The notes under the pieces are model-generated. The model searched no databases. It was not told the origin of the DNA and saw only the letters and a list, made by a program, of their open reading frames with translations. This document shows, in pieces, positions 1-64,000 of a DNA stretch of 64,000 bases. Numbering within the stretch: position 1 is the stretch's first letter; the number at the start of each line of letters is the position of its first letter. Origin of the DNA: Trichosphaerium sp. ATCC 40318 (taxonomy: Eukaryota > Protista > Tubulinea); the NCBI GenBank assembly GCA_038496445.1, contig JALMLS010000455.1, positions 806,001 through 870,000 of the forward strand. The letters are read 5' to 3'. A program made the position numbers and the translations under genes.

Positions 1-1
1 C

Positions 2-298
2 TCTCCTGGTTCTTCTTTTAACTCCTTCCAAACGCTACCTCCTCTTGCCCCACCAACCACTATTGCTCCTACATCTGTAGCACCAACAATAGAGCCAACA
101 GAATCACCAACAGATCCTCCAATTCCAACACCTTCACTTGGCCAAACTACAGAATCGCCAACAAACCAGCCAACAAACCAGCCTACAATGCCAACAACAT
201 CTTCACCAAACCAACCAACTTCAACACAGTTTAGTAGTGCAGTCATAAATATTTGGAGTATTTTTATATCAGCAATGAGCGTATTGTGTTTGTTGTAG
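2..298 (+). CDS. 3' end of a Pro/Thr/Ser-rich (mucin-like) surface protein with a C-terminal GPI-type hydrophobic tail (partial)
   Basis: Open frame SPGSS...PTESPTDPPIPTPS...PTNQPTNQPT...FSSAVINIWSIFISAMSVLCLL* ending at TAG 296-298. Confidence 0.75.
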   Translation, partial: SPGSSFNSFQTLPPLAPPTTIAPTSVAPTIEPTESPTDPPIPTPSLGQTTESPTNQPTNQPTMPTTSSPNQPTSTQFSSAVINIWSIFISAMSVLCLL

Positions 299-772
299 AA
301 ATACATTCGTTATTGTTCACGTACACTTGAGGGTACGCATTGAATAAACTGTTTAGCCAAGCTTTGCACTTTTTCTGTCTTACCCTCACTCCACAATCAC
401 TATTGTTGTGATGAAACTACCCAACGCGCTGCGTTAAGCAACATATTTTCGTATTTGGTAGATACCAGCTATTTGAAAACAGAGATACGCAGCTAGGCGG
501 TGTTTGTTCACGTACAGAATAAATTCACTATTGTTTTAAAACAAAAACTTTATGACGGAGATTTATTGACGCCTAAAGACAACTTGTGAACACGTGCCAA
601 AGTAGTCAGAGATATCTCTTATGGTACTGTGCGGTTATAGCTAGAAAACAAAACTATGTTTAGTGTTGACTTATTTCTCAGAAAACATCCAACAACAAAT
701 CAATACAAACTGAGTCCTTTTCCTTTGATGCGTGTCAGCAATCTCCGTAAACGTCACCACAATTAACCAGCC

Positions 773-814
773 GTAAATTAAGCTGGTCTATAGGTAAATT
801 AAGCTGGTCTATAG
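773..814. repeat. Perfect 21-bp tandem duplication (gtaaattaagctggtctatag x2)
   Basis: Directly visible at 773-793 and 794-814. Confidence 0.9.
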
Positions 815-1328
815 GGCGGGTCTTAAACCAAATATCCAACATCAAGGTTACCAAATACTTGGTACCCGAATGAGTGAAGTTCATCATCATATTCGTGGAA
901 TTGCTATTTTTTTTTGCTAAATTATTTGATAACTTATTACCACAGTTGACTTTGCCGTTTGGTCACGAAGACAACTGACGCGGTATCTTTTTTGCTAGTA
1001 CGTAAACGCATTATTCTCTTGTAGGGAATATTCTTCGTACAGATTTTCTATTTAGGTCAGCAAAAAGTAATTTGTTCGATTTAAAGTCATTTCGTGGTAA
1101 AGGTATGTTTATAAGGCGTAACCATTCCGAGTTTATTAGAAAAACGTGATATCAGATACTCCAAGTAAAACCGTCGCTTTTTTAATCATTCCACTTTATA
1201 CAGGTCCCAAAGCCACTACGTGGGGTTTGCGCAAGTTTAGTAAACTCTCAGGCTTTTCTCTTTACCTTTTCCAAAAAATCGCTTAACTGTAACAGACTTC
1301 TTTTAGATCTATCAGCACCTGACTCTAA

Positions 1329-2486
1329 ATGTCATCAAAGCGAGGACCATATCACCTTATAGACGATGCACCTAATACTCTATTAAATTTACCTTGTGAC
1401 ATACAACGGTACTTGTGTACATTCAATGAGGAAACATTTAAGAAGTTTCATATCCTATCAAAAAGAGCTGCTATCAACACACACTACAATACTGACCTTG
1501 AGAGAAACGGTCTTTGGATGACTTGGTATCCAAGTGGACATTCAAGATCTCATTGTAGAGTGGTTAATGGAAAAGATATCGGCGAGTTTAAACAGTGGTA
1601 TGATGATGAAAGTGGACAACTTGAAATACAGTGTTGGCTATTTGGAAAAGATGAAAAAGGAGAAGATATCTATAATGGTGATTATAAGCAGTTTTATAAG
1701 AATGGACAAATTGAACTTTGTCATAAATATGTTGATGGTATTTTGAGTGGTAATACTAAATGGTATGAAAACGGACAACTTTACTGGGAAATCAATTATT
1801 CCAATGGTAAAAGAAGTGGTGAGTGCAAAAAATACTATGATAACGGAAAAATCAAAGTTCACTGTTGGTATGTTGATGATAAAATAGAAGGGGAGGCAAC
1901 ACTGTGGTATGAAAATGGAAACATTAAAAAAAAATCAAGTTATAAAAAAGGTATTCAGAATGGTGAGCTAGAGCAGTTTTATGATAATGGACAAATTGAT
2001 ACCAAGTGTTTTTTGATTGATAACAAGGAGAATGGTGAATTTAAACAGTGGTATAAAAATGGACAGCTTGAAGTACTTTGTAGTACTGTTGATAATAATG
2101 TAGATGGGGAGTATAAGCGGTGGCATGACAATGGACAGCTTAACTTACATTATCACAAAATTGATAATGAAATAGATGGAGAGTACAAAGCTTGGCATAG
2201 AAACGGCCTATTGCTTGAGCAATGTTTTTGTGTTAAAGGTATCATAGAAGGAGAGTATAAGTGTTGGTCTAACAATGGTCAGCTATGTCATAATTGTTTT
2301 TATGTTGATGGCAAGATGAATGGTGAGCAAAAAGAGTGGTATACCTCTGGACAACTTAAAGAAATATGCATGTATGTTGATGGCAAAAAAAACGGTGTGC
2401 TTAAGCGGTGGGACGAAAATGGTCAACTTATTGAACAAGAATTGTACGTTTTTGATAAGCTACAACATCAGAAAAATCAACAATAA
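1329..2486 (+). CDS. Intronless F-box-like + MORN-variant (YwqK-like) repeat protein
   Basis: N-terminal LLNLPCDIQRYLCTF (F-box-like), then about 12 repeats of GExKxWYxNGQLxxxCxYxDGKx. Confidence 0.85.
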   Translation: MSSKRGPYHLIDDAPNTLLNLPCDIQRYLCTFNEETFKKFHILSKRAAINTHYNTDLERNGLWMTWYPSGHSRSHCRVVNGKDIGEFKQWYDDESGQLEIQCWLFGKDEKGEDIYNGDYKQFYKNGQIELCHKYVDGILSGNTKWYENGQLYWEINYSNGKRSGECKKYYDNGKIKVHCWYVDDKIEGEATLWYENGNIKKKSSYKKGIQNGELEQFYDNGQIDTKCFLIDNKENGEFKQWYKNGQLEVLCSTVDNNVDGEYKRWHDNGQLNLHYHKIDNEIDGEYKAWHRNGLLLEQCFCVKGIIEGEYKCWSNNGQLCHNCFYVDGKMNGEQKEWYTSGQLKEICMYVDGKKNGVLKRWDENGQLIEQELYVFDKLQHQKNQQ

Positions 2487-2791
2487 ACATCATGAGTTAA
2501 CCATACCAGTCCCAAAAGTAGATTTTCGACAGAGATAAATTAAAACACACTTATATACCAGACTGTCAAGTGATTTTCATGCAGTGGTAATAGTTATAAG
2601 CCTTATGCCAAACACCACATACTATTTGCTACATCCTTGATTTAGGCACAAGATCGTAGACAGGTGACTCCACCAAGTGGAACAAGCTAATCATCGGTTG
2701 CATTTGTCACTGATAGATTTATGGTATGTGCATCTGCAAGATCTTTCATACATGAGATGTAATTAATATAAAATAGCTTTTTGGGTATTTA

Positions 2792-3811
2792 TTATAACAA
2801 TATACAAGGGCAAGGACACGACTTATTGGATCGTAATTCTGCCATTTCCTGTCTATGCCTATCATTTTCTTTATCAATTCTATTACCCATAATTAAAGGC
2901 TCCCACAACCACATTAGAAATGGATATGCAGCAAAAACAAACAAAAATGTGTATGCAAGAGTAAATATCCGAGTTATAAGTGACACAAGTACTCCAAGAG
3001 AATACAGAAAGGCACACCTAAATCAAGTAAATTATTTTGTTTCCCGATTCTTGTCAAAAAGCAATAAAATGTTGATGGTTAGGTACCAATGTTGGTTTGG
3101 ATCACATTCACCAAATCCAGATGCTATAATTTTATGCGGTATTTCTAGTAGTAGAAACAATAGATATTCAATACCTAAAAGTTGATAAGAAAGTGTTAAT
3201 CAAATATTCCTATTTTGGAAGGAGACAATTTCGCAAAAACCAAACAATAAAAAAAAACGTTAACAGAGAAAGAGAAGCGTACGGAGAGTGTATAAGATTG
3301 CGTAACCTAACGAAACAAAGAGAGTAACCGGTATTACGCGTAGTTTTAGCAATGTCCAAGCGTGTTTCGCTTTTTCCTTTTCTTTGGGCGTTAAAGTGCG
3401 ACCAGAGTTGCCAGCACGAGCTAATTCAAGCTTTTCCATTGTATTAAATGTGGCAAGCATAAACCAAGCGAACGGTCCCGCTATCATACAGCTAAGACAC
3501 TGAGCGACGTCTGAAACGAACTTTGAAAACTCTATCTTTTGTTGAGCACGATATCTTGTTTTCTTTACAGGAGTTGGTTCTCGATGCTCTGTGATGGTAG
3601 TTGTAGTGTTTGCAGCAATTGGAATGGGTTTTACTGGCTCCTACTGTAATTAAGTACTAAAACGCTCTATATTACGCACGATAGTATTTTTTACTTCGTG
3701 TACATCTTGTTTATGCGACTTGTGCCGTTTATGCTTCTTTTCCTTTTTATGCTTCTCTTTTTTGTGTTTATCCTTCTTATGACGTCTCTTTGTAGTCGTC
3801 GCCTCTTCCAT
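2792..3811 (-). CDS. 4-exon multi-pass membrane protein with a Lys/His-rich N-terminus and C-terminal CaaX (CPCPCILL)
   Basis: ATG 3811 (MEEATTTKRRHKKDKHKK...). In-frame GT-AG introns (e.g. 3641-3694) join track ORFs 3650-3901, 3260-3487 and 2792-2986 plus an unlisted exon IEYLLFLLLEIPHK...; several hydrophobic segments. Confidence 0.65.
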
Positions 3812-4036
3812 TGTACACCGTTTAAAATATGTGAGTTTTCGGGCTAAATGGGCTGTTTTGCCCAAAAACAGAGAATTTATTTGAATTTTATTTTTGTCCA
3901 ATCAGCTTCGCTAATATTTCAGCTATCACAGAATGCTGCTTAACAGCAAAACTACAAGTTTATAAAATGACTTATTGCGGTTGGGTTAAAGATCATAGTG
4001 ACTATCGATTATGGGTGAGTAGCTCTTGAAGGCTTT

Positions 4037-6371
<2,335 letters not shown>

Positions 6372-6499
6372 TTTGTATTGGGATATTTAAGAATGTGTAC
6401 AAAAAAATCCTAATTTCTTGCGCACGTGGGTTTATTAAGGAAGCAAGAATGCAAAGAAAGAGTAACACATTAACAAGTCTATTTGTGATTCCTTCAAGA

Positions 6500-6635
6500 A
6501 TCAGACTTTAGCTCCTATTTCTAAAAAAGGAGTACTTTACTACATCCGTCAATTTCTTGCATCCACTTTACATTGTGAAAAGTATCTTTCGTTGTACTGT
6601 CATATACGAACTATACCTTGCACACTGGAATACAA
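6500..6635 (-). pseudogene. Relic of a Rab-like small GTPase
   Basis: YSSVQGI / (frameshift) FVYDSTTKDTFHNVKWMQEIDG / LEIGAK resembles Rab YYRGAxGIxxVYDxTxxxSFxNVKxWxxEI...VGNKxD; frameshifts present and no P-loop found. Confidence 0.55.
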
Positions 6636-7289
6636 CTACCTAGTTTTCGGGTGCTTCTATCAGTCCTTCAAACAGTAAAGAACCAAACAAAGTAGGATGT
6701 GAAAAGCTAAGTTCTCCTATAGTAAATATTAACTTGCGTCCTGAAGCCTGGCAACAGACACCACAACAAGGTATAATATTATTTTTGGTGCGCCGTTACC
6801 TTATCTTTATCAATGAACTTCGTGGCAAGATTACCGGTATTCCATAGGATTTCACTTGAGATTTAGGACGTCTGCAACGCGTTTACGGGATTGTCAAGCT
6901 AATGGCGGAACTCCTTGTAGCGCTAGAGGAAGGGATTTGCCTATATTGTTTATATTACAATAGGTGGCACACCAGGTGTACCATTCAGCAATTAGTTGAT
7001 GTCTGTTTTGATGGACTCACAGCGGGATTTGATATTCTTCAGAAAAGGTTTTTTTCTAACTTTTTGATTTGGATTCCTTTGGTATGGTTTTGTCCTTCTT
7101 TGAGGGAAACGTTACATTGAAGGTTTTCAGTATGCGTAGAAAGTAGGCATGTAAAGTTTGGTAAGAGTGTGGAACCCTAAAGTCACAGTGTATGGTGACG
7201 ATGGTGTAATAGAAAAAGTGCTTAACTTCACTTAAGTCCCCATATTTAAACCAGAGCCGCTTATGATTACGTCAAATTAGTTGTATTCA

Positions 7290-8610
7290 ATGGCTACTGA
7301 ACAAATTGTACGCTTTAGGCTTGTTATTTGGTTGTTTAATCAAAAAAAAGGCAAATACGCTACAACAAGAGCGTGAGTATCTATTATTCCTTCCAGTAGA
7401 GATACAGCTTGAAATAACAGAGCTAGATACTAATTTACAAACAATATGGCCATTATTTTGCAGAAAAGCGGCAATGAGTACTCGCTTTGATAGCGAGCTT
7501 AACAAACATGGAAAATGGCTTAAGTACAACAAAGGACGTAAAGTACAGCAACTACGATTCACCAGTGGTGAGTTAGAAGGTGAATGCAAGCGTTGGCGTG
7601 TTGATGGTCAACTACGTGAGACTTGCTCTTATGTTGATGGTAAGTTGAATGGAGAGTATAAGTGCTGGAGCTTGAGTGGTTCTTTGGTTAGAAAATGCTA
7701 CTATGAAAAAAGTTTGATGGAAGGAGATGTTATGTTATGGTATAGTAATGGTAAACTATCTCATTCTTACTCTATGGTGAAAGGTGTTAAAGAAGGAGAA
7801 TATAAAAAATGGGATATACGTGGATGTTTAATAACACATTGCTTTTATCTAAATGGTAAAGTTGATGGAGAGTCTACAAACTGGTATAGCCGTTATAATA
7901 AGATTTGTGAAAAGACATTTTATTCAAAAGGAAGAAAAAATGGAGAAAGTACTCTGTGGTATACAAATGGTCAAACACGTGAGAAATGTTTTTATAAACA
8001 AGGTATTAAAGAAGGTGATGAGAAAAGGTGGTTTTTAAGTGGTCAATTAAAAGAGCATAGTTTTTATGTTGATGGTGAGAAAGAAGGTAATTATTTTTAT
8101 TGGCATAGAAATGGGCAACTTTGTCGTCATTCACATTATCTTAATGGTATCAAAGAAGGTGAAGATAAGAAATGGTATGTTAGTGGTAAATTAGAAGAAC
8201 ATTCTCATTATGTTAATGGTATGAAAGAAGGCATATCAAAGAAGTATGATAAGGTTTATGAGAAATACAATGAATCTGTTTATGTTAAAAACAATATCAA
8301 TGGGAAGGTTACACACTGGTATAGTGAAGGTAATATTGCATATAGTTACTTTTGTTATAATGGTAAAAAGGAAGGAGCGTTTAATAGGTACACTATTGAT
8401 GGTATTTTACATCAACAGAGTAACTATGTTAATGATGTTCTTGATGGTGATTGTAAGACTTTCTTCAAAAATGGTAACATACAAGAGCACTATCACTATA
8501 AAAACGGTGTATTGGATGGTGACTATAAGGTATGGAGCAGTGATGGTAAACTAGTTAGATACTATAAATATACCAACGGAAGAAAAAATTGGTTTCGCTG
8601 GAAGTGGTGA
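7290..8610 (+). CDS. F-box-like + MORN-variant repeat protein, paralog of 1329-2486
   Basis: Probable ATG 7290 with a 43-nt intron (7308-7350). LLFLPVEIQLEITEL; linker KAAMSTRFDSELNKHGKW matches RAAINTHYNTDLERNGLW of the first copy; about 14 MORN-like repeats. Confidence 0.85.
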
Positions 8611-8860
8611 ACATTCAAAAAAAAAAGAGAAAGAACCTTTCAACAAAACACAAAAATCTAACCACCTAACAGCTGGGCACTATTGTACAAACACATGATG
8701 CCGTGGTTCTTACTACTACTATAAGGTCTTATAACAGATGATTGTTAAAGCTGGCTCAAAGATGTTCTTTTTTTGTTAACCATGACACGTGTTATGAAAA
8801 AAAACATGGGCGAAATAAAATACAATTCTTACTGGTGTACAATACTGATGACTTCAGTTT

Positions 8861-10655
8861 TTATGACTGCCTTATCAAATGTCTAGAAATATTCTGTAGT
8901 GCACTGTGTTTAAACAAAAAGTAAGTACTTTATAAAAACTGATGAGGCAAGAGACGTACAATTGTTTTGATTTTTTGTTCATTCCTCTTGATTTTTCAGG
9001 CCATTCTTGTGCTTGTTCTGGGTATGCACGTGATACTGCTTCTTGGTAATATTTTACAAAAGTATCACCTCCCAATGATGCTACTTGAGGACGAGAAAGA
9101 CGCTGCCTATTCAATATTTGTTAGCAGAGAATAAGAATAAAATGAGAAAACAGACGAATATCGGTCGTACCAAAATTCCTTTATCTCTGGTAGTTTAAAC
9201 TTCTTTGTTACTTCTTTAACAAACTCAACTTGGTTTGTATCATCTTTCCATACACCATACGCACTATTTTGAATAAAGTTTAGGAATATAAAGCATAAGC
9301 AAGAAAGATTTTTTGACGTACTTTGAAAGCCAAGGCTTGAAATCAAAATCAGGTCTCATCTCTTGAAGAAATTGAAGAATAGAGTATCGATACCTTTGAA
9401 AACTACTTAACACAGGTATCTCATGATGTCTACGAATTACCTCTTTAAAATACCCGAACCTCCATGATCACAGACTTGTTTAACGGTTATTTTGTACCAA
9501 TCTTCAATAAGCTTAACATGTAAATCTTGTGATAGTTCATCAAATTTTCGTAATCTGTTTGATTTATCATCCCAGAAACCTCTTGGACTTTGCCTTCATT
9601 TTCATATGTTAGAACGAACTTGTATCGCAAGTGGTATTGTTAAGGCGTACTCAAAGTGCATTATATCGAAATTGAACGTTGGAAACAGTGTTTGAAGACA
9701 TTGCTTAAATGAAGCATTGTAGAACCTGAACAAAAAAAAAGAGGTATAAGTCAATTTGACACAACTAACATCGATACCTTCTCACAACAGAGTCGCCACC
9801 ACAACTAGCTATATCATCGTGTTTGATGTAATACCAATCCTCTAAGTGCTTAACGCCTAATTTCTGAGCGATAGAGTCAAACAAAACTTTATGGTTTTCA
9901 ATATCATCCCAATGTCCAACAGGTGCACGCCTATCCATTTTGTTAACAATTATCCTGCTTCTAAGCAACTAGTACATAAAATTTGATATCTCCCAAGTAT
10001 ATCCAGGAAATAGAGTAGTCATACACCTCATTATTGATCCATCATAACTTACAGAAGAAATCAGCTGAATGAACTCTTTTTCTTCAACAAAAAAGAAAGT
10101 TCATCAAGACTAAGGAACTTCTTGTTGTTGTAGAATTTCACTTACCTCTTCTTTATGATTACATCGCATTTAGCCTCTTTAAAATCATCCAAGTGGATAT
10201 CGTACCAATCGTCAAGCACATGAAGTCGTAGATCTTCTGCAAGAACATGTAGTGCTCTCAGCTGATTTTTTATACTTTGTAAGTACCCACGTGGAGGTAA
10301 GCTATTAGTAGCGAGTTATTAATCATTACTACTACGCTGGCAAACCATGTTAAACGCATAGAAGCGCTCAATACGCCAAAGGGCGACGGAACAATCAAAA
10401 ACTCGTTGAAGTTACGCACTCGAAATGCCATAGCTTCCAATCGTATGTAGGATACAAATTTTGAAGATCTAAAGCCATTTTGCTTGTAAATAATGGTATT
10501 GAACGTTTTGAGCGTGATACAACGGTATACCATTCGTATAGTGTCTTTACATTGTTTCTTTGCGCAATTGTTTCGTACAAGCGCCGTTTAAGAATACTAC
10601 TTTCTAGAAATCAACAATGTTACTAAATTACGCGCTTTGTACCCAGCGTACGCAT
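8861..10655 (-). CDS. Multi-exon protein made of about five 60-65 aa 'DWY/GG' repeats, function unknown
   Basis: Repeats PxGxWxDxxN...FDxxxxxLxVKxxEDWYxIxxxxxxxxGGxxxxxR...LxxLFPxxxx, e.g. APVGHWDDIENHKVLFDSIAQKLGVKHLEDWYYIKHDDIASCGG and SPRGFWDDKSNRLRKFDELSQDLHVKLIEDWYKITVKQVCDHGG. Confidence 0.8.
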
Positions 10656-10815
10656 TTTGCAAACGGTTTAAATAAAATAAACCATTGACATGGGAGTACA
10701 CTTTCAATTACCGTTTCAAGTTGTATAATGCAACAACAAGCACAAGTGCACGCGAACAACACTCAATGCCGGCAATAAAGACATTTCTTGACTGTCAAAT
10801 CAGTCTTTTCTGGAG

Positions 10816-12236
10816 ATGGGTACAGTTCTTCCTCACAGCGTCTTCGATACTAATGCGTGCTTTTTGAAGGAAATTCTCTTGCTCGTACTTTAGGTGCTGT
10901 TGCGGTTATTGTTTTGTTATGGCGCAGTAGGAAATACGGGTACATACTGGATTACTGGTTAAACAGAGCAAAGAGACCTAAAAATCTGACGTTTGGTCCG
11001 GATGAATTTAAAAACGAATACAAGTACGTTAAAACTCATTTCTACGCTTAAAAACGGTTAGATATGCAGATACAAGACTATCACAGGCACTTTGAAATGT
11101 CCCGAATTAAACTAACACCAAATAGATCAGATACCGCTCTAACTTGGCGTCAAAGGGTAAAGTAGCAGGAGCAACTCATGTACGCAGTACTGTCGCAAAT
11201 TCAACAAATCTTCGTTTTGGGAAATCCGTTAATCCCTCAATTTCTTTTACCTCTCTGTACCTCTAAACCTATTCACATGTACAATTGTAGGTATTCTGTG
11301 CAGATGGACCAAACGTTCTTGAGATCTATGACGAGCTATGTTCAAAACTAGATGATTTAGATTTGAAGTATATTGTATATGAAGCACCAGGTAAAACGAC
11401 ATGGTTTTCATTGTTGTTGTACAACTTGAGTACTTGACTTTCTAACTTGAAACTTTTAGCTATGGGTTTCTCCTTCCATAAATACGGATTTGACTTCTCC
11501 CTCAAGCACCATGGCACGTGACAGTTGCATCTCGGAAAGATTATTTTCTTTTTCTTCTCGAAGAATTGCTAAATCTTTTTGGGTAGCTGCTGTGCTGGAG
11601 GAGTTCCTTGGTCAATTAAAAGAACACAAGCCGTTTGTTATGTGTCCTAGTTGCAGTGCAGCACTTACTTGCTCACGTGTGGCTAGTAGAAGACCTGATT
11701 TGATTAGTAACGTTGTTATCATACAATCTGGTGATCACCATGAACAAAAGAAATGGATGACAAAATCTATTGACTACAAGGGCTTACTTTCGAAACCCTA
11801 CATCGGCCAAATCCTTAATTACTTTATGCGGTATAAATTCGGCACTGTATGGCTTAAAATAGCCGTTGCTGATCGTGCAGTATCTCGTCAATGGAGCGAT
11901 ATAGTAAAGAAATCTCTGGATAATGGAGCTATGTTTACTCTTGCCTCGTACATTCAGCAGATGCTTCCAAATCCGCAACACTTCCACTCAAGGATGCTAC
12001 AACCTACAAAGATAGTATATGGCCTAAAGGATGGATCTCACAAGTACGTAAAAGTAAGAAAATTTTGAACTAACCTTAGAAACAGTCGAGCTGGAACGAA
12101 TTTTGAAACGGCAGGAAATTGGGCTACAGGAGAAGTAACTTACGTACAATTTCCCGAGTGTGCTCATTTCCCAGAGCTGGAAGACCCGGATAATTTTTGT
12201 AAACTGCTTATAGAGATAGCACGTTCTAATCTGTAA
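10816..12236 (+). CDS. Alpha/beta-hydrolase fold protein with an N-terminal membrane anchor
   Basis: MGNS...TM segment; ADGPNVLEIYDEL, YEAPAMGFS, nucleophile elbow PSCSAA, IVYGLKDGSH (acid), FPECAHFPELEDPDNF (His). Confidence 0.8.
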
Positions 12237-13049
12237 TGTAAATATAATAAAGACGATAGTGAAACATTACAAATTGAGCTGACCTTGCTTTTATGATTTA
12301 TATATGTGCACGTTATGTAAAGAAATTTCTCTTGCAAGGTGTAGTATGTATTTGAAATAGGACAAAGGTGATAAACTGTGGACACAGTTATTCTAAAACA
12401 CGTTCTTACTGTAGGAATAATAAAAAGATAAAAAAATTACCCGAGCCGAAGAGTTCTCGTACTTTTTTGAAGAATGTTTCATCTTCAATACTCCGGAATA
12501 ATATGTGAGTGTAAAATCTATTGTTTTTGATGTTTTTACCACGTGGTAATGTGATATAGCTACATGCTGATCCATCCACTGAGATTATTATCATTGAAAT
12601 AAAAATTAAATGGCAAATCCAACCAACAATCCAAGATTAACCTCTGGTAGCCGCATTCATTAGTCTTAATACGCGAAAATAAAGCGTCACAAGCTTAACA
12701 ATTGATACAATCTTTGTACGCAATATTGGAAAGCGGCCATAGCGCAGTACAAATCAAACAACATACTTCATCCGTAAAAAAATAAAGGCGATACCTTTTT
12801 TTACGAGTGTAGGTTACGGTTGTAAGCAATGACGTTCTTACTATGACACGTGTTTTACCGTATGTTTCTTATTAGGAAACCACCGCGGGTGTATTTCCTA
12901 AAAAGCCTACAAACGAATTCGTTGGTAAGCTAGAAATTATCAATTTTATTTCTTACTTTTTTTAATTAATAATTGACATAGCATCTTTAGCACACGTCTA
13001 TATTCACCCTCACATACTATATATTTTCAGCAGAGCCTAATCCAGCAAA

Positions 13050-13517
13050 ATGGAAGGCGTAGTGTGCATGAGAACGCTAAGAAATGACCAATATAAAAAA
13101 GCAAAAAAAGACTTACTCAATTGTATGGAACGATTGCGTCTGTTGTATACAACCTGCTCTAATGAATTACCAAATACCGACTCTTTTACAAAACACGAAT
13201 ACGAATCTTTGCAAAAGCTTTTAGATATCGCTAGGACAAAAGCAACGAAAGAATCCATGGACTCTTTAGTTACAAATATTCCTATTCTTGACTGTGAGGA
13301 CATGGACGATTTATATCATGATCTGCCAATATCATTACATAAACAAGTGGCTCCGGTGTGTACATGGGATGACAGTATTACAAGTTTCGAAGAGGACAGT
13401 AACTCAAACCCTCTTAGCTTCTTTCAAGAAATGTACTGTAAAACACTGAACAAGAGTCCTGAGTTTGTTTCTTGTGACGACATTGAAAGGCTTTTTCTAC
13501 CTCGTGCTGCAAGTTAA
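13050..13517 (+). CDS. Hypothetical protein, 155 aa, single exon
   Basis: ATG-initiated ORF with protein-like composition; no recognised motif. Confidence 0.55.
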   Translation: MEGVVCMRTLRNDQYKKAKKDLLNCMERLRLLYTTCSNELPNTDSFTKHEYESLQKLLDIARTKATKESMDSLVTNIPILDCEDMDDLYHDLPISLHKQVAPVCTWDDSITSFEEDSNSNPLSFFQEMYCKTLNKSPEFVSCDDIERLFLPRAAS

Positions 13518-13680
13518 GGCTTTTCTTTCGATGTCGTTTAGGCGCTGTTCTGCCAGCACCATATGCGCATGCTCATTGTAAATATTGTAAACTAGGAAAA
13601 TAAAAACGAACAGGATTGATAAATCTATTTTAATGTACAACTTTTTTTTTCTTTTTTCTACATTCTCGCTTCTTTTGTAT

Positions 13681-14579
13681 TTAAAGAAGTGAGCACCTTG
13701 GTGCGCGTCTGGCACGCTTAGAAGCCTTCTTTCCGTCATCATTTGCGCCTAATTTACGGATTTCTCTTACTAGCTCAAAGAAACCTTCTTCAACGTTCAT
13801 TCTGGTCTTCGCTGATGTCTCAAAGAAAGGACAACCGAAGTTCTTTGCCAAATTTTCACCTTCTGAAGTTGATACTTGACGTTCATCTTCCAAATCAGCT
13901 TTGTTTCCAGCAAGTACCATAGGTACGCGATCAGTATCCTTTACTCTAAATCAAAAGGTTAACATTTGGGTACCGACAGTAAAAAGGAAAAAAAACCGCC
14001 AAAGAAAAAAAGGCTAAAAATAAAACTGGGTCACGTGATTTTTTTCAAAAGGTACGCTGGACACCAAAACGGAAAAACAGTGGATTACCTTGTAATTTGC
14101 TCTTTGAATTGGTTAATTTCATCGAAACTGTTTCTACTGGTTATAGCGTATGTGAGCATAAATCCTTGACCTGTACGCATGTACTATTTAAGAAGTAAGT
14201 AAAGAGTCTTTGTTACAATCTTTTAAATGAAAACAAAAAAAGAACCACAGTATTTCTGTTTGGAACACATACCTGATCTCTCATCGCTGAGTACTCTTCT
14301 TGTCCCGCAGTATCTAAAATATCCAAAAGAGATACTTCATCGTCAATAGTAACTTGTTTGCGGTACCTGCAGTAAAAGGAAAGTTAGGGAATGTTACGCT
14401 AGTTACAAAAAAAAAAACCATCCAAAAACATAAAACCCCGGTAAAATCAAATAAAGCACGTACGAGTCCTCAATTGTTGGATCGTATTCATCAACGAAGT
14501 GGTTTTGAATAAGTTGGATTGTGAGTGCGGATTTACCGACACCACCGCCACCAACGATAACAAGTTTGTATTCAGTCAT
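13681..14579 (-). CDS. ras: Ras GTPase (Dictyostelium RasG/RasD-like), 4 exons
   Basis: [76 protein letters not shown], CaaX CSLL. Confidence 0.97.
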
Positions 14580-15037
14580 TTTTTTTAATGTGTTGTTGTT
14601 TGTTCGAGCTGTTTTTTTGCTTTTGTCTTTGTTACTACAGTTGACTTTTCTAAAAATAAGTTGTCGCGGCATACACTCGTAGCTGATTGGTTAACTATAT
14701 TTATATTTACGTGAAAGTCTATTTATGAAAAAAAGTCGCACGTGAAAGCCTCCAACGCACGTGATTACAGCCTTGAAAGAACGCTAAGATGATATTTACA
14801 ATCTTTTTTTGTGAAACCAGAATTCTTCGTTCTGTTGTACTGGTAGAAACGTTTTCTTCTGCCTTTACTATCACGTGCTACTACATAATTGTAATTTTGA
14901 GCGTCGCGGTGTTTTCTAAGACCAGGATTTCTCAGAGTTTGTTGTACAACGTCTTTTTCTTCGCTGCCTATTTGCTTCCCTTATATACACGTATCTTCCG
15001 TGAACATAGCCCCACGCTCCGCTTTATTACCTAAACA

Positions 15038-16758
15038 ATGCTTACAACCATAAAGCTGTTAGCTTTACTATGTTGCGTCACCTACGTTGTGTATTCCAAG
15101 CGTTTTACATTACCAAGTGATCCCAAATGGCCAACGCGCACTCAAGTGTCATCATTTATCTCAACAATACAGTGCCAAGTCCTTCAACAAGGTGATGAAG
15201 CGTACGAAGATTCAATTCGCACGTGGAACCTAAGAACAGGACCACCACAGCCTTTTCTTGTCGTTGTACCATCAACTAAAGCGGATATCGCTTTTACACT
15301 CGCTTTCGCTTCTAAACACGTGATCCGTGTGTCGGTTAAGAGCACAGGACACCATCAAGATATAAGGTACACGTTATGTCAATAGAACTCATTAGATCGC
15401 TAACTACCATAGAAATACTGCAGATGATGCGATTTTACTTGATATGAGGTTATTTAACCAGAAATCGCTAGATATCAAGAACAAGCGTATCACGGTCGGT
15501 CCAGGTAAGCTATTAACTTCTTTAGCATTGTTTAGAATGGTATTTAGGGCAGTCATGGGGAGCGATACATAAATGGCTTAAAGTAGCGTCTAGTGGATCT
15601 TTAGTGGCTGCCAGTGGAGCAGATCCTGGTGTTGGACCAGCTGGATGGTCCATGGGTGGCGGTCATGGTAAATTAACACGGATGTATGGATTAGGAGTAG
15701 ATTTATTGACTGAGATAGAGTTGGTTCTTGCAAATGGCACGTGCATCTCCACTTCACACTATAGTTATCCAGATCTCTTCAAAGCTCTGAGAGGATCAGG
15801 AGGACATCCCTATGGTATAGTAACTGCACTAACGTTTGATGTATTTGATGATCCAGGTGCAGTAACGGAGTTTGAAGGATCGTTCCTAGTTTCAACTGAT
15901 GTCGCTGATTCTTTTCAAGATTGGTTGTCTCAAGCTCCTTATAATGCCGGAGGATACTTTGTTACAGGTTATTCATATGATAAACATGTAGCTTATGCTG
16001 TTATCTCAGCGTATTGTCTTGGAGATGCCTTGCAATGCTCAACAAGCTTAAAACCGCTTTCCGATATAAAAAATTGCTATAACTCTACTTTTCCTTGTCT
16101 TGTTTTAAAGACTTTTGACACGTATAGCGAATACTTAGATGCTCATGGTAATAAAACAGACAACGGCGGTGTTGGAGCTTACCTTGTATCAACATCTTTT
16201 GATTTTGAAACGAAGGGACAATTGTCACAAGTGTCGAAGTGGATGACCGATTTCAATGAAACAGAGTGGAATGGTGGTAGGATTGGATGCACTGGAAGTG
16301 GTGTGTTGGGCGGTATTAGCTCTCAATTAGATACTAAAGGCAATACGACTGTTGTATCTTCTGCCATGAGACAAGCTTTAATGGCTATAACTTGCTATGT
16401 TGGATGGGATGCGACTGGAGAAGAACGATCTGATTTGGTTCAAAGAATGGATGAGTGGGCGAATTCTGTTCTAAAGCCAACAGGTGTTGACAACTGGGTG
16501 TATTGGAACGAACCTCAACATAATTTTAAGTCTACAGAAGACTGGCAAACAAGTTATTATGGTTCTATTGAAGCGTATAATGAACTCCTTGAGGTTAAGA
16601 AAAGATATGATCCTGACTTTGTTTTAATGTGTTATCATTGTGTTGGTTGGGAGGAAGTAGAGAATGTAGATCCTGCAACATGTCCAAATGATTGTTCTTG
16701 TTCTAACCAGATCACGAAGGGAACTTGTGCTCACAAATTTTCTGGTGGTAAAAAATAA
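15038..16758 (+). CDS. Secreted FAD-linked oxidase, berberine-bridge-enzyme-like (VAO/PCMH family)
   Basis: Signal peptide; VKSTGHH (FAD-attachment His); GVGPAGWSMGGGHG; DLFKALRGSGG..YGIVT; YWNE...YYG..YNELLEVKKRYDP..CYHCVG. Confidence 0.9.
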
Positions 16759-16968
16759 AAGTGATTTCTTCCGACCAGTGGTGTTTAATCACATCTTGTA
16801 CAAGTTAGGTATTGTTGTTAGCAGGTAATACATATAAAAACCTCGTTGAGTAATGTTATGGTTAAAAACTAGAGAGAAGCATTTGAGTAGACAAGCCTAT
16901 GTGCTTGACTTTTTTATTTTGATTTCGTTGCTGGTACAAAGTTCTATCCTGTCTTTAGCTTGGTTTGT

Positions 16969-17953
16969 TTATTTGTGAACGATATATAGTACTCCGTAAC
17001 CGCATACTCTATTACAAACGATAGCCAAACTGATAGCCCAAAAGGTACATCCCAGCACCGTAACCCAGCATCCTAACCACTATGTCAAAAAAAAAACCGA
17101 GAGAAACTGAATATTTTTGAGTCTTTAAATACTTACCTCATTGAAAGGGAGTATCAAAAATAAACCCATAAATATTGGTCTCTGCATTACAATAACAAGT
17201 GATGTGCCCAATGATCTTAAGTTCCATAAACGATGCTCTGAGAATTTCTTATTTTTTGCAGCATACAAAGACATACACATGCAATAAAGAAATTTGATTG
17301 CAACAATGAATGATACAACTGTCACGTGCAAATCATGCAATGTTTTAACAGCCAATACTATAGATGATAAACTCAAGAAAGTACCTAGCAGGTAGTACAA
17401 ATCTTAAGAGTTAAGGGTAACAAAAGATAACGTCCAAACAAAACAGCCTTTAAGGTTGTATTGAGCTGAAAAAGACTTAAACTGTGAGGATACAACCACA
17501 TGATCTATGAATGACAGGGTAGTTCTTCCTTAGTGCAGTAGAGAACTGAAACGGCAACAATATCGCTAAAACAAGTCAATTTGTCTTATTTTAGTGTTAA
17601 AGTACCGTATAGGGTTCCAACATGTACATGAGAGTTGACAACTTGCTTTACGGGCGCTATATGGTAATGAGAGAACTTTTCCTTTTGTATTCGATCGCCT
17701 ATTCTTGAAAAACGTTAAACAATATCTAAACAGCGCTATGAATATAGTACTGATCGGTTACGTTATATCCTTGCGCTCGTAAGTCAGCCTGGAGCTAGTT
17801 TAGTCGAAATAGCTTAAAAACGCGTAATTATCGTACCGCAAAGGTATCAGGGAAGTCGTGAGGTTTTCCAATGGCAAAACGGTACGAGTTTGCTAAGCTC
17901 CAAGCAATAATCCCAATAAATGCAATGGTGGGTACTATAGATCTAATATTCAT
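16969..17953 (-). CDS. DUF2306-like multi-pass membrane protein
   Basis: HVHVGT, LPFQFSTALRKNYPVIHR, AAKNKKFSEHRLWNLRS match the H...Q...R...HR and HR.W..RS pattern of this family. Confidence 0.7.
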
Positions 17954-18298
17954 AGTGGGTGAGATGCAAATGACTGTACAGTATGTATTGAATTGTGCGA
18001 GAAAAGTTGTGGCTTTGAGATTTAATCCTTTGTTGCAACTTTTTAGCATAACTATTAGAACTGTAAGTTTTGTAATTAGGCAAAAACGCCTCAAAGGCTA
18101 ATTGCGAGTACACTCGCAAAAAATGGGTTACTCTTTAATTTAACTCCCGCACATGACTTTAAACTGACTAGTGTTCAGCAGATGAACTTTTCTTGTTTTT
18201 TTCTGTTTTTTAGGTTGTTACCACAAGCCGGAAGTACGGGTAATATAAAAGGTTTTTTATATAGAGAAATTGTTGTAAACTCATCAGAGAACAGACTT

Positions 18299-20684
18299 CT
18301 ATTTATCGCCACAATAAACTGTTCCTTCTTCAATATTTTTTAATCCTTCGATGCCTTCATACCAATTACCCTCAATACTTGGTTCCATAGTTATTGCAGT
18401 ACCGTAGATGTTAGCGTATAGATAACCATCTGGCACAATTTGATAATCAGCTTCATCAAGGCTAGCATTAAGAGCATTTCTCATAGCTTCTCTGATTTCG
18501 TTCAAGGTGATATTTTTATGGTAAGGAAGATACTCAATACCACTTCCTTTCTCTATTAAGGAACGTAGTTTATTACCAATATCACTCCCGCTGAATATCT
18601 CAATCATCATTTCAGCACCACCAGGTAGGTCAGGGTTATTTTTTGATAGCTCTCCTTTGATTACAGCTTCAATCCCGCCTTCTTCTTTTTCTCCTCGTTC
18701 TTTTATACTTTGTACGCCCTTTAAAGCTAAACATGGTTAGTGTCGTAACAAAGATTGATTGGAAGCAATAACAGCGCACATAGAGAATCGATATCAAGAT
18801 AGTTTAGGCAAGGATCAGCAATACCAAACCCGCGATTTGAGTATTTCAAAAGACGCTTACAAAAAGTAACATTTTGTCTAATTCTCATTCGTTGAGTTGA
18901 TGCGAGATTATAGCGTGTATTAAAAGCATTCAAAGCTCTCTTTGAAGCCCAAACGGTATCACCATCAAAACCAACACTTGTTATATCGATATCAGTAGTG
19001 AGGATGATGCTCTCAATGGTCTCAAAATTTTCTCTAAGTAGGTTTTGTTAGTCTTTTTTTCTTGTTTTAGTAGTAACATTACTTACGCTAAGCTCATTTG
19101 CATGTGTCGTTTTGGGTACCCAAAGCATTGTGTTATTGTGCAAGGTGTGCGTACATTCATACTAATCCAACCGTTTTTATCAGTAAAATACTCAGAAGAT
19201 TCTACAATCTTAGTTCGCGCCGTTAGTATTCAGGAAAAAAACAAGAATGAAGTAAGCGTACCATACCCTCCAAAGATTCGCTGTTATCGTATCCATAGAA
19301 ATATACATCAACATCTGATGAAGTCCAGTGTTCATCGTAATAAGCCCTTAATGCTTCTCCTTTTAGCTGTTTACCATCGTCACCAAAAACAGGTAACAGA
19401 GCTGCAGCAACAGCTCCACCAATAACAACAATGCCATCCTTCCAATCTAGTCAAAAAAGGTTAAACAGTCACCAGAGAATATTGGCAATCATACAACTAA
19501 ATTCTGACCAATCTTGTCCTGTAAATATCTCGAACTGTTTCAAAAAAGTCTCTCTATCAACAACAGAATAATCACCAACTTGAGGTACATTTTTTGTTGT
19601 TGGTTTAACAAATGACTTGTATCCTGATTTCTTTGAATAACAACTGTTAGTTAGACTCTCGTAACTCAAAATGACGTGCCTCCATATCGCTGGTATCACA
19701 TATTTTAAACCACTCGCGTCTGTCGAATACAGAAATAAGAGAACCCATACACAGATACTCTTTTTCAATACACTCAAGGTGTTCTTGTTGAGAATTTTCA
19801 ATAACTTGAGCAAGACGACCTTTGTTTCGACTGTCTAGTTTAGTAGCAGCCTCCCAACGACTTACGTGATGTCCAGGTATGCTTGAGAGTATCTGGCCGT
19901 ATGCTGCAGTCTGTAGCTTCATTACTTCCGTAATTGAAGAGCGACCTTCTTCACTCGTAAAATAAAAATCTGAAACAATCTTGGACGCCAACACTTTAAG
20001 TGAATCAACACGCTTTACTGTCTATAAAAAAACCAATCAAACAAGATCTTGGGAATAGTTTAAACGTACTCTTTTAGTCTTGGTTGAGTCGATAAACTGT
20101 ACGTATTCATCATAACACATGGCGACAGCAATATCATAGGCAGTTTCTCCATTTTCATCTTTTGTTAACCCAAGCCCAGCATCCATTAAAAGTCTAGCTC
20201 CAGCAACATTATTACAAAACGCAGTGTAATGTAAAGGAGTCCTCCCTTTCTCGTCTACGGCAGAAGAAGCCCCACGAACTAAATAAACAACGTTAAAGAT
20301 TTCCAAGAAAGTTTCGAAAAGTTTTCATCTCTAGCATGTACTAAAATGCGTACCACGTTTTAATACTTCTTGTAAAAGCTGCGTATCACTCATCAAAGCA
20401 GCGTAATGTAGAGCTGAACCCTTACATTTACCTTTGTATTTAAACGAGTGCACAACGGCCTCAATGAGACTATCCTAGAGATATATAAGCGGTTTACGGC
20501 TGTTTAGTCGGTTTTTATGTTTTGAACGGTTTTTTTTGTTTATTCGTACTTGAGGTATGGAACGCGCCCATTTAGGATTGTAAGGGTTTGGAGGCGGTTT
20601 CTTTTCGTTTTGCTTTTTTTGTATTGCCTTTAGTTCAGCGGGTCTGCCACGCAACAATGTTAATGCTTTCTCTATTGTGTACAT
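18299..20684 (-). CDS. Ankyrin repeats fused to a Pol-beta-like nucleotidyltransferase domain
   Basis: Ankyrin repeats GSALHYAA, GRTPLHYTA, GETAYDIA; then IVVIGGAVAAALLP...SSDVDVYFYG...VRTPCTITQCFGYPKRHMQ...DIDITSVGFDG..VWASKRA...RLLKYSNRGF. Confidence 0.8.
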
Positions 20685-21432
20685 GTTGGCGTGCTATAAA
20701 CAGTTTGCTTGTTTCTTGTTTCTTCAAATCGAGTATAACCGAAAACTCGCAATTTTTGCGAGAAGTTAAACTCGTTCTCATAATGATTGTCATGATTTTG
20801 ATGGGAAAACCTTTGGACAAATCACTTTCACAGGAAGTGTACAATTGTGCCTTTTCTACATACCAATGAGTACGATGTAATGGCAAGATTTTGTAATTCG
20901 TTTCTTGTCAAATGCACTACAAAGCAAAAGAACAAGGCCTTTATTCTAGTGCTCTTGCAACTGGTACAAAAATGAGGTTGAAAGCAGCGTTGTTCTGTCG
21001 CTACATAACACAATACCGTTCCCTTAAAAAGTACAGTACAGAATCCAAAACCCCACAAGCAAATACATTGTGAAGTAATTCTTTTTCTATCTTTAAGCAC
21101 ATTGTGACACCATCCAAGCAGCGATCAAGTCCGTCATTGCCGATAATACCTGGATAACAAAATATACCTATGGCTGTAAACAGAGCCGGAACACTTGGGA
21201 ACAGATTTGTTTTCGTACTGCAAGTTGGTTGTCTTAGAAACTTCTAGAAGGTACGCCAACAGAAATTTTATGAATTTTCAAAAACACATTCCGCCCTTCC
21301 ACAGAAAGGTGGGGTTAAGGGGATAAACTTGTTGCGTGAGTTAAGGTGACTTAGAAAAACTTAACATAGTTTTTTTCTGAATTTAGCAATACAAGCGCGT
21401 GTACGATCTAAATCGATTCCAACACTTCCGTA

Positions 21433-23687
21433 ATGGAAGGCCGTATTGTAAAGAAGCAAACACGGACATCTGGTTCCACTATAAAACGAGCTCAGGCCTG
21501 TACTTCTTGTAGACAAAAACACGTTAAATGCGATGGTAAGAGTCCCTGTGCGTATTGTAGTACACGTAACCTCCAATGCGTTTATTCATTACCCAAAAAA
21601 CGCGGTCCAGTGCTAGGTACGCTCTAGCTGATAAAATACGAGCAGGATTAATGTAAAACGCAAAGGGAAACGTAAAAAATCGCAACAAGCTTTTCTCATG
21701 ATGCAAGAACAGCTAGCTGCTCAACAACGCGAACTGGAATTTTTAAGAACCAAATGCGCTACTTTAGAGACACGAAAAGGGGTGATGGAAATTACAACGG
21801 TTCGCTGAAATTAGCGAGTTTTTCGTCTAATTTACAGCTGTTAGAGCACGATATGGCAACGTTCAATTCATTTCGGAATTGCCTCCAACATAGCTACATG
21901 GATTCAGGCTTATAGTACAATAGTGTACCCAGTCCATGTACGTTTAAAAGTCAGAGAAAAAGGCTATTTTGGCAACTTGCCAAAAAACCTTCTCTACGTT
22001 TTGTTACGCAACTCCTTAGCTCATACTCACCTAAGGGCGTGTCGATACAGCAATGGAACTCCCAGTACGTCATGGAAATATTCCAAACAAGATCAAGTAT
22101 GTTGGTAGAGCTAGTGACCTTTTTTTTTGTTGAACGTCCTTTTTATTCTTTTTTTTTTCTCGTTTTGAACTTATGTCTAATAGATTGGACACGTGATCCG
22201 GAAGTCACTGAAATATTGGCAATGCTTTCTATTGGTGCATCGTACATTGAATGTAGGAATGAAGCGAATCATTTTATTCAAATGTGCAAACAGATTTTTT
22301 CGAATCTGGGAACATACAAGCATCCGTCTATTGCTAGTGCGTTTTGCTTTTGGAGTTACTTTTATTTATTGAGGTGTATAGATGCTCTAATACTATCGGG
22401 TGACTATGGATACATAAGTGGAGTGATAGAGGAATTCTATAACTGGTCAACGAGAGGTGAAGGTACACGAAGAGCTCGCAATATTATCTCGTAATTAACT
22501 TTTTTTTCAGCAATGCTTCAAGAACTTTGTCAAGATCCTAAGTATATGGCGGATACTTTGTGTTTAGATAGACTAAAAACAATATTAAGACGAGCAGATA
22601 TTTTTAATCCAAAAATTCTTACGCATAGGTAATCGTGACTTGAACTTAAGTACTCCTCCAAAGCTTAGTAATTTTTTCTAGAAAAGAGGCGTCAGTAAAA
22701 CTTAAAAGGCTAAGTGATGAGGTTATGCACATTTTAGATAGTCCCTGGCCATTACCTTTGCATGAAGCGTGCCAAATATCGTGGTGTGTTCTCGCTAAGG
22801 TAATAATCAAGCATACAAGCCAACACCCTTTAAATTTTTTTTACAGATTTGGACATCAATATCTCATCAAATACCTTCGCATGATGGGACTTTTGGTAAA
22901 CCTGTTGGATATAGATTACAACACATAGTAAGGGGAATACCTTGTGCGGCGTTTTACTTACAAATTGTCAAGTCTGAAGACCAGTTCGCTTTAAACTTGT
23001 ATGAATTGTCGAAGGTTAAGTCTTTCGTTGAGAATTTTGCTGATGGTGTTCACCCGTTGGTATCTTGTGGATGGGATTCTGCACTTAATTTTGTGCGTGC
23101 CGTGATTTTCTTTGCAGGAGGATTTACTGCCGAAGCGCATAAGGTACGACAATAATAACAATTCTTTCCAAAAGCGCTAACTATTGGGAAACAGCTAGCA
23201 CAGAAAGTGTTCCATGCGATGACTACAGGGCACCTAAGTCATCCCGTTGCTAAATCGATAGGACACGCATGTTTTCTTTATGATGTATGTTCCATAGCTA
23301 TATACGCAGGGGATGGTCCATTCTTTGTTGAGGTAAATACTTTTTTATTCGGTTGTTTTTGAACTCAACTTTCCAAGTGTGGTTTTGTTAACTTATCATG
23401 TCTTTTAGGTATTTTGCTACCTTTATAAACAATACCCAGATTTCCATACAACCCTTAAGTACGTAATAATTAGTAGTTTAAATCGGCCGCAGAAAAAGAT
23501 ACTCAAACTAGTTTTCTTATTTTTTTCTTTGAAATATTCCCTTTTACTAAACTTGAAACGTAGATCTCTTGCTCAACTTGCACAAGAAGAAAATTTACAA
23601 TACGATAAATCATCTATTGTAAATACAATCTTTGATATTAGTAACCCATACGCATTCGAAGTACAGCCATACAACGACTTAAAGTAA
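21433..23687 (+). CDS. Zn(II)2Cys6 binuclear-cluster transcription factor, multi-exon
   Basis: ACTSCRQKHVKCDGKSPCAYCSTRNLQCVY..PKKRGP, followed by a coiled coil and a helical region; last exon ends ...YNDLK* at 23687. Confidence 0.85.
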
Positions 23688-24071
23688 AAAAGTAACAAAT
23701 GGTTTTGTTCTAAATCCTTTTTTAGCGATACTGATCTTACTATACCAAACATTAGCGAAGAAACACTTTCTTTAAGTCCCTTAACACCTGATAACGAATT
23801 ATGGAGTACACTTGTAAACCTGTAAATACATGTAAATAAAAATAAGAATCGTAACATAAAACTGCACGTGTATTTTTGAACTCTTTTTTAAAAACGATTG
23901 TTGCCTTACTATCTTTTTTATAACTCTTATGACGTTGAATACAATAGTTCATTGTCTCTTCCATGCCCTTTATACCTAAGCGGCTCTAGCAAAGTAGCTT
24001 GGTGTGACTTATGATATCTTAGTTAAGTCAGTTATTTTCGTGTATTGTTTTACACCATCAAACAACTCGCA

Positions 24072-24937
24072 ATGAAAAGCTGCGCTTTAGTACTTACTGT
24101 TTTCGTATGCATTATTGTAACTTACGGTACGATCAGCAAGCAGAAAAAGGACTTTCGTAATTACTATGTGTTTAGCACGTGAACAAACATGTGAAGAGTT
24201 CGTAGAGGTACGCATACGCTCATGGTTAACGTTAAAGCTCATTTCATTTATAGAAGAAATTACCATACAAGGTATTGTAATACGGAGTACCCTGCACCGT
24301 TAACAAGAGGCCCTACGTTCGGAATTTACTCGTTTGATTAACTTTCGAAATAGCCATGCAGAGACCCACGAATTGACTGTTTGATGAAGGCTGATGATAT
24401 AAAATCCTGTCCGACGTACGCTACAAGTTATTTTTATCACGTTTTTTTTTTGGCGTTAAATATTAATTAACTCTATCGTACAGAGGTCAACAAATATGTT
24501 CGTTTAAAAGTACAGCATTTTATCAAAAGGTTTGTATGCCTACTACATGTGACGCTACGAAAAACAAGAAGGAAATATCACTCATAGAAGCTAACTTTAG
24601 CGTAAGGTTTTTTCTCCAAGAGTCGTTGGTTTTGGTAGTCTAAGTCTTGTTCCTTTAGAACCATTGTCGCTCAGAGTTTTCTGCTGACCAATGTCGGGTC
24701 GCCTTTGGTTACTGCTATCAGCCTACAACACATTATTACCACAAAAATATAACGTTCTCTCAGTACACAGTTAGCATCTGTGCAGTTACTATTCTTATTT
24801 TAATTCCTGTTCTATTGATTTATGTGATTGTATGCCAGTTTTTACAACTGTATTGAAGTTCTAATACTCACTTGTTGTTGCAGGCAAAGAGACGAAAGGC
24901 TGCAAGAAATATAGACACCATCACATACGACTTATAA
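24072..24937 (+). CDS. Small Cys-rich type I membrane protein, 7 exons (absent from the ORF track)
   Basis: Signal MKSCALVLTVFVCIIVTYA; all introns GT-AG and in frame; Cys-rich ectodomain; TM ICAVTILILIPVLLIYVI; tail AKRRKAARNIDTITYDL*. Confidence 0.75.
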
Positions 24938-25171
24938 GACTATGAAGCAGAAATCATTGTAAAATTGAACAAACGAGAATAAAGACTTAACACGTGATAC
25001 TTGCAACAGTTTCTCACTTAATTCAAAAAAAAAAGAGCGCCTTTATGTTGTTGTACGTTAATGGAACAAGTCTGTGTGGTACTACAAAACCTGTGAGATC
25101 TGGCTATTGCTGTTAGTGTCTAAGGAGCGTTTTGAACAGATTTAAGTCAGAATCGGTTACAAACTGCAACA

Positions 25172-26316
25172 ATGACATCTAGTCTTCTTGTTACCATTTT
25201 TCTTGCGTGTGGTAAGCGTTTTAATAAGCTTTTAGTCGTGAAGGTTGTTTCTAAACACCAGTAGTTTGTTTATCTTTAGGAGGAGATCCAGCTGATTCAT
25301 GGCTCGCTTACGCGATTGCGCCAGGTTCTGATATCGTTACTTCAGTAAAAGCGACTTGGATTGTACCATCGGAACCTACGGTGGCACGTATACGTTTTAT
25401 ATAACATCTGACCAACAATTTGAAATGTTTGTGTACTTTTCAACGGCTTTGAAGCCGTATTTTTGTTGTTTTCGCTCAAAAAGTACGTCAAACCCTTATT
25501 TTCTCATCTAGGATGGTGGTTACCCTGCTTTTTGGTTTGGCATTGAACCTAGACCAGCTCTTAACTTGATCCAGCCGATACTGAAGGTATGGTATCGTAT
25601 TTTTTAAAAAGCAAAGTATCACGTGCGAGAATTTTTACTAAAAAATGTCTAGTGGCAAGGTTATGGTTATTCCATTTTTAATGAATATTATGAGTGGGAT
25701 ACTGGTTATGATTTCCAGTCAGAATCTCATTCTGTCAAAGCAGGTGAGGGTTTAAGTTTTGATGAAAGCGAAAAAAGAAATGTAAAATTTTGCTTTTTTT
25801 TTGCTAACTTGAAGCTAGGTGATACTATTATTGCGTCAGTGACTTATTCACCATCAAATAACTCTTATGATATGTTCATTAAATGTGTCGATGATGGTTG
25901 GTCTGTAAGATCAAGCATTAAAGTTGAAGGCGTAAGTCACGTGATCCTTAAAAACATTAACTTAAAAAATTGGTTTCTAGACTAAGAAATATGTTGACAC
26001 ATACTTTGTTATCGAGCATCAGCCATCGACTTGTAGTCAATACCCAAAATCCGGGAAAATAACTTTTGATGATATAGCTATTAGCATTAACAATAAGTAC
26101 GTACTGTATTAAATTGAGAGTTCTCGAGCGTATTAAACTTTGGTTTGAAAAATGTTTTTTTTGAGACTGTTTTTTCGGGTTTTTTCTTTGTATCTAACTA
26201 ATATTTCTAGACCAATTACTCCTCAATGGACAGCAAAGAAGTATCAAGATGCATGCGATTGTACTCCTAAAGTATTAAGTAGCTCGTCTGTGCAGTTCAC
26301 ATGGAACACAGCTTAG
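25172..26316 (+). CDS. Secreted glutamic peptidase G1 (eqolisin)-like protein, 7 exons (absent from the ORF track)
   Basis: Signal peptide; SWLAYA, VTSVKATWIVPS, AFWFGIE...LIQPIL (catalytic Q), VKAGDTIIASV, YFVIEH (catalytic E), ITFDDI. Confidence 0.75.
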
Positions 26317-26547
26317 CACTCTTACATGTTTGAAATATTTCAGTAAAATGATTATGCTGAGAATAACATAGCCCAGCTTCGTAACTTGAAAAAACTTAGT
26401 TTTGTGTATTGACAACTAATACATACGTTCTTAGGAACCGTAAATGCATTGCCATCATAGAAAGACTTGCTTTTAAAAGACAAAAAAGTTCATGTTTTCG
26501 GAAGTTTATTTTTATTTTTAGATTCCTTTGAAATGACTCTATCCTCT

Positions 26548-28664
26548 TTAAGATATACGGTTGTAGGTGTAACGTTTGTAGAATAAAACCACAACAACTA
26601 TCACAACAGCAACTAAACAGGTATAAGACTTGACTTAAAGGTAGTAAAAAACTGCAATAATGCATACGTATGAACAGCCCTGCTATTCCCATGCCTATAA
26701 AAAAGTATCTTGCTTTTACACCAGAGGCACTTGTTGGTTCATGGAGTGCTGGAGTAGTAGGTTCTGATGTTGGTGGTTGTGATGTTGGTTCTTGCGTTGG
26801 CGAGATTGTAGGTGGAACAACACAAAACCTGTTACCACTTCTTCCTTCCTTATGACCACCTTGCTCCCCATTTGGGCAAAGCTTACAATATTGTAGCCCG
26901 TATCCATCACTGTAATTACTTCCAGTACACTCTTCGCATGTTCCAACAGCTGTACTAGATAACTATAAGTGTTTCGAAGAAATGCTGTAAGTGACCTACC
27001 CAGCAGTGCCAGGACTACATAGTTCACATCCATACCCATCCTCGTAGCTCTCCCCACGTTTACAATATGTGCAAACGGAAGGATTCTTAGGATCTTGATG
27101 TTTACCTTCAGGACATGGTATACAAGTAACAAAATCAGCCTTGTACTTGAAAACATCTGTACAAGAGACTAAAGAGTAAAAACGTAAGAATAGTTTAAGA
27201 AAAATTGCGGGAAAAAAAAAAACACTGTACAATCAAGAGTGCACGTGATGCTGTTCCTACTAATATCAAAATATGGCGTTTGTGCTTTTAATGCAAAGAG
27301 AATAGCGCCAGAATCACTTTTGTTCTGAAGAAGTAGTTAGAAAGACTAGTTGTGCAATAATAGTAGAGTTATCATACTGGGCATCCGAACGAGTTGTCAA
27401 CAATAGTAGAGTTGTATTGTGACATCTCTGTATTTCTTTGTGTTTCATAGACGAAGCAGGCTTCTGTTCCTTTGAATGTGTTGTGTTTTACTTCAAGCAT
27501 ACTTGTAGCATTAAGTTCTGAAACAAGGAACGAGATACATGCTGGATTGCGAATGCTCCATCTTTCAAAGTTACAACCAGAAATAGTATTCCCGTTAAAC
27601 TTAGTGTTACTGCTTATAACCTGTATTGCTCGAGCACTCAAGCCATCAATGTCAAAGGTGCTATCCACAACACTCACCTTATGTGCTTGATTTTAAGTTA
27701 GCATTTGTGATAGTTGTAAGTATTGTGATTACCTTGTAATACTAGTGCATAAAAGTCTTTAGGATCACTTGTTAAAGAACAGTGTTCTATGTGTACGGAA
27801 ATTTTAGATTGCCAATTAACTTCAACAGTAAATGTTCGCTGTATATCTACTCTGCGAAGGGTTATGCTCCCGATGTTTTTATATACTGCATTGTTCAAAC
27901 TAATCTCTTTGGAACAAAGTCAGCTTCAGCCTGACTTCCACAAGCTTTCAATTAACGTACTTGATTCTGCAGTCATTGTGGTATCTACTAAAGTAAGATT
28001 TACTTCAGAACTAAATGTATGTGGCTTTAAGAATAACATAGGGTCTGTAAGGCCATTAATAGTAAAGCCATAGCCATCCAACTCAAACTGGAAAAAATGT
28101 TAAGCTACACTTTTGACACGTGATTCTAACTGGCTATGTACTAGTATGTTCACGCTCCTAGCTGCTGTCATATTATACCATGGTTGGTATGATATTATTC
28201 TTTCACTGTTCGCAGTTCTATAGTCATTGCTGGTATCTCCTGGTAGATATTCTCCTCCTGTTAAGTTGTTTAACAGAAATCTTAAATAAAATACAACGCT
28301 ACGTACCATCAAGGCAGATAACTACCCTAGAAGTAGCTGAACTACTGTTTGATGTTTTAAAGAGCGCTTGAGATACCGTTTTCAAAGGAGAACTCGTGTC
28401 GAGACCATTCTAGCTTACGGTTATGGATTAATTTGTATTTGATTAGCCGCTTACACTGCTGTCATTACCCCACGGTGCAACGAAAATATTACAAGCTATT
28501 GTATTTTATAAGCGTTTAGAACGTAGTAGACATAAGGTATACGCACAGTAAGCGTCTACAGGTAGTTTAGCGTGAATACTATTTGTTGAAAGTTGTGCGT
28601 GTACGCATGCAATGCACGTTACCACAACTACAAAGAGAATGCACTTAGAGAAGCTTTGGTACAT
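26548..28664 (-). CDS. Type I membrane protein: pectin-lyase-like beta-helix region + Cys-rich CxxCxxG repeats + PT stalk + TM
   Basis: Signal peptide; FVAPWGNDSSNGLDTSSPLKTVSQAL; CIPCPEGKHQ, CTYCKRGE, CELCSPGTAG; TM and tail KRYTYNRIS*. Confidence 0.75.
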
Positions 28665-29492
28665 TCTAGAGTTCTTTCGCTTTAGGACAAAAATGAGGAC
28701 TTATCACTGTTGCTGTTGAATTCGTTGTTGACTTATTTGTTTTTGGAACACTTTAAATACTTTAAGATACCTCAGTGCTGTGGTTTGAAGTCAAAATATG
28801 GGAACTATAATTGTTCCTACTATAGATACTATCCACAAAAACTCTCGATAGCAGAAGTTTAAACTTGATAGGGCGTTTCTCTGAATCCTATAAATTTAAG
28901 ATGCCTTCGGCAATACTAACTAGGAATCCTATAATTCAGTTTGCATGACCGAAACTTCAATAAGCATATTCGACATCTTAGATTAGGGGGTATGTAATAG
29001 TGTACAGGAACGCAATTGAGCGATTAATAGTCGTGCCCAGTCTCGACTGAACAAAGTTTAAAATGGGATCGTAAATACTCCGGGTAAACTCCTGACCTAT
29101 GCCTAACGTAACTGTCTTTTTTTTTCATAGAGACGCTACATCTGTAGACAAAGCTGACCTGGATGCCACTCATGAGTTTTTTTCAAGTTATTGAACAAGA
29201 CTTGGGATAAGGTAGAACTCACAATGACTGTACCATTGACCATTACGCTAGCTTCTACTTCTACTAAATTTACATTGCACCTTATCCTATTACTCAAAGA
29301 CTACTAGGTTACCTTCACTACCATGCCGTCCTGTGTCTAAAGAATAACAAAGTAGAATCGTACATACAGTATTTCACCTTACTGAACGGTGTGGATAACT
29401 TTATCTTTGTAATGTTTTCTGTGTTGATGATACTTTTCTTTCACCAAGCCAAACATCGGAATTGTTACTATATTTTGAGTGGTTTATTATTG

Positions 29493-31658
29493 TTACCGCT
29501 TTGCAGCAATATCCTTACATAATCTACATCGAGCATCTACCTTGGCAAGCTGTACAAGTTTTTTAAATGATTCCGATGGACCTGTCTTCCTCCATGATAA
29601 GTAAGACTGGTACTCTTCTGAAAAGAAAAAAGTAAGCAATAGAAAAGTATAAAAAGCAAGCAATAACTCCTCTTCTAGAAGTCTTAGTTTCTTCAACATC
29701 TAAGAAACTGTTGTTTCGTTGCAGCACGTGATCAAAGTGACATTAATGGAGGAAAATGTAGTGCAAAGTGTTGAGTATGTTTTACGAACCTTCATTGGCT
29801 GCAAGCTCTTTTAGAAACTTTGCTAGTTCTTCTGGAGTTTTAAAGTCATCAACCCTTATAACTGATTTCTCAGCAGGGTAAAAATCATGTATATTTGGAG
29901 CGCCCATAACAACTACAGAACTTAGACTTTAAAAAAACGTCAAAAGAAAATTGTGTTGTTTTGAAAACGTGAAGTGTAAGTAAGTTACACTGAAGTGCAT
30001 GATGAAATCTTTGCTTAGAATGCTTGAATACGCTGCTGTTTTACATTGTTTAAGTTATTGTTTCAGCCGTACTGCAATAGTAGAGCAAGAGTATTAAGAA
30101 AAAAAAAAAGAAAAAAAGATTTGTTTCATACTCACCTGGTACTGTACCAGCCTCAATAGCTTGGTAGAACTTCTCACTTACGTAATCTTTACTATTACTG
30201 TTCTCAAAAGCTAAATTAAACTTATGAGAAGCTAAAGCAGCTAGTTTAGTTCTTATTCGACTGTCTTTTTGAGGCATCTCCTACAACAAAAAAAATGTAT
30301 CAGTAAAAAGTTTGTATTTGTACAAATAAGTAGCTGTCAACACACAAAATACTGACTTGATATGTTAATATTTAATGTGAACCTTTTGAACAAACATTGA
30401 GCAATTATTTGTTGTAGAAGAGTGTATTAAGAAGTAATGAAAACAGGTGCAATAGAATTTTTTAGGAAAAGAATATAAATTGTAAGTGATTGACTTACTG
30501 CATTATGATGACATCTACCGTATGAATCGACTTTAATATGTTCCATTAATTCTCTTACATAATTTTGTCTTTCATTATGTGGACTACAGTTTGATGCAAC
30601 AAACGATACAAGCTGGTAAAAAAAACAATTAACAAAAATTAACAAAAATAAAACCATTGTACTGTTTACGTTTTTAGATGATTTAGGCTTAGGATCCTGT
30701 GTATATAGTGATAGATTACCAGCAATGTATAGTGCTTTAATGACACTTGTTAATAACAACATAGATAAAGGGAGAGGTGTACCTGGATAGTCTGAATCAA
30801 GTTTGTAAGTCTACAAAAAATGTTACATTTATACCATTGTGTTTAAGATATGTGCCATTGCTTTGTCAAATTGACCCATGTACGCCTCATTTTCCATGTT
30901 TGGGTATATAACAGCAGGTTCCAAATTCATGATAACCCATAATTGGCCTTCTGGTTTAACATGAGGAAAAGGACCACGTTCCAACACTCTAAAAAAAATA
31001 GTTAAAATAAGTTGTTGATTAAAAACATGCTGTGCTTCAATTACTCTGGATTTAATGGTCTGCCATTAGTATCTAGTTGTAGTGGAGGATCTGGGCCGGA
31101 GAAAGTAGGTAAATGAAATAACACTGCGCCTAAAACAAGAGTAAAAATCCAAAAAACAAATTCTTTTTTTGTTTCTTCTTACCAGCCTGATCGAACAAGT
31201 CCTTGTCGTCTGTGTAGATACATGGAATATCACATCCCCTTACTTGTCCCTAAGATTCTCTTAATTACGTAAGTAAAATATCAAGGACTTACCAACATGT
31301 GACCACCCAACCAACTCACTGCACCTGGCTCCCACCACAAAACATGAACTGGCTTTCAAAAAAAAAAAATTAGTCCAAATTTATTTTGTCACGTGGCTTT
31401 TTAAGCTAGAACTGAGAATAATCAAAAGCCTTGTAGAACGTTTTGTCTCGTACGCTATACGCGTAGGATACATAAAGAAACGTATATTAATTTTCTGGGT
31501 ACCTCTTGACGCTGTTTGCTAACGGTTGGTTTATTAGAGCTTTGTACATTGTATAGACCAACAAATTGTGTTATAAGTATCAGAAGTACAATACAGACAA
31601 TAGACGTCTTAGCAAGCGGAAGATAAGTGCCGTGGTGGTTTATTGACGCTTTCTTCAT
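29493..31658 (-). CDS. Alpha-1,3-fucosyltransferase (GT10), type II membrane, multi-exon
   Basis: [73 protein letters not shown], CRLC. Confidence 0.92.
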
Positions 31659-32399
31659 CGTGTTTAGTAGACTTTTAGGAGTAAAAAGTACAACGAAATG
31701 TCAGCGTTTCTGTTTTGAGTCATTACTTTTTCTTCATGTTCAAAAAAAGCCGCACACGTTTACAAACATATTTGTACATACGTAAAAGCTGATATAGGTT
31801 ACATGTTACGGTTTTAGACCACTATCCTAAAAAAGGTAAAGCAGTCTGAATAGGCATAAGAGTCGCACAAATAACAAGGTATTCTCGCCAACTAAACACC
31901 GAAATCTACTAGATACACTTCTTAACAACAAAGCGCTACGAAACGTTACAATCGTTCCATTCCATCTCATTTAGTTTTCTACATGGCTTACCACTCGTTG
32001 GAAAGACTTTATGTCTTTGTTGTTGAGTTAGTTAAGGAGCGATGAACACTCGCAAAAAACGTCTTTCTTGCATAACAGTAAACGATCTTATAAATACACT
32101 ATATCACCTTCGCTACGCGCAAATAAGCATCAGGAGGTTTCCTGATCCCAATACATCATGGGCAATGGTACAAGTTTAGAACTGCGAAAAACCGTTGCAA
32201 TTCGCCAAATCATAGATATAAGAAGCTCAGAAGATGCTCTAGCAAGCGTGGTAATTAATATTAATTAAAGCGATTCTTTTTAACCGCCAACGGCGTTTAA
32301 TAACTCATAGATATTGTATAAACTGTTTTAGACCTATTTAATTAATTTTTGGCTTAGTATAAATGGCGTACGCGCGTTTTTGTCGATGAAATAGCAGAA

Positions 32400-33830
32400 A
32401 TGACATCAATACAAGAACACAAAGAAGGAGGCAAAGAATATCCTCGTAAATCGTATCAAGTGCAAGAAAATGATATTTCAGATACATGCACGTTTGCTAG
32501 CATGTGGGTGTACGTTTTTAAATACTTTTTGGCTTATTTAGTTTGGTATCACGTGACATGTTTTAAAAATAAATTTGTAGAAAATTGGAAAAAGATAAAC
32601 CAATCAAGCATTCAGTTGAAGTTTGCTTTGATTTCTGGCAGCCTGAGAAAGTCACGTGTAGTTGTTGTGTTGGGGTTGATAGTATACAACCTATTTTAAC
32701 TACAATCGATGCAAATACGGCAAATAGCGTACAAGGAAGTCACACGAGCGATGAAATCTGCGATAGAGTTTATAATTTTACAAAAGAACATAAAATTGAA
32801 CTTCAACGTCAAGTTCCTTACTCAGTGGTACACTAAACAACCCTATTTATTTTTTTCCCAAATATGCTTAATTAAATTTATAGGATTCCTTTTGGTTCAC
32901 TGAGCACTTTCACGGAGATGTAGTAGTTCAAGTTTTATCGCATTTGATGCTATCAGATCTATTAAATATTCGCTCTGTTTGCACTTTTTTCTTGAACACA
33001 ATTAGATCACAGCCTGTACTATACAAATACTCTTTACAGCGTACTCTGGGATTAACACTCCCTTCAGAACCTCCGGAAGGATTTGACTGGAAACTAGCTA
33101 CTCAAGCAATTGCTCAAGTCATGGTAACTCGTTTAGTTCGTTTCTTGTTTAATTTGGTTAGTTTAAAAAATTTACAAGACACGTTGCTCAGAGAGCTACA
33201 GAGAGTGGTTTAAGGCGAAAACCATGTAATAGAGGTTATAGTTTAAAGTTAAATCCTAATGGCACATTCAAGCATGAGTACCATAGAGGTGGATTTGTAA
33301 ACGGAGGAGAGCTTCAAAAAGGTATAAAGATAACTCAATCAAACTTGTGACAAGTCTTAAGTAGTAGAGATCGTGAATTGTTGCTAATGTATTTAAATAG
33401 GAACATTCGAGGCTTGCTTGGATAGTGGGACTATTTGTTTCAAACAAAAGGAGTATGGAAAGTGGATGACAACAATTCCTTTAGATGATCGTAAGTCAGT
33501 TTTTTTTTGTATTTCAAAAACTTCGCATGTGGTGTCTTCTGAAAAGATTCTGACTAAATTTAGCTATCGATGAAACAACTACATTTAAAAAAGAAGATGA
33601 AGGATTTACTGATTTCCAATTTCATGATGTAAGTAGTCATCCTTCGTTGATTTTTTTTTTGGTTTTTTTTTGGAATGACGAAGTAATAGACCGTTTTGAT
33701 GATACATGCATTTGGAGGACAGTTAGCAGTAAAAATTACTGATGATGTATTATACAAGTATTTACATACGCATTTTGGAGCTACTTGGGTTTCAGGAGAA
33801 AGAAGTGACCTTGAAAAGCGATACAAGTGA
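32400..33830 (+). CDS. Protein with a central F-box motif, multi-exon
   Basis: FHGDVVVQVLSHLMLSDLLNIRSVCTFFLNTI; in-frame splicing to ...SDLEKRYK*. Confidence 0.65.
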
Positions 33831-34256
33831 AAAAAACAAATCAACTCATATTCGATCGATCATTAATAACAAACACTGAGCGCTCCATTTCTTCAATAAC
33901 CCAGAGTCAAAGTCACCTTGTAAAAATAAAAATACTTCAGTAACCGCACATAACCAATTATAAAAGTGGAAGTGGGAATGGATCAACAAGTATTTCGAAA
34001 CTTGGCAAAAAAAGAATTGTTGCGAGTCATTTACAGCGCTACTTGAGTGTTGATACGTGGCGTTCTACGAAGAGACAACAGCTAAAGGATAAAGGTAGTT
34101 GGGATTTACTTTAATAAGCGTGTTTCTATAAGTATTAAGGGTGTTACAAATTTATTAATTTAACTACATAAACATTTCAAGTAAAATTACAATGACAGGT
34201 GAGTTGGAGGTTTTTGACACTATACACATGTGACTCCTATGCACAAGACTACACCA

Positions 34257-35266
34257 CTACTCATGATGATGATGATGATGGCATGACGTGCTGTTGTTGT
34301 GCCCATAACCGCTCCACACTTGACGATTTTCCATACGATTCTTTCTATCAACTTCATACTCTTCATCCTCTACTTCAATCTAAACGAACGTCAGGCCAAA
34401 AAAAAAAAATAAAAAAAAGATCACGTGTGGACTTCCTCACCACCCAATATATTTCAAACGAGTATAGTGCATTCCTCAAATGCCGTGCGCAAATGTGGGT
34501 GACACAAGTTTTGAAATTAAAATCGTAGCGAAAGCAAAAACTAAACGTTTTTCACTGCTATTAATAAACATACCTCATATCTACAAATTGGGCACGTGTT
34601 ATGCATTTTGAGCCAAGGCAATAAACACTCTTCATGGTATAAATGCTTACAAGGCATCTCTGTAGCCTTATCATCTACAGAATGAGCGTCAAAAAAAAAG
34701 AACAACAGAGTATCAAAAGGGTAAAAAGCTTTAACTTTCGCAAATAAAAAAGAAATGCCCCAAAAAAAAAATTAATAAACGCCAAAAACAAAGTTGTTTA
34801 CCTATTTCAAAGGGACATTTGCATACAGAGCACTCTATATTTTCGCTAACAATGTCCTTGTGAATAACAATATCCTGAAGGCTTTCAATAGCTGTTTTTG
34901 AAGCAGGTGGAGCGCCTATACTCCGGTGCTGATGGAATAACCTATCAATAAGAGCCTCAAAGTCCTCTGTATCATTATCGACTGGAAAAACTCCAAGTAG
35001 TAGTGGTCGTAGCCTTGGTGGCGCGCTGTAGTTATGTTAGAGTGGTTGGTTAAACGTTTTGTAAATGTTGCGCTACAAATAAAAAGCAAAAAAAAAAACC
35101 TTCGAAAAAAGCGACCACCGTACCCATCAACTCCTGGCATCGGAACCAGTATAAAGCTAACTAATACCCTGTTCGATCCAGTAGGTTCGTTAGGGGGTTC
35201 TATTTGTTCTATTTGTTCTGTTAGTTCCATTTGATCCATTTGATCCATTTCTTCCAAATCAGACAT
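34257..35266 (-). CDS. RING-H2 E3 ubiquitin ligase (RNF115/126/181-like)
   Basis: GAPPASKTAIESL...CSVCKCPF..D.ATEMPCKHLYHEECLLPWLKMHNTCPICRYE; ends CHHHHHHE*. Confidence 0.9.
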
Positions 35267-36137
35267 TTAGTGGTGTACTCGCGCGGTACGTGTCGTTGTG
35301 TGGTTTTTTTTTGTTTGTTGATAAGTTGCCAACGCCAAACGCCAACGTTAACTTAATTAAAAGTACGTACCGCTTCCATAAAACATACCTGGTATGTTTT
35401 AGGACAGGTTAGTGAATTCCACTTTAGGTGTGCCAAAAAAAACTGAACGCGGTCTTTTGTTCCATTACCCGTCTACACCTCTAGTGATTATTTATTCGCC
35501 ATTCCTGTGTACTATGGGGCAAAACACGCGGTTTTTTTTCAGTTTACTATCGCGTCAACTTTGCTAACGTTCAGCGTTGATAGAAACACACCAAGACAAA
35601 GACGCGAACATAAAACGAAGTGGCGCTACATACAATCTGTTTTCGTCCGCATTTGCGCTTTGTATTACTTTGCTCTGATATACACTACAACAGTGCGTAC
35701 AGGTAATTGGTTAGTTCCCTTTTTGGCGTCACGCGGTACTCTTTTGATAGATGGACAATTATTTTAGGTAGGAACAAGAGAAAGGCTTTGGTTACGCAGT
35801 AACAAACGAGTTTTAGACTATATTGAAAAAAATGCTCACCGTAAAACTCGTAAAACTACCACGCAGTTGATAAGCGCGCCAGCACATAGAACCACACAGC
35901 GTAAAATGCCGCCAACAAAAATAACAACCAAAAACAGCAGCAAGCTTGTCGTGCTGCTATAGTAACAAGCGTTGGGGTCATTGCTCAACCATCCTTTCAA
36001 CAAAGTATGCTCATTTGGAAGAACAAGCGGCTAGAACCAAACCAGTGAAATAGTGCTATTGCCAGGCAACGAGTGTCGAATAGCACGAATCGTTGTGACA
36101 TTTCTCGTTTTCAAGTTAGGTCAGATAACAATTAATC

Positions 36138-37766
36138 ATGCGCCAAGTGCAAGCACTCATCGCAGTTATTGCTCTAGCGTGCGTATTGGTTGCGTCAGTG
36201 CAAGGATCTCAGCTTGACACGTTTAAACGCATTTATCTAAACAGAAAGTTTGACAACGGCGATCAGCTTGATCTTGAGCGCTCATATAACAACGTAGTTC
36301 ATCCTTTTGCGCAGTATGTACCATTTTGATTTAAAATGCAAACACTAACTGTTGCAACACTAGATACACCGCCGGAGATATCACTAGTCGTATTACCAAC
36401 CTACCAGAAGATTTTTCGGGCTTTTTCGCTTTGAAAGAGACTCAAGCAACGTACGTAGCAGTTCCAAACAACTAGAAGTTGATACCTGTGGCCATGTCGA
36501 ACATTCATTGTAATTGTCTATTTTAGAGTTGACGGAGAACCTACAAAATACACGCCATACCTGTTGTACTTTTCATTATCATCCGTACGCACTCATTGGT
36601 TTTTTTTTGAGTTGTTGAAGGAGTTTCTTTCTTTTTTTGGAGTATTTACGTTAACTTACCCTTTTTTCCTTGGCGTAGACTGGTGCTGTGAGGCTTACTG
36701 TGTATGATATCCCAAAGCACATAGCAACCGAAACATTTAAACTACACGATTCTACATGGTCTCTTGATTACAAAGAGCTCGAGGTAAACTCATTCGTGTT
36801 TTTTTGGCTCAGAACTAAAAGAACACAATTTTCCCTCAACCTTCCATATCTTTACCGTATCTCATTGTTCTTAGATCTCACCAGAGTTCTCGCCATCTGA
36901 ATATATCTACAACAGTGAAAACACCAACTTTCACATGTTTTCTAAGACAATTGGATCAACAGGCACATTTATTCTTAATGAGACGCTTTCAATGAACGCT
37001 ATTACTATCTTCGTACGTGATATAATAACTGCTCTTTTTGTTAGTCGTTGACAAAACTTGTAGGCTGATTTTATTGTTAATGGAGAGAGCGTACAAACGT
37101 ACCAAACACCTATTATTTACCGCCCAGTTGCTGTATGTTCAAACAAACATTTCAAAACCTAGCAAAACATTGATCCCTTTGTAGACAGAAAGAACTGAGA
37201 TTAGAGATTTCAAACATTTGATGTCTGTTCTTGAGAGTGGGGCCAAGGTCAGCGGTGTATACTATTACTACAATGTACGCAAAGTGTTTTCTTTTTTTTT
37301 TCTATTTTTTTTTAATCTTTTGCCGTGTTTTCTCGTTTCTTATTTTTCTTATAGTGTCTTTTCGATGGAGGTCCAGGTAAAGGGCCTGCTGCTATTGGAG
37401 CTCAAACTATCGCCACTTGGGAATACTTCTTACCTGGCTTTATAAGTACGCCTTTAGCCTTTAGTTTTCAATCACTGACTTTTTTCTAAAAAGGCAAGCG
37501 TGGATATGTTGCTTTTAGCGAATCTAAACTCATTGACTACACTGGAGGATACGGATGGATTTACGATTATGTTAACGTCAGAGTATATGATAATAACACT
37601 GTACGTTTAAACAAAAGCAAACAGTTCGACTTTTTTTGCTTGCTGATCACAAAACTAGGTGAACATTGGAGTAAAATACGCAACACCAGGTGCATTCAAA
37701 ACCATTGTTAATGAGACGTTTGAATGCTCTTTCGGAGAGAGCAATGGTGTGGTCTTTACATACTAA
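36138..37766 (+). CDS. Secreted two-domain protein: CpcT/CpeT-like domain + VirK-like domain, about 10 exons
   Basis: Signal peptide; in-frame splicing gives LNRKFDNGDQ...HPFA...ITNLPEDFSGFFALKE...PYLLYF...PIIYRP, then FKHLMSVLESGAKV..YYNC...AIGA..I.TWEYF...VAFSESKLI...YDYVNVRVYDNNTV...FECSFG...GVVFTY*. Confidence 0.75.
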
Positions 37767-38062
37767 TTTAGTAATAAAAATGCAACTTTATTTGTTTTTC
37801 AGAAACTTCCCTTTTTTTGTGAGTATACCGTTCTTTCTAGTCTACAGCTAGGTGTATCAACCGAATCGACCCAGGTAACCCAGGTTGTCGTGTAACAAAA
37901 CTGTCAACAAAAACCAACTCTGAAAATAGGAGCGTTTTTAGTCGAAAAAACTAGCGGTATTTGCCATGCAAAAATGTAGATAGATAAAAACAAAACACTA
38001 CGCAGTCTACAACTGTTGCAAATCTCGCATAAACTGTGTTTGTATCTATTTAAATACTAGTT

Positions 38063-38938
38063 ATGTTCAAGAACGTTTGTTTAAGCTCCGAAGGATTCAT
38101 TGCTGTTGATTATAACGGCACTTCGCATTGGAGAGCTTCTGAATGCGTCTCAAAGCTTCTAAACAAGAATTTCACGTTAACGCACTGTGCTCTTGGTGAA
38201 AACGACCAATACGTTCTTAATTCGCCAAGCCTGAGCAGTTGGAACGTTACAAGTAACGATTTAGACGCTTTACTTGATGAAGGAGACTACAACAAGGTTT
38301 TCTTTGGAACGGGCTCCTCTTACTTTGTCACCTTCTATTCTGGCACTCACGCGTACAGCGGGATCCCTGTGAACCTACACAAGAGATTAAATGGTAGACA
38401 GAGGTCTCGTGGAGGAGTAGAAACAATCGCTTTTTCAGACGATTCGTATTTCGTTCAATTCACAGATGGCTCAAGCTGGTTCAGTCCAAACATACCAGAG
38501 GGTATTCAAGCATTCGCAAGGAACCATTACGTAGCAGAGATATCTATGGCAAACAACTTTGGAGAGTGGTATGTCTGTTCGTCTACTGGAGAGGAAGATT
38601 ATTGTTCAGCGAATTTAAGAAAGATCGAAGATAAACTCGACTCTGAATACGATAACTCTCCTAACGTTGGATCTTATAACGAGGCCTATGCTAGACACTC
38701 AACACAACAGTATCCTCATAGCATGGAGAGTCTTTATAATGTCGCTCAAGACTTACAATACGGTCATTTACGACCTCAAGATATTCCTTCTAATAGTATT
38801 GTTTTTGCTAATAATAAGTGGTATGGGCTTGATGAAAGGAAGTTATCTGCTTTAAGAAGATCAGGGATAAACTTTAATATAGGAACATATGGTGGTAGTA
38901 ATACTTCTAATTGCATGATAAACATAAATATAATGTAG
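38063..38938 (+). CDS. Intronless protein: beta-rich repeats + degenerate ParB/Srx-like C-terminal domain
   Basis: Repeats HCALGENDQYV / VFFGTGSSYFVTF..G..YSGIP..L / IAFSDDSYFVQFTDGSSWF..NIP; C-terminal SLYNVAQDLQYG.L.PQDIP..IVF...WYGLDERKLSALR. Confidence 0.7.
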   Translation: MFKNVCLSSEGFIAVDYNGTSHWRASECVSKLLNKNFTLTHCALGENDQYVLNSPSLSSWNVTSNDLDALLDEGDYNKVFFGTGSSYFVTFYSGTHAYSGIPVNLHKRLNGRQRSRGGVETIAFSDDSYFVQFTDGSSWFSPNIPEGIQAFARNHYVAEISMANNFGEWYVCSSTGEEDYCSANLRKIEDKLDSEYDNSPNVGSYNEAYARHSTQQYPHSMESLYNVAQDLQYGHLRPQDIPSNSIVFANNKWYGLDERKLSALRRSGINFNIGTYGGSNTSNCMININIM

Positions 38939-39548
38939 TAGTTGTTATGCTTTGTACAGAAATAAAATTTTGTCTAGAATTTTAAAGTGGTTAGTATGTT
39001 GACTTTTCATTTATGCTCTATTGGTACCGTGCCGTAAATCAATGAATCTAACACTTCTTTGTTGATATTGTAGAAACTGCTGAACTTTGTGTGTTGCTGA
39101 GGGAGTATTGTAAAGATCAGACTACCCTACATCACAATTTTCAAGTTTCCCCTTTTGGTTGGAGTCACAACTAAGAATTCTCGATGACAAACATTAACTT
39201 TTCTGTGTACATTGTAGGCATTGCATAATTCCCTCTAGCCGTTGTTATGTAAGGAAGTGGTATTGACTGCTTTTAGCACAGCTGTAAAGCTGCAAATCCT
39301 TACAGTTACACCTCTAGGTTGACTTTATACGTTAGGTTGCCCATCTCCGTTAGTCTCAAGCGTCCACAAAACCGGTTTGGTCAGGGCACACAAGGTCTGC
39401 CGTTACTTTAAGTTTTAGGCTAACTATATTTAAGATGCTATTGTTGTTATGAAGAGCGTAACTAATGTTTGACACAACTAATTTTGTTGTCGAAAAATAT
39501 GTATCTGCTTTCCCGATTTAACACTTAAATTGTAAATCTGGTAGCTGA

Positions 39549-39822
39549 TTTGCATCTGATGATGTACTTTAAACTACACTGGGGCAAGTGCGTAGATGTA
39601 AGAAAAGGATCAGTAATGCCACTTCTAAGCGACTAAAGTCACACTTGCAAATTAGTTAATTTTTGATGAGAAGCTTGTTATGACTGATGACCAACAGCTT
39701 TTGTGTGATGAGCTTTTGTTTCATCCTCTGACTAATTCCTACACACTCTCTATGACAGCTGCAAAGCTCAAGAAATTTGTAGAAGCAATAGGGCATGATG
39801 TAGAAGTACTAGATTACAGCTT
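39549..39822 (+). pseudogene. YbaK/ProX (PrdX) aminoacyl-tRNA deacylase relic
   Basis: FASDDVL*TTLG..VRKGSVMPLLSD*...FDEKL...LLFHPLTNSYTLSMTAAKLKKFVEAIGH, with in-frame stops and a frameshift. Confidence 0.65.
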
Positions 39823-39910
39823 CAATAAAATACTGACTAATTGTCTTTTTTCTCATAAATTAAAAGGACAGTACATCTGTGAGAAATATTAATAGAACAA
39901 AGCAATGTTT

Positions 39911-41380
39911 TTAGCTGAAAAAGCGCTGGAGATTAGGTAATGAATCAATACATTGTTTTGTGATTTTTTTGCTATTTGTATAAAGGGACACAAGAGCGTT
40001 TAAATCTTTAATCCCATTATCTGTAATACTATCACAATTCAATAAAGTGAGCGTCTCCAGACCCTTAAGTGACATTAACCCAACATCAGTAATATTAGTA
40101 TCCGAGGCATTAAGTTTTGTAACTGAAGTGAGATGTTTAAGACCTTGATCTGTAATCTTGACACAATTACTCAAACAAACATCAATAGCTTCTGAAAGTT
40201 CTTTAAGACCTTCATCAGTTACTTGTGTTCCTGATATATTGATTGTACGTACACTACCAGAAATAGCTTTTATACCTTTATCACTGATATTCCTACAGTT
40301 TTTGAGGTTTATTTTCTCAACACCTTTAAGAGCTACAAGACCTTCATCACTCACTTTCGTATCTTGTAATTTGATATCAAAAACACCAGATAACTCTTTA
40401 ATACCTTCATTTGTAACATTTGTGCTAGAAAGGTCAATAGTATGAACACCAACTAATGCTTTCACACCTTCATCTGTCACTGATGTGTAAGCTAGGTTAA
40501 TATACTTTGCACCTGCCAAGTATTTTACACCATTTGAGGTAATATGTTTGCAACCAGACAAATCAACCTTTTGTATACCCGCAAGATGTTTGTGTCTGTA
40601 ATAGAAGTACCTGAAAGACCTATTTGATGCAAAACATTCCCATTTCCTGTCACCAATGCCTCTATCCCAATATCTGTCACTTTTGTACTCTTCAGTTTAA
40701 GCTCATGAACATGTTTGAGCTGACTTATACCTTCATCGGTTATATTCAAACAATGCCTCACATTTATAGAATAAGCTCCATTCAGCGCCTTTAAGCCAAC
40801 ATCTGTGATACTTGAGTGACTCACATCTACTGTATGTACACCTGCAAGGTAGGCATATCCTTGATCAGAGATAAGATCACATTCATGGATATCTACTGTG
40901 TGAACACCAGCGATTGCTTTAATTCCATTGTCCGATATTCCAGGACACTCCCAAATACTTATGGTGTGTACTCCTGCTAGTGCTTCTAATGCCTTATTTG
41001 TTATTTTAGTGTTTTCTTTAATGGCTATATTCTTAACACCCTTTAAAGCTTGAAAGCTTTGATCAGTAAGTGTACGACCAAACTCAGTTGAGAAGGCAAC
41101 CATCATGTTGTAAAGATTTTTCACTGGGCTTCCGCAAATCAGTTCAAACGCTGTCTGTGATTTAATAGTAATATATTCGTATCCTACGTGATAATGTATA
41201 ACGTTTGCGAGCGTCCAGCACGTTTGCGCAGCATCGAATCTCGAATCGTCCAGAAACGTTAATATCACGACTAAAATCTCTGCGGGTAAGTCAATTAACA
41301 CAATTTCGTGTCGTTCTCTAAAACAAACGTTAAAATACTGCGAGTACCATAAAAAATACTAGGACATACGTATCTTGCAT
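39911..41380 (-). pseudogene. F-box + leucine-rich-repeat protein, frameshifted copy
   Basis: MQDT|ERHEIVLIDLPAEILVVILTFL; about 16 LRRs of ITDxGLKALxGVHTIDLS. A small deletion near 40590 (ITD../KHLAG) splits the ORF into 40525-41301 and 39911-40561. Confidence 0.8.
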
Positions 41381-44300
41381 ATTTGACTTTATAGCAACAA
41401 GTAGTACACCTTACAAACAGAAATAACAGTTCTAACACTAAATTAAAAAGTCAACTATGTTCAGCTTTCAAAGAAAATCTAATTTTGTTTCGAACTGTTG
41501 TTGTTGTTCTCAACGATTTATCGGAGATCACCAGAGTTGTACAATCGAAGGCCTTAATTCGACACCTTCTTTTTTTTGAAAGCCTGTTTTGAAAGGAAGT
41601 GTTGACAATATTAACGACTGTGGGTAAATGTACTTTTGCTCTGTAGAGATAATTTTAAAGAAAAAAGCACGATTATTGATGTCTTTGAACATTTGAAGTA
41701 CTGAGACACGATACATCATCACTGAAGCATTTTGGCAATGGCGAATTAAGACAAGTGGCGGAATGAAATAACTGACCTTTTCTTGACAAGAGGTGCTAAG
41801 GGTACCCTCATCTAAAACTTAAACTTGAAAATTGGCCGTTTTGTAACTGTAAAAGAAGAGCTCCAACTTGGAATTATCACAGTTTAGGTAAATAATTTTT
41901 TATTCTAATTACAAAATCAGTCTCCCTTAACAGTAGATGAAAGACTTTGAATCAATCGAAGAAGCTGGTTTACAAGCACCATAAATCAAATCATTATCCT
42001 CATCAAATCCAGGACTCCCTGGACCAACAAACCGCATCATATGCTTATCTTCATCTCTTATACTACTTTGACGAGGTGGCACGTGATTTCCTTCATATTT
42101 AGTGAGAAAGTGGGTTTTACCTGGAATCTCAACTCTACTGTATTCATTGCTAAACTGATGGTACTCGAGGTCACTTATATAAAATGGCTGAAAAACAGCT
42201 ATTGATTGCTTTGATAGAGTATTGCATAAATTAGAATGTCCTCCATTATCTCTAGCTTCCTTGATAATACGTTGGACCTCTGTTGGGTCATCAACAACAA
42301 CAGAATCATCACCTAAAAATTTGGTTTAAAACAAGGACAAACAAAGAATACAACGATATTGAAAAGTATTTTTTCTTCTCATTTTTTTCTTGTTTCCATT
42401 CGTCATTACGTTTGTTTCTTCTTACCGTTTTCTTTTAAAATAATCAGCGTATCATCCACACCATCTTCTTGCATTGGAAGTTGAAAAAAGTTTGCTTCTC
42501 GGCCGTCAAAACATCGGTAGAACCTTTGAACAAACATAAACATGATGATGAATAATTCAAGTTCTTACGTTGATTGATCATCCCACTTACTCCATACATC
42601 AGAAATGTCATTATGTGGTATGTACTTACCAAAAGTTCGGTATTGTAAAGGCAGAGCTATACCAGGAATAGCTTTAATACCAGTCGCATAGTCGTCGTCA
42701 TTTTCGTACATTTTGAAGCGATAAGGTATTCTAAAAATCAGCTTTAAGAAAGTAAAGAAAAAAAAAGAGAAAGACATACCCTGAACCGTGTGGATAGTAT
42801 TCCATACAATTAGGTGATAATTCTTCAAAAACATCATACATTATCTGTGTGGCATATTGTAAGATCACAGGTCCATATTCAGAGTCTTTTTTGTACTCGT
42901 TAAAGCCACAACCTTGAAAAAAAGTTATAACTGTACAAATAAAAAAACTGTTAATAACATACCAAAGAGCAACCTTGCAACTGTATAACTTGTAGCTAAA
43001 ATCTTAGTTCCTGTCTCATCTGATCTATTATGATACGATACAATAAAATCCTAGCATCACAAATATTGTTAAATAGAAGGAGCGAGCGAAACTGAAACAA
43101 TCGGAATGACTTTTTCTCTGTTTGTTGGGTTTTTTTTCAAAAAATCCGCCTAGAACTATTTAACGTTCTGTTTTGGCGTGTTAAAAACATCCTGAGGCTG
43201 ACGAAAACAGAAAGGGTTTGATATTAATCAATAAATTTTTGTGTTTTATGTTCTTGGTATCGTACAATAAACTTTTTCTTAGAAAAATCGTAAACTTGTG
43301 CTTCTCCAAATCCTGAGTCAGCTTGCTTACAAAACAAAGGAATCCCAGTACGTCCAATCAAACACATACATAAACCTTGACCATCATCTTCAAAAGGTAC
43401 TTTCTAAGGCAACAAACATGAGCACACAAAAATACATTCAAAGACCCCTTTTGAGCAATGCTATTACCTCTCTACCATTCCATACATTTATTTGATCTAA
43501 TGTACTATTCCCAAACATACTCGATTTTGACGTTCCTTTACCCGTTTTACACGATGAACAATACGGTTGTACCAAGCACCTTTACCGACAAACGATGGAT
43601 GAACGAATGGAGGTGGAGGTGAAGGAGAAGCCAACAAACCTTAAATTCATCGTTAGTGCTAAAACGAAAACAAGACTTGTTTAAATGTGATCGTTGTAAC
43701 GTACTTCTTGGTGTTCTGAACTTTTGAGCGTAAACACTCTTCCAGTCGATGTTTTCAATTGCTATGCTATGTATAGTAGTACTGACGCGTAGTATATTCC
43801 CTGAGGGAGATAACTCGCGGATGTTTGAGCCTGTACAACGGTTTAACGTCTAATTCGATAGAAGACACTTACAAATCATCCCCCACACTTCTATTGGTAA
43901 CCCACCAAGCTCTGGATCCATCATTGAATTAAAATTTAACGAAGTAGCCTTGAAAAGCGTTAAAACAAAGAAATACATGAAGAAAAAGTGCGTACACTGA
44001 GTGGTATTTTCTTTACAGGCGGTAATGGCGTTCTAGCCTTGGATGTATTTCTTCTTGGTGCCATGCCACCTGTAGACTTTCTTGCCGTTTGCTTTGTACG
44101 TGCCATGTGGCTGCTACTAAGAAATAATTTAATGAATAAGATTTTCACGTGAATAAACGATCACTTTCAGTCAATTACGTGAATTTGTGACACGAGACGG
44201 AATATTGCTTTTTATGTACAAGTTCCAAGAAAGTAATGTCAACCGCAACGTTGTCACTGGTATGAAAATACCTTCGTCAAGGTTCCCGTATAAGGTCCCC

Positions 44301-44387
44301 AGCAAGGCCAGCTAAGAAGTCTGTGTATTTTAGGGATATGAAAATAAGAAGTCTACGCCTTATTTGACTAGGGTTTCTATGGATAAA
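40839..44387 (-). repeat. Left arm of a large inverted segmental duplication (partner 59983-64000+)
   Basis: Reverse complement matches 59983-64000 at high identity in exons, with several indels in non-coding parts. Confidence 0.95.
41927..44106 (-). pseudogene. Histone-H3-tail-mimic F-box gene, copy with a 1-nt deletion
   Basis: Same exons as 60367-62671; gtaaaacgggtaaagg vs gtaaaactgggtaaagg (deletion near 43543) gives a premature TAG. Confidence 0.75.
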
Positions 44388-44397
44388 CAAACAACAA

Positions 44398-44721
44398 ATG
44401 ACTGAGCAAGCTAAAGAAGAAAAGAAATGGATGTTTTGTGGGCCTATAACGTGTTATCAGTCCAAAGGATTTTATATTACTCCAAACACGACACTGGACG
44501 AGATAGAGTCACTATTCATATCTAAATGGCCTAATGCAGATGATGGTAAAACAAAAACAACAATGTTAATCCCTCCTTCAGGCAGTCATGCGGAGGCCAG
44601 AAAAATTGATGTAATACCAATGGCAAGCGGTATGGGCTCAAAAACAGTATCGGAGCTCGAAATTTACCAATGCGCCCAGAAAGTACACTTTGACATGATG
44701 AACAAATATTTGTGTGATTAA
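44398..44721 (+). CDS. 107-aa single-exon protein, possibly a divergent ubiquitin-like (beta-grasp) fold
   Basis: FYITPNTTLDEIESLF and SKTVSELEIYQCAQKVHF resemble Ubl LEVEPSDTIENVKAKI and RTLSDYNIQKESTLHL; no C-terminal GG. Confidence 0.55.
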   Translation: MTEQAKEEKKWMFCGPITCYQSKGFYITPNTTLDEIESLFISKWPNADDGKTKTTMLIPPSGSHAEARKIDVIPMASGMGSKTVSELEIYQCAQKVHFDMMNKYLCD

Positions 44722-45199
44722 TAAAGGTTACTATTAATGTTCTTCCAACAGTGTCAACTTTTGTCAAAAAAAAGTCAAAAATGCGGCGCACTAATTATCC
44801 TATATTGTGCCATAGGAACTATTTAGAAAGCCCCCTTTTAGTTAGGGGTTTGAGGGGGAAGACTAGCGACTGAGCACCATCACCCAGTTGTCTCCCTTTG
44901 TGGTGAATAGCTCAATATCACTTTGACATTTTTTCAACTTTTTTTTTTGTCATTTAGTATAATTCTTCTTCCGTACCTTGACGCGTTATGACTACGTCAG
45001 TGCTACTTAATAAACAGTTCTTTTAACTTATATCTACAACGTACCTTACAATATAAAGGTAACTATTTACAACAACTCTGAAAATATTGTATGTTCATGT
45101 TTGATGAGTTTACCACGTGTTTTTTCTTGCCTTGAGGTGCATTAGCACGGCAAGCAAGGTACGTTTTCTTGTCGTGGAATGTAATGCAGTCACATTGCT

Positions 45200-48170
45200 A
45201 GCCTTGCCAAGTTTTAACAGATGTCAGTTCTTACAAGAACTAGCAATAGTGACAAGATCTCAGATCTGCTAGTTTTAGCAAGATCTTGCACTTTGATACT
45301 TCTGGCTGTTGCAAACTTGAATGATACGGACAATACCACGTGTACTTGTATTGTAGTGCAGGGACTATACTATTACACAACAAAGATCGACGACTTTCCG
45401 GAACATGTAGAGAACGAAAGCAGTCCTAAACACGTTCTATAGTGTAAAATTGTTGTAGATCACACAAGAATGTAAGAATAATGCAACTTTAAAATAGTTT
45501 TACGAGATGGTTTGTGATAGTACAAGCTAGTCTATTTGATTATCCTTATGGATTACTTAGTGTGATGGGAGGAAAAAAATGTCACGTGCTTGTTACTGAT
45601 AGGGAGTTACCTTGAAAAGCCACTGAACGTTAAATTGCAACGCCATTTCATGTCAACTACCAAAGCAAATTGAAAACTGTCTAACAAAAAATATGTGAGT
45701 TTTCTACCTCTAAAACTGGTATAAGTAGATGCCAACCAATCAATTCACTAGGATTTGTTGAGTCGGATAAGTTCAAAGTTGTTGAGTCAACTCAACCCGT
45801 TACTGGAGTGAGTCCAACAAAACAAATTCAAGGCACATGGACTTAAATACTTTTTCTTGTTAGGTGGAATGTACCAGGTCAACAACTTTAACAGCTAACA
45901 GCATTTGGAAAAGTTAGTTGCATGCAAAGTTAGATATTACGTATTATGGCTTTGTGTACAGTGTGTCCTTCACTCCGACAGGAACACCAGCAATGCCCTA
46001 GTTACAAAGGAAGAAAATATAAATCATATCACTAAAGAGCACAAAGCACTATCCTCGTGAAATTGAGTGTTCCTATTTCAGCTTACTTTCAATGAAACCA
46101 AACCAAAACAAAAGTCAACAACTACCCATACGCAAAAACGCTTTTAAAAGAGGGTGACCACAAAACATAAACAAGTACGTTCATACTTTATTACAATCAG
46201 CCGTGTTTACTCACTTGCAACAATGAAGCTGACTAACCAAAACAACTTGAATGCATCCTTGAATATTTTTTTGTGAATTATTCATTGTAATGACATTAGA
46301 AAACACATATTGCCTTGCATTCAGATCGCAATCTACGCTTGAATGTTTGATCTTATTAATGTCAGAGACAGAATGGTGCTAGTACCATCACCATTCTTAA
46401 TCAATACCACAAGACCGAAAATGAATAATGCTGTTTTATTGGCTTGAAACAAGCTATTTTAACAAGCATGGTATGCATGGAGCACTGCCTGAAAGATGCA
46501 CGCTTTGGAGTGCTATTGTCGAAACTGTCAAGGTGCCTTCATACTCACGAAAATAAACAAAAGGCAATAAGCCAGCGAAGCAGTTCCGCCAGCTGTAGCA
46601 CGCGTTGTTTGAAAACAAATCACCGCAAGTGAGAACCTTTTGTCAGAAAATAGTCGACGTGTATTTATTAAAAACTCCTGTGTCCTACAGTAAAAGTACT
46701 AAATCATAATACAAGTACCCTTCGAGTACTTTTAATTCCAAAAGAAATCGAAAAAAAATACAATCAATAATCACGTGCTCATACCGGAGACACATAAGCG
46801 ATACGTGAAAATCCTGTGTACGTTATAATGGTACCATCATAATAACCTACATAGACAATCATACTTGCCGGGGTTAGCGGAGCAAAGGCCGTAGTTTTGT
46901 GCTCAGTTCCGAAAAAGCGAAAAAACGAAGTGATATATGAAAAAATCACAAAGCATTTCACAGTGTTTTAAGAAAAAACTACGCAAGACTACAACATTTC
47001 GGAGTAACAAAAACCTACGCCCAAGACTCCAAAAATCGCTCCTAGTACAAATACTATAACGAATAAACGTACTTAGACCATAATCATGGCTTTTCCTGAG
47101 TTTTAAGCTGTTTGAGTCGTACACTCTTTCAAGCGGAGTAAAGATCGCTTTTCTGATATCCTGACGCTATAATATAGCGTCTCCGAGAATTTGGTGGAGT
47201 CTATAGCGTTGTAGGTTGTTTTGAAATCCGAAAAAATCACGTTTATTGAGATGGTCATCTCGTAACCAAAAGGAATCCTATACGTAAGTTAAACACCCTC
47301 AATTCGCTTTCTTCATACAATTATGCTTTGAAGACGCGTACCTGGTGTTTAATCCCACAATCCAACGTTCATTTTTACGACTTTGGCTATCTGACATATT
47401 GGAACTCTAGAGCGACAGTCTTTCTTGTTGATAGCGGATACGGCGTGTACTAGTTGCTGTAAACTTCTACCAAAACATACATAGCTGAAAACATACCTTG
47501 TACTCATCCACGCCGCTTCGTACACGTGATAAACCTCATCTACAGCATGTATTGATTTCAATCGTTTTTACCCCATCTACAGACTGTTTATGCATGGTGT
47601 AGGCTAATTTCTGGTAAGTACGTGATATTGGCTACGTGTTGCAATGTACTTTGAAAGTTCTCTTAACACAAATATCGAGCAAGTAGCTTTTGATAGAATT
47701 CTCGATTCAGAATATAAGAAAAGCATAAAAAACATACAGCACGCTTTATCAACACAGCCTACAGCGGTCTCTATCCGGAGAAGAATCCCCAACGTTCTCC
47801 ACAATGACGACATTATTGCAACAACACAACTTGTTCAGTGTAAGAAGAATTCAAGAGAGACTGATTGCCTTTCGTTCCTAAGGTACATCCCTATGACGCG
47901 TAATATGACATCCTTTTGATTTTCTTATAACAGACAAATACTCAGTATTCTTGTATTCTCTTATTGCGATTATAGTGATATGGGACTGGGTAAAAAGTTT
48001 GCTGCAATACTAGACTCTTTTTCCTTCATTGGAATTAGCGTAAATACAGACACTACGCCTTCCTGGGACCACCTTTGGTTGCGTGGATGTTAGGATGCGC
48101 TAATCCAAGTTCGTCATGCGTATAACATTTACCCACTCCCGGAAATGATTGTAACATACACCTTATCATG
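45200..48170 (-). pseudogene. Decayed multi-exon gene, possibly an extracellular Cache-like sensor
   Basis: Intron-like T-rich GT..AG segments and fragments IVYVGYYDGTIITY, TWYIP...FCWT, FQFALVVDM; no continuous frame; boundaries approximate. Confidence 0.3.
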
Positions 48171-48849
48171 AAAGTCAACTCGTATGTCATTAATTGCAAT
48201 TAATCAACTAAAAAGCAATTTGCGCTAGCCAGCGCTTGCTCTAAACTATCTTTTTTTAGCGCCCACGTGACACATTCTCCTTATAACCTCCGTGAAGTTT
48301 ACGGAGAGAGCGAGGTTGGGATGTACTGAGGTCAGGAGATGGAGCTAGGCTGTACTAAGAGGGGGATGAAGGCGTAGATGGCTGTTACTCAGAGAAGCGT
48401 AGGAAAATTTTTGGTGTGGTACTTCCGGTGGTTACAGAATTGTTTTTTTTTTTTTTTTTTGAAATAAAAATTTTACACTGTCAGAAAATGAATTAAACTC
48501 ATTACTATGTTGTATTGTATCATTGATAGGTAATCGTTTTTTTAAATGTTTTTGAAAATAATTGGACATTTGTATTGATAGATAGATATTTAGTTTTTAT
48601 TTTATAGCGTATGGTAACACGTGATCGTAAGAGGAATGTTTTTTCTTGACGTTAGAAAAAATAAAACACCAAATACCTCCGGAGTTTTAACCATCAAGCT
48701 TTATCTATCTAATATATACGCCATTGCCCGTGCCTACAACGTATGTCTTTTCTCTATAGACTACACAATACACAAAATATCACGTAATAGTCTCTTACCT
48801 TTTTAGAAACAGCCAACAACGTTTAGGTTTGTATCCTTTGATGGTATAA

Positions 48850-49630
48850 AAAACATACCATACTTTTTTCTGTTTCGCTTCCTTTTTATATCACAAACGT
48901 ACTTGGTGATGTCAAAGAACGCTCTTGTATTTCTATAATACTACCATTGATACCTACCGATACCATAAAATGCAATACCTGCACAGCGGCACTGAGAAGA
49001 CTAAAATGAAAAAACAGCTTTAGGTTTTTTTTTTTCATAAAGTGGTGTTAGTTGAAGGCTTTTAGCGTTGATGACTTTGCCAGCTAGTTAAAAAACATTT
49101 TCGCTTTAGGTTATCTTTTCGTGTACCTTTACTGCAAACCCATCCCATTTTCAGTACTTGTGGTCGTGTAGTAAAGCGAGTAACGGACGAGAGAAGCACA
49201 AAAACCTGCGTTTAGTTTAGTTCGAAACACATTTTTCTCAAAAGCTCCTTGTGCTTTTAAAACAAACTCTTTATAATGATCAACGCACCTCATCCACACT
49301 CAACTCTTACCATGGATAGCTGCCTAATACACTTTAAGATACTGAAGCAGGTACAGCATTTGTCAATTTCATCCACCAAATAACGCGGCCAAACCGAAAC
49401 AACAAAAAAAAACCGAAAAAAAAAAACACAATGACGTTATAACCTTCATAGCGTTTTTAGTTCTTTCGCCTTCGGTTTTGTTTCTTTCTTATGTGTTTGG
49501 TGTTTACCTCATTGTAGAAATGCCATAAAATTATCTTCTTCCTATTCTCTTTCTATATTCCCACTTGTCACGTGACTAACAAGTACAATAGGGTCAGGTT
49601 CGTTGGAAATACGCGAACTGCACATTCGGT
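48850..49630 (-). pseudogene. Possible decayed small-GTPase-like gene
   Basis: Spliced fragments KIILW...HGKS*VWMR and GIGRYQW*YYRNTRAFFDIT, with in-frame stops. Confidence 0.3.
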
Positions 49631-50033
49631 GACGTGCCTCTCTTTTCTGTATTCTCCGTACACCCAAGAAAATGTACGTTTATACTATACATGTATTAGA
49701 CCTTTCTGTGACATCCCAAAGTAGCAACTTTTAAAAAAGTAGGAGAAAACAATCAAAAACCCAAAAAAAAAAAGTCACGTGATGTGAAAAAAAAATTTAT
49801 TTCATCATCGATTTTTTGGGTTTCTGGTTGTCTATATTTTTAATTAACTCCTCTAAATTCCAACTTGATCATTTAATTAATTAGATTTAAATATCAAACG
49901 CTTTTAAAAAATCCAATTGATTTGTGTAGCTCCATCGTAAAAAACAGCAAAAAAAATTTACGACAAATTTTTTTTTTCCTTTTATCTTTCTCCACCCAAA
50001 AGAAAACACTTCGCTTACCCTTCCTTTGCAGGC

Positions 50034-50500
50034 ATGAACCAAGAAGATGCTCGTGAGCATGCTGAAGATCTCGTGGAGTTCAAGTCGATGATATCAAAGT
50101 TTTCGTTGATAACAAAGAACAAACCTCTTGTCCTTCAAATCGAATCAAAAGGAACTCGTACAGTAGCCATCACACCATGCGCAGAGGTCCCACTACAAAA
50201 GTTAAAGACCAGAGGTCGTTCCAGAAAATTAACAACATCATTATCGTCAAAAACAAAAAATCACGTGATGATGAAAAAAACGACAAGGACTCCTCTTTCT
50301 GGTTGTATTACAAAGACAAGGACCAAGACAGTGCCAAGGAAACTACAGATTAATTACTTGACGAACTGAGGAAGAAGAAAAACCAAACCACCAACAATTT
50401 TTTATGCAGTCATTGAGGAGCGACTGGCGACCTTTTTTTTCTTCAAAGCCAAAGAACGGAAGAAACATGTCCAGAGAAACAACAAAAAAACTCCTCCTAG
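50034..50500 (+). pseudogene. Possible PB1-domain gene relic
   Basis: After a frameshift in an A-run near 50255: SFWLYYKDKDQDSAKETTD*LLDELR, similar to the PB1 OPCA motif LxYxDxDGD...D..L. Confidence 0.35.
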
Positions 50501-51806
50501 CGAACTAACAGTTTGCGATTTTCAACAATAATCGAGTCCATATGATACACGTGATATTCTAAAACGCGTTAAAATGGTCCGTTTGTACAGTACACAATTT
50601 TTGTATTACAAAAAAATAATATAAGTTCTACAAAAACATAAAAAGCTTCAGTTTGTTTGTACCTTTTTTTTAGGTTTTCTTAGCTATACCATGGATTTTA
50701 TTTCGAGTATATTGATAGCGCAGATTATGTAGGGTAGTATTAGCGTAATTCCAGGTTGCCAGCAACCATGACAAAGTTCTAATCCGCTGATCTTTCTGAA
50801 TCTATTTTTTGACAATCTTGTTGACATCATCAAGCTCCGTATCGTAATCAGTACCTGGGTATCCGTTAACAAAAATCTCTATGCCTAGGGTTCCCTTTAT
50901 ATAAGCACATGTATGTTATGATTACCAATAGGAGTACGTACTTGCCTCAGATTTATAAGTTGTTTGGAAAACAGTAAAGCCACAAAGAGAAAAGCAAGGA
51001 CTGCAAAATTAAAAATAAAATCTGACTTTCCTAGCGAAAAACAAAGCCTCCGAGCATTAAACTAGCACATCAAAGGGCATTGCTATAAGCTAGTTTAGTG
51101 TTACTTCTGAATCATAGGGGAAACGTTCACCCAAGGCCCATGAACGCTTAGCAACAATCAAGATAACTCGTTTTGGCTTTGCGTTATTTTCCGAAAAAGA
51201 GAAACTCACAAACTTAGAATGGTACCATGATACCTATTTTAATACAATTCATCAAGTGTTACCCGAGATTGTCATTTAGATCTCACTTTTTACCGTTTAA
51301 TGTTTTTTTTGACAGAAACGTTGAGATAACACTGATTTTGATACACCTCTTGCGTGGAGTGTCTGACTACGAAAGTTTTTTGCTCTTAAAGCCACACTTC
51401 AACATAACTGGTTATTAAGAGATCTCAGGTCACTCATTGGTACTTATTTTATACTCGACGCGTATACTGAAGGCTACGCAGTAATAACTAATAAGAACTT
51501 GTTGTTTCAAAAAATGCCATGTGTTGTCACGTGTTGCTCAAATTTCACGATAACTACCTCATTATATTCTTCAGAATATTATTTATCTATTCACACATTT
51601 CACAGCGCTACACAAGAAACAAACAATCCAGAGGAAAGTGAAAGTTAAAAACCATAACAAGGTCATAAATACTTCTATTGATTTACCGATCCGTTTTTTC
51701 GATAAGAACCCAAAGACACTTTATTGAAAACTAACATACAAAAAGGCTTTCAAGATGATAAATACATGGCCGCCTCCCAGCTCTAAAATTATAACATCAT
51801 TCTTCA

Positions 51807-53028
51807 TCATGCATGTTTAATTTTTTTATCAGAAGGTTTTGCGCTTGGAGATACTTTACTGCGATAGACCATTCTCAATATAGCATAGAACCAGTAAAGA
51901 TGAATACACTGTAGAATACATAACAATACAGTCAATGATATATGTGCAACACATTGTGCATTACATGTTTCGAAAAGAAACGCTGTTGAACTAAACAAAA
52001 AAAAAATCAGTTTGAAAAAAAAAACGCAAAAAACCTGCGAAATAAACGGTTTTCATGGACTTGTTATGCGTACACTGTGCTTCTAATGACCCAAAATGGG
52101 TAGTAAACAAGTCTACCAATGAAAAAAGCAACAGGAAAGATGCACATAGCGATAGTGTTCAGAGTGTCGGCTTTCAACATGAAAGATAACCTTGTCAAGT
52201 GTAGAAAAGGATCTGATAGCGAATGTGATGTTATAATAAGCATTCCTATACGGTGATACCTACAGAGACGTAAACAAGAGCAAAAAGCTTTTTTGATCAA
52301 AAAAAAAACTCGGAAACAACACTAACGATGCATAGCTGCATCTCCAGCGTAATATTTGAGCGTCCAGTTGAGTATTGGGCGGTTTAAAGATAGAGAAAGG
52401 GAGGAGAAAAAAGCCAAAAAATCCAAAAAACAACGCACTCGAAATACCAGCCCACCACAGAAAGACAAACGGCAATCAAGTGGTGACATGTCATGGCCAA
52501 TGTCAATTCAGCAGCATGCGACAGAGACCACCAATATTCCTCCAAGTACAAGCTCAGTTTGATCAATAGAAGTAGTTGTTCTCCAAAACTAGTTTTTTTT
52601 CGTTAAATTACGCTTTGGTTTAATGACACGCGTTGAAATGGTAGATAGCGTACCTTATTTCGTTGTCATAGTAACAGAGGTCGAGGTTCCACATGTAGCC
52701 AAGACTGTTTACCACGTAAAACGTGAAGGGTAGGTACAACACACAATGCGCGAAGCAATAGGCCTGCTCTTGGAACTTTTCAACTTGTTTTTCCGTAAGT
52801 GTTTCTTTTTGACTCTTTTCGCTGCGTGACTAACGAGCAGGCGTTAATATACCTACGTGTGCGCTATGACGTGCTAGAATACGCAAAAAACGAATGCGAA
52901 ATACAGAAAGTTCTACGTACTAATAATATCGCTGCGAGATAGTATATCACTAGCCTGAAGCATCTTGTAGCTAATGTAGTAACACCACACGCAACGAACC
53001 AACCGAGCGACAAAGGAGCTAAATCCAT
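51807..53028 (-). CDS. TLC-domain (Lag1/ceramide-synthase-like) membrane protein
   Basis: EKFQEQAY, MTCHHLIAVCLS, YHRIGMLIITSHSLSDPFLHL, FFIGRLVYYPF, LQCIHLYWFYAILRM; dilysine-like tail KKIKHA. Confidence 0.85.
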
Positions 53029-54001
53029 TGGTTTGCTTATTAAACTGTTACGTTGTAGATAATAGTACTGTTTTGTAGTGCTGTTCCCTAGTTTAGTCGT
53101 GTTCGGACAAAAGAAGTTCCAAGGGAGTAACTTATCTGACGAACGGTGATACGGCCGTTAACTGAGTTGTTTTTTCATCACACTCGAGCCAGGCACTTGT
53201 TCGCTACACCACTCAAGTGATTAGAACAGCCCGAAGAGTCCTCCTTTTGTTCGTAAGGTGAAATAACGCACGTATACGCTGTAATAAGTATAATTACGAG
53301 TCATGGCGGTATAGCATTGTAGTTACAAGTGTTTTGTTTGATCTTAAACAAAAGTTGGTCCCAAAGATACCTGCAGCATTTGCTGAGCGCTGAAATGGTA
53401 TTGGTAGCTAGTAGAACGCTCAACTATTTCCTCAACTTAATGTCTACCGCAAGAGTTTAACGCAGGCCCTCAGGGAGTTTATTGAAGTAACGAACAAAGT
53501 GCAAGTAGATATTCTGATTATACTACTATCGGAAGCGCTAAAAGCCACAACCTTTTTGTAGGTTATCGAACAAGCTAGTTGATTAAGTTGTCATGACGCT
53601 AGTCTGTCCAATTTTTCCTAATTTGTACCGGACAATATGGAGCTTTTAGAAAACTAGCACTTTTTTTTCAACTCCGATAATCATCCAACACGCAAAGCTC
53701 ATCTTGCGTCGCGAACCTAATCGCTTAGGTAAATATTAATTTATACATATCTAGGGCTTCTTGCTGTTTTTTTTTTTCGGTTTTGTGTTTGTTTTTGGCC
53801 AAAACTATCGTTGGTATTAATATAATGCATGGGGAAGTTGTTTTATTGCTAAATGATTGCAAAGATTTATCGAAAATACTTTTCTATGCCGTATATACTA
53901 CGTCGGCATACTACACACGATATATAGCACCGATATGATTATTAAAGCGATTGACAAAATTCTAACGTTTTTACAGGTAAGCGTTTTAGCGAGCTACCGC
54001 T

Positions 54002-56970
54002 ATGCGTGCTTATGGGTCAGAGGATCGCGCTTTCTATGATAAGGGAGTCTCTAATTTGAAGGCTGGGAACTATCCGGCGGCCAAAAAATGGCTCAAAAAA
54101 TCGTCCAAGTGTGGTTATACAAAAGGTACGTCTATTTGCTCGTTTGTAATCGATTATTTTCCAACAACTGGTTGTTGCTCGCAAATAATCCAAACTCTGT
54201 ATTTACCACTTTCGATATAGCCATGTGCGAGCTTGGAAAGCTGTACAGGGACGGTACAAAAATTGAGCGCGATTTGGATAAAGCCAAAGAACTTTTCGAA
54301 GCTGCAGCGAAAAAGAAGGACTCTGGTAAGCGAACATACTATTTTTGCGCTAACAAATCGTTGTTCAAAACGCTCTGAATTATTTGACAGTTTTATTTTT
54401 TACAATGTCTTAAAAACGATTAAAACCTATTAGATGGGTATGTAAATCTTGGTATCTTGTACATGAATGGTTTGGGATGCGAAATAGATAGAAAGCAGGT
54501 TAGTAAAAAACATTTTTTCAAAAACTTCAAAAAAAAATTCTTTTGCTGAGTGCTGACGTGTCGTAAAGGCGAAAATATACTTCGTAAAGGCTAGTAAGCT
54601 ATATAACGCTGCTGGTATGTGTAATTTAGGCGTGTGCTATGCTAATGGGTATGGTGTTAAAAAAGACGAAGAAAAGTACGTACAAAATTACATTAAACAG
54701 TGTTTAGATAGTTTTCTGTGTAATTTACTAATATACACTATTACTTTTTTTTTCGGGTTTACGACAAAAAAGGAAAACGTAAACGAGAAATTTTTACGAC
54801 TTTACGATTTTTTTTTTTTGTTTTTTTTGCGTTTTGCGTTTTACTCCTGACTAGTCAAAGATCCGTCTATACTGTATCGTAAAGAATTTTCCTTTTACTT
54901 GGCCTCAATCTATTTTTTGTTAATATGTTTTATCTTTCTAGAGCTTTGGCTTATTTCAAGCGTGCTGCAGAGAGGAAGAATGTCAGAGCACAATATAACT
55001 ATGGTATATTCTTGTTAAAGCAGCCTGGTGTTCCAAGAGAACAACGCGCAAAGGCTTGTATAAAATGGTGTAAGAAAGCTGGAAGACAAGGACACCCTGG
55101 CGCCTGCGCTCAAATGGGCTTCATGTATATAAAGGTACAAGACGTCAAATAATTTTTTTTTGAACGTTTTTTTATCCAAATTTCAAAAAAAAACCCAAGT
55201 CTTCACGTTTACAGCCTTTGTGAATGTTTTTTTAGTTTTAAATTATCACCAATATATTATATTACACTAGTTTTATGGGTTTAGCTCACTATTCATGCGT
55301 GTATACGCTGTCAAATATCGGAAATATTAATTTTTCTCTTTTTAGGGATATGGATTACCTGTATCCAAAAAAGAAGCGCTAAGGTGGTACAGCTACGCAC
55401 AGACATGTGGACATCCACGTGTTTCAAAAATAGTAGCTGATCTTAAGAGTGCTAATCCAAACATGTCAACACCTGCAATGTCATCAGTGTCAGGCGCTAG
55501 TAGCGCTACTCCATCTGTATTGACAGACAGCTCTGCTTCTATTTTCAGAGAAGCAAGCAACACTGAAGAAGCGTCTTCCTTCACTGCTGGACGAGACTCA
55601 CGTGCTGGTGACGATATTTCTATTTCACAAAGTCAAGAAAGCTCAAGGATGGATGCATCTTATACTACAAAAGCGAGTATGAGGAGTATTGCTGCAAGTG
55701 TTAAAGAGGCAAGACGTAGAAAGAAAATGAAACCAGTTGTTGTTACAAACGCAGCTCCTAAACAACCAGTCGTTGCAGTTGTTTCAGGTGAAGAAGAAGA
55801 TGACAAAGAAATAGCTTCCCTTGTGACAGTAGATGTTGAAGAGTCATCTGTTTCTCCAAAGAGTCCAAGAACTCCTAGAAGTCCTAGAGCCTCTGAGAGA
55901 GTAGTTTCAAGGAGATCAAGTAGGAAGGGTTCAAGAAGTGCTAAGAAGGTGAAGAGTTCTGATAGTAGAAGATCTTCACGTGCGCATAAAAAGAAGCGAA
56001 GGAAAAAAACATTTGTCAAGAGTGAAAGCGGTTCTTTACTCAAGAGGGAGAGTGTTCGTGGTATCCCATTATCTTTGATTGGATCTACGCCACCTTCATC
56101 GCCACCATCGTCATCGAAACCACCATTGACAGCGAGAGATAGTATGAGAAGTATCACAGCTAGCATTGGTGCAAGGACAACAAGGAAAAAAACAAGAAGG
56201 AAGAAAAAATCGCATAAACGTCAACGTAGCAATAATGATGAACAGCCAAAAGAATTGCTTGTTGAACCTTCAATAACTACTAAAGTAGAAGAAGATAAAG
56301 AGGAGGACAGTATAAAGAGTCTAGAAAGAACTAAGAGAAGTGTTAAACGTCATAGCAGTAAGAAGAAGAAAAGAAGAAAAAGGAAGCACAGAAATAGTAC
56401 CTTGAAAAAGAGTTTTAAAGAAGAAGATGCTTCTGTGGAACCTGAGGCAACAAAGAAGAAGAAACGTGATAAGAAAGAAGCTATTAAAGTTGAAGAAAAT
56501 GATGAGACGCCAAATGAGGACGACGCTAAACTAGATCCTCTTGACGATGAAACACCAAATGTAAGCGATAATCATGACAACGAGGATGCAAAACAAGATC
56601 CTCTTGATGATACTGAGGACAAGGATTCAAAAGAAGATCATGTTAATGAAAGTGACATTACTGCTAACAACGCTGAACACGACAATAAGCAAGATCCTCT
56701 TGATACAGCAGAGGAAGAAAAAGAATCAACTTCATTGGACGAAACCAAAGATGATAAAGAGGGTAGATACCAAGAAACTGAAGAAGAAGAACAAGAAAAA
56801 GAAGAAGAAGGAGAAAATAATGTACATACAAAACAAGAAGAAAGGTCTGAAGCTGAAAACTTGACAGATTCGGTACGATACAAAAAAAAAACCGGTGATT
56901 TTTGCACGTGACTTTTTTTAAACACTTTATAGTTCTAACTTGTTTTTATAAGGACACAGCAACATTGTGA
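54002..56970 (+). CDS. Sel1-like repeat protein with a long Ser/Lys/Arg-rich then acidic disordered tail
   Basis: AMCELGKLYRDGTKIERDLDKAKELFEAAA, GMCNLGVCYANGYGVKKDEEK, AQYNYG, ACAQMGFMYIKGYGLPVSKKEALRWY; final micro-exon DTATL*. Confidence 0.85.
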
Positions 56971-57170
56971 CCTAAGACTGGCCACGAGAATATTTCGTGA
57001 CCATCTAATAACAATAACTTAATCACCCCCCACACTTCACCACGCCCTTGTAATTGTACAAAGATTTTAAAAAAAGTACCAAAAAAATCTAAATTTCAAA
57101 AAAAAAAAGTAAAATAAAAACACAACACCTTATTTATTAAACAAAAGAAACATCTGTGTCAGGTCTATAT

Positions 57171-57530
57171 TTATTCATGTGATATATTTAAAGTGCATCG
57201 AGGGTCTAAGACTTTGTGACACCGTTGCCACATGACACAACCTTCGTCACATAGAGCATTTATTTGACCATTATCATACACTCCATTATATTTAAAATCA
57301 TCCACATGACGCTGCACGTGTATTTGACCATTGTCGTACCACTGTTTGAATTCTCCTTTTAGTTTACAAAAGTGAGTATTCGTTGCAATTGACTGTTGTC
57401 GTACCAGGCAATACGCTCTCCGACTAGTTTATCATTGATGAGTTGGCACTGCATCATCAATTAGTCATTTCCATTCCACTCAATGTAGTCTCCTTCTTTC
57501 TTACCATTTAAGTAAGTGTGCGCTGGTATT
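57171..57530 (-). pseudogene. Decayed MORN-variant repeat gene relic
   Basis: HTYLNGKKEGDYIEWNGND*LMMQCQLINDKLVGERIAWYDNSQL / KLKGEFKQWYDNGQIHVQ, with a stop and a frameshift. Confidence 0.7.
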
Positions 57531-57652
57531 TAATGTCAAGGAAAATGGATCAGATGGTATAGAAGCGGAAAAAGTGGAACTCCATGAATACAACTGTCTG
57601 TCCAATAAACAAACTGCAAGTCAACCTAAGTAGTTTTGAGTTTGTGACATAA

Positions 57653-59694
57653 ATGGATGCTACAGGCCAGCAATCACCACCAAAGAAAGTACAAAAAAAG
57701 GTACCCTTTTTTTAAACACCTTCTCATTGATTTAATGCGCGTGTAGTCTGTAACGCCTTTAACCGGTTCAGAGGCCGAGAATACACTTGTAGGACTACCT
57801 AAAGATGTATGGGGAGTTATTTGTATGTTTATCGAGCAAGCTAGCTGACTGCTGACAACTTTAGGCTCAAATATTTACGAAGTGTCATCTGCAAGAAACA
57901 TTCTAAGCGTAAACAAGATCGTACATACCATTGCTAAAGAAAAAGTCAATTGGCGTGGCGTATACGCTCAAAAGTTTAAACAGAAGATAGGCACGTGATC
58001 TAACATATTTTTTCTTGTTTTTTGGTATTGTATTGAGCACGTGATAATAGTAAAAAAAAAGCTGTAAACGAAAGTAGTCACGTGATTATTATAAATGCTA
58101 CAATGACAAATTAATGTTAACTAAACTTTCTTTTCTTGTTTTAGAGTTTCTTGCGTCTCCAAACCCTCCAATACCTTTCGTTCATCATTCATTTGTTGGT
58201 AAATCTTGTTGGTATAACAGACTCGTTCATAGGTCAAAGCTTGGTGAGTCAGAAGTTAGCTGCGACAACTTGAACATTTGGAGAAATATTGAGGTACTTC
58301 TTCAATTAGTTTGTTATTCACAACAATGTAGTCTGCGGCCGATATCAACCTTTCAGGCAGTGAAGATATAAGCTGTTATATAGGGCTAACTGGGATTCCT
58401 TTATTTATTTATGACAAAGAAGAAGATGATCCAAATATCAGCTTCTCCGAAACCTTTTTTCAAGTGGCCGTTTTTAACTTTGAAACAAAACAGCTTGATG
58501 TACACTAATTATTCTAGCACTTTTTGCTCTAAACCTTTATTAGAATTTCATTGTTTCTTATAGCGATCAAGGTTCAGAAACGGGTACAAAGGCCCTAGCA
58601 TTGTCATTTAGTGTAATGCGGTTGTTACAAGGTAGGTGTTATTGGAATGAAAGAAAACTAAAATCTAAGAAAAAAATAGGATTCAAGTACAATGCTTATA
58701 CAAAAGACTCTAACAAAATACACAACTATATTGAAGACTACTTGTATAGTGCACTAGGTGAGGCAGCCATCCCAGATGATAAAATAAGATATGTGTATGC
58801 CAAGGGGTACGTGTAAATCAGCTTTTTCTACAAACACTTTTTTTTTCAACCATATTTCAAATACGCTATGTATGAGCTTATTAAATATCATCTATTGTTG
58901 GCCAAATACATAAAACAACCAAACAGTAAGGGAGGAGTTTTTTGTCATTATAGGACTTCACCCTTAAAGAGTGGCCATTTTCTAATGAACTCGCACTAAG
59001 AATCAGTTTTTTTTTTTGTTGTTAAACCTAATATGCTTTCCAGCAAACCATATCATTTTAAACTATATGAAAATGATGATGACTACGCAACTGGAAAAAA
59101 CCACATACCTGATACTAAATTCTCTTCTTTTAAAAAGATTGGTAACTATATTGTTCATAAAGATGTTAAAGGCATTTTTGAATATTGGGATAATGAATCA
59201 ACGTACGCTATGTTTGTTTAGAATAACAAAGTTACTTACCTCCTATTGAAAGCTTCACACGATGTTTGGACGATCCAAAGATGTACCTAAGCCTGAGGTA
59301 TATAAGTTGAAACCTGCACTCAAAGACATAATTATACTCAAAGAAGAAGGTAAGTGCTGAGCACCAACTTTGAAAAAATCTTACTGTTAGAACAGGAGGC
59401 TTGATATCAGTTTTGGATGACCCTAAGGAGGTTAAAGCTATTGTCCAAGAATGCATAAAGGATGGTGGTATAGATTGTATATGTGAAAGTCTATCAAAGA
59501 AGTCTATGGCTTTGTTTCAAGCATTTCGTAAGGGTGGCAATGAAGAAAATGATGAATTCTTTGATGACTTTCCTGAGCTTTCAAAATCCTTTACATACTC
59601 TGTTATAACAAGATGGGATGGTGGCTATATACCCCCATTGGATGACAATATTTCTCATGAAAACAAACACCTAAAAATCGTACACGATGACTGA
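57653..59694 (+). CDS. F-box paralog of the H3-mimic gene lacking the H3 tail; GC-AG intron; probable 2-nt frameshift near 59300
   Basis: LVGLPKDVWGVIC, FLASPNPPIPFVHHSFVGKSCWYNRLVHR, ETGTKALA, PYHFKLYENDDDYATG, VLDDPKEV; same intron positions as 60367-62671. Confidence 0.75.
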
Positions 59695-60366
59695 ATGTAA
59701 GGATTACAATACGTGTGCCAAAAGTTTTATTAAAATAGAATTCTATTTGTTTTATTTTTGTGCTTCCTCTGTCTTGTTTCCTCATTCGCCACTGTCTGAA
59801 ATCACGGTTATAAAAGATGATGAACACACATGTTTACAATGCTAATACATCTGCAGGTTTGTGACTGAAACATTCTTGTATTTCTTTTTGAGGTACTTGA
59901 CACTTGATTTATCTCCTAGCAGCAATGGGATGAGGATGTAATCACAAGTGACGATTAAATAGATTTGTTGGTGTTCACAATATTTATCCATAAACCCTAA
60001 TCAAATAGATGAAGGCGCATAGCTTATTTGCATTGTGACGCCCTAAGATTCTTTGACGTCCTTTACCGGACTTAACAATGGAAAATACCTTTATAAACAG
60101 TTAGATTACACTATCCTAAATTTAACTTCTTATTTTCATATCCCTAAAATACCAGACTTCTTAGCTGGCCTTGCTGGGGACCTCACAGGGAACCTTGGCG
60201 AAGGTATTTTCATACCAGTGACAACGTTGCGGTTGTACGTTACTTTCTTGGAACTTGTACATAAAAAGCAATATTCCGTCTCGTGTCACAAATTCACGTA
60301 ATTGACGTAAAAGTGATCGTTTATTCACGTGAAAAACTTTTCATTACATTTCTTAGTAGCAGCCAC

Positions 60367-62671
60367 ATGGCACGTACAAAGCAAACGGCAAGAAAGTCTA
60401 CAGGTGGCATGGCGCCAAGAAGAAATACATCCAAGGCTAGAACGCCATTACCGCCTGTAAAGAAAATACCACTCAGTGTATGCACTTTTTCTTCATGTAT
60501 TTCTTTGTTTTAACGCTTTTCAAGGCTACTTCGTTAAATTTTAATTCAATGATGGATCCAGAGCTTGGTGGGTTACCAATAGAAGTGTGGGGGATGATTT
60601 GTAAGTATCTTCTATCGAATTAGACGTTAAACCGTTGTACAGGCTCAAACATCCGCGAGTTATCTCCCTCAGGGAATATACTACGCGTCAGTACTACTAT
60701 ACATAGCATAGCAGTCGAAAACATCGACTGGAAGAGTGTTTACGCTCAAAAGTTCAGAACACCACGAAGTACGTTACAGCGATCACATTTAAACAAGTCT
60801 TGTTTTCGTTTTAGCACTAACGATCAATTTAAGGTTTGTTGGCTTCTCCTTCACCTCCACCTCCATTCGTTCATCTGTCGTTTGTAGGTAAAGGTGCTTG
60901 GTACAACCGTATTGTTCATCGTGTAAAACTGGGTAAAGGAACGTCAAAATCGAGTATGTTTGGGAATAGTACATTAGATCAAATAAATGTATGGAATGGT
61001 AGAGAGGTAATAATAACATTGCTCAAAAGGGGTCTTTGAGTGTATTTTTGTGTACTCATGTTTGTTGCCTTAGAAAGTACCTTTTGAAGATGATGGTCAA
61101 GGTTTATGTATGTGTTTGATTGGGCGTACTGGGATTCCTTTGTTTTGTAAGCAAACTGACTCAGGATTTGGAGAAGCACAAGTTTACGATTTTTCTAAGA
61201 AAAAGTTTATCGTACGATACCAAGAACATAAAACACAAAAATTTATTGATTAATATCAAACCCTTTCTGCGGATTTTTTTGAAAAAAAAACCAACAAACA
61301 GAGAAAAAGTCATTCCTATTGTTTCAGTTTCGCTTGCCCCTTCTCTTTAATAATGTTTGTGATGCTAGGCTTTTATTGTATCGTATCATAATAGATCAGA
61401 TGAGACCGGAACTAAGATTTTAGCTACAAGTTATACAGTTGCAAGGTTGCTCTTTGGTATGTTATTAAAAGTTGTTTTAATTTGTACAGTTATAACTTTT
61501 TTTCAAGGTTGTGGCTTTAACGAGTACAAAAAAGACTCTGAATATGGACCTGTGATCTTAGAATATGCCACACAGATAATGTATGATGTTTTTGAAGAAT
61601 TATCACCTAATTGTATGGAATACTATCCACACGGTTCAGGGTATGTCTTTCTCTTTTTTTTTCTTTACTTAATTAAAGCTGATTTTTAGAATACCTTATC
61701 GCTTCAAAATGTACGAAAATGACGACGACTATGCAACTGGTATTAAAGCTATTCCTGGTATAGCTCTGCCTTTACAATACCGAACTTTTGGTAAGTACAT
61801 ACCACATAATGACATTTCTGATGTATGGAGTAAGTGGGATGATCAATCAATGTAAGAACTTGAATTATTCATCATTATGTTTATGTTTGTTCAAAGGTTC
61901 TACCGATGTTCTGACGGCCTAGGAGCAAAATGTCTTCAACTTAAAATGCAAGAAGATGGTGTGGATGATACGCTGATTATTTTAAAAGAAAACGGTAAGA
62001 AGAAACAAACGTAAACGAATGGAAACAAAAAATAATTTTGTTGCGCCCTTTACAAACTTTAACTTTTCGTATTTTCATCAGCTAAGCTGATAAGACAAAA
62101 AAAAACTCCACTTGATATATCCCTAAAGCTCCGTATGGAAAACACGCACTAACGTTTTATGTACAATGATTTTTTTGTAAGAAAAAAACAAGAAAAAAAA
62201 AAGGCTTTTCAATATCGTTGTATTCTTTGTTTGTCCTTGTTTTAAACCAAATTTTTAGGTGATGATTCTATTGTTGTTGATGACCCAACAGAGGTCCAAC
62301 GTATTATCAAGGAAGCTAGAGATAATGGAGGACATTCTAATTTATGCAATACTCTATCAAAGCAATCAATAGCTGTTTTTCAGCCATTCAATACTCTAAC
62401 AAAGCAATCTGCTTTCCAACCATTTTGTATAAGTGAACTCGTGTACCATCAGTTTAGCAATAGAGTTGAGATTCCAGGTAAAACCCACTTTCTCACTAAG
62501 TATGAAGGAAATCACGTGCCACCTCGTCAAAGTAGTATAAGAGATGAAGATAAGCATATGATGCGGTTTGTTGGTCCAGGGAGTCCTGGATTTGATGAGG
62601 ATAATGATTTGATTTATGGTGCTTGTAAACCAGCTTCTTCGATTGATTCAAAGTCTTTCATCTACTGTTAA
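60367..62671 (+). CDS. Histone-H3-tail-mimic F-box protein with an uncharacterised C-terminal domain (apparently intact)
   Basis: Exon 1 (60367-60477) MARTKQTARKSTGGMAPRRNTSKARTPLPPVKKIPLS; exon 2 LGGLPIEVWGMIC (F-box); in-frame GT-AG splicing to ...KSFIYC*; no histone fold. Confidence 0.85.
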
Positions 62672-63197
62672 GGGAGACTGATTTTGTAATTATAATAAAA
62701 AATTATTAGTAAGTAAGACTGGTAAGAATCATCAGAACAAAAAACTTTGTACTTCTAATAAAATGTTCCTTGTGGCATTCACGACTCTCCTAGTTTGCAC
62801 AACTTCTAACAGAACTCTCAAACTGACACTTTAGGAAAAGAACTGCAAGCAGTTGAGGTTAACCGGCTATCAAACCTAAACGGTTAACCGGTTTGTAAGC
62901 GGAAAAGTAAGACCTCTTACTTAGAATTATCAATCACAGTTTGGTTACAAAACGGCGGTTTTGAATGAGGGTAACTCTTAGCGCATCTTTTCAAGAAAAG
63001 GTCAGTTATTTATTTCATTCCTCCACGTGTCCGAATTCTCCATTGTGCTAACATGCGTCTATGACGATGTCTCGTGTCGCAGTACTTTCAAACGTTACAA
63101 AGGCATCAAAATCGTGCTTTTTTCTTTAAAATTATCTGTACATTTATGGACCCACAGTCAAAACAGACTTAAAAAAAATGAAGGTGTCGAGTTAAGT

Positions 63198-63272
63198 AGC
63201 GGTGCTAGGGAATCGAACCCTTACTTCATAGTTTCGCCCAACGAAATGCGCTAACCATAGCAAATACACCAC
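63198..63272 (-). tRNA. tRNA-like element (pseudo-tRNA or tRNA-derived SINE head; Pro-TGG-like with a shortened anticodon loop)
   Basis: Acceptor GTGGTGT/GCACCGC, D-arm TGCT-ATGGTT-AGCG, anticodon stem TTTCG/CGAAA with a 5-nt loop TTGGG, T-arm AGGG-TTCGATT-CCCT. Confidence 0.6.
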
Positions 63273-63458
63273 ACTAATGGCCTTCGATTGTACAACTCTG
63301 GTGATCTCCATAAATCGTTGAGAACAACAGTTCGAAACAAAATTAGATTTTCTTTGAAAGCTGAAAACACATAAAGAACATAGTTGACTTTTTAATTAAG
63401 TGTTAGAACTGTTATTTCTGTTTGTAAGGTGTACTACTTGTTTGCTATAAAGTCAAAT

Positions 63459-64000
63459 ATGCAAGATACGTATGTCCTAGTATTTTTTATGGTGCACGTA
63501 GTATTTTAACGTTTGTTTTAGAGAACGACACGAAATTGCGTTAATTGACTTACCCGCAGAGATTTTAGTCGTGATATTAACGTTTCTGGACGATTCAAGA
63601 TTCGATGCTGCGCAAACGTGCTGGACGCTCGCAAACGTTATACATTATCACGTAGGATACGAATATATTACTATTAAATCACAGACAGCGTTTGAACTGA
63701 TTTGCGGAAGCCCAGTGAAAAATCTTTACAACACGATGGTTGCCTTCTCAACTGAGTTTGGTCGTACACTTACTGATCAAAGCTTTCAAGCTTTAAAGGG
63801 TGTTAAGAATATAGCCATTGAAGAGAACACTAAAATAACAAATAAGGCATTAGAAGCACTAGCAGGAGTACACACCATAAGGATTTGGGAGTGTCCTGGA
63901 ATATCGGACAATGGAATTAAAGCAATCGCTGGTGTTCACACAGCTGATATCTATGAATGTGATCTTATCTCTGATCAAGGATATGCCTACCTTGCAGGTG
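63459..64000 (+). CDS. F-box + LRR protein, 5' part (duplicate of 39911-41380)
   Basis: MQDT|ERHEIALIDLPAEILVVIL...; open to the window end. Confidence 0.85.

Follow-up and report, generated by a model that had tools for sequence, protein, structure and literature searches.

Proteins beginning with Met-Ala lose their initiator methionine, and a free A1-R2-T3-K4 end is a ligand of PHD fingers and several other modules. Influenza NS1 with its ARSK tail and similar pathogen mimics carry a short histone-tail-like sequence which engages chromatin proteins. Lys-to-Met histone peptides, in turn, inhibit SET-domain enzymes. To our knowledge, no F-box protein carries a histone tail. Among cellular proteins, human proteins with short H3-like N-termini (H3TMs) bind PHD and Tudor readers in vitro (Chen et al., 2021; PMC8166343), and EZHIP represents a natural Lys-to-Met histone mimic for K27 (10.1101/585729). 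Known histone mimicry consists of short motifs in viruses and a few cellular proteins, while the gene described here, termed gene A, carries a whole H3 tail as N-terminal exon. In the literature searched, no description was found of H3-tail/F-box fusions, of the tail peptide with methionine at position 14 (M14), or of cellular proteins with a whole H3 tail.

Comparing gene A with these systems, both similarities and clear differences became visible. Like the human H3TMs (PMC8166343), it encodes a non-histone protein with a Met-Ala-Arg-x-Lys start, whose A-R-T-K end would be free after Met removal and could fit PHD and Tudor readers. However, H3TMs share the first few residues only, and by convergence, whereas in gene A 13 residues are exact and homology extends to approximately residue 37. 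As in EZHIP and the K-to-M “oncohistones” (10.1101/585729), a methionine stands for a modifiable lysine in a histone-like peptide. EZHIP, nevertheless, mimics the internal K27 region and inhibits PRC2, while in gene A the Met replaces residue 14 of a tail located at the N-terminus, a likeness of sequence only. The pathogen histone mimics come from viruses, are short and mostly occupy C-terminal or internal sites; the tail of gene A is cell-encoded, N-terminal and much longer. With the SCF F-box adaptors (PF00646, PF12937) the protein shares an LPxE(V/I)W..I motif close to the N-terminus, two more predicted helices after it and a variable C-terminal region; in contrast to them, its score lies below the family cut-off and its C-terminal region gives no match to a known substrate-binding domain.

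The window, meaning the whole stretch of 64,000 nucleotides analyzed, consists of eukaryotic DNA with 36% G+C and short GT-AG introns. On its plus strand, gene A starts with an ATG at 60367-60369 and its frame ends at a TAA at 62669-62671. Using a donor/acceptor search around conserved blocks, a single solution was obtained, with ten exons, nine GT-AG introns and a frame open throughout for 494 amino acids. With its ten exons, gene A is real, intact and transcribed, and its product of 494 aa is not a histone. Exon 1 (60367-60477) represents the H3 tail module, assigned with the help of PDB H3 peptides. It is followed by intron 1 of 47 nt, from the GT at 60478 to the AG at 60524. A linker and the first half of an F-box-like motif (LGGLPIEVWGMIC) were assigned to exon 2 (60525-60600) by Pfam and the splice model, and the second half to exon 3 (60643-60768) by the alignment to PF12937. 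The lineage-specific region begins in exon 4 (60834-61006) with the LASPSPPPPFVH...WYNR block. The splice model further defined exon 4, exons 5 (61074-61204), 6 (61395-61456) and 7 (61508-61640), exon 8 (61690-61851) with the PYRFKMYENDDDYATG block, exon 9 (61897-61994), and exon 10 including the stop (62259-62671), in which a conserved DDP.EV...LSK.S.A.FQ.F block precedes a variable tail. An AATAAA at 62694-62699 (+), read from the sequence 23 nt past the stop, is a possible poly(A) signal. Exon 10 also contains a 12-aa tandem repeat (FQPF NTLTKQSA FQPF; 62385-62420, +), which copy B, described below, does not have.

Three contigs of low depth from a public run (run X1), which is only guessed to be RNA and has a same-sample companion run carrying small-RNA adapters, matched gene A or its copy B. 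One of 151 nt joins 60395-60477 to 60525-60592 and skips exactly the 47-nt intron, which shows splicing of the first to the second exon in a transcript. This is the junction (60477 to about 60525) which the first-pass annotation had proposed to look for in RNA, and exon 2 opens in frame at 60525, as had also been claimed. The second contig joins 61850/61851 to 61897, covering exons 8 and 9, and has the variants of copy B. The third spans 62461-62677 and thereby covers part of exon 10.

Exon 1 comprises 37 codons (111 nt), which translate to MARTKQTARKSTGGMAPRRNTSKARTPLPPVKKIPLS. Its layout is MARTKQTARKSTGG-M-APR...VKK, i.e., H3 1-13 exact, K14M and a worn H3 15-37, where the match past position 14 (APR, then KA, then VKK near residue 37) is worn, yet recognizable. 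A phmmer search with exon 1 against all PDB chain sequences returned H3 tails only, and 135 different sequences reached E<=1. First among them was an H3 K14M peptide, identical at 17/17 positions over ARTKQTARKSTGGMAPR with an E of 2.8e-6, so that the H3-tail identity is far beyond chance. Against ordinary H3, residues 1-13 were identical at 13/13 positions. Hence both the identity to H3 1-13 and the diverged H3 14-37 (MAPRR..SKAR...VKK) noted in the first-pass annotation were confirmed. Met 14 (H3 numbering), recognized by comparison with the PDB peptide, is encoded by the ATG at 60409-60411 (+) in the context GGC-ATG-G; STGG-M-APR in gene A corresponds to STGG-K-APR in H3, with Met replacing the modifiable lysine. 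The encoded N-terminus has the form of an H3 mimic, with Met followed by a removable Ala, Arg at 2 and Lys at 4. As 13 exact residues together with homology to approximately residue 37 exceed a short motif, exon 1 is read as a captured H3 tail, residues 1-37. None of the exons of gene A matched Pfam Histone (PF00125) at E<=1, while the true H3 ORFs of two metagenome loci (L008, L009) scored 155-159 bits with the same profile. The gene A protein is therefore without a histone fold, in agreement with what had been stated before.

Several observations bear on the position of the tail at the N-terminus of the protein. The distance from the stop of the upstream paralog C to the ATG of gene A is 673 nt only, and no other ATG is found in the final ~130 nt before 60367. 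Comparing gene A with copy B, identity was 90% for the 240 nt upstream, 94-96% for the introns and 98-99% for the exons. The lower similarity of the upstream 240 nt fits a non-coding leader, which makes ATG 60367 the likely start of the gene A protein; the nearest contig begins at 60395. Intergenic distance, the lack of a nearer upstream ATG and leader divergence thus support the earlier assignment of the tail to the N-terminus as likely. ATG 60367 is probably used, and the initiator Met probably removed. A TCACGTGA palindrome is located 35 nt upstream of the ATG (60325-60332, no strand assigned), with nine occurrences in the window versus 0.84 expected. It is also found 39 nt upstream of the ATG of copy B (44145-44152), with another site at 58078-58085, and possibly represents a promoter element. 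M14 was always found in the context GGN-ATG-G; its codon could therefore serve as second start and give rise to a tail-less isoform.

The F-box-like motif LGGLPIEVWGMIC-SNIRELSPSGNILRVSTTIHSIAVENIDWKSVY spans exons 2 and 3. With PF12937 it was aligned in register over profile positions 3-45 of 47; the score of 11.7 bits (E 0.24), however, is below the cut-off of 24.3. Neither PF00646 nor PF12937 matched gene A at the curated cut-off, so the profile (HMM) test which had been suggested for the F-box came out negative. For this reason the motif is named F-box-like and not counted as a proven family member. A protein of clear F-box/LRR layout in the same window (40528-41301) also remained below the cut-off with 19 bits, which points to divergent F-boxes in this organism. 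Conservation of the motif extends to paralog C. An AlphaFold2 model of the F-box-like piece (68 aa, alignment of four rows) showed helices at 19-32, 38-52 and 55-63 at low confidence (pLDDT 56). Using this low-confidence model, Foldseek found no match in the PDB. VIA-align in its wide setting reached a maximum Z of 4.9. Cdc4 was listed with a Z of 3.5, in the company of helical proteins of no relation; these matches reflect common helical arrangements only and nothing specific. The F-box motif as originally claimed is hence only weakly supported, by an in-register alignment below the family threshold and a low-confidence three-helix model. Among PDB sequences, the F-box-like piece matched PCNA alone, which was rejected as chance.

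Past this motif, approximately 390 aa (residues ~105-494) were found only in this lineage. Searched exon by exon, residues ~105-494 gave no Pfam match. The first-pass annotation had described an unrecognized domain of about 300 aa in a protein of about 50 kDa; the absence of a recognizable domain was borne out, while the sizes had to be corrected to ~390 aa and ~55 kDa. A HMMER search with exon 10 (137 aa) against 1.84 billion representative proteins found no relative, not even exon 10 itself, and an exact-sequence look-up of a neighboring gene in protein collections returned no match. Both results indicate that this genome is seemingly absent from the protein collections. In an ESM Atlas feature search exon 10 reached at best 0.79 (DUF3626, DUF3841), which is below the meaningful level, and the lead was dropped.

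Two relatives of gene A, neither of them mentioned in the first-pass annotation, were found in the window. Copy B (44106-41927, minus strand), identified by A/B comparison, is an inverted duplicate, alignable from 240 nt upstream through past the stop. It encodes the identical tail peptide, with a single synonymous difference in exon 1, so that dN/dS of exon 1 is uninformative. The B-type variants in the spliced exon 8-9 contig indicate that copy B is transcribed. Outside the tail it has a 1-nt deletion at codon 137 in exon 4, which shifts the frame, and its exon 10 lacks 36 nt and carries 9 inserted nt. A total of 16 non-synonymous and 7 synonymous changes separate it from gene A, and eight of these, all amino-acid changes, cluster in exon 9. 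Paralog C (57653-59694, plus strand), defined by alignment to A, lies in tandem just upstream of gene A with the same exon order. It is 43% identical to A over ~400 aa and begins with a first exon MDATGQQSPPKKVQKK without the H3 tail, which shows that the family can do without it. Its intron 3 seemingly has a GC donor (GCACGT versus GTACGT in gene A). For the best-conserved blocks of A and C a pS of 0.71 (saturated) and a dN/dS of ~0.13 were determined, indicating an old split with constraint on both copies.

The state of copy B raises the question of whether gene A itself is functional. If it were decaying as part of a duplicated family, or were a frame open by chance, this would go along with a frameshifted twin bearing 16 non-synonymous versus 7 synonymous changes and with expression seen as a few low-depth contigs. 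To this we give hardly any credence, as gene A has an open frame across ten exons with canonical splice sites, a dN/dS of ~0.13 versus paralog C, and spliced contigs exist.

Upstream of paralog C a probable remnant of the tail was detected. At 57607-57620 (+), 33 nt before the ATG of C, the sequence AAACAAACTGCAAG matches the KQTA(R) codons of A at 12/14 nt, with 0.55 such matches expected in the window; in its own frame it reads KQTAS, followed by a stop. The pattern also occurs twice with two mismatches at the border of exon 9, in copy A and in copy B, thus chance matches of this quality do occur. Taken as a relic, the sequence suggests that the common ancestor of A and C had the tail, that C lost it with only a decayed remnant left, and that A kept residues 1-13 exact. 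The decayed relic in C versus 13/13 residues in A speaks for selection on residues 1-13 or for repeated conversion from H3 genes. The constraint on residues 1-13 proposed earlier is in this way supported by paralog C, although H3 conversion could mimic it. Gene A has retained residues 1-13 of the captured H3 tail exactly over a long time, while a paralog lost them. A start of paralog C at the codon equivalent to M14 was also considered and dropped, since the DNA alignment puts its ATG approximately five codons further on.

Viral and metagenome contigs were screened for the tail with a degenerate DNA pattern that encodes MARTKQTARKSTGGMAP. No match was obtained in the viral contigs scanned, while ten metagenome contigs with 31-67% G+C contained the pattern. 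M14 is present in all ten loci by design of the search; it was also found in P0002 and P0004, two predicted proteins identified via homology. Four loci are true complete H3 genes with a natural K14M (L001, L004, the latter with introns, L008 and L009), and natural K-to-M H3 variants seem to occur in several uncultured eukaryotes. Six further ORFs are non-histone proteins of at least four unrelated types headed by the H3 1-17 (M14) tail, a finding likewise absent from the first-pass annotation. In L010 (3528-4253, minus strand) the tail leads directly into ankyrin repeats (Pfam E 7e-28), in L003 (251-913, plus strand) it heads a 221-aa acidic protein, and L002/L005 and L006/L007 form two pairs of related ORFs on contigs differing in G+C content. 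The metagenome tails show 5-19 synonymous differences in 54 nt, which alone is no test of selection because the loci were picked for having the tail. Relatives of L003 were identified via homology instead of the pattern: P0004 (37% identical, on a gene-dense, G+C-rich scaffold of 19 kb) keeps H3 1-37 with M14, the module ending at VKK, P0002 kept M14 while adjoining tail residues changed, and two further relatives had no tail in their called products. The M14 tail is thus found on unrelated proteins in other eukaryotes sampled by metagenomes, and the H3(1-37, M14) module is not peculiar to gene A.

These loci also bear on the origin of exon 1. It might be a by-product of an event in which an H3 (variant) gene donated both promoter and first exon; this would provide histone-like expression with a peptide without a role of its own. 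The module ends alike (VKK, ~37) in gene A and P0004, as for a shuffled exon, the natural M14 H3 genes L001, L004, L008 and L009 could be donors, and paralog C manages without the tail. We nevertheless consider this explanation improbable, given that wear has affected residues 14-37 but none of residues 1-13, that the relic in C decayed over a saturated divergence, and that other families keep the tail across 9-19 synonymous differences in 54 nt, albeit at loci picked for the tail.

The reading which we favor, tentatively and short of calling it probable, is that of a tail-display protein, whose N-terminus engages H3-tail binders, whose F-box-like motif may provide a link to Skp1-cullin, and in which M14 blocks modification. 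Removal of the initiator Met would leave a free ARTKQTARKS end, which could be bound by readers, writers and erasers of the H3 tail. The F-box-like motif might then bring the bound proteins to a Skp1-cullin ligase; alternatively to such delivery, the gene A protein may simply hold H3-tail binders as a decoy. With Met at position 14, this position would be neither acetylatable nor methylatable nor ubiquitylatable. An SCF decoy interpretation appears plausible, with the F-box as its weak leg.

Instead of catching other proteins, the tail might be a handle for the protein carrying it. It could be a signal for nuclear import or an address for chromatin, or else a switch which histone-modifying enzymes operate by K4/K9 methylation or S10 phosphorylation and which sets the location or lifetime of the protein. 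H3 residues 1-28 act as import signal, and automethylation of G9a at a histone-like site reportedly recruits HP1. H3 tail peptides bound to an import receptor (5ve8) were among the PDB matches of exon 1, and recurrence of the tail on proteins without relation to each other (ankyrin and unnamed types) is in keeping with a generic address tag. Such a tag, however, would have no need of 13/13 residues. Moreover, Kap123 uses K14 of H3, the very position occupied by Met in gene A. In summary we regard such a handle as the main rival of the tail-display reading, yet as rather unlikely.

More specifically than in the favored display of the tail to H3-tail binders in general, the M14 tail might act as a substrate trap for H3K14 enzymes, for instance SET effectors of the Legionella RomA/LegAS4 type, followed by ubiquitylation via the F-box-like motif. 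An unmodified, continuous H3 1-17 with M14 would lock onto K14-acting enzymes injected by pathogens of amoebae. RomA reads H3 residues 1-4 and requires an intact continuous tail, and in the same study a K14 norleucine histone was prepared from a K14M construct (PMC13534545). This version is a long shot; if true, gene A would be part of an “integrated decoy” defence which the host has assembled from histone tails. Independent of the particular ligand, if the tails were read or written like histone tails, the histone-code machinery would have unstudied natural non-histone clients or decoys. The recurrent K14M offers an opening for a direct biochemical test.

Further genes were observed in the window. 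At 1329-2486 (+) and 7306-8610 (+) two intronless genes encode MORN_2-repeat proteins (Pfam E 8e-38 and 7e-20), both with an N-terminal LPxEI/LPxDI motif similar to the way an F-box begins and without a Pfam F-box match. An F-box-like/LRR gene at 39911-41301 (-) consists of two ORFs overlapping by 37 nt (40525-40561), due either to a frameshift or to a short intron. An ORF at 55463-56911 (+), located immediately before the paralog cluster, encodes 482 aa rich in Ser, Lys, Arg and Glu, with no Pfam match.
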